From: the human T2T-CHM13v2.0 reference genome, Homo sapiens
Length of the DNA: 64,000 nucleotides
Assembly: GCF_009914755.1 (NCBI RefSeq)
Contig: NC_060926.1
Strand: one strand, 5' to 3'
Made by a program: the position numbers and the translations under genes. The notes beneath the pieces are model-generated. The model saw only the letters and a list, made by a program, of their open reading frames with translations. It searched no databases and was not told the origin of the DNA. This document shows, piece by piece, positions 1-64,000 of this stretch. The first letter of the stretch is position 1, and every line of letters begins with the position of its first letter.

Positions 1-941
1 AATTCTGTCACCAATTTGTGTGCTTATATGTTATTCTTTAGTGTTCAGTGTAGTGTAAGGGGTTGGGTTAATCTTCCACAAAATGGATGTGACTGGGAAG
101 AAATACCTAAGATGCAAGTACCCAATGCCCTGTTGTGCTCTAGGCTGGCTATTTATCTCGAGACTGAGGGAGAATAAAAGGTCTTATTCCATAGCAAGTG
201 CAGTCGGCCAACTTTCGGTTATATTTTTGCTATGTTCTACCACCTAAATATAACTATTGCTTACAAGGTGTATACATTTAGTACATCACATAGAGTCCAC
301 TAAGTTTTGGAAAATGTAGTCATCTGTGTTCATGCAAATTATTAATTTTACATATTTTTAATTTTTTTCCTCAAAATTCTCATCTATTGGTTGGCAATCT
401 AAGGCTAATTTCAAAGCAGGTGATGCTGAACTTGTGAGAGCTATATATTTTCAGCAGAGTCTGAATCGATCTTTATGGGCACAAAGAAGAGAGTTGACCA
501 TTCAATCATTTTTCCATCAATTTAAACAGAAAAATAAAATGACACTGTATTACAGCCTTCAAACCGTATAATGGAAAAGTGCAGAGATTCTCCTCGTTGA
601 TTAAGTACAACCAAAAAAGTTCATATAAAATAGATTGCTCATATTCACACTACAAAGGAATACGTTGTTTTTAATTTTAACAAATTCAAAGGTGTGTCAT
701 ATCAGCAGCATTGTTGTAAATTGTACTGTAGTGCAGTTCTTTTTCATAAAAATACCATACAAATGGTCAATCAATAGTCATCAGCAAAAAATAAAACCCA
801 AAAAACTCAGAAAACAATTAACCAGGAAAAAGATAAAGAAAGAGGTAATGCTGATGCCAAAACAAGTATAATACTGTTGGAACATACAAAAGTAATCCTT
901 ATATTTTATACATTTATACAGCATATAAAAGATATCACTGA
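1..941 (-). other. LRP1B: 3' UTR of LRP1B (proximal part; probably continues beyond the window start)
   Basis: Lies directly after the TAA stop (942-944, minus strand). U-rich on the transcribed strand. No canonical AATAAA seen on the minus strand here, so the transcript end is not located. Confidence 0.8.
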
Positions 942-1139
<198 letters not shown>

Positions 1140-2472
1140 TTACTTCCTAGAATGTCCATCTCCTAATCGTAACAATATTTATATGCAATACATTTAATTT
1201 ATTAAATAGTAATGATTTAAAGGTTATTTACATGTTACATTTACAGACTTTACTCAACTCAAGCATGGTATTACATGAAACATAATTTTACATTTTGCAA
1301 GTAACTTGTGAACCTAAGAGGAGCTTTGCCATATACAAAAAGCCAGAAAAAAATCTTTGTAAAAGCTATGTTCACTGAGACTTTATTATAAAAGCATAAA
1401 ATGTGAAACTAAATTGTCATGTTTTCAGTTTTTGTGTTGTCCCCCTTATTGCTATTACAAGCCTATCCGTGGCAAGTAAGATGTGTTTTCAGAAAAACAT
1501 TTGTTTGGTGCTTATAATTTTTCAACATGAACTTAAAAACAAGTAAACAAAAATGTAAAGAAATGCATTAGTGTATCAGATTTTTAAAGCAATATTTTTG
1601 CCTCAAACAACCTGTGTGTACTTATTAGAAATATTTTTGGACTTTTTCAAAGAATTGTGATGTACACAGTCATCTTAAGTTTCACAAACATAGCATTTTG
1701 AAGTAGAATTAGAGGCATGCAGCAGCTGACCTCTTTGAGTTGGAAAACATATACATACAATGTTCACTATTTAACAAATTGCAGTTTATCCCAAGAAAAT
1801 TTTGCCTAGTGTTTGTTTTCCTTATTTTTTGTTTCGTCTTTCCAAAAACAGTACATTAAATCTTAGTTACAACAAGGAAACATTATAATCTTTGAGCCAT
1901 GCAATTGAGACAAACATGATAGAAAATGAGGATGAAAACAGTTGATGGGAAAGACGATAAGGGAGAGAATTCTCATCCCTAGGAATCTTGATAATGCATA
2001 TTTTTATTCCTCTTCTGCTTAAAATGAACTATGTAACTTTAGACAGAACAGCTTTCTCTAAACACCAGTTACTTAATTGAAACATGTTTTTGAGAGTGGT
2101 TTTGTTAGACCGTCTGTAATTTCTCAATATGATGACACATTTTAAAGTATAGTCTATTTAACTGCACGTCAAATTTGTATATATTAAATAAACCACTATG
2201 AGAGGAAATGAATAAAATCAAAAGTTTATTCAGTTTTAATTTCTGGCTAGAGCTTCTTTGCTAAGAATAACAAATACTCATGTTCACTGTAAAGGGACAA
2301 TAACATTTCCAAATCCAGTAGAAGAGATATTTCTACTTAATGGCTTGCCTAAAATAATGTTTTAGATGTAATCTTGCATAGACAGGACACATAACATAAG
2401 CCCCCAATTTAAATGCTATTTTGAAATCTCTTGTTAATTAAAAACTTAATTAAAAACAAGCCTCTAAGTCTA

Positions 2473-2706
<234 letters not shown>

Positions 2707-2823
2707 TCATGTTAATTCATAAAAATAACATAAAAATACCCTTTAGCCTTACACCATTTACAGTGTGTTCATGTTAGCTTTAACAACTTAAAACAACTTA
2801 AAATATCCAATATTAATATTATT

Positions 2824-2851
2824 AAAGATCCAATATTAATATTGGATCTTT
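2824..2851. repeat. Perfect 28-bp palindrome aaagatccaatattaatattggatcttt
   Basis: Self-reverse-complementary by direct reading. Confidence 0.95.
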
Positions 2852-4659
2852 GCTTCATAGGTAGACATTTCTCTCACAAAAGTCTTATTCAGAAAATATA
2901 AAGAATAGTCCAAGTAAGAATTGGCATGAATTTGAAGATAAAACTAGTACATATTTATCTCTTTTAAACTCTTCAAACTATTCTGTGGTTACCCCCATAG
3001 TCAAATCAATTTTATTAACTGCATTAAGTACTTTCAATCCTTTTGATTATAAGATACCATTGAACTAGAAATTTTACCCTCTTTGAGAATAACAGAAATG
3101 AGTGTTCTACAAAATTTTTCTTCACATGTAATTTATACTGATTGCACCATGCATATATCAAACGCTTGTAACAAAGTGAATGCTCTATAAAATTCATATG
3201 ATTATTAAGGTTGCTTCAATATGGCCCTTTGTTTCTCACTACTGTCTAAACCTATTAGAACTAGCTGTTTTTTTCTGTAGTTACTCATTTGACAACAATT
3301 CACATTTATATTCAAATATCAGGATCCAGATAGAATCAGTCATCTAAGTCATATTTGATGCAATTTTGGTTATTCAGTCATCCAATTGGTAAATATTTGA
3401 GTATTATGTTCTAAGTACATTAAAATATATTTGGGGGCACTGAAACATAGTTTTATCTTCCTAGAGTAAATGTGAAAATTTTTGAATGTGTAAAAAGCTA
3501 TTCTCTTTAAGTGTACAAAATTGGATTAATTCTATCACTAGAAATAAAAATGATGAGGAAAAAATAACCCTCCTTCATATGAAAAATGTGTAAAGTATAT
3601 CGTCATTAGTCTGTTATATGTATGAATACTATATTTTTATTCCTAAGAAAAATGCAAAGAATTTCAGAACTCTATTATTTGTCTTTCTCCTTCATAGATA
3701 TAATAGATTATCAATAGCAATGTGTAAAATATGTATCATGTCTCCACTTCTGTGATATTTTAAAGCAGAAAATATCAAATGTAAGGTTACCAAGACTTTT
3801 TCCTTGAAAAATTTCAGATGTAGGAGTGAATTTTAATAACTATAAAATTATGTCTAATTAGAAAAATATAATATTCTCTGATAGTACACAATGTATCCAT
3901 GTGAAAAGATTGATTTTCATAGAAGTGAATATTTGAGCATCAATTTTAGGCTTAGAAAGCCTAATCATGGGTTCAGAACTAGACTGAATATGTGGGATCC
4001 TATTCAGATTCTTCAGGAACACCAATGACTGTGATTGCAAAATAATTTGAATGTAGATTGGCCACATTGGATATTTACAATGTAAAAGTGCATTTTGATG
4101 AAGTAACTTTTCTAAGTCAGAAAAATAAATAACTATTCAATAAATAAGTGAATAAACCAAGAAAAATTGTTTCATAATACTAAATTGATACTCTTAATTT
4201 AGAGAAAAAATATTCTAAAATTATCAGAAAGAATATTCAGATAATTCACTGAAGTAAATCTTCACAAGTTTAACTGGATAATTGTATCATTTAGCTATTT
4301 CCCTTAAAAGTTGCCAACCTCAGCTTATAGTAATAAAAACTAACAAATATTTTTAAATTTAAAAGGCTGTGGATTGTCAGGCTATATGTATCAATGAAAT
4401 GTTTTAAACTAGTAAGGATATTATGACAGATAGAAAAATATTTCTCAAAAGTGATTTAATTACAAAGAAGTCCAAGGACACAGCTTATCTGGCTCATCAT
4501 TTAAACATTATTGGAAACAACATACTTATTTTGATAGTAAAGTACTGTACTCTTTTATATTTAAAAAATACACTGACCAAGATTTTTACACTAAGCTGTG
4601 TATCTAGATTTGCTAATACCTCAACACATTTGATTAGAGCATTATTTTACATGAATTAT

Positions 4660-5232
4660 ACATATTTATGAGATACTGTGTTTTGTTATGTTTTTATACA
4701 TGTATACATTGCAGAAAAAATCAAAGTATTTAGCATATCTATCACCTCATACATAGTTATTTTTTTGTGGCGAGAACATTAAAAATCCTTTTCTAGCTAT
4801 TTTTAAATATACAATACAATATTGTTAACCACCATCACCTAACTGTGCAACAGAACACCAAAACCCATTCCTCTTATCTGACTGTGACTTTGTACCCATT
4901 GAACAACACCTATTTTCCTTCCTCCTCCCCTCTCCACCCTCTAGTAACCACTATTCTACTCTCTACTTCAATATTAACTTCTATAGATTCACATGTGAGT
5001 GAGATCATGTGGTATTTGTCATTCTGTGCCTGGATTATTTCATATATGACAATATCATCCAGCTTTATCCATGTTGCCTCAAATGACAGGATTTCCTTCT
5101 TTTTTATGGCTGAATAGCATTTTCTTTATTCATTGTTGATGCACACTTAGGTTGATTCTATATCTTGGCTATTGTGAATAATGCTGTAAAAATCATGGAA
5201 GTACAGATATCTCTTCAATGTACTGATTTCCT
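4660..5232 (-). mobile_element. Old L1 (L1MA-type) 3' fragment
   Basis: Typical antisense L1 3' end: 'catgtgagtgagatcatgtggtatttgtcattctgtgcctgg', 'ttctttttatggctgaatag', 'ttggctattgtgaataatgctg'. Confidence 0.8.
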
Positions 5233-5869
5233 ACTTATTATGTATCAATTAAAACAAAAAACATTAAAAGAAGGATGCCATGTCTGAAGTGATGAAAACA
5301 AAACTATCTTGTAAGTATCCAGTTCCTACCAAACCAAAACCCCATAGAACCACACTGTAAGGAATACTGGGAGGAAGTGGGTAGAAAAGAAAATGTCTCA
5401 CCAAACTACTTTTCAGCCATATTTCTAGAAGCTGTGCATGTATTGGTCTTCTCCTTGCATATATTTCAACATTGAAAGTCAGTAGCTTTACTTTATAATA
5501 GACCTTTATCTATCTATATATCTATCTATCCCCTGAAGAAGACCTAAACAATTTGCTGTGTGATATCAATACTAAAACAATTTTTAAATGAGTTTTTCGT
5601 TTGCTTTATGTAAACAAAATTAGATAATGAATCATTTTTCAATAAAAAACATATAAAAACATGTTTATAAAAGAACTGAGCAAATAAATATGTGTTTTCT
5701 AAGATGTGTTACACTCAGCTTCAGGTGAATGCAGTCCATAATTGTACTTTCTCTTTAGAAGAGGCTATATCATTCAATACATCCTAAAGTCCCTTATTCT
5801 AACTTCAGATAACAGAAAAACTTGGTGAAATTCAGAACCATAAAACAGAGATGCGACTCAAGAATGTTA

Positions 5870-6133
<264 letters not shown>

Positions 6134-6449
6134 TTATTTTGAAATAAATTGAATAAATGACATTTGTCAAGTAACAGAGGAACAAAAAGTAGTACATTGA
6201 TAGGCTGTTTTCCCAGTTGTTTTGACTTAATAAAAACACACTGGAAATAAATACCTCCTAAATAGCCGAAATGACATCATTTGAAATTGAATATTTACCA
6301 ATCTTTTTAAATTCTATTTTTTCTCCTTTCTGAAAACTATCACAACAAAATAGTGATAAACTCTAAGATTGTTTTCAATCCCCAAGTTACATGGTTAGAA
6401 TCCTGTTTTACATAATTCAAATACTGACTCAAAAGCTCTTGGTTTTTAA

Positions 6450-6700
6450 GCTTATTTTGTACAAGTGCAAGTTTGTTACGTGGTTATATTGCATAGTGTT
6501 GAAGCCTGGGCTTTTAGTATGTCCATCACCCAAATAATGTACGCTGTACCCATTAGGTAATTTCTCATCAACCACCCCACTTTCATTTCCCGCCCTTCTA
6601 AATCTCCAATAGTTATCACCCTACACTCTATGTCAGTAATAATGGACATTATTTCACGTCCATTTGTAAGTGAGCACACATGGCTCTTGTCTTTCTGTAG
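6450..6700 (-). mobile_element. L1MA/L1PB 3' end fragment
   Basis: 'gtacaagtgcaagtttgttac...gggcttttagtatgtccatcacccaaataatgtac...taagtgagcacacatgg' resembles antisense L1MA 3' UTR. Confidence 0.75.
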
Positions 6701-7191
6701 ACAACCTAGTCTTCTAGATCTATAAGTTCATTTTCATATAAATTGAAATGATACTTCTAATGAGGTATAAGTGAATCAATGCACTATTTGTGAAAGAAAT
6801 GTACAAATTGGAGATGTATATATGCATATCAGTATCACTGTATTGACATTACTAATCATACACATTAATATAAAAAGATGCTCCTCAGAGACCCTTGCTG
6901 TTTCAAGGAAAGATAACTGCAAATGTAAAATCCTACTTAACTTTTGAATAATATGATCTCTTGTCAGTTTTGCTAGAATATATACATGGACCATTCCCTT
7001 AACATAACATGGGAGAAGACTTGTCTAAATTATAATCACTTAAAAGAGAGGTATAAAATGATTTGAAAAACATTGTATTTTACAGTTGGCATAACTAAAT
7101 CATGTTTAAAAAAATTAACAACAAACATTATGTTTCTGCACCTAGTTGTGTGATTTATTCACTGACTGCTAATCTAGAACATTGCATCTTA

Positions 7192-7344
<153 letters not shown>

Positions 7345-7734
7345 CTAAGTACTTTATTATACCAAATCACTTGACCATGGATATAATAAAAGCTTAGCCC
7401 AAATGTTTATATTTCGGGTTCATAATTATGTTATTGGAAAATCATTCTTCTCTTAAACACTTGATCTGATGGAAATGTTTCCTTAGATATCTTTCATTTA
7501 TGTGTTGCATTTAAATACCTTGAGATTAGAGATCTGACTTTTTTGTTGATCTGTGTTTAGTGATTCCCATCACACACATTTACTAGCAATGATGCAAGTA
7601 CCTGCTAGTACCTCTTTTTAAATCAACTAAGACTGAATAAACATTTACACAGTTTCACTGACCACATTCCCACCCTTAGTTTTGTTCCTTTAGTCATCCA
7701 TACTTTCTGGTCAGGGGTCCATGTGACAAGTTAG

Positions 7735-7900
7735 GTGGCAGCCTGGTGAAACAAAAGGGGTATCAGTGTTTGATTTGGATGGAATCTTGGTGTAAATATT
7801 GGTTTCACAACTTACTTGAAGTGAGACCTTATGTAGGTTATTTAAATGCTTTGAGGCTCATGCTCTTCAACTGTAAAACACAGAGAAGAAGACTTACCAC
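7735..7900 (+). mobile_element. MIR fragment
   Basis: MIR core-like 'acttacttgaagtgagaccttatgtaggttatttaaatgctttgaggctcatgctcttcaactgtaaaa'. Confidence 0.6.
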
Positions 7901-8937
7901 AAAGGGCAGTTAGCTTGATTCCACAGAATTAGGGGGTGAAGAGGTTCTCTTTCTCATGTTTAGTTTCTGAACAGTTTTAGCAAGACATATTTTAGGAGTT
8001 TGGCTTATGTGGCAAATGTCAATTATTTTCCTTTCTTCCATATATGAGAAAGGTCTTGGGTACTAGCACTAACAGAATAGATCTTCAAAAATGATCAGTG
8101 AAATTTGGTCTTTGTTTTTATGCATCTGAGCACAGGGAGGAGGCAAAATGGAGGAGACTTGGTTTTCTATGTATATACTAGATTAGCAATAGGGTAATCG
8201 ATATTTTTAGTCAGTGAGTAGGCAGACAATAATAGCCCATTGCTAATAATGTGACCCACAGGAGAATACACCCAAATATCACTTATTTATAAGAAGAAAA
8301 CTGAATACAGGGTTGCCTGATAACAGGAAAGTATGACATAGCTAATATTAACTTTTCTTACTGAAAAATATCTAGTACACATGAAACAAAGGCTTTTATC
8401 TACTTTGAATAAACCTCTGGTTGACAAGTCAACTTAATCACTGGTTAACCTAAGAAACCAAGCAGCCCAACAACTAGTTAAAATTGAACATGGAGATCTT
8501 GAATGGATTAAGAATAGAACATTAAAAATTCTGAAAGTCTATGAATTTTTCAGGCAAATACATGTGCATGTGAAAGTATCAAGGTAGAAATTAATGGTGA
8601 TATGCACAATAACCAGCCACTTAGAACTGTATTATAAATATATAGATATGTTTTAAGGGCTTTATAGCCAGAGGATATCTGGGTGAGATAATCCATACTG
8701 GACCACTTGCCAAATACCAAAAAGGCTTCATTAAGAAAATTTCATGTATAAGATAAATCTCTAATTTAGAACTTCGAGAAATAACTCGTGTAAAATAACC
8801 AACCATCTCTTCTATCCACTTCTTCAGACACTTTCTAAAATGTAAAAGTCATTTTGTTTTTTCATGTAGTTATGAGAACTTATGGTGTTTGATATTACTA
8901 TATTACCTCCTTTGTTTTGGGAAAGTGAACTTTATAT

Positions 8938-8974
8938 GCATCTGTAATTTATTAGCATCTGTAATTTATTAGCA
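8938..8974. repeat. Tandem duplication of 17-mer gcatctgtaatttatta
   Basis: Two exact adjacent copies. Confidence 0.9.
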
Positions 8975-9832
8975 ATTAATGAAAGAGAATCTGGCAGCTT
9001 GGATGGTAATTAACACTTGTTCACAAGTTTTAAATACCAGAGAACAGCTTGGTTTCTTCAAAAACTATGACTTCAACTGCTTGATCATGATTTTACAAAT
9101 ATATCTACTTCATTTTCCTCTAAAATTTGTATAAAATTGGTGGGTGTAAAATACCTATCAATATAGTTTTAGGGTATATAAAATTTATTTTCTCTCAATG
9201 CAATTATAAATCATTTTTTAAAAATAGATTTTACTTGTTCTACAGTTTGACATTCCTATGAGGTAGGAAGCTGTTAATTAAGTATGCTAGAAAATAAAAG
9301 GTGTCTTTTTTTCCCTTCATAGATGGCAGTTGCAATCCCATATATTACAGCATTTTGTGTTTAAGAGCCTAGACTTCTGATATGTTTATGTAACCAATCA
9401 AAGTAACTACTATAAAACCTAGTGTCACTGATAAATAATGCAGGGTAGAAGATTAGCAAGTTTTTTTAAAATTTTATAAAATAGTTTTTATTGCTGGAAA
9501 CACAGGTATTTTTAAAATTAACAGATATTATAAAAATAAGTACTTTTTCCCTAGTATTATATATGACAGTAAATTTCATACTGTAAATACAATGATCAAT
9601 CCCTATTGCAGGTCATGTTTTAACAGTACATTGTTAATAGAGTATTAGAAACTGAAAAACATAGACTCTGTACTTATTAAGGGTGGAGGGGATATCTCAA
9701 CAAGTTTCTCATAAAAAAAATAGAGCAAGTCTTTTTTTGCAACATGGTTCTGAAACCTCATCATGCAACATTTTTCCATTAGAAGAAAGAACTATAAGTG
9801 CTGTGTTGAAGAGCCCCTTTCCATAGGAGAGC

Positions 9833-10035
9833 TAGTACAGCATAGCAGTTGAGATAATGGAGCCAGGCTACCTCTATTCAAATCTGTTTTACTATTCATT
9901 ACCAACATATGCTCAGGCACATTAATTATATTTGTCTCAATTTACTCATCTATAATATGGGTATCATCATTAATAGTTATCATACAGTATTATAGATAGG
10001 ATTATGCCAATCAGAAAATACTACATACATGCTTA
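9833..10035 (+). mobile_element. MIR element
   Basis: 'agtacagcatagcagttgaga...ggagccaggctacct...tcaatttactcatctataatatggg' follows the MIR consensus. Confidence 0.65.
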
Positions 10036-10199
10036 ATGAACAAAACACATGTTCTCATAGCACTCTGTACAAGCTTCTATTCTGCACTTTTCACAATATA
10101 ATGCATCAGTTTGTTTTTGAGATATTTGAGGGCACAATCTGTTTCTCCTTGTTCTGCAAATAGTGCAGTCCTTAGGATGTCATAGGGTCTATAAATTCA

Positions 10200-11200
10200 A
10201 TTCTTATTTAGCAAATATATCTTAAGTGCTTGCTGTGCTCCAGACCCTGAAAATATACTCTATTTTGCACTGAGGATAAAATGACCCTTCTCTTATATTG
10301 CTTGATGTATAACAGAATAACAAATAAATGGGTTCATTCACTATAGTAGCATGAATGCTGTATTAGGAAAGTTTGCATTGTTCTGGGAATATAAAGGAGG
10401 TGCCTCCAACTAGATCTGGGGTGGAAGGAGACTAGTTTGTCTCTGAGGCTTAAGGAGCAAATCCTCTGTTGTCAGTGAAGAGAATTTAAAGGCCAAGAGG
10501 ATTACGATTAAGGAAAAACAGTTGGGCTGGAAGGAGATGTGACTGCAGTGGAAAGCAGAGGTGAGATTATGAAGGAGTGTGTAAGCCATATAAATCAGAT
10601 GGGCAATTGTACTATTTTTTTCTTTTTAAAAGGATGATGTTGAAGAAAATTTAGGAAGGAACATCTACTGAATTTATTGTTTGATTCAACTTAGGAAAGA
10701 GAGAGAAGTTTAAGGATGGAACTTAAGTGTTGTTTCCATAGCCAGGTGGATTGGCTCAAGTCTCAGCGGAAGTATCACCACTTTTCAGCCATCCATATGG
10801 ATGGACAGAAAGGCAAAATAAGGTATATGAAAATGACTGTGGATAGGGGGCAGTGATGAGATCATTTGGGAACTGAGCTTGAGATCCCTGTGGAATATAG
10901 ATGACACAGATACAGATATATCAAGCAAGCAGTGAAATACATGTCTCAAACTTAGGAGATAAATCAATATTGAGCATAGGAATTTTGGGGAATCAACAGA
11001 GTTGATAACTCATGTCAAGGATTATGTCCTGGCAAGGAGAGTGTATCTAGTGATAAACAGGTAAATTAATCAAGCAGAATAGAAAGAAAATAATGTCAAA
11101 AGGAAGACAGAGTTGCTTCAAAAGAGGTAGAAGAGAAACCAGAAGTGTTCACTATCATGAAGTTCAGAGGAAGAGAACATTTTATTTACTGATCAAATTT
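10200..11200 (-). mobile_element. L2 LINE relic
   Basis: Begins with reversed L2 3' end ('tttagcaaatatatcttaagtgcttgctgtgctccagacc'); purine-rich degenerate L2 body. Confidence 0.55.
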
Positions 11201-11399
11201 TCAATAGAACAATATTAGCATAAGTTATATAATTAAAATGACTGCCTTTGACATGTTGCTCTATACCCTGTTCTTAAGTTTGTTTATAGATATGTATAAA
11301 TGTAGAGTATATATATTTGTTGAAATTAGCATCCTTTCTCTTAAGCATTTTGGTACATTGTAATGTTAAAAATTGTAAAGAAAATATGTTCCCAACTTA

Positions 11400-11905
11400 G
11401 TAAAGGTGATCCTTCCAGTGGTCTTCAAGAGGCTGCCTATCACCTTGGTCCTGTATCTCTAACTTCACTTTGTACCACTCTCCCCCTTGTTCTCTTGATA
11501 CCAGCACACTGGTCTTCTTTCAGTCTGCTGGACATGTCTAACTCTTTCTTGCTCCACGGTTGTTGTACCTGCTGTTCTTTATTCTTGTACCTTGAGCCTC
11601 AAGTCTCAGCTGAAGTATCACCACCTCAGAGAAAACACTCCTGGCCTCACTTTTCCTGTGACATTCTCTATCTTTGCCCTTTTTATCTTTTTTGTTTTTG
11701 CTTCCTTCACGGACCAATCAAAACTCACAATTACTTTATACATTTGAATATTTCCTTTTTTATTTACTTCCTTGTTTTATTGCTGTTTACTCCATTAGAA
11801 CCTCAGCTTCATGAGAAGAAGCACTGTCTGCCTTCCTCACTGACCTGCCTCTGGGATCTAGTGCAGTACTTGACACTTAGCAGAGACTTGATAAACCTTT
11901 GCTTT
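11400..11905 (+). mobile_element. L2 LINE 3' fragment
   Basis: Pyrimidine-rich body ending 'ccattagaacctcagcttcatgag...ctagtgcagtacttgacacttagcagagacttgataaa'. Confidence 0.65.
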
Positions 11906-14212
11906 GGGAGAAATGGAAATAAAACATTATTTTGTTGTGTTTTTCAGTTACATCTCTATATTTGCAGATTTATAATTCCTGGTATAATATAACCAGTTTT
12001 TTTCTGTATTAAAACATAATGGATGATACAAAATGATAAAGACAAAGTAGCAAAAGAGATACAATGACCCCCTAACAGATATCTTGCCCCTATTGTCACT
12101 ATAGTAAAATACAGCATCTCTACATTACTGCACCACCAATGCTGAGTATATTTTTGTCTTTCATAATTTCAGCGGATACAACAAATAACATAATTGAAAC
12201 ACTGATCATTCAATGCTCAATTTTATGTAAATTTTAAAATTTTATGTAAATTTAAAATAGAAGTATGCAATGAATATTTTATTATGCTGAGTTTAAAACT
12301 CTTCAAAATATCTTCAGAAGAGTCAGACTAGATTTTTAAAATGGAACCTGAGCACAAAGCCCTAGATAATAGATCTGCCTAATTCCACAAGCTGCTTTTA
12401 GATACTTTAAACATCAAAAGCCGGTGAACATCACTACCACTATTCAGAGATGATTATGAAGGCCATGTACAAATCAGAAAAGTAAATCTCTGTATAAATT
12501 GATAGTAATTAGGCAGACAGAGGCAGTGTATTCTGGACTATGCCAACAGAGGTCCACTGATGATAGAAATGCAGATTTGAAAACACATTCCTAAAGTTTC
12601 ATCTTTCTTATTGGGCAGACGACTTCTGCTCAAGTTTGGGGAAGGTTTGACAATCATTCAAAACCACTAGATTTTACCCAAAATAATAAAAGTAATCCTC
12701 TTTCATGGGAAAGGTCAGTTTAACTACCTTTTCCCTTCTTTCAGAGCTACTGAGGCAAGTTTCTCGAAGCATAAATGTCTGATAATAAGCATCTAATAGA
12801 GTCATTATTTGGTCAACTTTGATCAAGTTTGTGATAATTTGACATATATGTAGCTAATAGCCCTTTCAAAATGCATTGATAGTTCTATTAAATTTCATGA
12901 CTTTAAATTAGTGATGGGAGAAAGAGCTTCAGAATCATTGGAAAGGGTTACAACTATTTGCAACTCTTTCCCCTATTTGATGTTCTTTACTTTAGAACTG
13001 TTGCATGTAATTAAAACCAGTTTCTTACATTTGCCCATACAAATCGTTGGAGACCCCACTCTCTAACGGGAACACCTGGAGCATTCCAGCTCCAAACCAT
13101 TTTCCAAACACCAAACTTTCCCTTTGTGGATGGAGCGTATACAAAATTTCCAAATTTCATACACAGTCTATGCTATTTCTTGTCAGAGTTTTAAAAAATT
13201 TTTTAAATTGTTTTTGATGCTCTAAAAAGGCTGTTTTCTTTATATTCGATCATTGAGAAACTACCATTAAAAAGGCTAAAATATCTTTTTAATTCCTAAT
13301 TTATAAATGGAGCATGTTCTACAGCTTGATAACTTCAAATGCACTTTTTTATTAATGCTTTTAACGATTGTTGAGTTTTGCAAATAGTTTATAAAATCAT
13401 ATATAAATTAATATGCCTCCAGAGTTATTACTGGTAGCATTAGTTTGAGCCCTAAATCTTGGGAAGAGAGATAAAGTATTTTTTCTTTTTCTTTTGCATA
13501 TCAAATTAGGCAAGACACATTTTGCCACTGTTAACCTTTTATCAACCAATTCCCCAAATCCCAGTGTCCTATTCCTACAATTATATGCTCATAGCTTCCC
13601 TATGGCCTCACCCTTCCCTGACCTAAGGAGAGCACACAAATTCTAAGATCAACTCAAAATGTTCCATAACCAAAAATCACTCACCTCACCTATCCAAATT
13701 TAAATATTCATGCCCAGACTGTCTATTCTAGACCTATTTTCCATTTTTCAAAGATGCCTAGGCTTATTAATAAACCCAAATTAATCTCTAAATTAGGAAA
13801 AATTGGACAATGATATCGAAACTGTCTGGGGGCAGAGACAACAAACAGGAATGTCAGCAGAGATGGGAAGCCTGCTTCTAGGGTACAAAAATGTTATATT
13901 TTATACTTTAATAGTCTCTCTCCTTTTTCACTAACTCTGAAACACTATGCTTTTTGCTTGTTTTTATGAAATCCTTGTCACCAGCAGTAAAGGACTAGGG
14001 AAAAATTGCTAAGGTAAGCAATCTTCCATCAAGGATGTTATTTTTTCTTTGCAAGTTTATTTACACCCAATAGACAATACAAATTTTTCAAAGGTTTTTC
14101 ACTCATGGTCAAATTAATGACAACATGTGTGAACTGGCAAACTTTATTTCAGACTTTTATTTTGAAAAACTTTATAACATCATTTCAGGTTGTCAGAAAC
14201 TGTACACAGACA

Positions 14213-14249
14213 CACAACGATGATATAGACCCACAACGATGATATAGAC
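14213..14249. repeat. Tandem duplication of cacaacgatgatatagac
   Basis: Two exact 18-nt copies separated by one base. Confidence 0.9.
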
Positions 14250-14831
14250 ACAAGTGACCCTAAGACTATGGCTGCACAAAAAAAAAATTTGCAAAAATGT
14301 TGATCTATATTTTAATATACTTCAAAACCAATACTTTAAAGAAGCAATAAATCAACTTATATCTTTATTAAGAATTGCTTGTTAACTTGCTTCTCTTTCA
14401 GACTAACCAATAAAGTCTGTCTTTCTCCCCCCAAGACGCATTGAAATGCATTCCAAGACAATACACTTTGCTCTAATTAAAACATGGAATTATTTTTCTT
14501 CCTGGAGCATTTTCACATCCATTGTGATATCTGCGACTTTTTCAGCTGATGAATATTTCCAAAGAAAAGCTTATGCTAGGTTAGCAGATGTGCATTCTGA
14601 AAACTCCCCAAATTTGGGATAAACTCTCCCAGCCTAAAAGAAAATGTACACACTGGATCCTGTAATTAGATGAAAGCTCAGTGCTTCCTTTTTCAAAAAC
14701 ACCTCGATTGCAGTGGATCTCTTATAAAATTCCATGAAGAAAGTGTTCTAAGACTCATCTCACTCAATAATGACATAACAATGATTTATATACAGTGTAG
14801 ATTACCCAAAATATTAATCTGAGAAACTTAC

Positions 14832-14908
14832 TTGTGCTGATATGATCAGACTTGCTGCTCTTTGGGGCTGGCCTTTCACACTGTGTGCCTGACCAGTTGG
14901 TGGAGCAT
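14832..14908 (-). CDS. LRP1B: LRP1B exon 87: end of last EGF repeat and stalk, [25 protein letters not shown]
   Basis: tttttag|A TGC ... ACA A|gtaagt; 77 nt, phase 2-1. Confidence 0.95.
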
Positions 14909-17900
14909 CTAAAAATATCCAAACAACAAACAAAACAGATCAGCGAATAACAAAGCCCAGAAGTCAGCTAATGTAGTAACTTTAACCAAATGAAAGGTTA
15001 CAGGAGCCAGTCATCACAAATTCATAAATATTACATAGAGATTTCTGATGATCTCTTGCATATTGTTAGTATGCTGAGTGTAACTTTCATTGGACTTCCT
15101 TTGTTAAAATACTTTTTAAAATGTAGATTTATAGACATTTTACTTATTCTGTGTTAAAATTGGCACATTTTATAGCGATATTGAAATCTTGATTAAGAAT
15201 TGGAAATTGATTTGAGAGTTATGGAAAATTACAAGTGGCCACTTACAAAAATTGAGTTTGCATATTAAGCAAATCCTTCTGTAAGTATCTGTGTCTTTTT
15301 CTGGTTGTTCTAAGTCCAGAGTGGAACTAACTACCAAACAGCAAATAGTCATCTGTCTTATAGTTCAAGCTGTGGAGTTTTTACTCTCCTAAGCAGAGAT
15401 AACAAAATACAGAGCTTTCCCATTTTAAATCATACTTCTATTACTATGAAGTCAAGAGAATGTGCCCAAGTTTTTATTGGGAGAAGTTGTTTTTCCCATG
15501 TAAGTACTATAACACTATGATAAGAAGTAAAAGACAAGAATAATAGATCTGATTAAAAGCCATTATTTAAACATAAAGTGCAACTATGAAATTAGCTGGT
15601 TGCATAAAAATAAATGCTGGAACAGTTTTAGTTGTGTTTAAACAAGGTCTATTGGCTAACATAAGATGCCTTTGTGCATCTGTCACAGGAAATCCACAGA
15701 GAAACAATTTAATTGGCTTCAGTTCGTAGTTAAAATGACTGTCAAATACCACCATATCAAGAATAGTTGTACACAATAAAAAAACAGCTTCCAGAGCCAT
15801 TCCAAGTGGAACTCTGGGCATGGTGGGCCAAACTAAATAACTGCAATTTCAGTGTCTCTGCCAATTCGGGCATAGCCAATTTTGATATCTGAGGCTGCTT
15901 CCTGAGCTAAGCTTCTACGATGCTATACGAATTATTTGTGATAGTCGTAAAATCAGTATTGGCTGTCCTAAAACATGGGCAAATTCTCATAAAATCATTA
16001 TTACTGACAAAGTCAAATAATAAACATGAAAATATGTTTCAAAGAAGCATATATAGACTTGAACACAATTGGCAATAAGGACACTATTAGATAAGAGTTA
16101 TTTAATTAATAAATGATAAATTTAAAACTATGAATATGGAGCATGATTTAAATGAAAATTAATATCATTATATTATGATTCAGGGCATCACTCATACATT
16201 AGCTCAACTTTTGTTACATCATAAAAAGCTAACACATTATATAATTTTCTATACATCATGTTTATTATAAACCATAATACAAGTAAATCATTAACACAGA
16301 TAAATGCATAAGGCCAAGTCTACGACTCTTGTCTGTATTAATAGAGTTAGGTAATGAAATAGGGATATTTTCAAATCATTAGAATAAAGTGAACAACAAA
16401 TAAAATCATTGTGTTTGTTTTTTCTTTTTAATTTGTGGTATTTGCAGATGAATGATCTAGAAAAATGTTCCAATTCTTCACATATTGTAATCATTGACAC
16501 AGTCCACGGGTAGTTCAAAATAATATATTTGGGAACATTTTGCAAACATGTTCTTGGAGTGAATTCTAATGATTGTGAAATGCTTTTTGTGTTATGTAGC
16601 TTTACATCTGCCAAATTTTTCTAATTTACCCCCGAGAATATGTCATATGCTCCACTGAAAAACTAATCCTGACTGCTTAGTTATTTCATTATGTATTAAT
16701 AGCTGTTGTGTACAAGTCTACATGTGTGCAATTATTTTGAATTATTGATTAAAATATCAAAATTTGCTTTATACATTATCTCATTTAAAAGAAAAAAAAA
16801 CTAAATCAGGTTCATCTTAGATAAGTGACCCAAGGCATATTTTATTGTGTTACTGAAAAAAGAACCTCTGGGACTCATTATTACACTTTCGGAAAAGATT
16901 TGAAGTCAGAAAGTGGAATTGCTTGAGAATTAGAAGATTAAATGCTACTTAATCATATTATGGTTCTGACATGAACATCATGTATTTTTAATAATTTATA
17001 AAGTAATTATATTTTGAGATCTCCAGATTAGCAGAAAGAGATTTTTAAATGAAGAAGATAAGGATAGTGGGATTCTAATTCCAAACTCTAGAATTATTTA
17101 AGTAGGACAGGTATTTGTTAATATTATGGTATAATTTCCTAATTTATCCATGGCTTAGGGTCCAGTATTTATGATAGATAAAAGAAGTCACCTGCTAGTG
17201 GTCATAATCCTCTCCTCTTTTAAATTGTGGGAGCCCATTTAAATTCATAATCTTTACAGACTATTTTACTTATTATATATTGGAAAAAACTCAAAGACTG
17301 TACTGGAGAAATAATTTTAACAGTTATACATCTTAATGTGCTGATGATCACTTTACCATTCTCCTTATACTCCTTATAAAATAATGTTTTATGGCCAAAG
17401 ATAAAATATGTTCCACTGTTCTGCATTTGTCTTGGTCTTAAAACATCTCTTTTGAGTTATTAAATAGAAATCATTATTCTTGTTTGCCTACCTTACAAAA
17501 TTATAACTTAAGGCATTTGCTGCTCCACAAGTTCTTCCAGTGGTTGATTTAAGACCAGGTATTTTTGTCGTCTTTATAGCAATGCATAAATCTTCATACT
17601 TTAAGTAGACTACAATGATCAAAGCCATTAATGGCAGAGCATTTAAGAAATAAAATTTGTGCAGATCATCAAAATCTCCTGTCCAATTCCCCGCTGAATT
17701 ATTTGCATAACCATGCTGACTATAATTTCTCTGGCATCTATCTCTTTTTTATTATTCCTCAAGCAAAATCCATATTCCATGTGCTGGTCATCTTTAATCT
17801 GTACTATTGCAATCCACTATTCTCTGCTATTCATCCGGGGACAATTATCTTCAAGTTAGCCCTGCACAACCCTGCTAGGCAATCTTTTCTTGTTTTTGTT

Positions 17901-18087
17901 TTGTTTTGTCTCACCGTAGCAAACAGCTCTGTATCATTCATGTTAAAATTGCAGACGTTTCCCACTGCCCTTAGTCTTAGGACCATAAAAATCAGCTTTA
18001 TCTTATGTGCTGATTACTATACAACTGTAAATTATTTAACGTTTTAAACAATTCCATGAATTTTAACCAAGTATCATTGGATCAGGA

Positions 18088-18138
18088 ACAGATGGATGGA
18101 TAGACAGATAGACAGGTAGGTAGGTAGATAAACAGATA
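18088..18138. repeat. Degenerate (GATG/GATA/GACA/GGTA)n tetranucleotide repeat
   Basis: Direct reading. Confidence 0.8.
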
Positions 18139-18419
18139 CTTATTGACTATTCAAATAATTATTTATCCTTCTTTATTTACATCATCAAATGAAGGTACTG
18201 CTCTTAGCAGTTTCCTGCTGTCAATAGCTGCATGGTAAAGGGTATTGATTTAACATTCTTTGACTTCTTTTTTTTTTTCCTAGCATTATTTAATGCTAAA
18301 TTGTTTCCTTAATCTTATTCTTCCATTTCCATAACAGTTGTATGTATAAGTGCTCTTAATTACAGCACATTTTATGGTATTCCCTTTATGTTCCAGACTA
18401 GAATAATGATTATGAAAAA

Positions 18420-18560
18420 TGAGAAATGTTAAAATTCAGATTCTGGGGCCCCATATATCAGAGAATTCAAGTAACTTGGGATTGTGGTCAGCATTCTTCA
18501 TTTCAACAAGGTGAATCTGATGTAAATAATTCACAAGTCACACTTCAAGAAATATTCGAG
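18420..18560. mobile_element. MER5-like hAT-Charlie DNA transposon fragment
   Basis: 'gttaaaattcagattctggggcccca...catttcaacaaggtgaatctgatg' resembles MER5. Confidence 0.5.
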
Positions 18561-19805
18561 ATACATTGTTATTATTATATTCTTACAGGCTTTGTTCTTA
18601 TAACAAATATCATTCAATGTCTTATTGTGAGGATGAGAATAATAATATACAAGCCCAGCATGATCGCTCAAAAGATAAAATAAGCTACGTAGAAGTTCCC
18701 TACACAATACCTGGAGTATGCTTATTTATTTATTTATTTTTTGTAATTAATTCTCATCTGAATGTTACTGCATGAAACACATGGTGAGTTAATTTATCGT
18801 CTCCCTGAGCAGTTTGTGCAGTTATTGTATAGCTATAATGTTTTCTTTCAATTATAATTTTCTGTAGCATAGGGGAATAACTTCGTATAAAAGCTAGAGT
18901 GTACAAATATTACTAGGAAGCACAGTAAGCGCTTTTAGAATATCAAAATAAGTTTGGCTTTTATAAGGGGACAAACTATAATCTTTAAAATGAAAGTTAT
19001 TACATTTAGTAGCATAACTGTAAGACATATAAACCGTCTAAAATAATAACTCTGAAATAGTAATTATTACAAAGAGAATTAAAATGAGATATAAAAAACT
19101 GAAGGTATATTAAAATCTTCAGATATTGTCCTTCCCGTAACAATGATCAATGTATATGAACTGCTCTTGTCATTTTGCAGAAATGTGGTCTAGAGTCACC
19201 CACTTTGGGAGGACTTCAAAATAAAATAATGAGATTAATATCTGCTCTTTCTTTTCATCAAATTTAAAGGTCATGGGATTCTTCTGACCACAGTGAAATT
19301 CAAAGGTGAACCTTAAAGCAATTTAAAATTGAATTTATCCTCTTATACGTATGTGCAAGGTTGCCCTTATTAACCATGATGATGGAGGCATTCAGAAAGA
19401 AAAATCTTTTAATATACCCCTTTCTTTCTCTACACAGGAAAAAAATAAGTGGCACAAAGGGATTAAAGAAGCCTTGGAAAAATTGTGCATGGTGTCATGC
19501 ATGTCTCAGTGCCCTTAAAATCTCATTCAATAAAAATAAAAGTATATGATTACAGGTTATGCATCAGTTTATGCAAAAGGATTTTGCATAATGGTGAAGA
19601 AAATCAGTATAGTGAAGAAAATCAGAAAAACACAAAGTTACTTGCAAAATACTTTTTTTCTGGTTAACTCATCAAATTACACTCTTTTGGTGGTGAGCAT
19701 ATAAAACTACATTTATATAATATTTCTCACTTGAAAGGTCTACACTCCATGTATCCCCTGAGTCTTTTATACTCACTTCCCTTGCAGATAGTAGCATGAC
19801 AAGAT

Positions 19806-19807
<2 letters not shown>

Positions 19808-19846
<39 letters not shown>

Positions 19847-19874
19847 CAAAAAACAAAAAAAAACAGAAAAAAAA
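19808..19874 (+). repeat. Poly(A) tract (A37 plus A-rich tail)
   Basis: Direct reading. Confidence 0.95.
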
Positions 19875-22256
19875 CCTAGCATTTTGGGACAGATACTTAG
19901 ATATTTATTCATCTGCTTAATTTTACTTTAAAGCCTTTCCATCTGTTATTTTTTTGTAACAATAGATAAAATTAGGTAATTTTAAAAGTCTTAGATGAAA
20001 TTATTTCATGTGTACATAAGGATTCCTAATTTTTATAACATGCTTCAAAAATTTTCTATCTCAACTTTTACATGAAATGTTACATGAGGTTCAGTTAACA
20101 CTAAACTTTGTGCTAGATCCTAGTATAGGTACTTTCATATAAAAATGTACTCATATCTAACTTCTATAAGAATCCTATGAGTAGGCATTATACACTGTAT
20201 AAAACGAGGACGCACATGTTCAAATAATCTGCCCACAGAAGCGGAACTAATAAGTGGTAGAAATAAAATATGGCACTATTATTTAATCATTGTTTTAGAT
20301 GACAATGCCATGATCCTTTTAATTCAATACAGAAGTAGGAAGAAATGCTTTTCCTTTCTTTCTCATGCCCAGGAGAGTACCAGGCTCTAATTTAAATGTA
20401 AAAATATTATTTAAACAAATGCAAATAAATGCAATTTTTTTCCGTTGTAAAAGTGTAAGAATTATCACACTGCCTTGGACCTGTGGTCAGCTGTGCCCAA
20501 TAATCTGTCCCTGTCTGCGACAGTGAGGGACATATTAATCTTCTTGAAATCAACATCACATTTGTGGTGTTCCAAAATACTGTAGATGTATCTAATATAT
20601 CTTTAAAGATCTATCATTTATAAATTCATCTAAAATGTATAAACAAATATACCCTTATGTCTCAATTCATACAATTTTGAACGTCTACAGCAAGTTACCA
20701 TATATTTCATTCATTTGGTATTTTTCAATAAATGCTTTGGTACTATAATTTCTATTTATTCAATACTGTTCTCAATCCAAATTTGACTGTTAATGTTTTC
20801 TATGAGAATAGCTAGGTGTTACTTTGCATTCTTTATTCAGATAGCTTAAAGTAGTATCTTAAATTTATGTCTGTTGTAATAAATTTACTTGAGTCAACTC
20901 TATAATACACTAAAATGCCTAGTTTTAAACTATGACAGTAAACATTTGTTAACTAATACTGATAAGATCAGTAAGTCAAAACTAAATTGTAATACTGAGA
21001 AAATTTGATCAGAAAGAGTTTTTGATTTCTGAGAAGTGTTAATGTGGTAAAGTAAAAAGAGAAATGACATATTCAATAAAGTGTTTATTGAACTAATTAA
21101 TTTAGGAAACGGTAAAAATTAATGAGAAGTTTCTATTGAAGAGGTGGCCATGAAAGAAATAAAATTAATAAAATGGATTATTTAAAGTAATTTTTAAGAA
21201 TGGAGGAGAAACATAAAAGAAGATAAAATTTAGTTTACCAACAAATGATTCATAAAAGGAAGTTTGTTAAGTTTGAGTGATTTAAGTTAGAAATGTTTAA
21301 ACATAAAATGTTGTGCAGTCCGCTTGAGTAGAAGTGGTCACTGAAGTGTTAAACGATGACTATATATTTAAAAAATATGTCCAGAGATGGAAAATGTTTA
21401 TCATCTAGATAGTCCAGAGAAAATTTTACTGAAAGCTGATGAGGAAGATACAGGTATTTTTCTGAGTGAGAAGACAATTTCTATTTAACTGAATACATTA
21501 CATGCATCAACTGAAAAGGAAAACGAACTATCATAAAATTAATATTAAGTAATATGGTGGATGTAATTGAAGACATAAAAGTAGGCCATTACATTAGACA
21601 CACTGGTTACAATTCTAGAGCTAAAGGTGGGAAGAAAAGTGGAATGTGTGCTGCAATACTAGTGGAAAGCTCCCAAGATGAAGGCCAGTTCCAAAATTGG
21701 TTTAAAAATACAAAGCCATGGGGGGAAATCTCAATGCTTAGTGCCATACAGATAAGGTAGCTAGCTTGCTACCTAAATATCTTATGTTTTAGCTCAAAGT
21801 GAGAGTAAACAATAAAGATTTCTTCTACAAAAACCCAACAAAGGCCCTTCCTATTTCTTAGGGTCTCAGAGGTACAGGGTTATGAGACTTGAAATTATAA
21901 AGGCGATGTCTGGCATATTCAACTGCAGGTTAATAACTGCACTTTAAAATAAAGCAGTTTAATAACTGCTTTAATAAAAGCACTATTCGACATATATTTA
22001 TTCTATACAAATTTAGGGCAATAGTAGCATATCAGGAGGTGTTATTACAAGGTTTTGAGTATGTGAATGTCTTAATTAGTGCAAAATGTAACTCTGATTC
22101 TCTGAAAATATTCAATTCACTTTCAGTTCCAATGCTCATGTGCTGAAATACTGATGTTAGCTACTTGAATATTTTAAAGTCTGAAACATTGGGAAATGAA
22201 TAAGACATACAAACGGTGATCAGATATCTGGTACTTCAGCATAGTCCTTGTTCTAG

Positions 22257-22607
<351 letters not shown>

Positions 22608-23929
22608 CCAAGATTTCTTAATGATTTCTACATAGCGACCAAAATGCAACACCAAAGCTTTCTTGGGACGTTGTGTTAGTGTAAATTTCAACTAACCATT
22701 TACTAGCATTTAGCTTTCTTCAAAATCTAGAAACTACACTCTCAAAATATGTTTAAAATTTGTAATTGTTTAAAAATAATGCAATCAAAAATTGAAATAA
22801 ACTGAGATAAAATGAGAAAGATTTGTTTAAATCAAGCTTCAGTATGAATTAACAAATTTGTCTATCTTACATAAATGTTAATTAGTCATAAAACTCTTAC
22901 CAGATTTGTTTAACATTTATAGGAAGATGTTGCAGACAGAAATTTCTGAAAGCTTATGACAAAATTACCCATTCACACACATTTCTTTCCTAATCCCAGT
23001 GTTAGATTACTTTTCCTAGACCCAAAGTGAGAAGGTTTAAGCAGACAATGCCCAAAAAATTGATTCAGGAGGTAGAGACAAATGTCTTCACTAAATCTAA
23101 AATGCTATAAAATATTACAGTAGTATTTTACATTACAGAGAATACTACTATTTGGGGTGAGTCATAAATATCTTTACATATTTGATCACTGTACAACACA
23201 AATATACTATATTTTTTATTTCTCTACTTATATATGCATTCATAAATATCTAAAGGCACCTTTGCCTATGACTATGCTAGACTATGATTTAACTAAAGGC
23301 AGAGATTATTGATTATTCATCTTTGTCTTCCCTCATTTCTTGAACAGTATCCAGTAAATACTCAATAGATATATTTTGCTGATCAGTGTACTTGCTGTTT
23401 GACAAATGAATAGATGAATGCATGAAAACATGGAAGAGGCATAGTTGAATACATAGGAATGCACATACATATACAGAGGTCTCATATATGTGTGCATTCC
23501 CTATTCTGCAAAGAATGTATAGCATCATTCATAAGAACATGCTTTCACCTAATTATCAATCAGTCATTTCTCACTGAAAGGAACATTAATCCACTATGGG
23601 AAACTTTTTACATATAAGACCAGAGAAAATAAGTTTTTAAATTTTATTCCTTCTTTCTTTCATTCACTTATTCTTTAATTCATTAATTCTTCCATTTCTA
23701 AATGAGATGATTACATTCTAGTACTTGGGCGTATGTAAATTGTGTATCATTCAGTTCTTGTCCCAGGATAACAAAAATTTAATTACAGAGGTATTTGCTT
23801 GATGGATACTTTAATGTGAAAAACAATTTTATGTAAAAAACAAATATACAATTAAATGTAATTTAATTCCATCAATTCATTTAAATAAATGATTATTTTA
23901 AATTTAAGTGCTAGTATGGATGACACAAA

Positions 23930-24080
23930 TACCGTATGCAAGTTTTGGAATTAGCCAGGCCTGGGTTGAAATCTAGGCTCCTCTCCTTACAAAGATTATC
24001 TTCAAGCAAGTCACCTCGTTTCAGATTACTCATTTCTCATAACAAGGGAGAGTAATACTTCCTGTGTGCATCACACATTG
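23930..24080 (+). mobile_element. MIR fragment
   Basis: 'gccaggcctgggttgaaatctaggctcctctccttac...caagcaagtcacct'. Confidence 0.6.
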
Positions 24081-24150
24081 CACTCAGATCTAGCCTCTTA
24101 TGTTTTAACCTTAGTCTCCCCCTTAAATCTCTCTTCTTTTACAGTTTTAA

Positions 24151-24516
<366 letters not shown>

Positions 24517-27500
24517 CTTCTTTTTCTTTTTGTAAGGCAATAAAACTCAGCAAAAAAATTTTTTTGCAGGTTTTTTGAGAGATTAAGAGATAAAATTTAC
24601 ATAAAATTTGTATCATCTGAGTTAGTTTAACTCGGCTGATAAATAATATTATGAATATTAAATTTAAAAAGTGTATATGGCATACCAATATCAATATAAT
24701 TATAATGTCTGATTTTATTCCCAACAGAAAAAAATAGGCTTAAGTTTTTCTACTCCTTTAACATGATGGCTTTTTCTGCTACCATCCTAATATGATGATA
24801 ATATCAGCAATTATTAATCTATTTTTTATTCTTAAGCAAATTTTGCTGGTAAGCATATGAGTCTAATTCTTGTCTAGGAATTGTATAAAGTTAATTTGGG
24901 ATCAAGTGCTAGGTTGAAGTTTAATTAATCTAGTTTTATTGACTTGTTTAAGCACAGAACATGAGCATAAAATAAACCTTTGTTGTTATAAACATCTGAA
25001 ATATGAGGTGGTTTATAGCAGTACAATCTAAGAAAAGCGGTCTAATAAAGACAAAATAAATGGATAAACAGTTAAGAGTTATACAAATAATATATAATGT
25101 ATTGGGTTTGGTTTATTTGGTTATTCTTACCTAGTGATTATATTTAAGACCAAGAATATGTCCCAAAATCAAGGGAAAATAACATGATTACATCAGAGCT
25201 GCTTGATAATAGCTGCCCAATACACAACTACGTAATTGTTCTTTATTAAGCAGTGCCACTTGTACCTCGAAGCACAAACTAGAGTTTAAACTTGGACAGA
25301 AAAATATGATATGTGTTCCTTTTGTTCCCCGTGGCATGACTGGCATGGTGAAAGCTAAAGTAACCTACGACCTCTTACCTAGAATCATAAAGGATAGACA
25401 TTGATGTGACAGTTTTTCTCGGACTTTACTGCTCCAAAAGACATGCACATTTCAGATTTTGTTCTTTGAAAATATAACAAGGGGGAGAAAGCAAATCAGG
25501 GACATACAATGTCCTGACTTTTGAAATGTGGACAACACTGGATGCTGAAGTTGAATTGCTCAATATCCCTGCCGAAAAGTTGTGGTCTGTTTGAAATCAC
25601 TCATGACAACTTCCTTAGGCTCTTCTTAAGCATTCTCTAAGGGACCACAAGGTCACTGGTCCATGTGGAGGAGTGCTGCTCAGCCTGACAGCAGGACCAG
25701 TGAAGAGCAAATTGTGCAGCCAGCCTCCTTTCTACAAGGCCAATGTTTTGAGGAACCAAAGCCATAATTAGCCATCACAATGTAGAGGAATAATTCCTAC
25801 CTTTCTAAACCTTGTGACAGAAACAGAACTCATTATCTTCCTCCCAAACGTGTTGCAACAAAGGCTTCTCCAATACCTGTGCATTTTCTTATGTATTACT
25901 CACCCTAAGGACTTGGAAAATAATGCTGAACACTTAATAAAATAATTAGATTGGAACAATCACAAAACTGAAGAATATGACAAAGTGCTTAACTCAGATC
26001 ACTCTCTAAATGAATGTCCCTGTGGTACTTACATATTCACCTTGAATCCTTCTGCCTTAAAAAAAAAAAATCCACCCTAAAAATGTTTATAAGATCTACT
26101 TCCTGCCCATGTTTTCTAAGGTAATTGAGGGAGGACACCCTAAATAGAACTTGAGCTGGCTTTACATATTGTAGCCCCCTTCCCAGTCGCTATTACTGTC
26201 ACTGTCATTGCACTACTAACCTTTCGTTTATGCCAAAATTTACCTAATTTTCAATAACAAGCACTTTTTAAAAATACTCTTTTTTATTGTTGGACCCCTA
26301 GAAGTTCAAATTATAGCAAGTTCTGATTATTGTGTTTCTCGTCTATTGCAATGGCTTTAAAATTTTCATTTTCTGGGTTTACTATGTTGAAGACAATATT
26401 CTGTGTTCTTTATATATATTACATTTTTAATCCTCAAAACAATCTAAAGAGACAGATGTCATTAGCAATTTCCGTATTAAGATGAGAAAAGAGGTTCAGA
26501 GAAGAACAATTGAGCAAACAAAACAATGTGGAGTCCTGACAGCGTAGACGGTCCTCTATACTGTTTTTTGTGCCTTGTTTACCATTAAACCCACTAACCA
26601 TTTTTTAATTGAAAAATCTTTGTCTTCCTTTACATTGCAAATTAGAAGTCATTAAGAAATCTATTTTTTCAAACCTATGGGAACTTTTTCTATCAGATGA
26701 CTATGTCATTAAGACTTTTCTAAGACATACATATAGCTGTGACACTTCATATTTCAAATGTTATCAGTGTTCCCCTACTGCTATAGAATGAATTTCAAAC
26801 TCTAGCTAAGCATACCATATTCCTGAGAATTATTTCATGGTCTAATGTTATTGTCAAATACTATTTCACCAGCACCATTTATCTTACACCACTCAAATGC
26901 CTGAAGCACAGGCTGTATTTCTCCTTGCCTCATCTTTTTCCTTAAATAGACTCAGAGGCTTCAAAGGACGGGGGATATACCTGACTTTCCTCTTATTCTC
27001 CATCTATTTTTGAGAGACAATCACAAAGTAAAAACATACAACAAACAAAAGGCAAAGAGAAGAGAAAATGAAATAAATCAAGTTTTTCTAGTAAGTTAAG
27101 ACGGTGTATTAAGCCTGTCTAGTTCTTGACTTACAGATATTTAGTGTGAGTTCCAGAAAACTCAAGAAACATCATATAACAGTTTTAGAAAGTATCATAG
27201 AGATGAGAAAGCCGATTGAGAATCATAGTAAAATAAATCATTTTTCTATTATTTTCTGACTCTCCATTCTTTGAAAATTTATTAATGAAGGAAGATGTGC
27301 TGTTATAATTATGATAGAATGATAAGTGTATCATAAGCTGCCGTACTCCATAATACAATACAGGAACTAACACAGTAATGATTTAACAATATTCATTAAG
27401 AACATATTACATGGAGAATACATGCGACCCATTGGGGTAAAATACATAAATCAGACATAACCTCTTATTTGAAGAAATTTACAACCTGCTGGAGAGAAAC

Positions 27501-28399
27501 AGACATATAAATTTAAAGAAGCCATGGGAATAGAACAGGCAGCATTCCCAGGCCAATTTCATAAAAATGTTTCATGTCCAAAGGCCATACACAGAGGGAG
27601 AGGTCAATTGTAGCCATGAAATATGGAATATCATAGAGTAATGTGATAAATGTAAAAACCAATATGCCCTGCCCCCACACACACAGATGATGAAGGAAAG
27701 GAGATGATTTTATGAAGAACCATTTTCCCCAAAAAGATAAACAAAAAACAGATGCCCATATAAATCTAAACAAAAATAAATAAATAAAAGATGCAGGCAA
27801 AATGCTCACAGCAAGTTATTTTTAGTGTTTGTTTCGAATGAAGAAGTAAAACATAAAAACTAACATTGCTATCTTGTTTGTGACCACATGGAGAATTGTT
27901 CTTGCTATGGGCAAGAAGCAATAATATATATTATAAGGAGTGTCCTGGAGTTTTGCCATCCTGCCATTTCAAAAACACTGAGTGTCTGAACTGATGTGAT
28001 TTCAGAAGCAATGTAATATTAAAGTTAGGTCTTTTGAGTTTTCCCTTTTCTGACATTTCAAATAATTTTAAAATGTTGTATTTTCTTCTGTTTTTAAAAG
28101 AGAATAGTATTTAAAAATTATCTGTACAAATTAAACATTACCCAAATTCCAGCAATAAGAGATGTCATTGTTACCATTTTGTTGTACTGCCTTTAATACT
28201 TTTCTCTGTGTATGTACATGTGTATTATATATAGATATATACACATTTGTCATTATATATGTGTATATATTAATATATGTATATGCGTGCATATATACCT
28301 TTTATAAGATTGGGTCATATGCTTTATATATATTACATTAGCCACAACTTTGTGGCAACTATTCCTAATTTTGTATTTATTGTTTTTTTATTTGTTTCT

Positions 28400-28770
28400 G
28401 GGATGAAAATCCCTTTCCCTATATAGCCAGATGGCCCATTCCCACATTTACTTAAGGTCTTTACGCAAATACCATCATCTCAGGAAGGCTTTCACTGGCA
28501 ATACTAATATCAGATTTCAAATCTCCCCTCAAAATTCCATATCCCTCTTTTCTGCTCTGGTTTTCTCTTAACAGCTTTTAACATTTTTAACATACTTAAT
28601 AATGTCGTAAACATTTATTTTCTTTATTTTCTGTCTCCACCCTCTTAGACATGAAGTTCCACAAAGCCAATTTTTTTTTGTCTGTTTTGTTCACTGATAT
28701 GGCCTCTAGTGAATAGGACAGTGTCTGGTATATAGTAGTTGGTCAGTAAATATCTGTTGATGAGTGGATA
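28400..28770 (+). mobile_element. L2 3' fragment
   Basis: 'tagacatgaagttccac...tgtctgttttgttcactgatat...cagtgtctggtatatagtagttggtcagtaaatatctgttgatg'. Confidence 0.7.
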
Positions 28771-29289
28771 TAAGAGAATGTTGGTGAGATATATATATAT
28801 GTGTGTGTATATATATATAATATATATGATGAAAGAAAGGAGATGTTAACAGTGTTAACAATAGGTTTTCTGTTACTCATTATTTTGGTTGCTAGTAACA
28901 ATCTTTGTCTTTTCAGTGTCTACATAAGTATTTTAGAGAAATTTTGGAAAAATTTGTATCTGGGACTGTGATTCTGGCCCAAGCTGAAACCATTTCTCAA
29001 CAAAGTCCAAATATAACTCACATTTAAATATATGAACCTCATAGTTTTATACTATTCTAGTGAACAACTAGTCCAAATCCATTATTTTACAGACAAGGGA
29101 AATGGGACACACAGAGGGGATGTAACTTGCCCAAAGAGACAGTGAGCTTGAATCTATAACATTGGATATAATATTTCTAATTCTTAGTGTTAGTTTCAGA
29201 AAATTAATGATATGAGGACCAAGGCATTTATGTAAATTTACAGAAGTTTATATCCTAGAAAAAATAGTGAAGTATGAACAAATAAACAC

Positions 29290-29366
29290 ACCTAATTATT
29301 GAATTATTAATAATTAGGTTGAATAACCTAATTATTAACACCGTTGAATAACCAACGGTGTTGGTT
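29290..29366. repeat. Cluster of overlapping perfect inverted repeats
   Basis: Stems of 11, 14 and 10 bp read directly. Confidence 0.9.
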
Positions 29367-30677
29367 AAAGTAGAGAAAATTCAGATAATGGAACACTGGG
29401 CACCCATTAAAACTAAAAGCATTTAATTATACAAATTAACATGCAATGCTGTTTGTAATATATAGTAAATAAACATAAGAGTGTATCATAGGGTCTCATT
29501 TTTTAGTATATAATAATCTGCAAAAGTATATTTACATGAAGGAACTGAACGGAAACCAAAATAACAGTAGATAATACTAGGAAATGTGGATATTGTAAGA
29601 AATTCTCAGAATTGCTGATTTTTTATTTCTAAAAAAGTCTGTGGTCTCATAAATAATAAAATAAGGAAGGTGAATTTAATACTGGATTTGAAAAGTTTGT
29701 TTTTTAATTATGAGAGGAAATACTTTATATTATTCTCTGTTCAAATGGAGAAAGAATTGAGTTAGGTATCCTTAGGTATATAGAGAACCTTTACTAATTT
29801 CTCAGAAGAATTACTATTAAAAAAAAAGATCAGAAGAAAATGAAATATGTACAAAAATATGGACTTTCAAATATTTGCTACTTGACTACAATGCCGAAAC
29901 TTTAGCCAGGAGCTTCTTGGGAAAATAGAAGCTAGAGTATGGAATGCCCAGGGAAACTCCAACAAGTTACCTTAATAACACCATATATCACAGTGGTACA
30001 CCTTCAAAATTTAAAAATAAAAGCTAGTTTTAATAATAGTCAAAGTCACACAGAAATAAAAAAGACCTAGTGCCACAAAGCACAGATTTTAAGACTAATT
30101 TTATCTGTCCCCACATAGCATTTCTTTCCCATGGAAGTTTTTATATGTACATACTAGTATCATCATCTTAAAGAGGAAGAAACTAAGGTTTGGAGAGGCT
30201 AATAGGCTACACCAACAGTAATGGACGAATATGTATGTGAATCCAGGGAAGTCTGAATCCAGAACTTGTGTTCTTTCCTGTTAATGTTTCTTCTTGTGGA
30301 ATCAACAGAACTTCTTTACTGTCTGGCTCACCTTTGATAGTGAAGATACTGGACAATAAATGGGTCCCTCTAGTGTTGTCAAGATAGGAGACTGATGTGA
30401 GCAGAATAATAAATGTAAATATGCATTCGAAATCCAGAAAACAAGAGGAATACTTCTAAAGGGGGGGAGTCCCTGACCTCCTCACTCTCCTCTACTATGT
30501 CCCTTTGTGAATGCCCAAGCACTGGTGATTTACATCCAGGAGAAGTTTATTAGTACATTTCAATATCTCCCTAGTCCTCAGTGGTAGCAGTCTGCAAGAG
30601 GAGTGGTTGCTGTGCTGTGGAGGATATATAAACAAAAAGGGGCTATGGAAATGTGCGAAAACCGATAAAAATATGTT

Positions 30678-30968
30678 TGTTTATTTGTTTGTTTTCTTTT
30701 TGAGACAACATTGCCCAGGCTGAAATGCAGTGAAGCAATCACAGCTCACTGCAGCCTCAACTTCTCCGGCTCAGGTGATCCTCCCAGGTCAGTCTCCCAA
30801 GTAGCTAGAACCACAGGCGCACACCACCATGCCTGGTTAATTTTGGTAGAGATGGACCAACTTTTGCCATTTTCCTCAGGCTGGGCCCGAACTCCTGAGC
30901 TCAAGTGATCCACCTACCTAGGTATCCCAAAGTGCTGGGGTTACAGGCATGAGCCACCACGCCTGGTC
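30678..30968 (-). mobile_element. AluJ element, TSD aaaatatgtt
   Basis: 'cacagctcactgcagcctcaacttc...ggctcaggtgatcctccc' AluJ diagnostics; TSD 30668-30677 and 30971-30980. Confidence 0.9.
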
Positions 30969-31139
30969 TGAAAATATGTTCTTAATAGACTGGCCACCCG
31001 TGGATCTTCCAGCCAAACTGCATCTGGTGATGCATCAAAAATCCAGCAGTCTTCCTTTATTTTGCCCTGTCTCTGACCCCTTTAGTACAAATGGCAGCAG
31101 TTATACTCAGGTGGTTGAATCCATGAGCCACACCCATAA

Positions 31140-31680
31140 TCCTTTATAGCAAATGACTTTTCAGCCATACCCTTGATTTCTTCTTCAGAACCTATTTTCT
31201 ACTTATTTTTCAACATGGCGAGGCTGAGAATTTTCCAAATCTTCAATTTCGCTTAACAATTCCTTCAATTTATCTTTCCCCTCTCACTGTTTACTATCAG
31301 CAGCAAGGAGAAACCAGGCCATGACTTCAACATTTCGCATAGTCTCTGCTAAATGTAAGATTAATCGCTTGCAGTTTCTACCTTCCACAAAACACTAGAC
31401 AGAACAGAGTTCAGTGGAGCTCTTTGTCACCTTATAACAAAGATCACCTTTCCTCTAGTTTCCAAAAACATGTGCCTCCTTTCTATCTGAGACCTCACCA
31501 GAAATAACGTTAACATCCATGTTTCTACCAATAATCTCTTCAAAGTAATTGAGGCCTTTTTTTTTTTTTTCACGTGTCCCTCAACATTCTGCCATCTTCT
31601 ACCCATTACCCAACTCCAAAGCCACAGTCACCTTTTTAGGTATTTGTTACAGCAGCACCACAATTCTGGTATCGAAATAT
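31140..31680 (-). mobile_element. MaLR (MLT1-type) internal sequence
   Basis: 'tctgagacctcacc', 'ttacccaactccaaagccac...aggtatttgttacagcagcaccacaattctggta' typical of MaLR-int next to an LTR. Confidence 0.7.
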
Positions 31681-32428
<748 letters not shown>

Positions 32429-32447
32429 TGACAAAAAAAAAATTGTC

Positions 32448-32453
<6 letters not shown>

Positions 32454-32488
<35 letters not shown>
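32454..32488. repeat. (TG)n microsatellite
   Basis: Direct reading. Confidence 0.95.
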
Positions 32489-32493
<5 letters not shown>

Positions 32494-34689
32494 ATTTTCC
32501 CACTGAAATTTAATTTATTTAGTTTGAGATGTTAAGTCCAATTCAATCAATATTTACTATATCTATGTGCCACACACAGGGATACCTGAGTTGAGATTAA
32601 TGAGATAATAAGAGTTAACTAGAAAAAAAGGAAGAAGACACATTTGGGTTCAGTGAGCTATTTGACCCACAGACACCTAGGTGTGGAATGGTGCTGTGTT
32701 ATGCAGTGAGTATATGTGTGTGTGTGCCTGTGTTCATGTTAATAGAATAGTAGTAGTGGGGCAGGTAGGGTAATTACATTTCTTTATTTTGAGCATGAAA
32801 TCTATTGTGGATATTGCTGAGAAGTAATGCTGGGGATGTAAGTTTACAAAAAAAACCCTTAAATTCAATGTAAATAATAGTCTAACACTAGGGAAAAAAT
32901 CTTAGCAGGTAGGAAGGCTTGGTCAACTTACTATTGAGCTCAATAATTCTTCACAGTAGTAGTGATTTCTATAGCTTACAATAAAACGTATTTAATAGTA
33001 CAAACACTGTCAAAATAACACATTAGATTTTTTTAAAAAAACATTGTTTTAATATTATTCAATGTATCTACTTTAATAAATGTAAAAATGTCCCCCAAAT
33101 AAATGCAAAAAAATCTAGTTTTTGTTCTTTTTCCTAGGCTTCTGTTGGCATTTTCTGTTTATTCCACACATAGTTATAAGTAAAAATGGCCATCAAGAGA
33201 CAAAAGTGAATCCTTTCAAGGAACAAATTTATTCCTTAAATTGAAGGCTACAGTAATAACATTTCTATGTGGAAAAAACTGTCACCTTCATAGATCTGGA
33301 TACTATATAGATAGTCCAAAAGTGCATAAGTTTTGCACAGTTCAAATAGTTTTTCACTCTATGAAGAAAATAAAAATATATTACCAACAAAAATAAAGCA
33401 AGCACTATACTGTATCTCTGAAAGCAATGTCTGTTTCCTGTAAATGTTTTTAGATGAAATAGTACATACTTACTTTTCATTAACAATACATGACCACTGC
33501 CAATTGAGATCCGTGACTAAAAACTATTTCCAAAAGTCTCCTCTGGTGAGGAGAATTGACCACTAGAAAGATATTCTGAGGGTTTCATGTTCCCTTAGCT
33601 GGACTTTTTTATTGTCCAGGGATCATTGACACTTTATTTTTAATTTTACTTATAGTCATTTACATTTTAGTACCATGTGATTTATAAATATCCTAGGTAA
33701 AACAAGGATAATCTTACATATTCTGGAAACTTCAAATCTGAGGAACATGACTGTGAAATCCTCCTGAACCATCTCTCTCTCCTTCCCAGGCCCTAATAGC
33801 AGGCCTTGAATAGTGCAAAATAGTCTTCTTAAATACATTAGTCTTTCTTGTCATAAAAATATTTTCCTCTAGATCCTACTTACTGTTTTTTTTTGTTTAA
33901 TTCATAACCAAGTTTTCAGAAAAGAATCTACATTTTTCTCTACTTCTTCTCCTTTTGATTAATTAACTGTAGTCTGGTTTCTATCTCTATAGTGCTTCCA
34001 AAACATCTTTCACAATGGCCACCTAACTGAGAAATCCAATAAACCACTTATAACACTTGTCCTCTTTGAACTGTCTGGAGTTGATACTCATTGGCACTCT
34101 ACTCCTTTGATTTGTAGGAATCTACTCTTCAGTAAATCTCCCTCAACTTCTAAATCTTCTCATTTACTTTTGTTGATTCCTGCTTGAGATAGTACCCAAA
34201 TAGTGGTATTTCTGAGGGTTCCAACCTTCATTTCCTAATCCTCTTTCTATAAACCCACTCTTGTGTCATGGTATAAAATGTACCTAATAAACTGTCCCCA
34301 ATATATCTCTTTAGCCTTCTCTTCTCCTGTTGTGCATATAACCTTTTTCTATTCTCAGCTACCTTGGCCTTTTATTTTTAGACCTATTCTCCTTTGATTG
34401 TGCTGTACCCTCTTTTGAAAAAAGATGTTCAACCCTTTCTTTCCTATAAAACTACAATATGTTTTCTAAAAATACTGTGAACATGTCTCTTCACGTATAA
34501 AGCCTCCCACTCTCCCACAGGAATCATTCATTGATCTCTATTTAATTGTTTTCCCAGAGCACTTTGGTTGTATTTCTATTATAATAATTAGCAAATGATA
34601 TTTTAATTTTCTAAAAGCCATTCATCTTCCTAAAATGAATTTTAAGTTCCTCTAAAGTAAAAACTCTTGAGGTTGTTACAGCATAAAGA

Positions 34690-34935
34690 CTGCAATGCAG
34701 TGTAAGAGTTATAACCAGGGTATGCACTTTAGAATTGAACAGGACTGGTCTGAGTCTCAGACATCCACCCCTTCCTAGTGTGTGACCTTAATGTTGTAAT
34801 CTATGAAAAGGGAATAACAATTAGATAATAATACTACTTATGTGTAACAGTCTAACTTCACACATAAAATATGTGAAGGGTTTAACACAGTAAGTGGTAC
34901 AGAGTATTTATTAGGTCAGTTTTAGCTGCTATTAA
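34690..34935 (+). mobile_element. MIR element
   Basis: 'cttcctagtgtgtgaccttaa...tctatgaaaagggaataac...tatgtgaagggtttaacacagtaagtggtacagagta'. Confidence 0.6.
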
Positions 34936-35066
34936 TTAATTGTCTTCAAAAATTTATAGAGACTCAGATTATTACTAAATATTTAGTAAAGGAATTGATG
35001 AATAAACAATAACAGCGTAATTCTTCCTTGCTTCTTATATGGTTTAACTGGGTGAGGAATGCAGTA

Positions 35067-35456
35067 TAGTCATCTTCAGTATCTGTGGGGAACTGGTTCC
35101 AAGACTTTCCTAGGATACCAAAATCCTTAGATGCTCAAGTCCCAGATAAAAAATATGGCATTGTGTTTGCATATAAGCTATGCACACCCTCCCCTATATT
35201 TTTAAATCATCTCCAGATTATTTATAATACCTAACACAATGTAAATGCTATGTAAATAGTTGTTTTACTGTATTGTTTAGAGAATAACGACTTGGGAAAA
35301 GTCTGTACAGAAAAATTGTGTCCGTGCTGAGCCTGTACAAACTTGAGAAAAGTCTGTACGGGGTCAGCACAGACACAATTTTTATTTCCAAATACTTCTG
35401 ATTTGCACTTGGTTGAACCCACGAATGTGGAGTGTGGGGATATAGAGGGCTGATTG
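35067..35456 (+). mobile_element. MER2 (TcMar-Tigger) DNA transposon, TA-flanked
   Basis: 'ggataccaaaatccttagatgctcaagtccc...aaatcatctccagatta...aatgtaaatgctatgtaaatagttgtt'; degenerate TIRs with TA on both sides. Confidence 0.88.
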
Positions 35457-36838
35457 TATACACATTATGCCCACTATCAAAATAGATTTTAAGGCATAGA
35501 AGACCAAGGTACACACATTTCTAAAGAGCCAAATACAAACAGAGATAGAGACATAAGTACACAAAAGTAGGAGAGGTTGCTCTAAACTACCACAATTAAC
35601 ATATTTTTTCCTGGTTGTGTTTATCAGATAGGCCAATTATCATTTTTAAATTGTATGATTTTGATGATACTTGGTAAGAGCAAAAAGTGGAAAAAAAAAT
35701 CAACGTGGGCTGCTACACCCATGAGAGATTTTTATTCTGGTAATACAGGTACATTCTCTGCACAGGGAGTCCTCCTGAGACCTATTTATGGGTGGGAAAG
35801 GTGGGCCTGAAATGGATATATTTTGCCCAGAATTAGTGAGACAGGGGCAGGACAAATGAAGACTGGGATTCAGGAGAAGCCTTACTGGTGTTCTAAAATA
35901 GAAATAAAATAGGTACCTGAATCCATTTTTGGTCAAGGAGAACCTTAGGTATACTAACTCTGAAATGTTAATGAATCTATTGTTCTCTTCATTCTTTTCT
36001 CTGGTTGCAATGCCCAAGTTCAAGCCCTCATCACTTGTTACTTGAAGTGTGGTCAAACCTTTTGATGTAGAGTCCCTGTAGGTGATCTGCAAGACTTTCC
36101 TTTACATGCCAACAAGTATCACCTTCACAACAAAACTCCTTCAGCTCAAGCCTCTGCCTCAAGTCTCAGCAACTCATTATGAATAAAATAGTAGCATTTT
36201 GGTAATAAAATATCTGAATTTTAATACAACTGTGCTTTAAAACCACTATTAGGCACTTTGAGATTACCAGAAGTTATCAGATTCCAATCAGGGCTACTCA
36301 TTATGACACTGGTTATTAAGGAGTATATGCCAGATGTGATCGATCTCTAAAGCTCAAATGCACAATGCAAAAATAATTTCCATTGTCATGAACATTGACA
36401 GTTACCCTAAAGGTGATCCTGGAAATTTCTCAGAGGAGATATGAGTTTACTATTGCATATATGTTCAAAACACCACAAACTGAATCAAGAAAGAATGACT
36501 TAAACTATTAAGAAATAAAATTTCTGGAAATTTTTCAGACTGTAAAAAAGGTCTTACTCTAAGACCTTTCATCTATAAAGAGGTCTTACTGATGAAGGTA
36601 GGGCAGTTCTCGGTAAAATTTTGGGAAACAAAATAGAGCGCTTCATCTGTGCTTGAAATCAAAAGTCAGTTACTAAATAAAAATTATTCCAAATATAGCA
36701 TATGGAAGTACTCTTAAAACACCTGCTTCTGTACTTCTCTAATTAAAAGCTACTATTTTCTAGCAAATGTATTTTTATTAGACAGTTCCACAAGCTTTTT
36801 CATTTTCTCTGTTATATTTCTGGACACTCTAGCAGTCT

Positions 36839-37000
36839 GTGGTGCACACACTTGTTGGTGAGTGAAGCAAAGGTTAAGTGTGTATGACACAGATGAGCCC
36901 CGAGATTAAGTATACTCTGTGAAATGCATGTGGATGTTCATGATTTAAACCAATGAACTGTGGCCTGAAATGATGTCACACGAAGCGCAGCGATAAGTGG
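36839..37000 (-). promoter_or_regulatory. YCAY cluster (candidate NOVA splicing enhancer) downstream of the cassette exon
   Basis: 12 YCAY tetramers on the transcribed strand (plus-strand RTGR) within 162 nt, starting 15 nt after the donor. Confidence 0.55.
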
Positions 37001-37013
37001 AAGTTTAAACCTA

Positions 37014-37220
<207 letters not shown>

Positions 37221-37987
37221 TCAAACGAAAAGGTTCCCAGATATGCGCACTTCTCTCTCAAACACACTCATCACATGCTACTCTGACAAGGTCGGGAGCA
37301 GGATGCAGATGTGGGTTATATGTGGGCATCATCCTTTTGGTCAAACAGTGATGAAACTCACAACAGTGACCATGTAATCTGAATAATTTTATTTCAAATT
37401 GTCCACTCTGGACAATCAGATCATGGAGGGGGGAAAATACTAAATTCCAGATTTTCTCAGGAGTACTGTGAATATACCCAATACGTTTCCTAGGTGTTGA
37501 GAAACTCAGACACTCAAGTTATTCTAAAGGAGCCAGGGGCTTAATAGGTTTACATAATAAAACAGTCTAAGTCTCATACAAACATCAACTAGCATTATAC
37601 ATATGAAAGAATATTACAAGTTCTTGTGAAAAAAAATGGCCATAAGTACCAAAGTATTCATAAAAGATGATTATCTCTGGGCTTCACATATCAGAATCAG
37701 GTCAATAAAATTATAACAATTTTCTCTGGCATTTGCAAGTTCAAAGGTCTATGCATGTCTGAAATGGTACGATGCTGAGAACAGAATGAGCTCTTCCTCA
37801 TGAAATCATTAGCAATTTGATGAAAGGAGATTCTGCAGCACATGAGCTGATGAGGGACAATACTTGATCAGAGATGTCCATGAAACACTCATTTAAAATT
37901 ACCCCAGAAAAGGAGAATAATAGAACAGGGATTTCATGTACATACAAAGGCTTATTATAAGATGCCCATGACTTGATTAAATACTCA

Positions 37988-38122
<135 letters not shown>

Positions 38123-40002
38123 TCATTGTTATTGGCAACATTATTGCTGAAAGCTGACATAAACTCTCTGTGGATGAGAATATTCATCATATAGGAGAGA
38201 TGGAGTGGCTGGTTAAAAGGAAGTTTTCAGGAAGTCTGACTCACTAGAGGCAGTTTAATTTATGTCAGAATGATGTCATAAAATTTTTCTTCTGATAATT
38301 CTCAAATTTTCAACCAGTTCATTTAATATAAACATTTTATACAGCTAGATATATGTGTGAAAAAATATACTCTAATATCTATCATTTACACTTCTGGGAG
38401 ACATTAGCATCAGTATCTTGTTCCTTTTTCATGTAAGTAGGGTTTGGTGACATCTGTGTGAATGATAAACCACATGATCAAGTACTCTGGAAAAACGTGC
38501 TTTAGCTTTTCTTCTAAAGTGGAAAATCTGTTTCAAAGAATGCTAAGACTTTTAGACCCCACATTTCATAAGAAAGTGGAGGGTTATCCTGTAGCCACTT
38601 TTATCCCACTGTTTCTCTTTGAGTATGTACTGTAACTAATGTCAAACTATTTTTATTCTAACATAAAAAAATCATGGAGTAGTTCATAAAAAAACAGTTA
38701 TGTTATAGGAACAATGTGCAATATGGCAACAAAGTAATGAGACAGGCTTTCTTGAAAAACTTACCAAATGTTTCTAAGTTAAAGTCGCATCACAGGTTAG
38801 GGACAAGAATAAATAGCTACTGCTACACTGTAAAAATAAACATAACAATACTGGGAAAAACGCAGACATTTTTTACTTGCCATGTTACATTTTTTTAAAT
38901 AAACAAATAATTAGATTGGACAGTGAAAACTGTTGAGTGAATGCAGAAATGTGCATCAACATTTCAAATTATCCTGGGACCTACTCTGTGGGTCAAAACC
39001 AGAATTAACAACAGATCATGCTGGCAATTCTGATCATGTGGTCACACCAGTATTAGCTGCTATGAAACAATCAATGGTATCACAGTGCATCTGGACATAA
39101 CCTTGACAAAAAAATCAGGCTACAATATCGATTGATCACTTTGATCCTCCCCATGATGGATATCTATTGCAGTACATCTGTCATAGGGTGATTCCTAATG
39201 ATAGGTGAGATGCCTAAAAATAATCGGTTGACATGTAGTTCATTTATTCTGTGCATGTTTATTTGACCTCATGTGGGTTGTGTAGCTACTGGAAATGCCC
39301 TCAACTGCTTTTAACATTAATTGGTGTTTAATTTGAAGATGTTTCTGAAAAGCTTAGTTTGTGAAATCACATTTCTTTTCAAGGTAAACAGGAGCAGTGA
39401 GCAGTGTAACTATGTACAAGATGTGAAATAAAGATACAGGTAAACAGAACAAGACATAGAGAAGGGGTGGGTGGTCTCAAGTTTGTACAGAGACTATCCC
39501 ATCCTTTATAACCTATAGAGGCACCCTAATATGGATGCAGTGAATTAATTAGCAATCAGTGGTATTGGTGTCTAATAGACTAAGTGCATCTGAGGGACTT
39601 TTACTTGTCCTCCATGCCCAGCCTCTTTGAAAATAATAAAGTCAAAAAATTATAGTTTCTTGTTTTATCAAAGGAACAGCCTCAAAAGGGAAAATTAGCT
39701 CATTATACATTAAATGATTTTCTACAAAAAAAAGATAACTGTTTATCAAATCTCATCATCTAAAAGACAAAAAAACCTGATTGCTTTTAAACCTGTGTTT
39801 CCAATGGATACAAAAGATGTTGCCTCTTTTTCCCTCTAAAGTTTGTGTTTGAATCCTAAGTTGAAGACAGAAATTTGTAGACATTTTAAATGTGAAATAC
39901 AAATAGTTAAAATCATTACAATACATCAAAGAGTGCAGCTCATATTTTAAAGTAAATTTTCATAATTTTCTTTTTTAGAGGCATTCAGCGTATGTGCACA
40001 CA

Positions 40003-40006
<4 letters not shown>

Positions 40007-40044
<38 letters not shown>
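40007..40044. repeat. (CA)n microsatellite
   Basis: Direct reading. Confidence 0.95.
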
Positions 40045-40047
<3 letters not shown>

Positions 40048-42186
40048 TATGTGATGTATCACTTTCCAAAAGTTAATTACTAGTTATTCAGTCCATACAA
40101 ATAGTTCCCATGACAATGGTCATCAAAAAGACATAATTTAGGTTATTCAAGATTATGATCAAGTCTTTCTTCACCAGTATTCACTTTGATTTCCAGAAAA
40201 GAGAAAAATATGCAATTGGCTCTGTTTTAAAGATTATACTCACTGTACTTGATAGAGTACCTGTTCTACTTAACAGTTCATAGGCTGTGTATTAGAAACA
40301 CAACTGCCTATTTGTAATAACAAATATACTTGATGGCTTGAATTTTCCTAATTAAGTAAAAATGATTAACTTTATTGCAATTTTGTTTTACTATCTGTTC
40401 TTTACCTATAAAACAGAAATTCTAACATCACTAACTTCATTTTAATGCTAATGTGAAAAGTATCATAGAAATAAAAATGAACTTTAATCATCTAACATGT
40501 TTCAGAAAATCCAAAGAATTATGTTTGTATTGTCATGTTCAAGTGTTATAGCCTATTTAATAAATCAAGTATTATATTCCTAGTTTAAAAGTTCCACTAT
40601 CTCCTCATTGTTAGTAATTGTTATTTATCCATTTTTATATATACATTTCCAAAAAGATCATTTAAAAAACACAAACTCTTATGTTGCACCTCAATAGCCT
40701 GCTCATTGTGAGAATCTGGTGTTTCTGTTTTGGAGAAGGGACTTTTGACTGTATAGCAAGCGATACTGAGGGACCCTGATCCCTGCCCTTTCTTCCTTAC
40801 ATAAAGGGAAGAGGGTCTGCATCTCCACATGAGCTTTTCCAAGGTAAAATGGGTAGGAAACTTTGGCTCACACCATTTCTCAGATGTGATCTCGGATTAC
40901 CCCAGAGATCTCAGCCCATGATCTCTGGGGTAAGTGGAATGGAGTTGTAAAGAAGATTCCACAGCTTATCCTGATATGGTGCACAAGACATAGAGAACAA
41001 TGTACGCTCACTAATTGAAATACAGTTCTGTCATGCTACAGTTTCATCACAAAGAACAAATGAGCTTTATGAGGAAACATGATTTGGATAGTTTATATGA
41101 ACGCATGTTTCACTTTTATGTACTTATCAAAGGCACATAGTTATATATCAGTCATATTTTCAATTACTTTACTAAAAAATGTACTTTCAAATATCCCAAT
41201 TTTGCAGGTTTGCGTAAATGTCATTCATAATGATAATACAAATCATATTTAAATTCTAAAATGAGAGTAAATAAAAAAATGTTGATGCTCTTTGCAATCA
41301 AATTTTATTGGGCCTTGTTTGGCAGAGCAACATAACTCATTCGGCACCCTTGGTGAGCTCTCAGCGGAAGCTGTGACATGGACACTTTATGGCATGCTTT
41401 CCTGTCTCATATTCTTATTTATTATACTCCCAAGCAAGGCAAGTGATAGAGTCCAGTTCTTTATAAGCCCTTCCTTTAAAAAGCTATTAAAAGAGGTCTG
41501 GAGTGAGGATTGATCTCTAACCTCAGTGGCATAAACTGGTTTCACGATAGAAACTGAATGGCACAACCCTTTAGCCGCAATGTTCTGTTTTCCATTCACT
41601 TAATCTTAAAGCCAAAGAGCAAAAGGCAGTGCAATGAAAGTCAAACTCGAAGATTTTTGTTTTACTTATTTCCCAGAACACATTATTCCTTCTGTTTGCT
41701 TTGATCATAATGTTCAAAGTCAGATTAAGAAAAAAGGATTAATGTGTGTTTTCATTAGACAGGTCTTTTGCTCCTCCTTCAACAAATCAATTTGCAACAG
41801 AAAAGCAAACCTACTTATTGTCAATAACAATGATGAAACAATTAACAGCCTGAGCTAATCTAATTGAATAATATTACATGTAGTTTTTGAAAGTATGCTG
41901 AATGCCAGCATTTCTTGCTTACTCAGGAATATTTGGTATAGGGAATGATATGACCGTCTTATTACATAATGGATTTTCATAATTTCTAGATATTCACAAT
42001 AGATGTTGAATAAGTTCAGGTCAAATTAAAGTGAACTAGACTTACTCTCTAATCATAAAAACTGCAATGGGCACAATACGGAATTTTAGAATAAAAACAA
42101 TCTACAAAGTTTTTACTATTTATTACTGAACTGCAATGTCCATTGGTGTCCAAATGCTTTTATAAATTAAGCTGGGTGTCCACTTA

Positions 42187-42399
<213 letters not shown>

Positions 42400-42782
42400 T
42401 TACAGGACATTTTTCTTCAGTCATAATTAAGGTGACCCTTTCATTTATTACTTAAAAATAATAGGTAGATTAATTTACAAAAGCAGCTTATAATTACACA
42501 TGAAGTAGAATTCTTTAATAATGCTATTGATTCTCCTCTTTGAATTAGGCATCATTTTCCTCTGGCTAAGAGAAGAGAGCTTATATTGCTATAATGCTAG
42601 GTGACAAACTCTTTTGGTTCTGAATATTAAAGCTTAAGTTAACAAGTTCCCTTAGCTTTCTTTCTAATGAACAACGTAAGTATAGTTTGAAATGAACAGA
42701 AATGCTTAACATTTCTTTGGATGTCATTTATTGTTGCCTCCTTCACACCTCTTTTCATCTAGAGAACAGAGTAATGTTTGGT

Positions 42783-43258
42783 TGTTGGACGCCGAAAGAA
42801 TGAGGGTCGTGATTACATCGGTATAGCACTGGAGGCTATATGAGTAAGCCACAAACTTTCTCATTAATGCAGAACGTTGTCAAACCAACAAACTGTGTAT
42901 GCCACCCAGAAGGACTGCTGAGAGCAGTCAATGATCCAGGCACAAATGTTTCTTATGATTAGGTATAATTGAAGCCTGTCAGTAACAATACAAACCTGTG
43001 ATCAATTAAGCAGTCTACCTGCTCTTGTTACCCAATAAATAGGAAGGGCTGTAGAAGCTCGGCAGTTGCCTTTGCTCACTAGAAGCAGAGAGCTCTCTTC
43101 TTCTTCCCCTGGCCCTTTCCTTAAAGCAGTTTCTTTTGTCTTAAGTTTTCATTTCTAAGTTTGTCCCTTCATTCAGTCTTGTAATGACGGTCTTAATCAC
43201 TAACAGTAGTAACTGCTGTAATGACGGTCTCAAGTAGTCAAAGTGGCAGTCAGCCACA
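42783..43258 (+). mobile_element. ERV LTR (tentatively LTR18-like)
   Basis: TG...CA termini, internal AATAAA (about 43034), higher GC and CpG than flanks; family recalled from 'gaaagaatgagggtcgtga...actggaggctatatgag'. Confidence 0.7.
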
Positions 43259-44559
43259 TGTGGTGAGCAGAGGACTCATACCCCTGCACCAGACTTTAGT
43301 GTTGTGGAAAGAAGCTTCCCTGTACACGCAGCAGAACAAACCCAGGTATTTTCTGCATGCCTGAGCAGGTGAGCAAACAACGAGTTATGCCTCTCATGGA
43401 ACTCGGAGAGGAAAGCAAACTGGGAGACTAACTGATCCATCATTCATGGGGAATAATAACAGAAATCTAGGCTATTATCCTTTTCTAAGGTAAGAGACTA
43501 ATCTTCCCATCAGTCACGAAACTCCCTGTAATCTGAACCTATTGTTTTGAAGGCCATTTCTCATTGAGCGTCACAGACGATTTTCTCAACTAGGAAGGAA
43601 CACTTCACCCAAATATTTCTATACCCCTTGAACATGCATAATGAAACAAAGACTATTTAATAATATAACAACCACTCTAACAATAGAATTAGACATTCTG
43701 CTTCTGTCTTTTGAAAAGCAATCATGTCTGTTTTTATATATGAATATATTATAATTTATCACACTTAAATATTGAAATTAATAATATAAATGATCCTATG
43801 CAAAATAATTGATTAAATTGATTCCAGACTTTGTGTTTAGAAAATGCAGTTTCCTTTTACCTATTTAATTGTGAAGCAATATTAAATGAGATTAGCTGAG
43901 ATAAAAATCACAATTTATAAACTTCATCCTGCTATATTGACAATTATAATGGGTAAGAAAAATTAAAACATAATTTATAATTCTCATGTTTATGTTTATC
44001 TAGCCCTTTATTAAATCAGACAAATTAAATTTATTGACAGACTTGCTTCATATTTATGGAAATTTATTTCAAGCATTCCCATGCTTGCTGTTGCACTGTG
44101 CCAGGTACCTTCATTGAGATTTAGGGTTGAAGCCTATTAATACGGGTTTTGGCTATATTTAAGACATATAGCACTTTCAAAAGGTAAGAGAGTTGGAGAT
44201 CTGAAATTTAACATAGTGTTAGTAGCCATACATTATGGTTTCTGTAGTTGTTCTAGGCTTGGAGGGTATATATACACAACACAAATGCTGTTTTTATTTA
44301 TGAAGAGTATATCAACAGCAGTCTATGTGATCATCCAGGACAGCCTCCCATTCAATGCAGAAACCTCTGAAGAACAACCTTCTTTAGGCAGGTTGCAAGA
44401 TACCTCTAACTCATAAAAAGCTCTTTTAATATTGTCCCCAACTGCTTTAAAATTTCATCCACTGGGGCTGATTAGCTGTCTGATGAGACATAGAAGTCTA
44501 GTGATGTTTCTTTGCAACATTTTTTTACTATGTCATTATTCAAAGGTTGCCATGGTGGA

Positions 44560-44715
44560 TATAATTAATTATAGAATCATATAGGGAACTTATTTGCAGA
44601 TGAAAATTCCAGTGCCGTTCCCTGCCACCCACTCCTAGATTATAATTCATAGGTCTGAAATGGGGCCCAGGTAGTTCCCATGGGAACTAGAAAATGTAAG
44701 AAATGATGATCTGGA
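44560..44715. mobile_element. MER5-like fragment
   Basis: 'tagaatcatatagggaactta...aattcataggtctgaaatggggcccagg'. Confidence 0.5.
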
Positions 44716-45074
44716 GAGAATTTTACTAGTTGGCAAAGAGACTACATTGTCTAATACTTGTAAATAGATTTGATTTGACCAAAATAGCTTATTTATTAAC
44801 TAACATTGAAAACCAAAATTAAAATGTAATTTTTCATGTAAAATTTTGAAGCGCTTTTTTTTTTTATAACTATACCCCTGAAAAGACCCAAATAACTAGA
44901 AAAAAATGGATTAATATTCTGGAGGTTGATGAATGTCCAGGACCACACTCTAGCAAAGAGTAGTTTGCATTTAACTTAAAGTACTAAAGGTCAAAGTTAA
45001 AAACTTATCTGCAGTATGCTAATTATAAGTAATTTTGTGCATAAATTAAATCTTAGATTAAGATTAAAAAGATG

Positions 45075-45414
45075 GGCTGGGTGCGGTAGCTCACACCTGT
45101 AATTCCAGCACTTTGGGAGGCTGAGGTGGGTGGATCATCTGAGGTCAGGAGTTCGAGACCAGCCTAGCAAATATGGTGAAACCCCCTCTCTACTAAAAAT
45201 ACAAAAAATTAGCTGGATGTGGTGGTGGGCACCTGTAATGCCAGCTGTTCAGGAAGCTGAGGCAGGAGAATCGCTTGAACCCAGGAGGCAGAGGTTTCAG
45301 TGAGCCAAGATTGTGACATTGGAGTCACGTGACATTGGAGTGTAAACTCCAGCCTGGGCAACAAGAGTGAAACTCTATCTCTAAATAAATAAATAAATAA
45401 TAAAAAATAAAATG
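45075..45414 (+). mobile_element. AluSq-like element with (TAAA)n tail, TSD aaaagatg
   Basis: Full Alu, 'ggcaacaagagtgaaactc' diagnostic; TSD 45067-45074 and 45415-45422. Confidence 0.93.
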
Positions 45415-45434
45415 AAAAGATGAGTGCCTGTACA

Positions 45435-46145
45435 TAACTCACTAGCAATCAAGGAGATGAAAATTAAATTAACACTTCAATGAAATACTGATACACACCC
45501 ACCAGACTGATAATACAATAATAGTGGAAACTCTCATCTACTACTACTCGTGGGAGAGAATGTTGGTGCAACCAATTTGGAAAACGGTTGGCAATATCTC
45601 CTAAGTTTCAGCATACGCACACCTTATGACCTAGCACTTCCACTATTAACATATACCCAAAAGAAAAGCATGCACATGTATGTCAAGAAACATACACATA
45701 ATATGCACAGCAATATTTTAAAAAGCCCAAATTTTAAGAAATCCAAATGTCTGTCCCAAGAATGGATAAACTATGTTTCATTTATACAATAAAATGCACA
45801 TATACAAACACACACACACACACACACACACAAAATGCAGCTGTAAGCAAAAATATGGATGAATCTCACAAAAATTGAGAAAAATAGACACAAAATATGT
45901 ATACTACATTTTTATATTTATATAAGGTTCAAAAGTTAAGTTGAATCTATGGTTTTAGAAGTCAAGAAGGATTTATCTTACAGGAGAGGAGAAAGGAGAG
46001 TGATGAATAACATGAGGGAACTTTTGCAGTGCTGATAATGTTTTTCTTGAATGCTGGTTTAAACTGATGTGTACACCTTGTAATATTTAATTGAACTGTT
46101 TACTTGTGATTTTTAAACTTTTCTGTGTATATTACACTTCAACAG
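45435..46145 (+). mobile_element. Old L1 (L1ME-like) 3' fragment containing a (CA)n repeat at about 45808-45831
   Basis: 'tttggaaaacggttggcaatatct...tatgacctagcacttccact...atatacccaa...aaatccaaatgtc...atggatgaatctcacaaa'. Confidence 0.8.
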
Positions 46146-49100
46146 AGAATGCTTTTTCTTTTTAATAAAAGGCACATAAGCAACCTTAGAATGTTTTAGA
46201 AATTCTCATTTATTTAGCTAACTAGGCTAAATAGTTTTTCTCTTTGTAGGGACAACTTTTAAAAGGAATTCATGGTTCACTTTTTATGCTTTACAGAAAA
46301 TCCTTCACTCTTTAATGCGTCCAATTTTTTTTCATAGCATGTCAGATGCGCATTATTCAATGCAGTTGATTGGCCTCATGGCATAAAAATGGAATCCAAG
46401 ACTGTAAAAGAAAGGTTTGCTTATGATAAAATTGGGAAATAAGCAAATATTAGAATTTACACTTTAATAAATAATTCTAAATTGCATGTTTTTAAGCCAT
46501 GCCATTTTTTCCCCTCTAAAAATGGCAGAAATCATTTTATGCTCTGAACCCTTTCTCTACAGATATTCAAATGGGAAGACATTTCATTTCTCCCAGTTCT
46601 CATTCTTAACACTCCATGCTGAGTTGAAATTCAGGGGCAAAGAGTTGCTCACTACACTCCAGCCCTGGCAGAGTTGCCTCCCATTGCCTTTCTGTGAAAA
46701 TCTTCTATCTCCAGTTATTTGGCTTAATATTTGAAGCATGTGGAAGCTGCTGAGTTAGATGTTTGACTGGACTGTGTTCTGCACCCCGGTTAGGATTCTA
46801 GGGCCTATTCTTCGACGTTTATGTAATGTCTTTGTCCCTTTCTCTTGCCTCCTTCCCTCTCCACTCTCTCTCTTTCTCTCTTTCTTTCTTGTCTTAAAGG
46901 CTTTACTATTTACTCATTTCCCACTCCAAGACTCCTGAACACAGGAGAAAGCAGATCTTAATAATAGACTTTAGCATCTGATATTTTAGCTACGATGCAA
47001 TCATTGGATACTTGTAAATTGTAAAGCAAAATAATCTCTTCAAGTGTCCTCTGTTATTTCAAGTGTTATCACGGTGCATGCTATGTGCAAGTCCAGGAAA
47101 GAGTTTGAAACATCTGATGGTGTTGTCTATTTCTAAACTGGGTGATTCAAACAAAGCCCAGGTTTTCTGTAATTGACTCAGAGTAATATCTGCAATGTTA
47201 ATAAATCATAAGAATGCCAGTTTAATTTTTCTCTCACTCCCTTCACATCTATAATGCACTTAGAATTACAAGCATCTATGTAAACTTGTATAAATATGTG
47301 CCATATTTTCATCAGTGTCACCTCTCTATATACTCTCACATAATTACTACACACTCATATTTAAATTCCAAGTATCAATTCAGCTATTTATCTAATAAAA
47401 TGAATACTTCATTGGTACTTAGCCCAGTGGAAACTGGCTTACTAATTTAGCAAAGTATGAAGAATAGTATATGAGAAGGCTTCTTCAGTATGTAATTGTT
47501 TACTTTGGTTCTAAAGGTTACTTTACTGATCTATAAGCTCTGAAGAAAAATAGAGAAACTTAATAGTTACTAAATAAACACCATTTTATTTTTTATACCA
47601 CAGCACTAAAAATATTAATGATCCCATCGAGGTGACTACTTTAAGCACCAAAAATACTTTAAAACCATTTTGAAAGTAGCCTTTATAAAAGATAGATACA
47701 TATTTTCTTAAGTAAAATGTATTGATATTTTACTAATCATTTATCACTAAGAGGATCAATTATTTGTATGAACTTACCTTTGTTGAAGTTTTATAGCCTT
47801 CGGATTTATTTTTTATATTTCACTTTTGCTAAGTGAAATGTTAGTGAATATGGAGAAGTAGGCAAATCTAAATGAAAAACTTAGTAATTTCCCCAAAAAT
47901 AAAGGAGACAGTAGGCAGCAAAGGATGGCCTTCTACTTTCTAATACAGATACACAACCACTCAACTCACACTCCACTTTCACACACAAATTTGTATGTGA
48001 AATTTGTTGTTCAAATTTGAAATTCAGCTTAGTAATTAGTAGCACTAAAATAAAGTTGGAAATAGTGATAGATGGAAAATGACAGTTTTAGAAGAAAAAT
48101 ATAGATAAAAGATTTTGTTGTTGTGGGGGGTGGTATAAAGAAGGGATTCAAGATAGAAAAGAGTGGTTGAAGACAAGATGAGTCTAGGTACATTGGTCAG
48201 TAGAAACAGTCGATTTATGAACTGTACAGTTAATCATCTTATGAACGATGTGTAATTTGGCTATAAATATAAAATGGAAAGGATGAATTCATAATTGATT
48301 ATTTGCTGTGGACATGTATGTGCCTTATTGTATACTAGGAACCCTGGAAAGAGCTCAGAAATGCATGATGGGACACTAGCTCTGAGATAACTGACAAGTC
48401 AATCATAAGGTTAAAGCAAGAAGAAAAAAGGACCCAACATTGATCTAAATGGTTACTGTGGCAAAAGCCTAAACTTATTACTACCCAAAGTAATGTCTTC
48501 CTTCCTATTGAGCATTCCATCTCATAAGTTTTGAGCATTTTACTGACCTGAATGGCATAACAGACGAGATAGTCTATATATGGTAAGAAGGAATAATAAT
48601 GAAATGTAACTAATCTGTTCTAAGAAAGTAGAGTGAACCATGAACTTACACAACCCTTTATATTCACAATATAAAAATTTTTATAACCTCTGTTAGGGTA
48701 ATTACACTAAGAACTACCTAGTAGCACCAAACACAATAATGTAATCTAAAGGACAATGATGAATATGTAATTACAGAGTATTCATATGGTAATTAGGTAG
48801 ATAGTAACTGAAGAATAAATGAATGGCTAATGTCTGCCACAGAAGTAAAGTAATTTTCAAGGGAGATCATTATTGCACACTCTCTCTTTTTCTTTCTCTT
48901 TTAATGTTTCTTTTCATGTAACCAGAAATACAAGTAAATATATTTTCCTTTAATCTTTTCACAGTAATAGACTCTACATAAAAATATGTGCGTGTATGTG
49001 CAAATGCACAGGTTTACAAATATTTATGGAAAGCCATATAGCTATACAATCTATAACTGCATTTAACTTATTTCCCTAATATTTTTCTATAGAAAAGTAA

Positions 49101-50024
49101 TTGCCAAAACTATTTAGCTATTTACTCATATTTGCAACTGGGCTATTCACATTGTAATAATTAGTGAAGTGTGAAATTTAAAGAGAAGAAAATCAAAATA
49201 AACTAATATCAGCTAAGCAGGGTATGAAGATACCATATAAGGATAATAAGAAACTGGAGAGCCTTTAATGGCTAATACAGAATGGTCATATAGGAGAAAC
49301 TATATGAGAATTAGACATTAATATTATTGCATTTTATGAATGGACACTTATTGTTCTACTTCACTGAATTTTAATCTGGCCTTTAAAAATAAATTTTGTG
49401 AAATGGTTTTATATTCATCATTTAAGTATGCATTTGATAATTTAAGGCTGCATTCACACACACAAACCAACAACAAATTAAAAGTAGGATGGAATTACCA
49501 TCACAAAGACTAGGTAAATTTCACAGTGCATATCCCCAGGCATTCTGTAACTGAGGAGCCAGTTTCCGTGCAATTTATATTCCACCTTCACTGTTATATT
49601 TAATTGTGTCCCAGAGGCAGTAGATCCTATGAATTCTGCTGATATTATCCCTGCAGAGTGGTTTATGGTTGCTTCCATATCTGTATGAAATGTAGAATTT
49701 CCAGAGCAACCAACAATATAATTTTATAAACTTTTGATGAATACTTATACTGGGATGAGATAATAAGGAAAAGAAAAAAAAATGGCCAGAATTTGAGGTA
49801 CTGGAAGCCTAAGTCCAGTCCTTCCTCGGTCTAACAATATGACCTCACCTGAGTTTCCTGATTAAGTTCTCCAAGATATCCTTTGGCCATCTTTGAACTG
49901 AGGCAGTTACATTAAATCATGCCCAAGATTATGTCATGATTCCTTCCTCACCCACCAATTTCCAATGGTGCCCTCTATCTAGGTTTAGCACCTTCTTTTA
50001 GTAAAATGATGTAAATGATAATTA

Positions 50025-50240
50025 CGATGTTGATAAACACTCATTTTTCAGTGTCTCCTACATGCCAGGCACATGGGTTTTTGGTATAGTCAGAGGCATT
50101 AGATGGTGTTACCCTCTTTTTATAGATAAATAAACTGATGCACATAGAGGTTAAGCAATTGCCAAGGCTTGCACACAAACAAGAGGTAGAACAGAACTTC
50201 AAATCCAAATAGGCCTAACTCTAGAGGATAAACTCTTATT
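50025..50240 (-). mobile_element. MIR element
   Basis: 'tttatagataaataaactgatgcacatagaggttaagcaattgccaagg'. Confidence 0.7.
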
Positions 50241-52549
50241 TTTCATATTTAGTGATTCATAAATACGTTCAGGAAAACAAATCTACAAAGTGATTTGAAT
50301 ATCTTTGCTGTTCTCTTTCCTTTCTGTGTATTTAAAATGGAAAGTATCCCATCTCTGTGGACATCTTAGGACCTACCCAGCAGTTGGAATATTAAAGGAT
50401 CCTGTAGCAGCAAAGGCAGCAGACCCACAAGAAGTCTGCACGATAATGACACAGCCTATAATCTCAAAGCTCAGGGACACAAGCTGGCATTCTCACACCT
50501 GAGCTGAAGGTTCAAATGTCAGATGTTATCCACTGCAGTCTCTCATTCCAATCCAAGTTAGATGTTTGTCTCTCTATCTATGGATAGTTGGTTCAAAGCA
50601 TGGGATTCTCACACTTGTAGAAAACACCCAACCATCAAGGTGATCTATTCATTATCAGACATGATCAACTCTGGGTCACTCTAAGCAAATAAGAAACCAA
50701 AATAATAGCCGAGAAATCACAAAGTAAGACATACCTACAGCATTATCATTTACTTACATCTAATTTCGGATGAGGACATTTGAAAGGTTTTCTGGAAAAG
50801 TTTTATAATTCTTAAATATGTTAATAAGAGCAATTGTGGACTTTCATTACCTAGAGATACATAGCAGATGAGTGTCAGTTTTTCATCTAGCATGGCTTAG
50901 GAGTCAAAACACATAGAGTAACTTGTATACATTGTATACAATTTGTATAGAATTTTATGTCTTTGAAGAATTAAATCAGGAGATAGAATTTAAAAAGACT
51001 TAATATTGGGATTTATCCTTTTTTACATTCCTCAAATGTTTTACACAGCCTAAGATTTTTAATAATTAAACTTTAGTGCATAGTGCTAAATATACCTTCC
51101 AAAGTCAGAGCTGTGTTTAATAAAGTAGGCAAACATTAAATCCAGGTATGCCAATTAAATATTCACTGAGGAAAAAATGCCTGCAAAACTCTGATTAGAA
51201 ATGATAAATTTTCATCATGAAAGCATGCCTAAGGAAATACCACTTTCTATTATACTAATGAAAATAGTAATGTATTCCAAATATTTCTATATAAAGGAAT
51301 TTTGAAAATTAAAGAATAAAATCATCTTGATCAGTCAGTGACATCTCTAAGTGTCCAGGGAGATGGAAAATGTAAAACTCAGCCAAATTATCAAAAATTT
51401 GATTTGAGTGAGTGACATATGGGGTGGGATTTTTAAAGTATCAGCATTTAAATTTTTGACAAACTGCCATTGTAAAATGCATATTAACAATGATGGCATC
51501 AATAGTTTTCAAAATAGTCAAAAATCAACTCATAGAGCTATCATAACAATGTTTTAATGAGACAAACTTATAGGAGGTATTCATAATTTTTGTTTATAAA
51601 CAGTGTTTTGGGTTGAGTAGTTCTTTATTTTTAAAGTAGTCCAGCTATAAAAGATTTTAGCAAGTAACTGTAAATGGTAAAGTCATCTGAGACTTGTGAG
51701 CAAGCTGAGTTGCAGATGACAGCTAAATATGGCTTATCAGATGAGGCTAACTGAAACCCAAATAAGTGAATAAGCATATGAAGGCCTGAAAAAAGAATGG
51801 AAATGAAGCGTGCAAATATAGGCCACGCCTCCACAGCCATAAACAAGCCATTTGCCATTATTTAGGCCCTAATTTCTCTATCAAGACACTGAGTATGTAT
51901 TAAGGTTCAATTAATTTCAGCCTGATACAATTAATTAACATATACTGTGTTAGTATCTACAGTGTTAATATTTTACATGCCTCCAGAGTGCTTAAATTCT
52001 GATAGAATCCTAAAGGCTAACATAGTTGAAAACAATTATCAATACTAGATTTTCATTAACAAATACATGGCTTCCCCCCCTCCCCCCCAAAAAAAAACCG
52101 TTTTTCAGAGTGCAAAGTAATGACTCAATTTTCAAAAACTGGAAAGGAATTCATGGAGAAATGCATGGTGGATAAAGCTGGATAGGAGGTAATCATGAAA
52201 AAGATTTCTATCTCAGATGAGAGCATCATGAGGAAAGTTATTGTCATCATGTTGTATGTAGCCTAACTGGAGGGCAGGCAACATCTCACCTCATCATAGT
52301 GAGAGAATACAACACCATCTTATACACACCCATACAGTTCCTAATTTTATCTTTCCCTTCCTGTTTCCTTTTTCATTCTTTCCTCCTTTCTTTCTATCTC
52401 TTTTATATCCTTCCATCCTTATTTTCTTCCTTCTTTCAAGCTACCCACTTCAAATCTATAGTTGAAGCAACGATTTCTGATATACATAAATGTACTTTGC
52501 TTCTAGTTTTTTTTCAATGTTACAATGCAACCAAAAATATGAGTGAAAA

Positions 52550-52797
52550 GTTAGATGATAGATAAATAGAGGGATGATAAAGATAGATGTATATTTGTCT
52601 CTCTATACATATATCTTGCTACCACCCCAGTGTAGAAATCTCTATGTATATATCTATCTATATCTATATATGGATATCTATATACCTACCTATATCTATA
52701 TACCTAGATATACCTAGATATCTATATATAACTCTGTATAACTAGATATCTATCTCTATATGTACCTAGATATTCATATCCATATACCTAGATATCT

Positions 52798-52833
<36 letters not shown>

Positions 52834-53220
52834 GGATATCTATATACCTATCTATATATTTATATATGGATAATCCCTATATCTCTCTCTCTATATATAT
52901 ATGTGTGTGTATATATATGTGTGTGTGTAGATACACATGTATATATGTGTGTGTAGATACATATACATATCTACATCTATATCTATATATGGATATCTAT
53001 GGATAGAGATATAGATAGGTATATGTATCTACACATATATATACATAGAGAAATTTCTATATTGTGTGATAGCAAGATATATATAGATAGGTGTGTATAT
53101 ATACATACACACATATACATATGTATATATGTGTACATATATACACATACATATATATACACACATATATATATATACACACAGAGAGAGAGATATTTCT
53201 ACACTGGTGTGATAGCAAGA
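52550..53220. repeat. Complex (TA)/(TATC)/(TG)/(CA) low-complexity array with embedded inverted and direct 30-bp units
   Basis: Direct reading. Confidence 0.9.
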
Positions 53221-55423
53221 AGAAAAACAGATTATGTAGAAGTGATTATTATTTAATCAGAATTCACTAAAATATTGAGAGTCACCTTGAAAAGGTCACC
53301 TGGCAGAATAATATATACAAACTAGCAAGGATCCCCTGGTTAACTGTGCCATTTCTTTAGGTCAGATATGTATAAACAAACAATTTATTGATATGTAATA
53401 ATCAGGTTCCCTCTGTACTAAGACTTTCATAATAATTCAAAGGTTTCAGAAAATCACTTTAATTACATTGTTAATAGCATTTAACCTTTAACAAGATTAG
53501 AAATATGCATTCAATCACTGTAATTAATCAATAAAATACTAATCCCAGATACTTTTATTTAGAAAGACTATTTTTAAAAATCATCCTCATAAATTGTTCT
53601 GCCCTTAAGGAGAAGGGATTCAGTCATTACTCTTTCATGTGTATAGTGTACATGAAGATAGTGCAGTGAGAAACTATATGATATAGTAAGTAATGTGTTT
53701 TTGCTTTTGAAGCCTCTGACCTTTCTCTTTATTCAGGAAGTGGTTAGATTCTTAATTATACTTCTTTACTTTTCATAATCTCTAGTCTCACTACCTGACA
53801 TATAACATGTTTGCATATTCTTTATAAATAAAACAGTACAATAAGAGCAGTTTTCTGTTTTATTCATAATAAAATCCCAAGCCTCAGTGGCTGGCACACA
53901 GTAGATGCTCTACTAATATTTGTTGAATTAATAAATGAGCGCTTCCCCTTGGAAAGCAGGGCACTATGGAAGGCAGAGAACAAGAGTAATACTGCTGATT
54001 GTTTAGCTTTAAAACCCCTAAGCAAGTTATAAATTTTTATAAATATTGGATCATCCAAGGCTGGTTCGTCCTATTCTGAAACTAACCGAAGTTTGCCAGC
54101 ATGGGTTTGTGTTCAGATGGAGGAATAAAAGAGGGAGACTGGAAAGGAAAATCACTTGGGAAGCAAAGACAGATGCCATCAAGTGCCAATGAGAGAGCCC
54201 TTGGACATCCAGTGCCAACATAAAACAGACACTCAGATGCTGGATCAGTGAACCAACTATTGGCCACTCTAGACATGCCATATGAATAAAAATGTGACTT
54301 GCCAAATTCCCAGAAATATGGCATGCCACAGAATTAGACTAAACTTTTCAGCTTCCAGTGGTCATAATCTAATCTGTGCATGGAAGTAAGCCCAGTCATA
54401 AAACTATTTTCGTCAGTGTTCTGATCTACTTACTTTCAATGACTCAATGCAAAAGTTCATTCTAAATTCATGTATCATTTTAGAAATTATGAAGTGAAGC
54501 ATCTGATGCTATAAAATTAATGTTTATTTTCATTATCTAAATTATATACCTAAATATATATGACCTTATGTATATATATTATCATCATAAGCACTCAAAG
54601 TATCTATTAAAATGAAAATTATAAAAATAAATATCTGCATTAATTTTACAATTTACAGAAGACTTTTCTTATAGATTATCGCACTTTAAACTTACAATTT
54701 TAGGAAATATTAACTTTTTTTTACAGATAGTGTAACTGTCACCTGTGATGATGAAAATAATAGTTTGAGAAACCAAAGTTATAGAATACTGTTTGTTAGT
54801 TCATATATATTTACTTCAGATAGTTTTACACGATTAAAAAAGAATATTTTAATTCTGCATCTTCACCTCTAAAACCTAGCATTTCTTCAACAAATCTAGA
54901 TTCTCATTTGACATATTCTAGGAGTGTGAACTCAGACTATACATCCAACAAAATTCAAAAATCCACTGAAATTGTTTTAAAACATTTTATTTATTTATTT
55001 AGGTTTAGATAGGGGATCTGATCAAAAAGGTCAGAACCTAAAAAAATCAGAATCCTACACTACTTTCTAATGTAAGGAGCAATGAAATCTGGAGTTGAAA
55101 AATACTAGCTTAATTCTAGTTCTTCATGGTCTAGAGGTACCACAGAAATGACCTTAATTCTTGTCCTGAGATGTTAATCGAGAAATCAGTTAAATCAGGT
55201 GCCATTCATTGTGTCGTCCTATCCATCTGAATTTATTTGTTTCTGCCAATAAGTTGATTCATTTCTGTCAGTTGATTTTCAAGGAAAGGTTGCTCTGAGA
55301 TCATCATTATAAATCTTCCAAGTTCTCAAAACTAATAAAATACAAATTGTTTTGTCAAACTGAAATTTAGATCATATTATTACCATGGGTTTAGACATGG
55401 ATCTTCAAGGGATATTGCAAGTA

Positions 55424-55441
55424 AAAAAAAAAAAAAAAAAA
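55424..55441 (+). repeat. Poly(A) tract
   Basis: Direct reading. Confidence 0.9.
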
Positions 55442-58400
55442 TCCAAATGTAGTCACTTGACCTTTGAACTAATCTAGCACTATTACAGACTAAGTGGCTT
55501 CCTATTCCCATGGTGCTCTGTACTTAAGGTGTATCGGATTCTGTGAAGCAACCCCTGCTACACTGGTTTTTCTCTTAATAGGTTATTTTCATATTATGGA
55601 GGATCTATATTGTGAAAAATTATTGTCTGTCTCTGGCATGACGTTACATTTTAATTTAACTTTGCTTTTATTTGTTGGAACTTTCACTTTATTTGTTGGA
55701 AAATGTAGTGGATTAAAAAATGTCTACATTTATTTAATCAGATTTATGATGTATTTTTGCATCTATAAAAATGAAATTAAATGCACTATTTCATATATTG
55801 CTTTCTATTTCTGCTATTATATATTCTTTATTTGATGATAGGCTATACGACCATAGAGTAAATTATAAATCTTTCCTCCTTTCTCTCATCTTTATACCCT
55901 TGAACTCAGAACATATACATTTAAAATTTGGGGATTTTTTTTTTTTCCTTGACAGCTGACAATGACATACTGACTCATAGTCTCTTTTGCCATTCTTATC
56001 TATAATAAGGATAAATACCAAATGTTTCTAGCAGTATAGCTACAAAAGAGGTTATATCTTTTATATAAAACAGACTCATAATACCAGTTTGTAGTGATTA
56101 AATCTTTAATAGTTAAACATAAAGGTTATCATATTATCTATAAGAAAGGAATTTAATTTCTTCTCTTTAAAGCATTTAAAGATTTCTGACTCAGCATTTT
56201 TTCAAAGCATGTTTAGTAGTAGACATTCCAAATTTGATATAAATAACCACGTTTAAAAGTTACTCTTAAATTTACATTTGAACTTTTAAAAGTGATGTTA
56301 GCAGACGCATTTAACTAGCAACAATTTGATTTGAGGTAAGCCTCAAATAAATATTTTTGTTTAGTCTGCATGTCTCTACATAATTTATGTGCTACATTGT
56401 TTTAAGTACTCAATTTTGTTTTCAGGTAATTATTTGTGAATCCATGCAGTTTACTTAACACCAAGTATAGCAGAATCACAGTCATGGCTTCTATTCATGA
56501 AAAGCCATGCATTGTTTTTTTTTCAGGGACAGATTTCCCAACAGATATTTAAATACAAATCCATTAAAAGGTTACTGTTAGCTGTGAGACATATCATTTT
56601 TCAACCTACAACTAAGTGACTTTGAGATGCCTTTCATTGTCTTTACACTGCTTTGTATATGTACTCTTCCTTACATTGTAAAAAGAAGGGTCAAAACATG
56701 TCTATAATGCTAACATGGCATAAAAGTAGAAGATTAAACCACCTTGGCCTGAGTAAAGGTGAAGCATTGTGAGATTAGAGTTGTCTCAATATCAGGTGAA
56801 GCTGGCATGGAAAAAAGTTCCTGCTATGATGCCAACAAGAGTAATTAAGCATTCTTAAAATTTTTTTATTCAGTAGTGCTCACCAAAATTACTAAATATA
56901 ATTACTAATATTTCAAGGGCAAGTTCCGTGGTGTACAGATAAAAGTTTATCAATAGTTTAATTTTATAAACATGCTGCTGAAATTTCAAACAATTATGTG
57001 AAAAATAATGGTATGCTTCTAAGTAGTATGAAATAAAGTCCATTTCTGATCTTTTATCATTTTTGACTATACAATTCGAAGTCCGCTTTATCTAACTTTT
57101 ACTCTAAAAAGATACATCAGTTGTTTTTCTATTCATCAAAGTTATACAAGCCAAGTGTCTTCAAAAAACTTTTATACTGATAAATCCCCAATGCCTAGAG
57201 CAATGAATGATATTTAATGTTGTTTAATACATATCAGTTGAATGAGTTAATTCTAATAATCAGCATTTGTAGTTTCAAATCACATATGAATTAATATCTG
57301 CTTGGAAAAACATACATTGGTTTCTAATAAATTTCCTTTTATGTATAAGCACGTACGCCTAAAATTATTTTCCTCTTATTATTTTTACTTTTTTTTTTAA
57401 TGAAGGCATAACATTAAAACAAAAATCTGTTTGAAAAGTCTAGTTTTACTATTGGGTCAAAATGGTCTTCAACAAATTTTTACAACCCTGACAATTTTTT
57501 TGAAATAATCTACGGTAAAAGAATAACTAAAATAATTAATTATTTTACCCTTACCTCAACATTCTCTATCATTATCACACTAGAAAATATATGTATCTAT
57601 TCCCTTCACATTGATTAAAATCTAATTTTATTTTTACACTTTTTTCCTTTAATCTTTGAAACTGGAATGTAAGCACCCAGTTTCTCATGGACCATCAAGG
57701 ATCTTCATGAGTTTTTAAGAAAATATGGCCCAGAACTCTGATCCTGCCTTTGGAGAGGGATCTTGCTAGAGCACAGAAAAATAACTGGGCCTACCAGTCT
57801 GTAAACAGGATCTTTCTACTTTGCTCACATGCATCCAAACTCCTAAATTCCAGGCACTGAATTCACTTGCAAGATTGATGAGGTATGCAAAACACTGTGG
57901 CCTGTTTAATATTCTAGTGGGGTAGATATTCATGAATGATATGAATATAAAGTGAAAAATGGCAAAGAGAAGTGCTGAGATTCTAGGAAAAAGGAGAGTT
58001 AAGAAGACAAAGTAGGGGGATTAAAGAGGTTTAGCAGACATTGAGGGTGTAATGTGTCACGTAAAAGAGGTATTAACAATTATAGCAGATGCACTTTGGA
58101 GGCAATAAACAGGTTTTCAAGGTTAGAAGAAAAGGTACATAAAGTAATGTGCTGCATTAATCCAGACAAGGGATGATAAGAACCTGAATGAAGACAACAC
58201 TTACTTTCTCATTAAGAGGAAAAGAGTTGGGAGAAAGTAGACAGGGCTCCAAAATGCTGTGCTAGTCTAAGTGTGAATGTTGTAAAGAATCTTAAATATT
58301 CAAATACTGAGGAAGGGGTTGGTTCTTATGGGTACTTTCACTTTCCAAATCACAATTCTTAAAGCTTTAGGCTCTGTTCGAATAATTGACCTTCCTATTA

Positions 58401-58652
58401 ACAGGAACAACTGAAAAGATTGTTCTCTTTTCCTGATCATTTTAAAAGTACTTTGGTCGCTTTTAGCTGGGCCTGCCATAAGCTTAACAGCTCAAGATTA
58501 AAGTTCCTATTAGTGCCTCTTTTCTATGGTGTAGAAGCTTGAAAGACCAGGTTGAGCCAGTATGCCATTTGAGCTTTGAGTGTTCTAGTGAGTCTCTAAA
58601 AGTCGCAGCATGGTGGGCAGGATATTGAATGGCAGAAAAATATATTAGACCA

Positions 58653-59077
58653 GGAGAAGCCCAGTTTTCAGAGTCAGATCCACAAAGCTAAAAGCTGTGG
58701 TTCCTATGCTCTCTAAATTGCAGATTAGGGAAAACTGCTTAATCTCATGTTGTTGGCACTTGCAAATTTGGACTAATAGTATTAATCTCAAAGGGTTGTG
58801 TGAACATTTGTTGAAAGGATACATATTCACATATTAGATAAAATAATGTGTCATAGCAACGTCTCTGGGATGAAAATATTACACATGTTTACTGAGTGTG
58901 ATTTATCTTGCCAGCCCTCCTGCTAATAGAAACAGGAAAAATAAATTTCCAAAGGCTTTCCCTTTGCATATGCTGTTCCCTCTTTGCATATGCTGTTCCC
59001 CCTTGCTGCTTACTCTTCTCATCTCTTGGCTTCTTGATTTCTTCTTATCTCAGCTTAGATACCACTTCAAGAAATTT

Positions 59078-59078
<1 letters not shown>
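58653..59078. repeat. Direct duplication, left copy (426 bp)
   Basis: About 95% identical to 59920-60409. Confidence 0.95.

Positions 59079-59082
<4 letters not shown>

Positions 59083-59132
<50 letters not shown>
59083..59132. repeat. (TA)n microsatellite in the L1 poly(A) tail
   Basis: About 25 TA units. Confidence 0.95.
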
Positions 59133-59136
<4 letters not shown>

Positions 59137-59919
59137 TATTATACTTTAAGTTCTAGGGTATATGTGCACAACGTGCAGGTTTGTTACATATGTATACATG
59201 TGTCGTGTTGGTGTGCTGCACCCATTAACTCGTCATTTACATTAGGTATATCTCCTAATGCTATCCCTCCTCACTCCCCCCACCCCACAACAGGCCCCGG
59301 TGTGTGATGTTCCCCTTCCTGTGTCCATGTGTTCTCATTGTTCAGTTCCCACCCATGACTGAGAACATGCAGCGTTTGGTTTCTTGTCCTTGCGATAGTT
59401 TGCTGAGAATGATGGTTTCCAGCTTCTTCCATGTCCGTACAAAGGACATGAACTCATCCTTTCTATGGCTGCATAGTATTCCATGGTGTATATGTGCCAC
59501 ATTTTCTTAATCCAGTCTATCATTGTTGGTCATTTGGGTTGGTTCCAAGTGTTTGCTATTGTGAATAGTGCCACAATAAACATATGTGTGCATGTTTCTT
59601 AATAGCAGCATGATTTATAGTCCTTTGGGTATATACCCAGTAATGGGATGGCTGGGTCAAATGGTATTTCTAGTTCTAGATCACTGAGGAATCACCACAC
59701 TGTCTTCCACAATGGTTGAACTAGTTTACAGTCCCACCAACAGTGTAAAAGTGTTCCTATTTCTCCACATCCTCTCCAGCACCTGTTGTTTCCTGACTTT
59801 TTAATGATCACCCTTCTAAGTGGTGTGAGATGGTATCTCACTGTGGTTTTGATTTGCATTTCTCTGATGGCCAGTGATGATGAGCATTTTTTCATGTGTC
59901 AGTTAGCTGCATAAATGTC
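59133..59919 (-). mobile_element. 5'-truncated L1PA (approximately PA4/PA5): 3' UTR and ORF2 C-terminal fragment
   Basis: 'ttattatactttaagttctaggg'; ORF2 remnants [13 protein letters not shown] and [43 protein letters not shown]. Confidence 0.97.
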
Positions 59920-60409
59920 GGAGAAGCCTAGTTTTCAGAGTCAGATCCACAAAGCTAAAAACTGTGGTTCCTGTGCTCTCTAAATTGCAGATTAGGGAAA
60001 ACTGTTTAATCTCATGTTGTTGGCACTTGCAAATTTGGACTAATAGTATTAATCTCAAAGGGTTGTGTGAGCATTTGTTGAAAGGATACATATTCACATA
60101 TTAGATAAAATAACGTGTCATAGCAACATCTCTGGTATTAAAACATTACACATGTTTACTGAGTGTGATTTCTCTTGCCAGCTCTCCTGTAGAAAAATCT
60201 AATAGAAACAGGAAAAATAAATTTCTGAAGGCTTTCCCTTTGCATATGCTGTTCCCTCTTTGCATATGCTGCTCCCCCTTGCTACTTCCGCTTTGCATAT
60301 GCTGTTCCTTTGTGTATGCTGTTCCCCTTTGCTGCTTCCCTTTCTCATCTCCTTAGCTTCTTGATTTCTTGTGATTTCAGCTTAGACACCACTTCCTTCA
60401 AGAAATTTT
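59920..60409. repeat. Direct duplication, right copy (490 bp, with extra ctttgcatatgctgttcc units)
   Basis: About 95% identical to 58653-59078, plus insertions. Confidence 0.95.
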
Positions 60410-62689
60410 CTAAAGGCTAAACTCTGTGGTCTTTCTGAAGGTTCTAGTAGCCTCTGTGTTTCATTAAATTGACCTATAATAACTCGTTTCCTTTTTAGAA
60501 TCAGACATTACACTGTGAGTTTATTGAGAATAGAAAATGTTTCTGACCTCACTATTTCCTTTCTTAATGCCGAACATAGTGACAGGCTCATTGTAAACAT
60601 CAAAACATATTCACTGATGAACTGACTCATGGGATAAAGCTACCCTAGAAGACAAATGGTAAAAATAATCCCATCGTGTCATCAAATACGATAGGCTTAT
60701 ATCTATAGTGCATAATTGTTTTATACGTTACTTGATAGTCTGTGGTTCTAATACCGATTGCAAAACATGATATCTTTGGATTACTGTCAGGTACTTCTAA
60801 CTCTGTAAGTAGGGACATTACTTAATGTCTGTACTTACTGGAACCAGGGAGAATAAGCTGTACAGGTATACTTCTGATAAGTCTAGTTCTAATTGAAATT
60901 ATAATGGTTCTGCAAGCAGATTACCAGAGGACTTTGAAAGTATCAGTGAGAGAACAAGCAGGTTTTCACTTAATTTGACTACCTATTCCTTAGACACAGA
61001 TCCAACTGGTCTTAATTGGCCTGGTTGGCCTAATGTTATTATCATTTAATCACAAATAACTTCAGATATTGGTTAACCTCATGCTTAACACCTAGATTTA
61101 AATCCAAAATGTCATGCTCACTTGTTTATTTTTATTTATACTAGTAATTCTTGTTCTAGAATAGTGAGAAGTGCCGCTATATTTGTTCTTTAACAACTTA
61201 CTTAAAGAATACTTGATTTTACTTTTACCATTATTTATCTTTGCCTCTCCTCCCTGGGCTGCTGCTGTTAAAATTAATTTGCATTTCAGACCTCAGGACT
61301 TTATATTGCTATTAGAGTTATGAAATGTTTTTACTCAGCACAACTAAGAGCTGATGTTTTCCCTCCCACTAATGGACCTTTAATTAGGCACTGTAATGAA
61401 CCATTCTGTCATTCCTTCTTTTATAGAGAGAAGATTTTGTATATGCAAGATACAATTTTGACAGAACACCAGGTCCACTGAACCTTGTCGGCTTACATCT
61501 AATAGATTCTAAATTTATTATGTTTTTGTCAGCTGTTGAATTTGTCATTTTAATGCCACTGTCCACAGACTTATTATGCTGCCAAAAAAACAGCATCACC
61601 ATACAGCAAGAATGTTTGTTGACATCTTGATCAACAACTCCTGGGGTCCAATTCTGACTATAATATTACTACTTCGGGACCTTGAGCAAGTTATTTAACC
61701 TCTGTCTAAGGATTAATTGGTTAATTTTAATAAGTGCTTTGCAGTAAAAGGTGGGAAGCGCTCTGACTACTAATAGTGATAATAAAATTATAATGCAGCT
61801 CTTTATAAAGCATCAGGCTACCTCAGACTGTGATTCTATTAAGTTGTCAATTAAAACATAAGCTAACTGAATTTATTCTTTGGAAGGATCCAAACTGCTA
61901 TACAAACTATGGCCACATAATATTTTTAAACTTAGTTTAAAAAATTAATTAAGAATACTGTTGTTTCAACTAATGAAAAGATAAAAACAAGAGGGGAAAA
62001 TGACATGTTCTATGTTGGTCTACCAATTGGGAACCAAAAGACAGAGGAGAAAATACTAGCTCTAGTTGAACCACATACAGTTACAAGATCATTGAACACT
62101 GATTAAATGTAATTTTACATTTAAAGTAAATTGATCTTAAATTGATCTTTTGTTAACATTTATTCAAATCATTTATTTTTATTTATGTATTTATTTGTGT
62201 GATTCTTTGTTCCTTTGTTCATTTGGCAAGTGCCATTGTTGGTTGTAGTCTCAAAAAGATCCCAGACAAGTAAGGGGAATGTACATAATCAACAGGTAAA
62301 AATGATCAGAGTCAGAAGAGGAGGGAGAGGTTGATTCAAACTGAGAATTTGAACAATTTCAAAAAGCAAATGGTGTTTAAGCTGAGCAGAGTCACAATGT
62401 CAGGGAAGCTGGCTCTATATAGGGAAGGGCAATTGGTGTGGTTTTACTAGAATAAAGGAGAGGCTGCAGACCTAGGATGGATAGTAATAGGGGTCTCCAT
62501 TAAGTGGGATAGTAGTGTTGTCCTTCATTTGCATGGAATCATTTGGGGTCATGACAATGGTGGAACAGAAAATAAACACACGTGAGTTAGTGGGTGGAAG
62601 TTGTGTTGAGATAGTCTGCTGTGTTGTGAGGAGGGGAATGAGAGTGGTGAAGATGTGAGCAATACATGAGAAAGGATAATTAGTGTTAT

Positions 62690-62990
<301 letters not shown>

Positions 62991-63389
62991 TAATTAGTGT
63001 TATACAATAATATAGGGATGTATGGATGTAACCAGGTTGTATTTTCATATAAACTTCTGGCCTGTGATGCACATCATTTAAGAAATAAGTTAGGCAATGT
63101 GAAAAGGAACATTGGCCTAGGGTAGGGGCATCTACATATGTCAAGGAAAGGCTAGCCTAATATGATAAGAATAAACAATTGGAAAATAAACTACTTTAAA
63201 TGTTTTCTTGCTTCTGCAGAAGAAGTCCCTCTGTACCATCAGAGGCAAGATACTAAGTGTTATGCTTGATTCTCAGATAAGCCGATGATTATAGCTTGAC
63301 TCTGTGCTGTTTCATGTAGTTCCTAAAATGACCAAAGACCTAGGCTACTTTGTGTGAAAATTCAATGATATTTAATGTAACTTGGGGAT

Positions 63390-63620
63390 GAGACCTGAGC
63401 CCTGAAGCTAAATTGGCTGGTTTGAATCTTGGCTCTCGCAAATGCTAAATAGGTAATATTCAGAAGCCTATTTATTTTTTCCTGGTGTCCTCTTCTGTAA
63501 TGAGACTAAAAACAATATCTAGTTTATTGATAGGATTAAACGAATTAATAAAACTAATGCAAAAAAGGAATTACAAGTGTCCTTGGGTGTAGAAAAATCT
63601 CAATAAATGTGACTGTGATA
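63390..63620 (+). mobile_element. MIR element
   Basis: 'ggtttgaatcttggctct...gataggattaaacgaattaataa...ctcaataaatgt'. Confidence 0.6.
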
Positions 63621-63899
63621 GAAAGCAATTTTATTGTGAATAAAATGAACTATGATTGACCTTTTGAGAATAGATACTTTGGGGCAAAGAGAGGGAGCAT
63701 GGAGATCCATTAGTAATAATCCAGGCAAGAGATACTGGTAGAATGGAGTGGTGAGAAGTATTCAGATGTTGAGTATATTTAAAGGTAAAATTGAGAGTGA
63801 AAACAGGAAGTGAAAAAAAGGGGTGGTCAAAAAAATTCAATTATTTTGGTCTGGACAGTGAGTATATTTTCTTTTAAAGAGATAGAAAAGACTATAGTA

Positions 63900-64000
63900 C
63901 AGATTGAGCATCTCTAATTGGGAAGTCTGAAATGTGAAATATTCCAATATCCAACAGTTTTGAGTGCCAACATGATGCCACGAGTGGAAAATTTCACACC
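63900..64000 (+). mobile_element. Tigger4/MER46-like DNA transposon, left end (cut by the window edge)
   Basis: TA followed by 'cagattgagcatctctaat...tttgagtgccaacatgatgccacgagtggaaaatttcacacc'. Confidence 0.8.

What the first reader, a model, noticed from the sequence alone, without database searches (positions are those of the whole stretch)
58653..60409. L1PA insertion flanked by a ~430-490 bp direct duplication (giant target-site duplication)
Seen: 58653-59078 and 59920-60409 are direct copies (about 12 substitutions in the first ~270 aligned bp) and exactly bracket a 5'-truncated minus-strand L1 with its (TA)n tail. On the L1 sense strand each copy starts with AAAATTTCTTG, as TPRT geometry predicts. 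The outer junction reads ttttct/aa, an L1-endonuclease-like site. The left copy continues an upstream MIR-like sequence and the right copy appears to continue into downstream L2-like sequence, so the ancestral locus probably had one copy. Established: L1 TSDs are normally about 7-20 bp. Inference: a rare insertion with a distant second-strand nick or replication-coupled repair; copy divergence appears compatible with L1PA4/5 age. The pair is also a substrate for a ~1.3 kb recombination deletion.
Basis: partly seen in the sequence, partly recalled or inferred. Interest (0 to 1): 0.7.

Follow-up and report, generated by a model that had tools for sequence, protein, structure and literature searches.

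The report
LINE-1 with giant target-site duplication
In an intron of the human LRP1B gene, a truncated LINE-1 jumping gene sits exactly between two copies of the same 430-490 base stretch, likely duplicated when it inserted some 10-25 million years ago: a rare inherited example of an insertion accident otherwise described mainly in cultured and cancer cells.

Summary
Observation confirmed. Window 58653-59078 (426 bp) and 59920-60409 (490 bp) are direct copies (23 substitutions in 426 columns, 4 indels) of a sequence found nowhere else in the genome search. They abut a 5'-truncated minus-strand L1 (59135-59919) and its (TA)n tail with no spacer and no ordinary short TSD. The duplicate ends at a T-run that is both the tail junction and an endonuclease-like site. 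Copy divergence (5.4%) matches divergence among the L1's closest paralogs (5.1%), so both can be the same age. Of 39 control L1s whose 5' end was in view, 22 had 10-24 bp TSDs and none a long one. Best reading (0.75): one insertion event with a second break about 490 bp away. Main rival (0.15): normal insertion, then repair or unequal exchange. No primate orthologs were available, so the decisive test is open; the MIR/L2 continuity claims could not be verified. Large L1 TSDs are known from cell culture and tumours, and long TSDs from germline HERV-K; I found no description of this locus or germline L1 survey. New member of a known kind; no evidence of function.

The parts
58653..59078 (+). Left copy of the duplicated target (3' TSD on the L1 sense strand), 426 bp
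59079..59134 (-). L1 poly(A)-derived tail, now mostly a (TA)25.5 microsatellite (59083-59133)
   Evidence: origin from the A-tail is inferred
59135..59919 (-). 5'-truncated primate L1: 3' UTR plus broken end of ORF2, 785 bp; 93-95% identical to its closest paralogs; likely L1PA5 (subfamily name from recalled diagnostics, no library test)
59919..59920 (.). L1 5' junction: blunt, 0 bp microhomology; a 6-mer at 59921-59926 equals L1 sequence 7 nt further on (chance about 3.5%)
59920..60409 (+). Right copy of the duplicated target (5' TSD on the L1 sense strand), 490 bp, with 9, 50, 1 and 4 bp more than the left copy
60406..60413 (+). Endonuclease-like site TTTTCTAA at the outer end of the duplicate; inferred first nick after 60409 (TTTT/CT) or 60411 (TTCT/AA)
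   Evidence: nick position inferred
60236..60343 (+). Imperfect 20/50 bp tandem array in the right copy; the left copy (58960-59014) has one 50 bp unit fewer

Best explanation
A truncated LINE-1 is bracketed exactly by two copies of a unique 430-490 bp stretch, and the duplication was likely made during the insertion itself, as an oversized target-site duplication. Shown: the structure, the exact junctions, the lack of a short TSD, the T-rich site, compatible divergences. Inferred steps: (1) L1 ORF2p nicked the + strand at the right end of the single ancestral copy (TTTT/CT or TTCT/AA); (2) the freed T-run primed reverse transcription on the poly(A) tail and about 785 nt of cDNA were made; (3) instead of the usual second nick about 15 bp away, the opposite strand was broken about 490 bp to the left, in a break not set by ORF2p; (4) the cDNA end was joined bluntly to that end and both gaps were filled, leaving the 490 bp on both sides; (5) the copies then drifted neutrally for roughly 10-25 My, the left one likely losing 64 bp, and the tail became (TA)n. 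Whether step 3 used a distant nick on the same chromatid, break-induced replication or a break on the sister chromatid cannot be told from the sequence. No function is implied.
For: Copies abut the L1 at both ends with no spacer; L1 homology ends at the first base of the right copy. No ordinary TSD, whereas 22 of 39 control L1s with the 5' end in view show one of 10-24 bp. The duplicate ends in the T-run that joins the tail, and the outer junction is endonuclease-like; a random position has such a site within 0 to +2 nt in 1.6% (strict motifs) or 5.6% (loose) of the window (motif lists are mine, from recall). Ages agree: copy-to-copy 5.4%, paralog-to-paralog 5.1% (406 pairs), self-to-paralog 6.0%; half the copy distance 0.028 equals the median terminal branch 0.028 in the L1 tree. 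No L1 remainder lies beyond the right copy. The same product is documented for de novo L1 insertions: TSDs over 100 bp in up to 10% of HeLa events and 57-91% in NER-deficient cells (PMC5223499); small tandem duplications regarded as large TSDs (bioRxiv 2024.12.14.628481).
Against: No ortholog could be examined, so co-appearance is not shown. This L1's own divergence (33 of 785 sites from the paralog majority; terminal branch 0.039) is higher than the 0.028 per duplicate copy, the direction expected if the duplication were younger, though not significant (p 0.11 all sites, 0.20 non-CpG, 0.48 after dropping 7 non-CpG sites shared with 5 or more paralogs). The paralogs were chosen as nearest hits, which biases their distances down. 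The site is a variant, not the TTTT/AA consensus. A missing short TSD is weak alone: 17 of the 39 controls also showed none. The displaced 6-mer at the 5' junction could hint at a later repair event.
Confidence: 0.75

Rival explanations
1. Two steps. A longer L1 first inserted normally with a short TSD. Later a break inside the L1 was repaired by copying the neighbouring 490 bp and rejoining at the short TSD (repair-mediated duplication with loss of the L1 5' part), or by a non-homologous exchange with the still-segregating empty allele. The human sequence would be identical.
For: Proximal repair-mediated duplications are common in primates (824 cases, up to 619 bp, about 1.2 kb apart; PMC2671141), and one lies about 117 kb away in LRP1B. 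Copy divergence is slightly lower than this L1's own divergence. Displaced 6-mer match at the junction, chance 3.5%.
Against: Needs the copied tract to end exactly at the old TSD and all remaining L1 to be lost; no L1 remnant follows the right copy, whereas those duplications are defined by a split element on both sides. True microhomology at the junction is 0 bp. The age difference is not significant. A one-step route is documented.
Confidence: 0.15
2. A tandem duplication existed first and the L1 later landed at its head-to-tail junction without making a TSD.
For: Tandem duplications are common; 17 of 39 controls had no detectable TSD. The same 'pseudo-TSD' caveat is raised for HERV-K (PMC5488345).
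Against: Needs base-exact targeting of the junction. That junction would read TTTT(CT) followed by GGAG, a poorer site than the outer one. The copies are not more diverged than the L1.
Confidence: 0.05
3. One event, but the right copy was made by reverse transcriptase switching from L1 RNA to nascent LRP1B pre-mRNA from this intron, then resolved by homology.
For: L1 and LRP1B are both on the minus strand, so the pre-mRNA is the right template polarity (hub annotation; sequence). L1 chimeras with cellular RNAs are documented (PMC13174262).
Against: Orientation match is a coin toss. In the passages I read, published chimeras carry their own short TSD around the whole insert and mostly spliced or small RNAs; none here. 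The locus was not found in that paper's 6 readable supplements.
Confidence: 0.05

Closest known systems
De novo L1 insertions with large TSDs in cultured cells (Servant et al. 2017, PMC5223499; Gilbert 2002/2005 and Symer 2002 as cited there)
   Same: 5'-truncated L1 with tail, flanked by a direct duplication over 100 bp; size within the reported 5 bp-5.3 kb range; explained by a distant second nick.
   Different: Those are engineered, somatic, often repair-deficient events; this one is endogenous, inherited and about 10-25 My old.
L1-associated tandem duplications in tumours and L1-induced clones (bioRxiv 2024.12.14.628481; PMC7058536)
   Same: Direct duplication with an L1 bridging the junction and an endonuclease motif at the L1 3' end; proposed break-induced replication or sister-chromatid capture.
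   Different: Somatic; 1-10 kb or 22.6 Mb, against 0.49 kb here.
HERV-K (HML-2) insertions with long TSDs in the human reference (Kahyo et al. 2017, PMC5488345)
   Same: Germline element flanked by 61-450 bp direct copies; same pseudo-TSD and recombination caveats.
   Different: Integrase-driven LTR elements, 0-3 mismatches (young); here a TPRT element with 5.4% divergence.
Repair-mediated duplications (Pace et al. 2009, PMC2671141)
   Same: Unique sequence copied about 1.2 kb away in the same region; size under 619 bp; similar divergence.
   Different: Those interrupt an element that continues on both sides; here the copy replaces the L1 5' end and stops exactly at the insertion site. This locus is not in their table.

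Membership tests
L1 (TPRT) insertion with large TSD | L1 3' end with poly(A)-derived tail | tested here: met
   59135-59919 matches 29 paralogs from their 3' end; tail 59079-59134
L1 (TPRT) insertion with large TSD | Direct copies over 100 bp abutting both ends of the insert | tested here: met
   426 and 490 bp, no spacer
L1 (TPRT) insertion with large TSD | Endonuclease motif at the tail-side end of the duplicate | tested here: met
   TTTT|CTAA; a variant site, chance 1.6-5.6%; similar ends in controls such as L043
L1 (TPRT) insertion with large TSD | No additional short TSD | tested here: met
   weak, as 17 of 39 controls also lack one
L1 (TPRT) insertion with large TSD | Duplication and L1 of the same age | tested here: inconclusive
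   Compatible (p 0.11-0.48) but intervals span 10-25 My and 17-36 My
L1 (TPRT) insertion with large TSD | Pre-insertion allele with one copy and no L1 | not testable with these tools
   No primate relatives are held (header)
L1PA5 (or L1PA4) subfamily | Diagnostic 3' positions against subfamily consensus | not testable with these tools
   No repeat library; the name rests on recall and on 93-95% paralog identity
Repair-mediated duplication (Pace 2009) | Copy interrupts an element that resumes after it | tested here: not met
   No L1 match after 60409 (library covers the 3' 3.2 kb of L1, including the immediate continuation)
Repair-mediated duplication (Pace 2009) | Microhomology, filler or deletion at breakpoints | tested here: inconclusive
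   0 bp microhomology, no filler; displaced 6-mer at 3.5% chance
L1 3' transduction | Flank carried from a source element elsewhere, followed by a second poly(A) and a short TSD | tested here: not met
   Unit has no other genomic copy; no second tail at 58653
   Genome searches found only the locus; local scans scored 43 vs null 38 and 35 vs null 33; no significant hit across the junctions

The most novel reading that the evidence does not exclude
Giant-TSD L1 insertions are a real, uncounted germline class: TSD finders that cap at 20-30 bp miss them, so hundreds may sit in primate genomes as a source of 0.1-5 kb tandem duplications. This locus would be a dated fossil of the class, with error-prone fill-in recorded in one copy (all four length differences shorten the left copy).
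Probability: 0.25. Interest if true: 0.65.

Novelty: new member of a known kind. Interest (0 to 1): 0.42.

Why it matters
Kojima 2010 (PMC2912911) notes that extremely long L1 TSDs had been put down to peculiarities of HeLa cells, that his survey covered only 5-30 bp, and that longer ones need study in vivo; a 2026 pipeline still accepts only 7-30 bp (PMC13174262). An inherited, millions-of-years-old example shows the outcome can occur in, and survive, the germline, and it defines a simple genome-wide search. One intronic case has no shown effect on LRP1B, so its value is as a lead on how the second strand of an L1 insertion is cut and joined.

Tried and rejected
Assembly artefact or recent collapse: rejected, the copies differ by 23 substitutions and 4 indels. 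Dispersed repeat or transduction: no other copy. Ordinary TSD: none. Gene conversion between copies: no evidence (longest identical run 65 bp, p 0.43; 7 vs 16 mismatches in the two halves, p 0.09). Microhomology-mediated joining: 0 bp at the junction; displaced 6-mer only suggestive. MIR/L2 test: four attempts, all inconclusive. The LRP1B row in Pace 2009 Table S1 looked similar (offset about 1.27-1.29 kb, 6.2%) but is a different locus about 117 kb away. Subfamily primers (PMC12432230) target regions absent from this fragment. The control survey stayed at 59 loci, so the background bound is loose. Khan 2006 and Gilbert 2005 were not held. Earlier scan findings were not open.

Full report
1. 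Observation. The sequence, repeat search and self-BLAST show direct copies at 58653-59078 and 59920-60409. Global alignment gives 23 substitutions in 426 columns (5.4%; 12 in the first 270 bp) and four length differences of 9, 50, 1 and 4 bp, all in favour of the right copy. It is the only high-identity long pair in the window; the other long pairs are Alu-type at 66-83%. In the genome search the unit matched only this locus and one 42 bp stretch elsewhere; this search is insensitive to old repeats.

2. The insert. 59135-59919 is the 3' 785 bp of a primate L1 on the minus strand, with stops in all frames; 40 of 6,031 candidates were scored and the 29 fetched paralogs are 93-95% identical. All 29 align to 59919 and then continue with L1 sequence, while the window switches to the first base of the right copy. 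The junction has 0 bp microhomology and no filler; a 6-mer one base into the copy equals L1 sequence 7 nt further on, which 293 of 8,286 sampled window positions would also give (3.5%). The tail (59079-59134) is now mainly (TA)25.5 and joins the T-run that ends the left copy. The right copy ends TTTT|CTAAAG. No short TSD was found. L1PA5 is my label from recalled diagnostic bases; no repeat library was available. Most L1PA5 copies date to around the ape/Old World monkey split (PMC13174262 section 9).

3. Dating. Copy-to-copy distance is 5.4% (CI 3.5-8.0), or 16.5 My (10-25) at the 0.17% per My used in PMC13174262. Paralog-to-paralog distance is 5.1% over 406 pairs; self-to-paralog 6.0%. In the tree of 30 copies the median terminal branch is 0.028, the same as half the copy distance; this copy's own branch is 0.039. 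Against my reading, this L1 differs from the paralog majority at 33 of 785 sites (25 My, CI 17-36), more than the duplicate would predict, but equal rates are not rejected (p 0.11, 0.20 non-CpG, 0.48 after dropping 7 shared non-CpG sites). The paralogs are nearest hits, so their distances run low. Ages are compatible, not proven equal.

4. Background. I examined 59 control L1 loci: 29 paralogs and the first 30 of 7,083 genomic matches to a 3'-end pattern, all on contig 1. In 15 the 5' end was out of view and 5 were inverted or unresolved; these 20 were dropped. Of the other 39, 22 had a 10-24 bp TSD at the junction, 17 none that I could find (some may be unresolved inversions), and 0 a long duplication at 86% identity or more within 1.5 kb of the tail. 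The 95% upper bound is 7.4% (12.7% on the 22 surest). The locus itself was detected by the same test. TSD calls were made by eye from the script output. In population data canonical insertions have TSDs of median 21 bp (PMC12350158).

5. Flanks. From recall the 3' half of the unit looks L2-like. The point does not separate the models. The 50 bp difference lies in an imperfect array whose two right-copy units differ at 6 of 50 sites plus a 3 bp gap, more than expected after insertion, so loss from the left copy is likelier and the ancestral target was probably about 490 bp (inference).

6. Mechanism. Standard TPRT geometry predicts that the duplicate ends, on the nicked strand, at the T-run that primes the tail; this holds. 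I infer a + strand nick at 60409-60411 of the single ancestral copy, about 785 nt of cDNA, an opposite-strand break about 490 bp to the left, blunt joining and fill-in (0.75). Rivals: ordinary insertion followed by repair copying or unequal exchange (0.15); a prior tandem duplication hit at its junction (0.05); template switch to LRP1B pre-mRNA (0.05). Four of four indels shortening one copy would fit error-prone fill-in but has a 1 in 8 chance. LRP1B is reported as a fragile-site gene and the gene most often hit by somatic insertions in colorectal tumours (19 in 202; PMC6731219), a context that suits stray breaks but is not evidence for this event. Recombination between the copies would delete 1,267-1,331 bp; the longest identical run is 65 bp, and six CHM13 coordinate prefixes gave no hit in 3 supplementary files of PMC12350158, which may not hold the full call set.

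7. What is known. Large L1 TSDs: up to 10% in HeLa, 57-91% in NER-deficient cells, median 1,495 bp, distant-nick model (PMC5223499, passages). Small tandem duplications as large TSDs by break-induced replication (bioRxiv 2024.12.14.628481, passages and section 12; supplements closed). A 22.6 Mb L1-bridged duplication by sister-chromatid capture (PMC7058536, one passage). Germline long TSDs of 61-450 bp for HERV-K (PMC5488345, passages). Repair-mediated duplications (PMC2671141, passages, section 6, table rows). Kojima 2010 states that long TSDs in vivo were not surveyed (PMC2912911, passages). Passages of PMC13756887, PMC13526784, PMC12432230, bioRxiv 522623 and 083295 added nothing decisive. 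Gilbert 2005 and Khan 2006 were not held and are known only through citing papers.

8. Is this locus in print? Nine literature searches showed no description of it and no germline survey of long L1 TSDs; the library lacks most subscription papers. It is absent from 6 readable supplements of PMC13174262 (hg38 position estimated from recalled gene coordinates, one file too large) and from the Pace table (the recalled hg18 offset was checked by finding that table's other LRP1B duplication where predicted).

9. Verdict. Real, exactly as described, rare, and most likely a giant TSD. It is a new germline member of a known kind, with no sign of function; the ortholog test is outstanding. Interest 0.42.

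Noticed in passing
L069:3515-3634 and 4794-4906 (G000:C2 about 140,854,500-140,855,900, outside the window): A second small direct duplication in LRP1B (about 120 bp, 1.28 kb apart, no young L1 between the copies); it matches the repair-mediated duplication listed in Pace 2009 Table S1 row 500 (present in human, chimpanzee, orangutan).
   Followed up: yes
window 59083-59133: Uninterrupted (TA)25.5 tract at the L1 tail, inside a reported fragile-site gene and between direct repeats; long TA tracts can form secondary structures (own knowledge). Length polymorphism not checked.
   Followed up: no
window 59135-59140: The L1 is in sense orientation to LRP1B and keeps an AATAAA before its tail; premature polyadenylation is possible but untested.
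   Followed up: no
L044 and L035: Control loci with odd structure: L044 has a 628 bp L1 with a 22 bp TSD followed at once by more L1; L035 has a second copy of the first 45 bp of the L1 3' end about 1.5 kb away.
   Followed up: no
window 4990-5121; 22265-22592, 24178-24525, 30676-30966, 31961-32308, 45059-45418, 62680-62989: An older L1 3' fragment (71% to the paralogs) and six Alu-sized mutually similar elements (66-83%); ordinary.
   Followed up: partly
window 55658-55701: Two copies of a 21 bp unit; minor tandem repeat.
   Followed up: no
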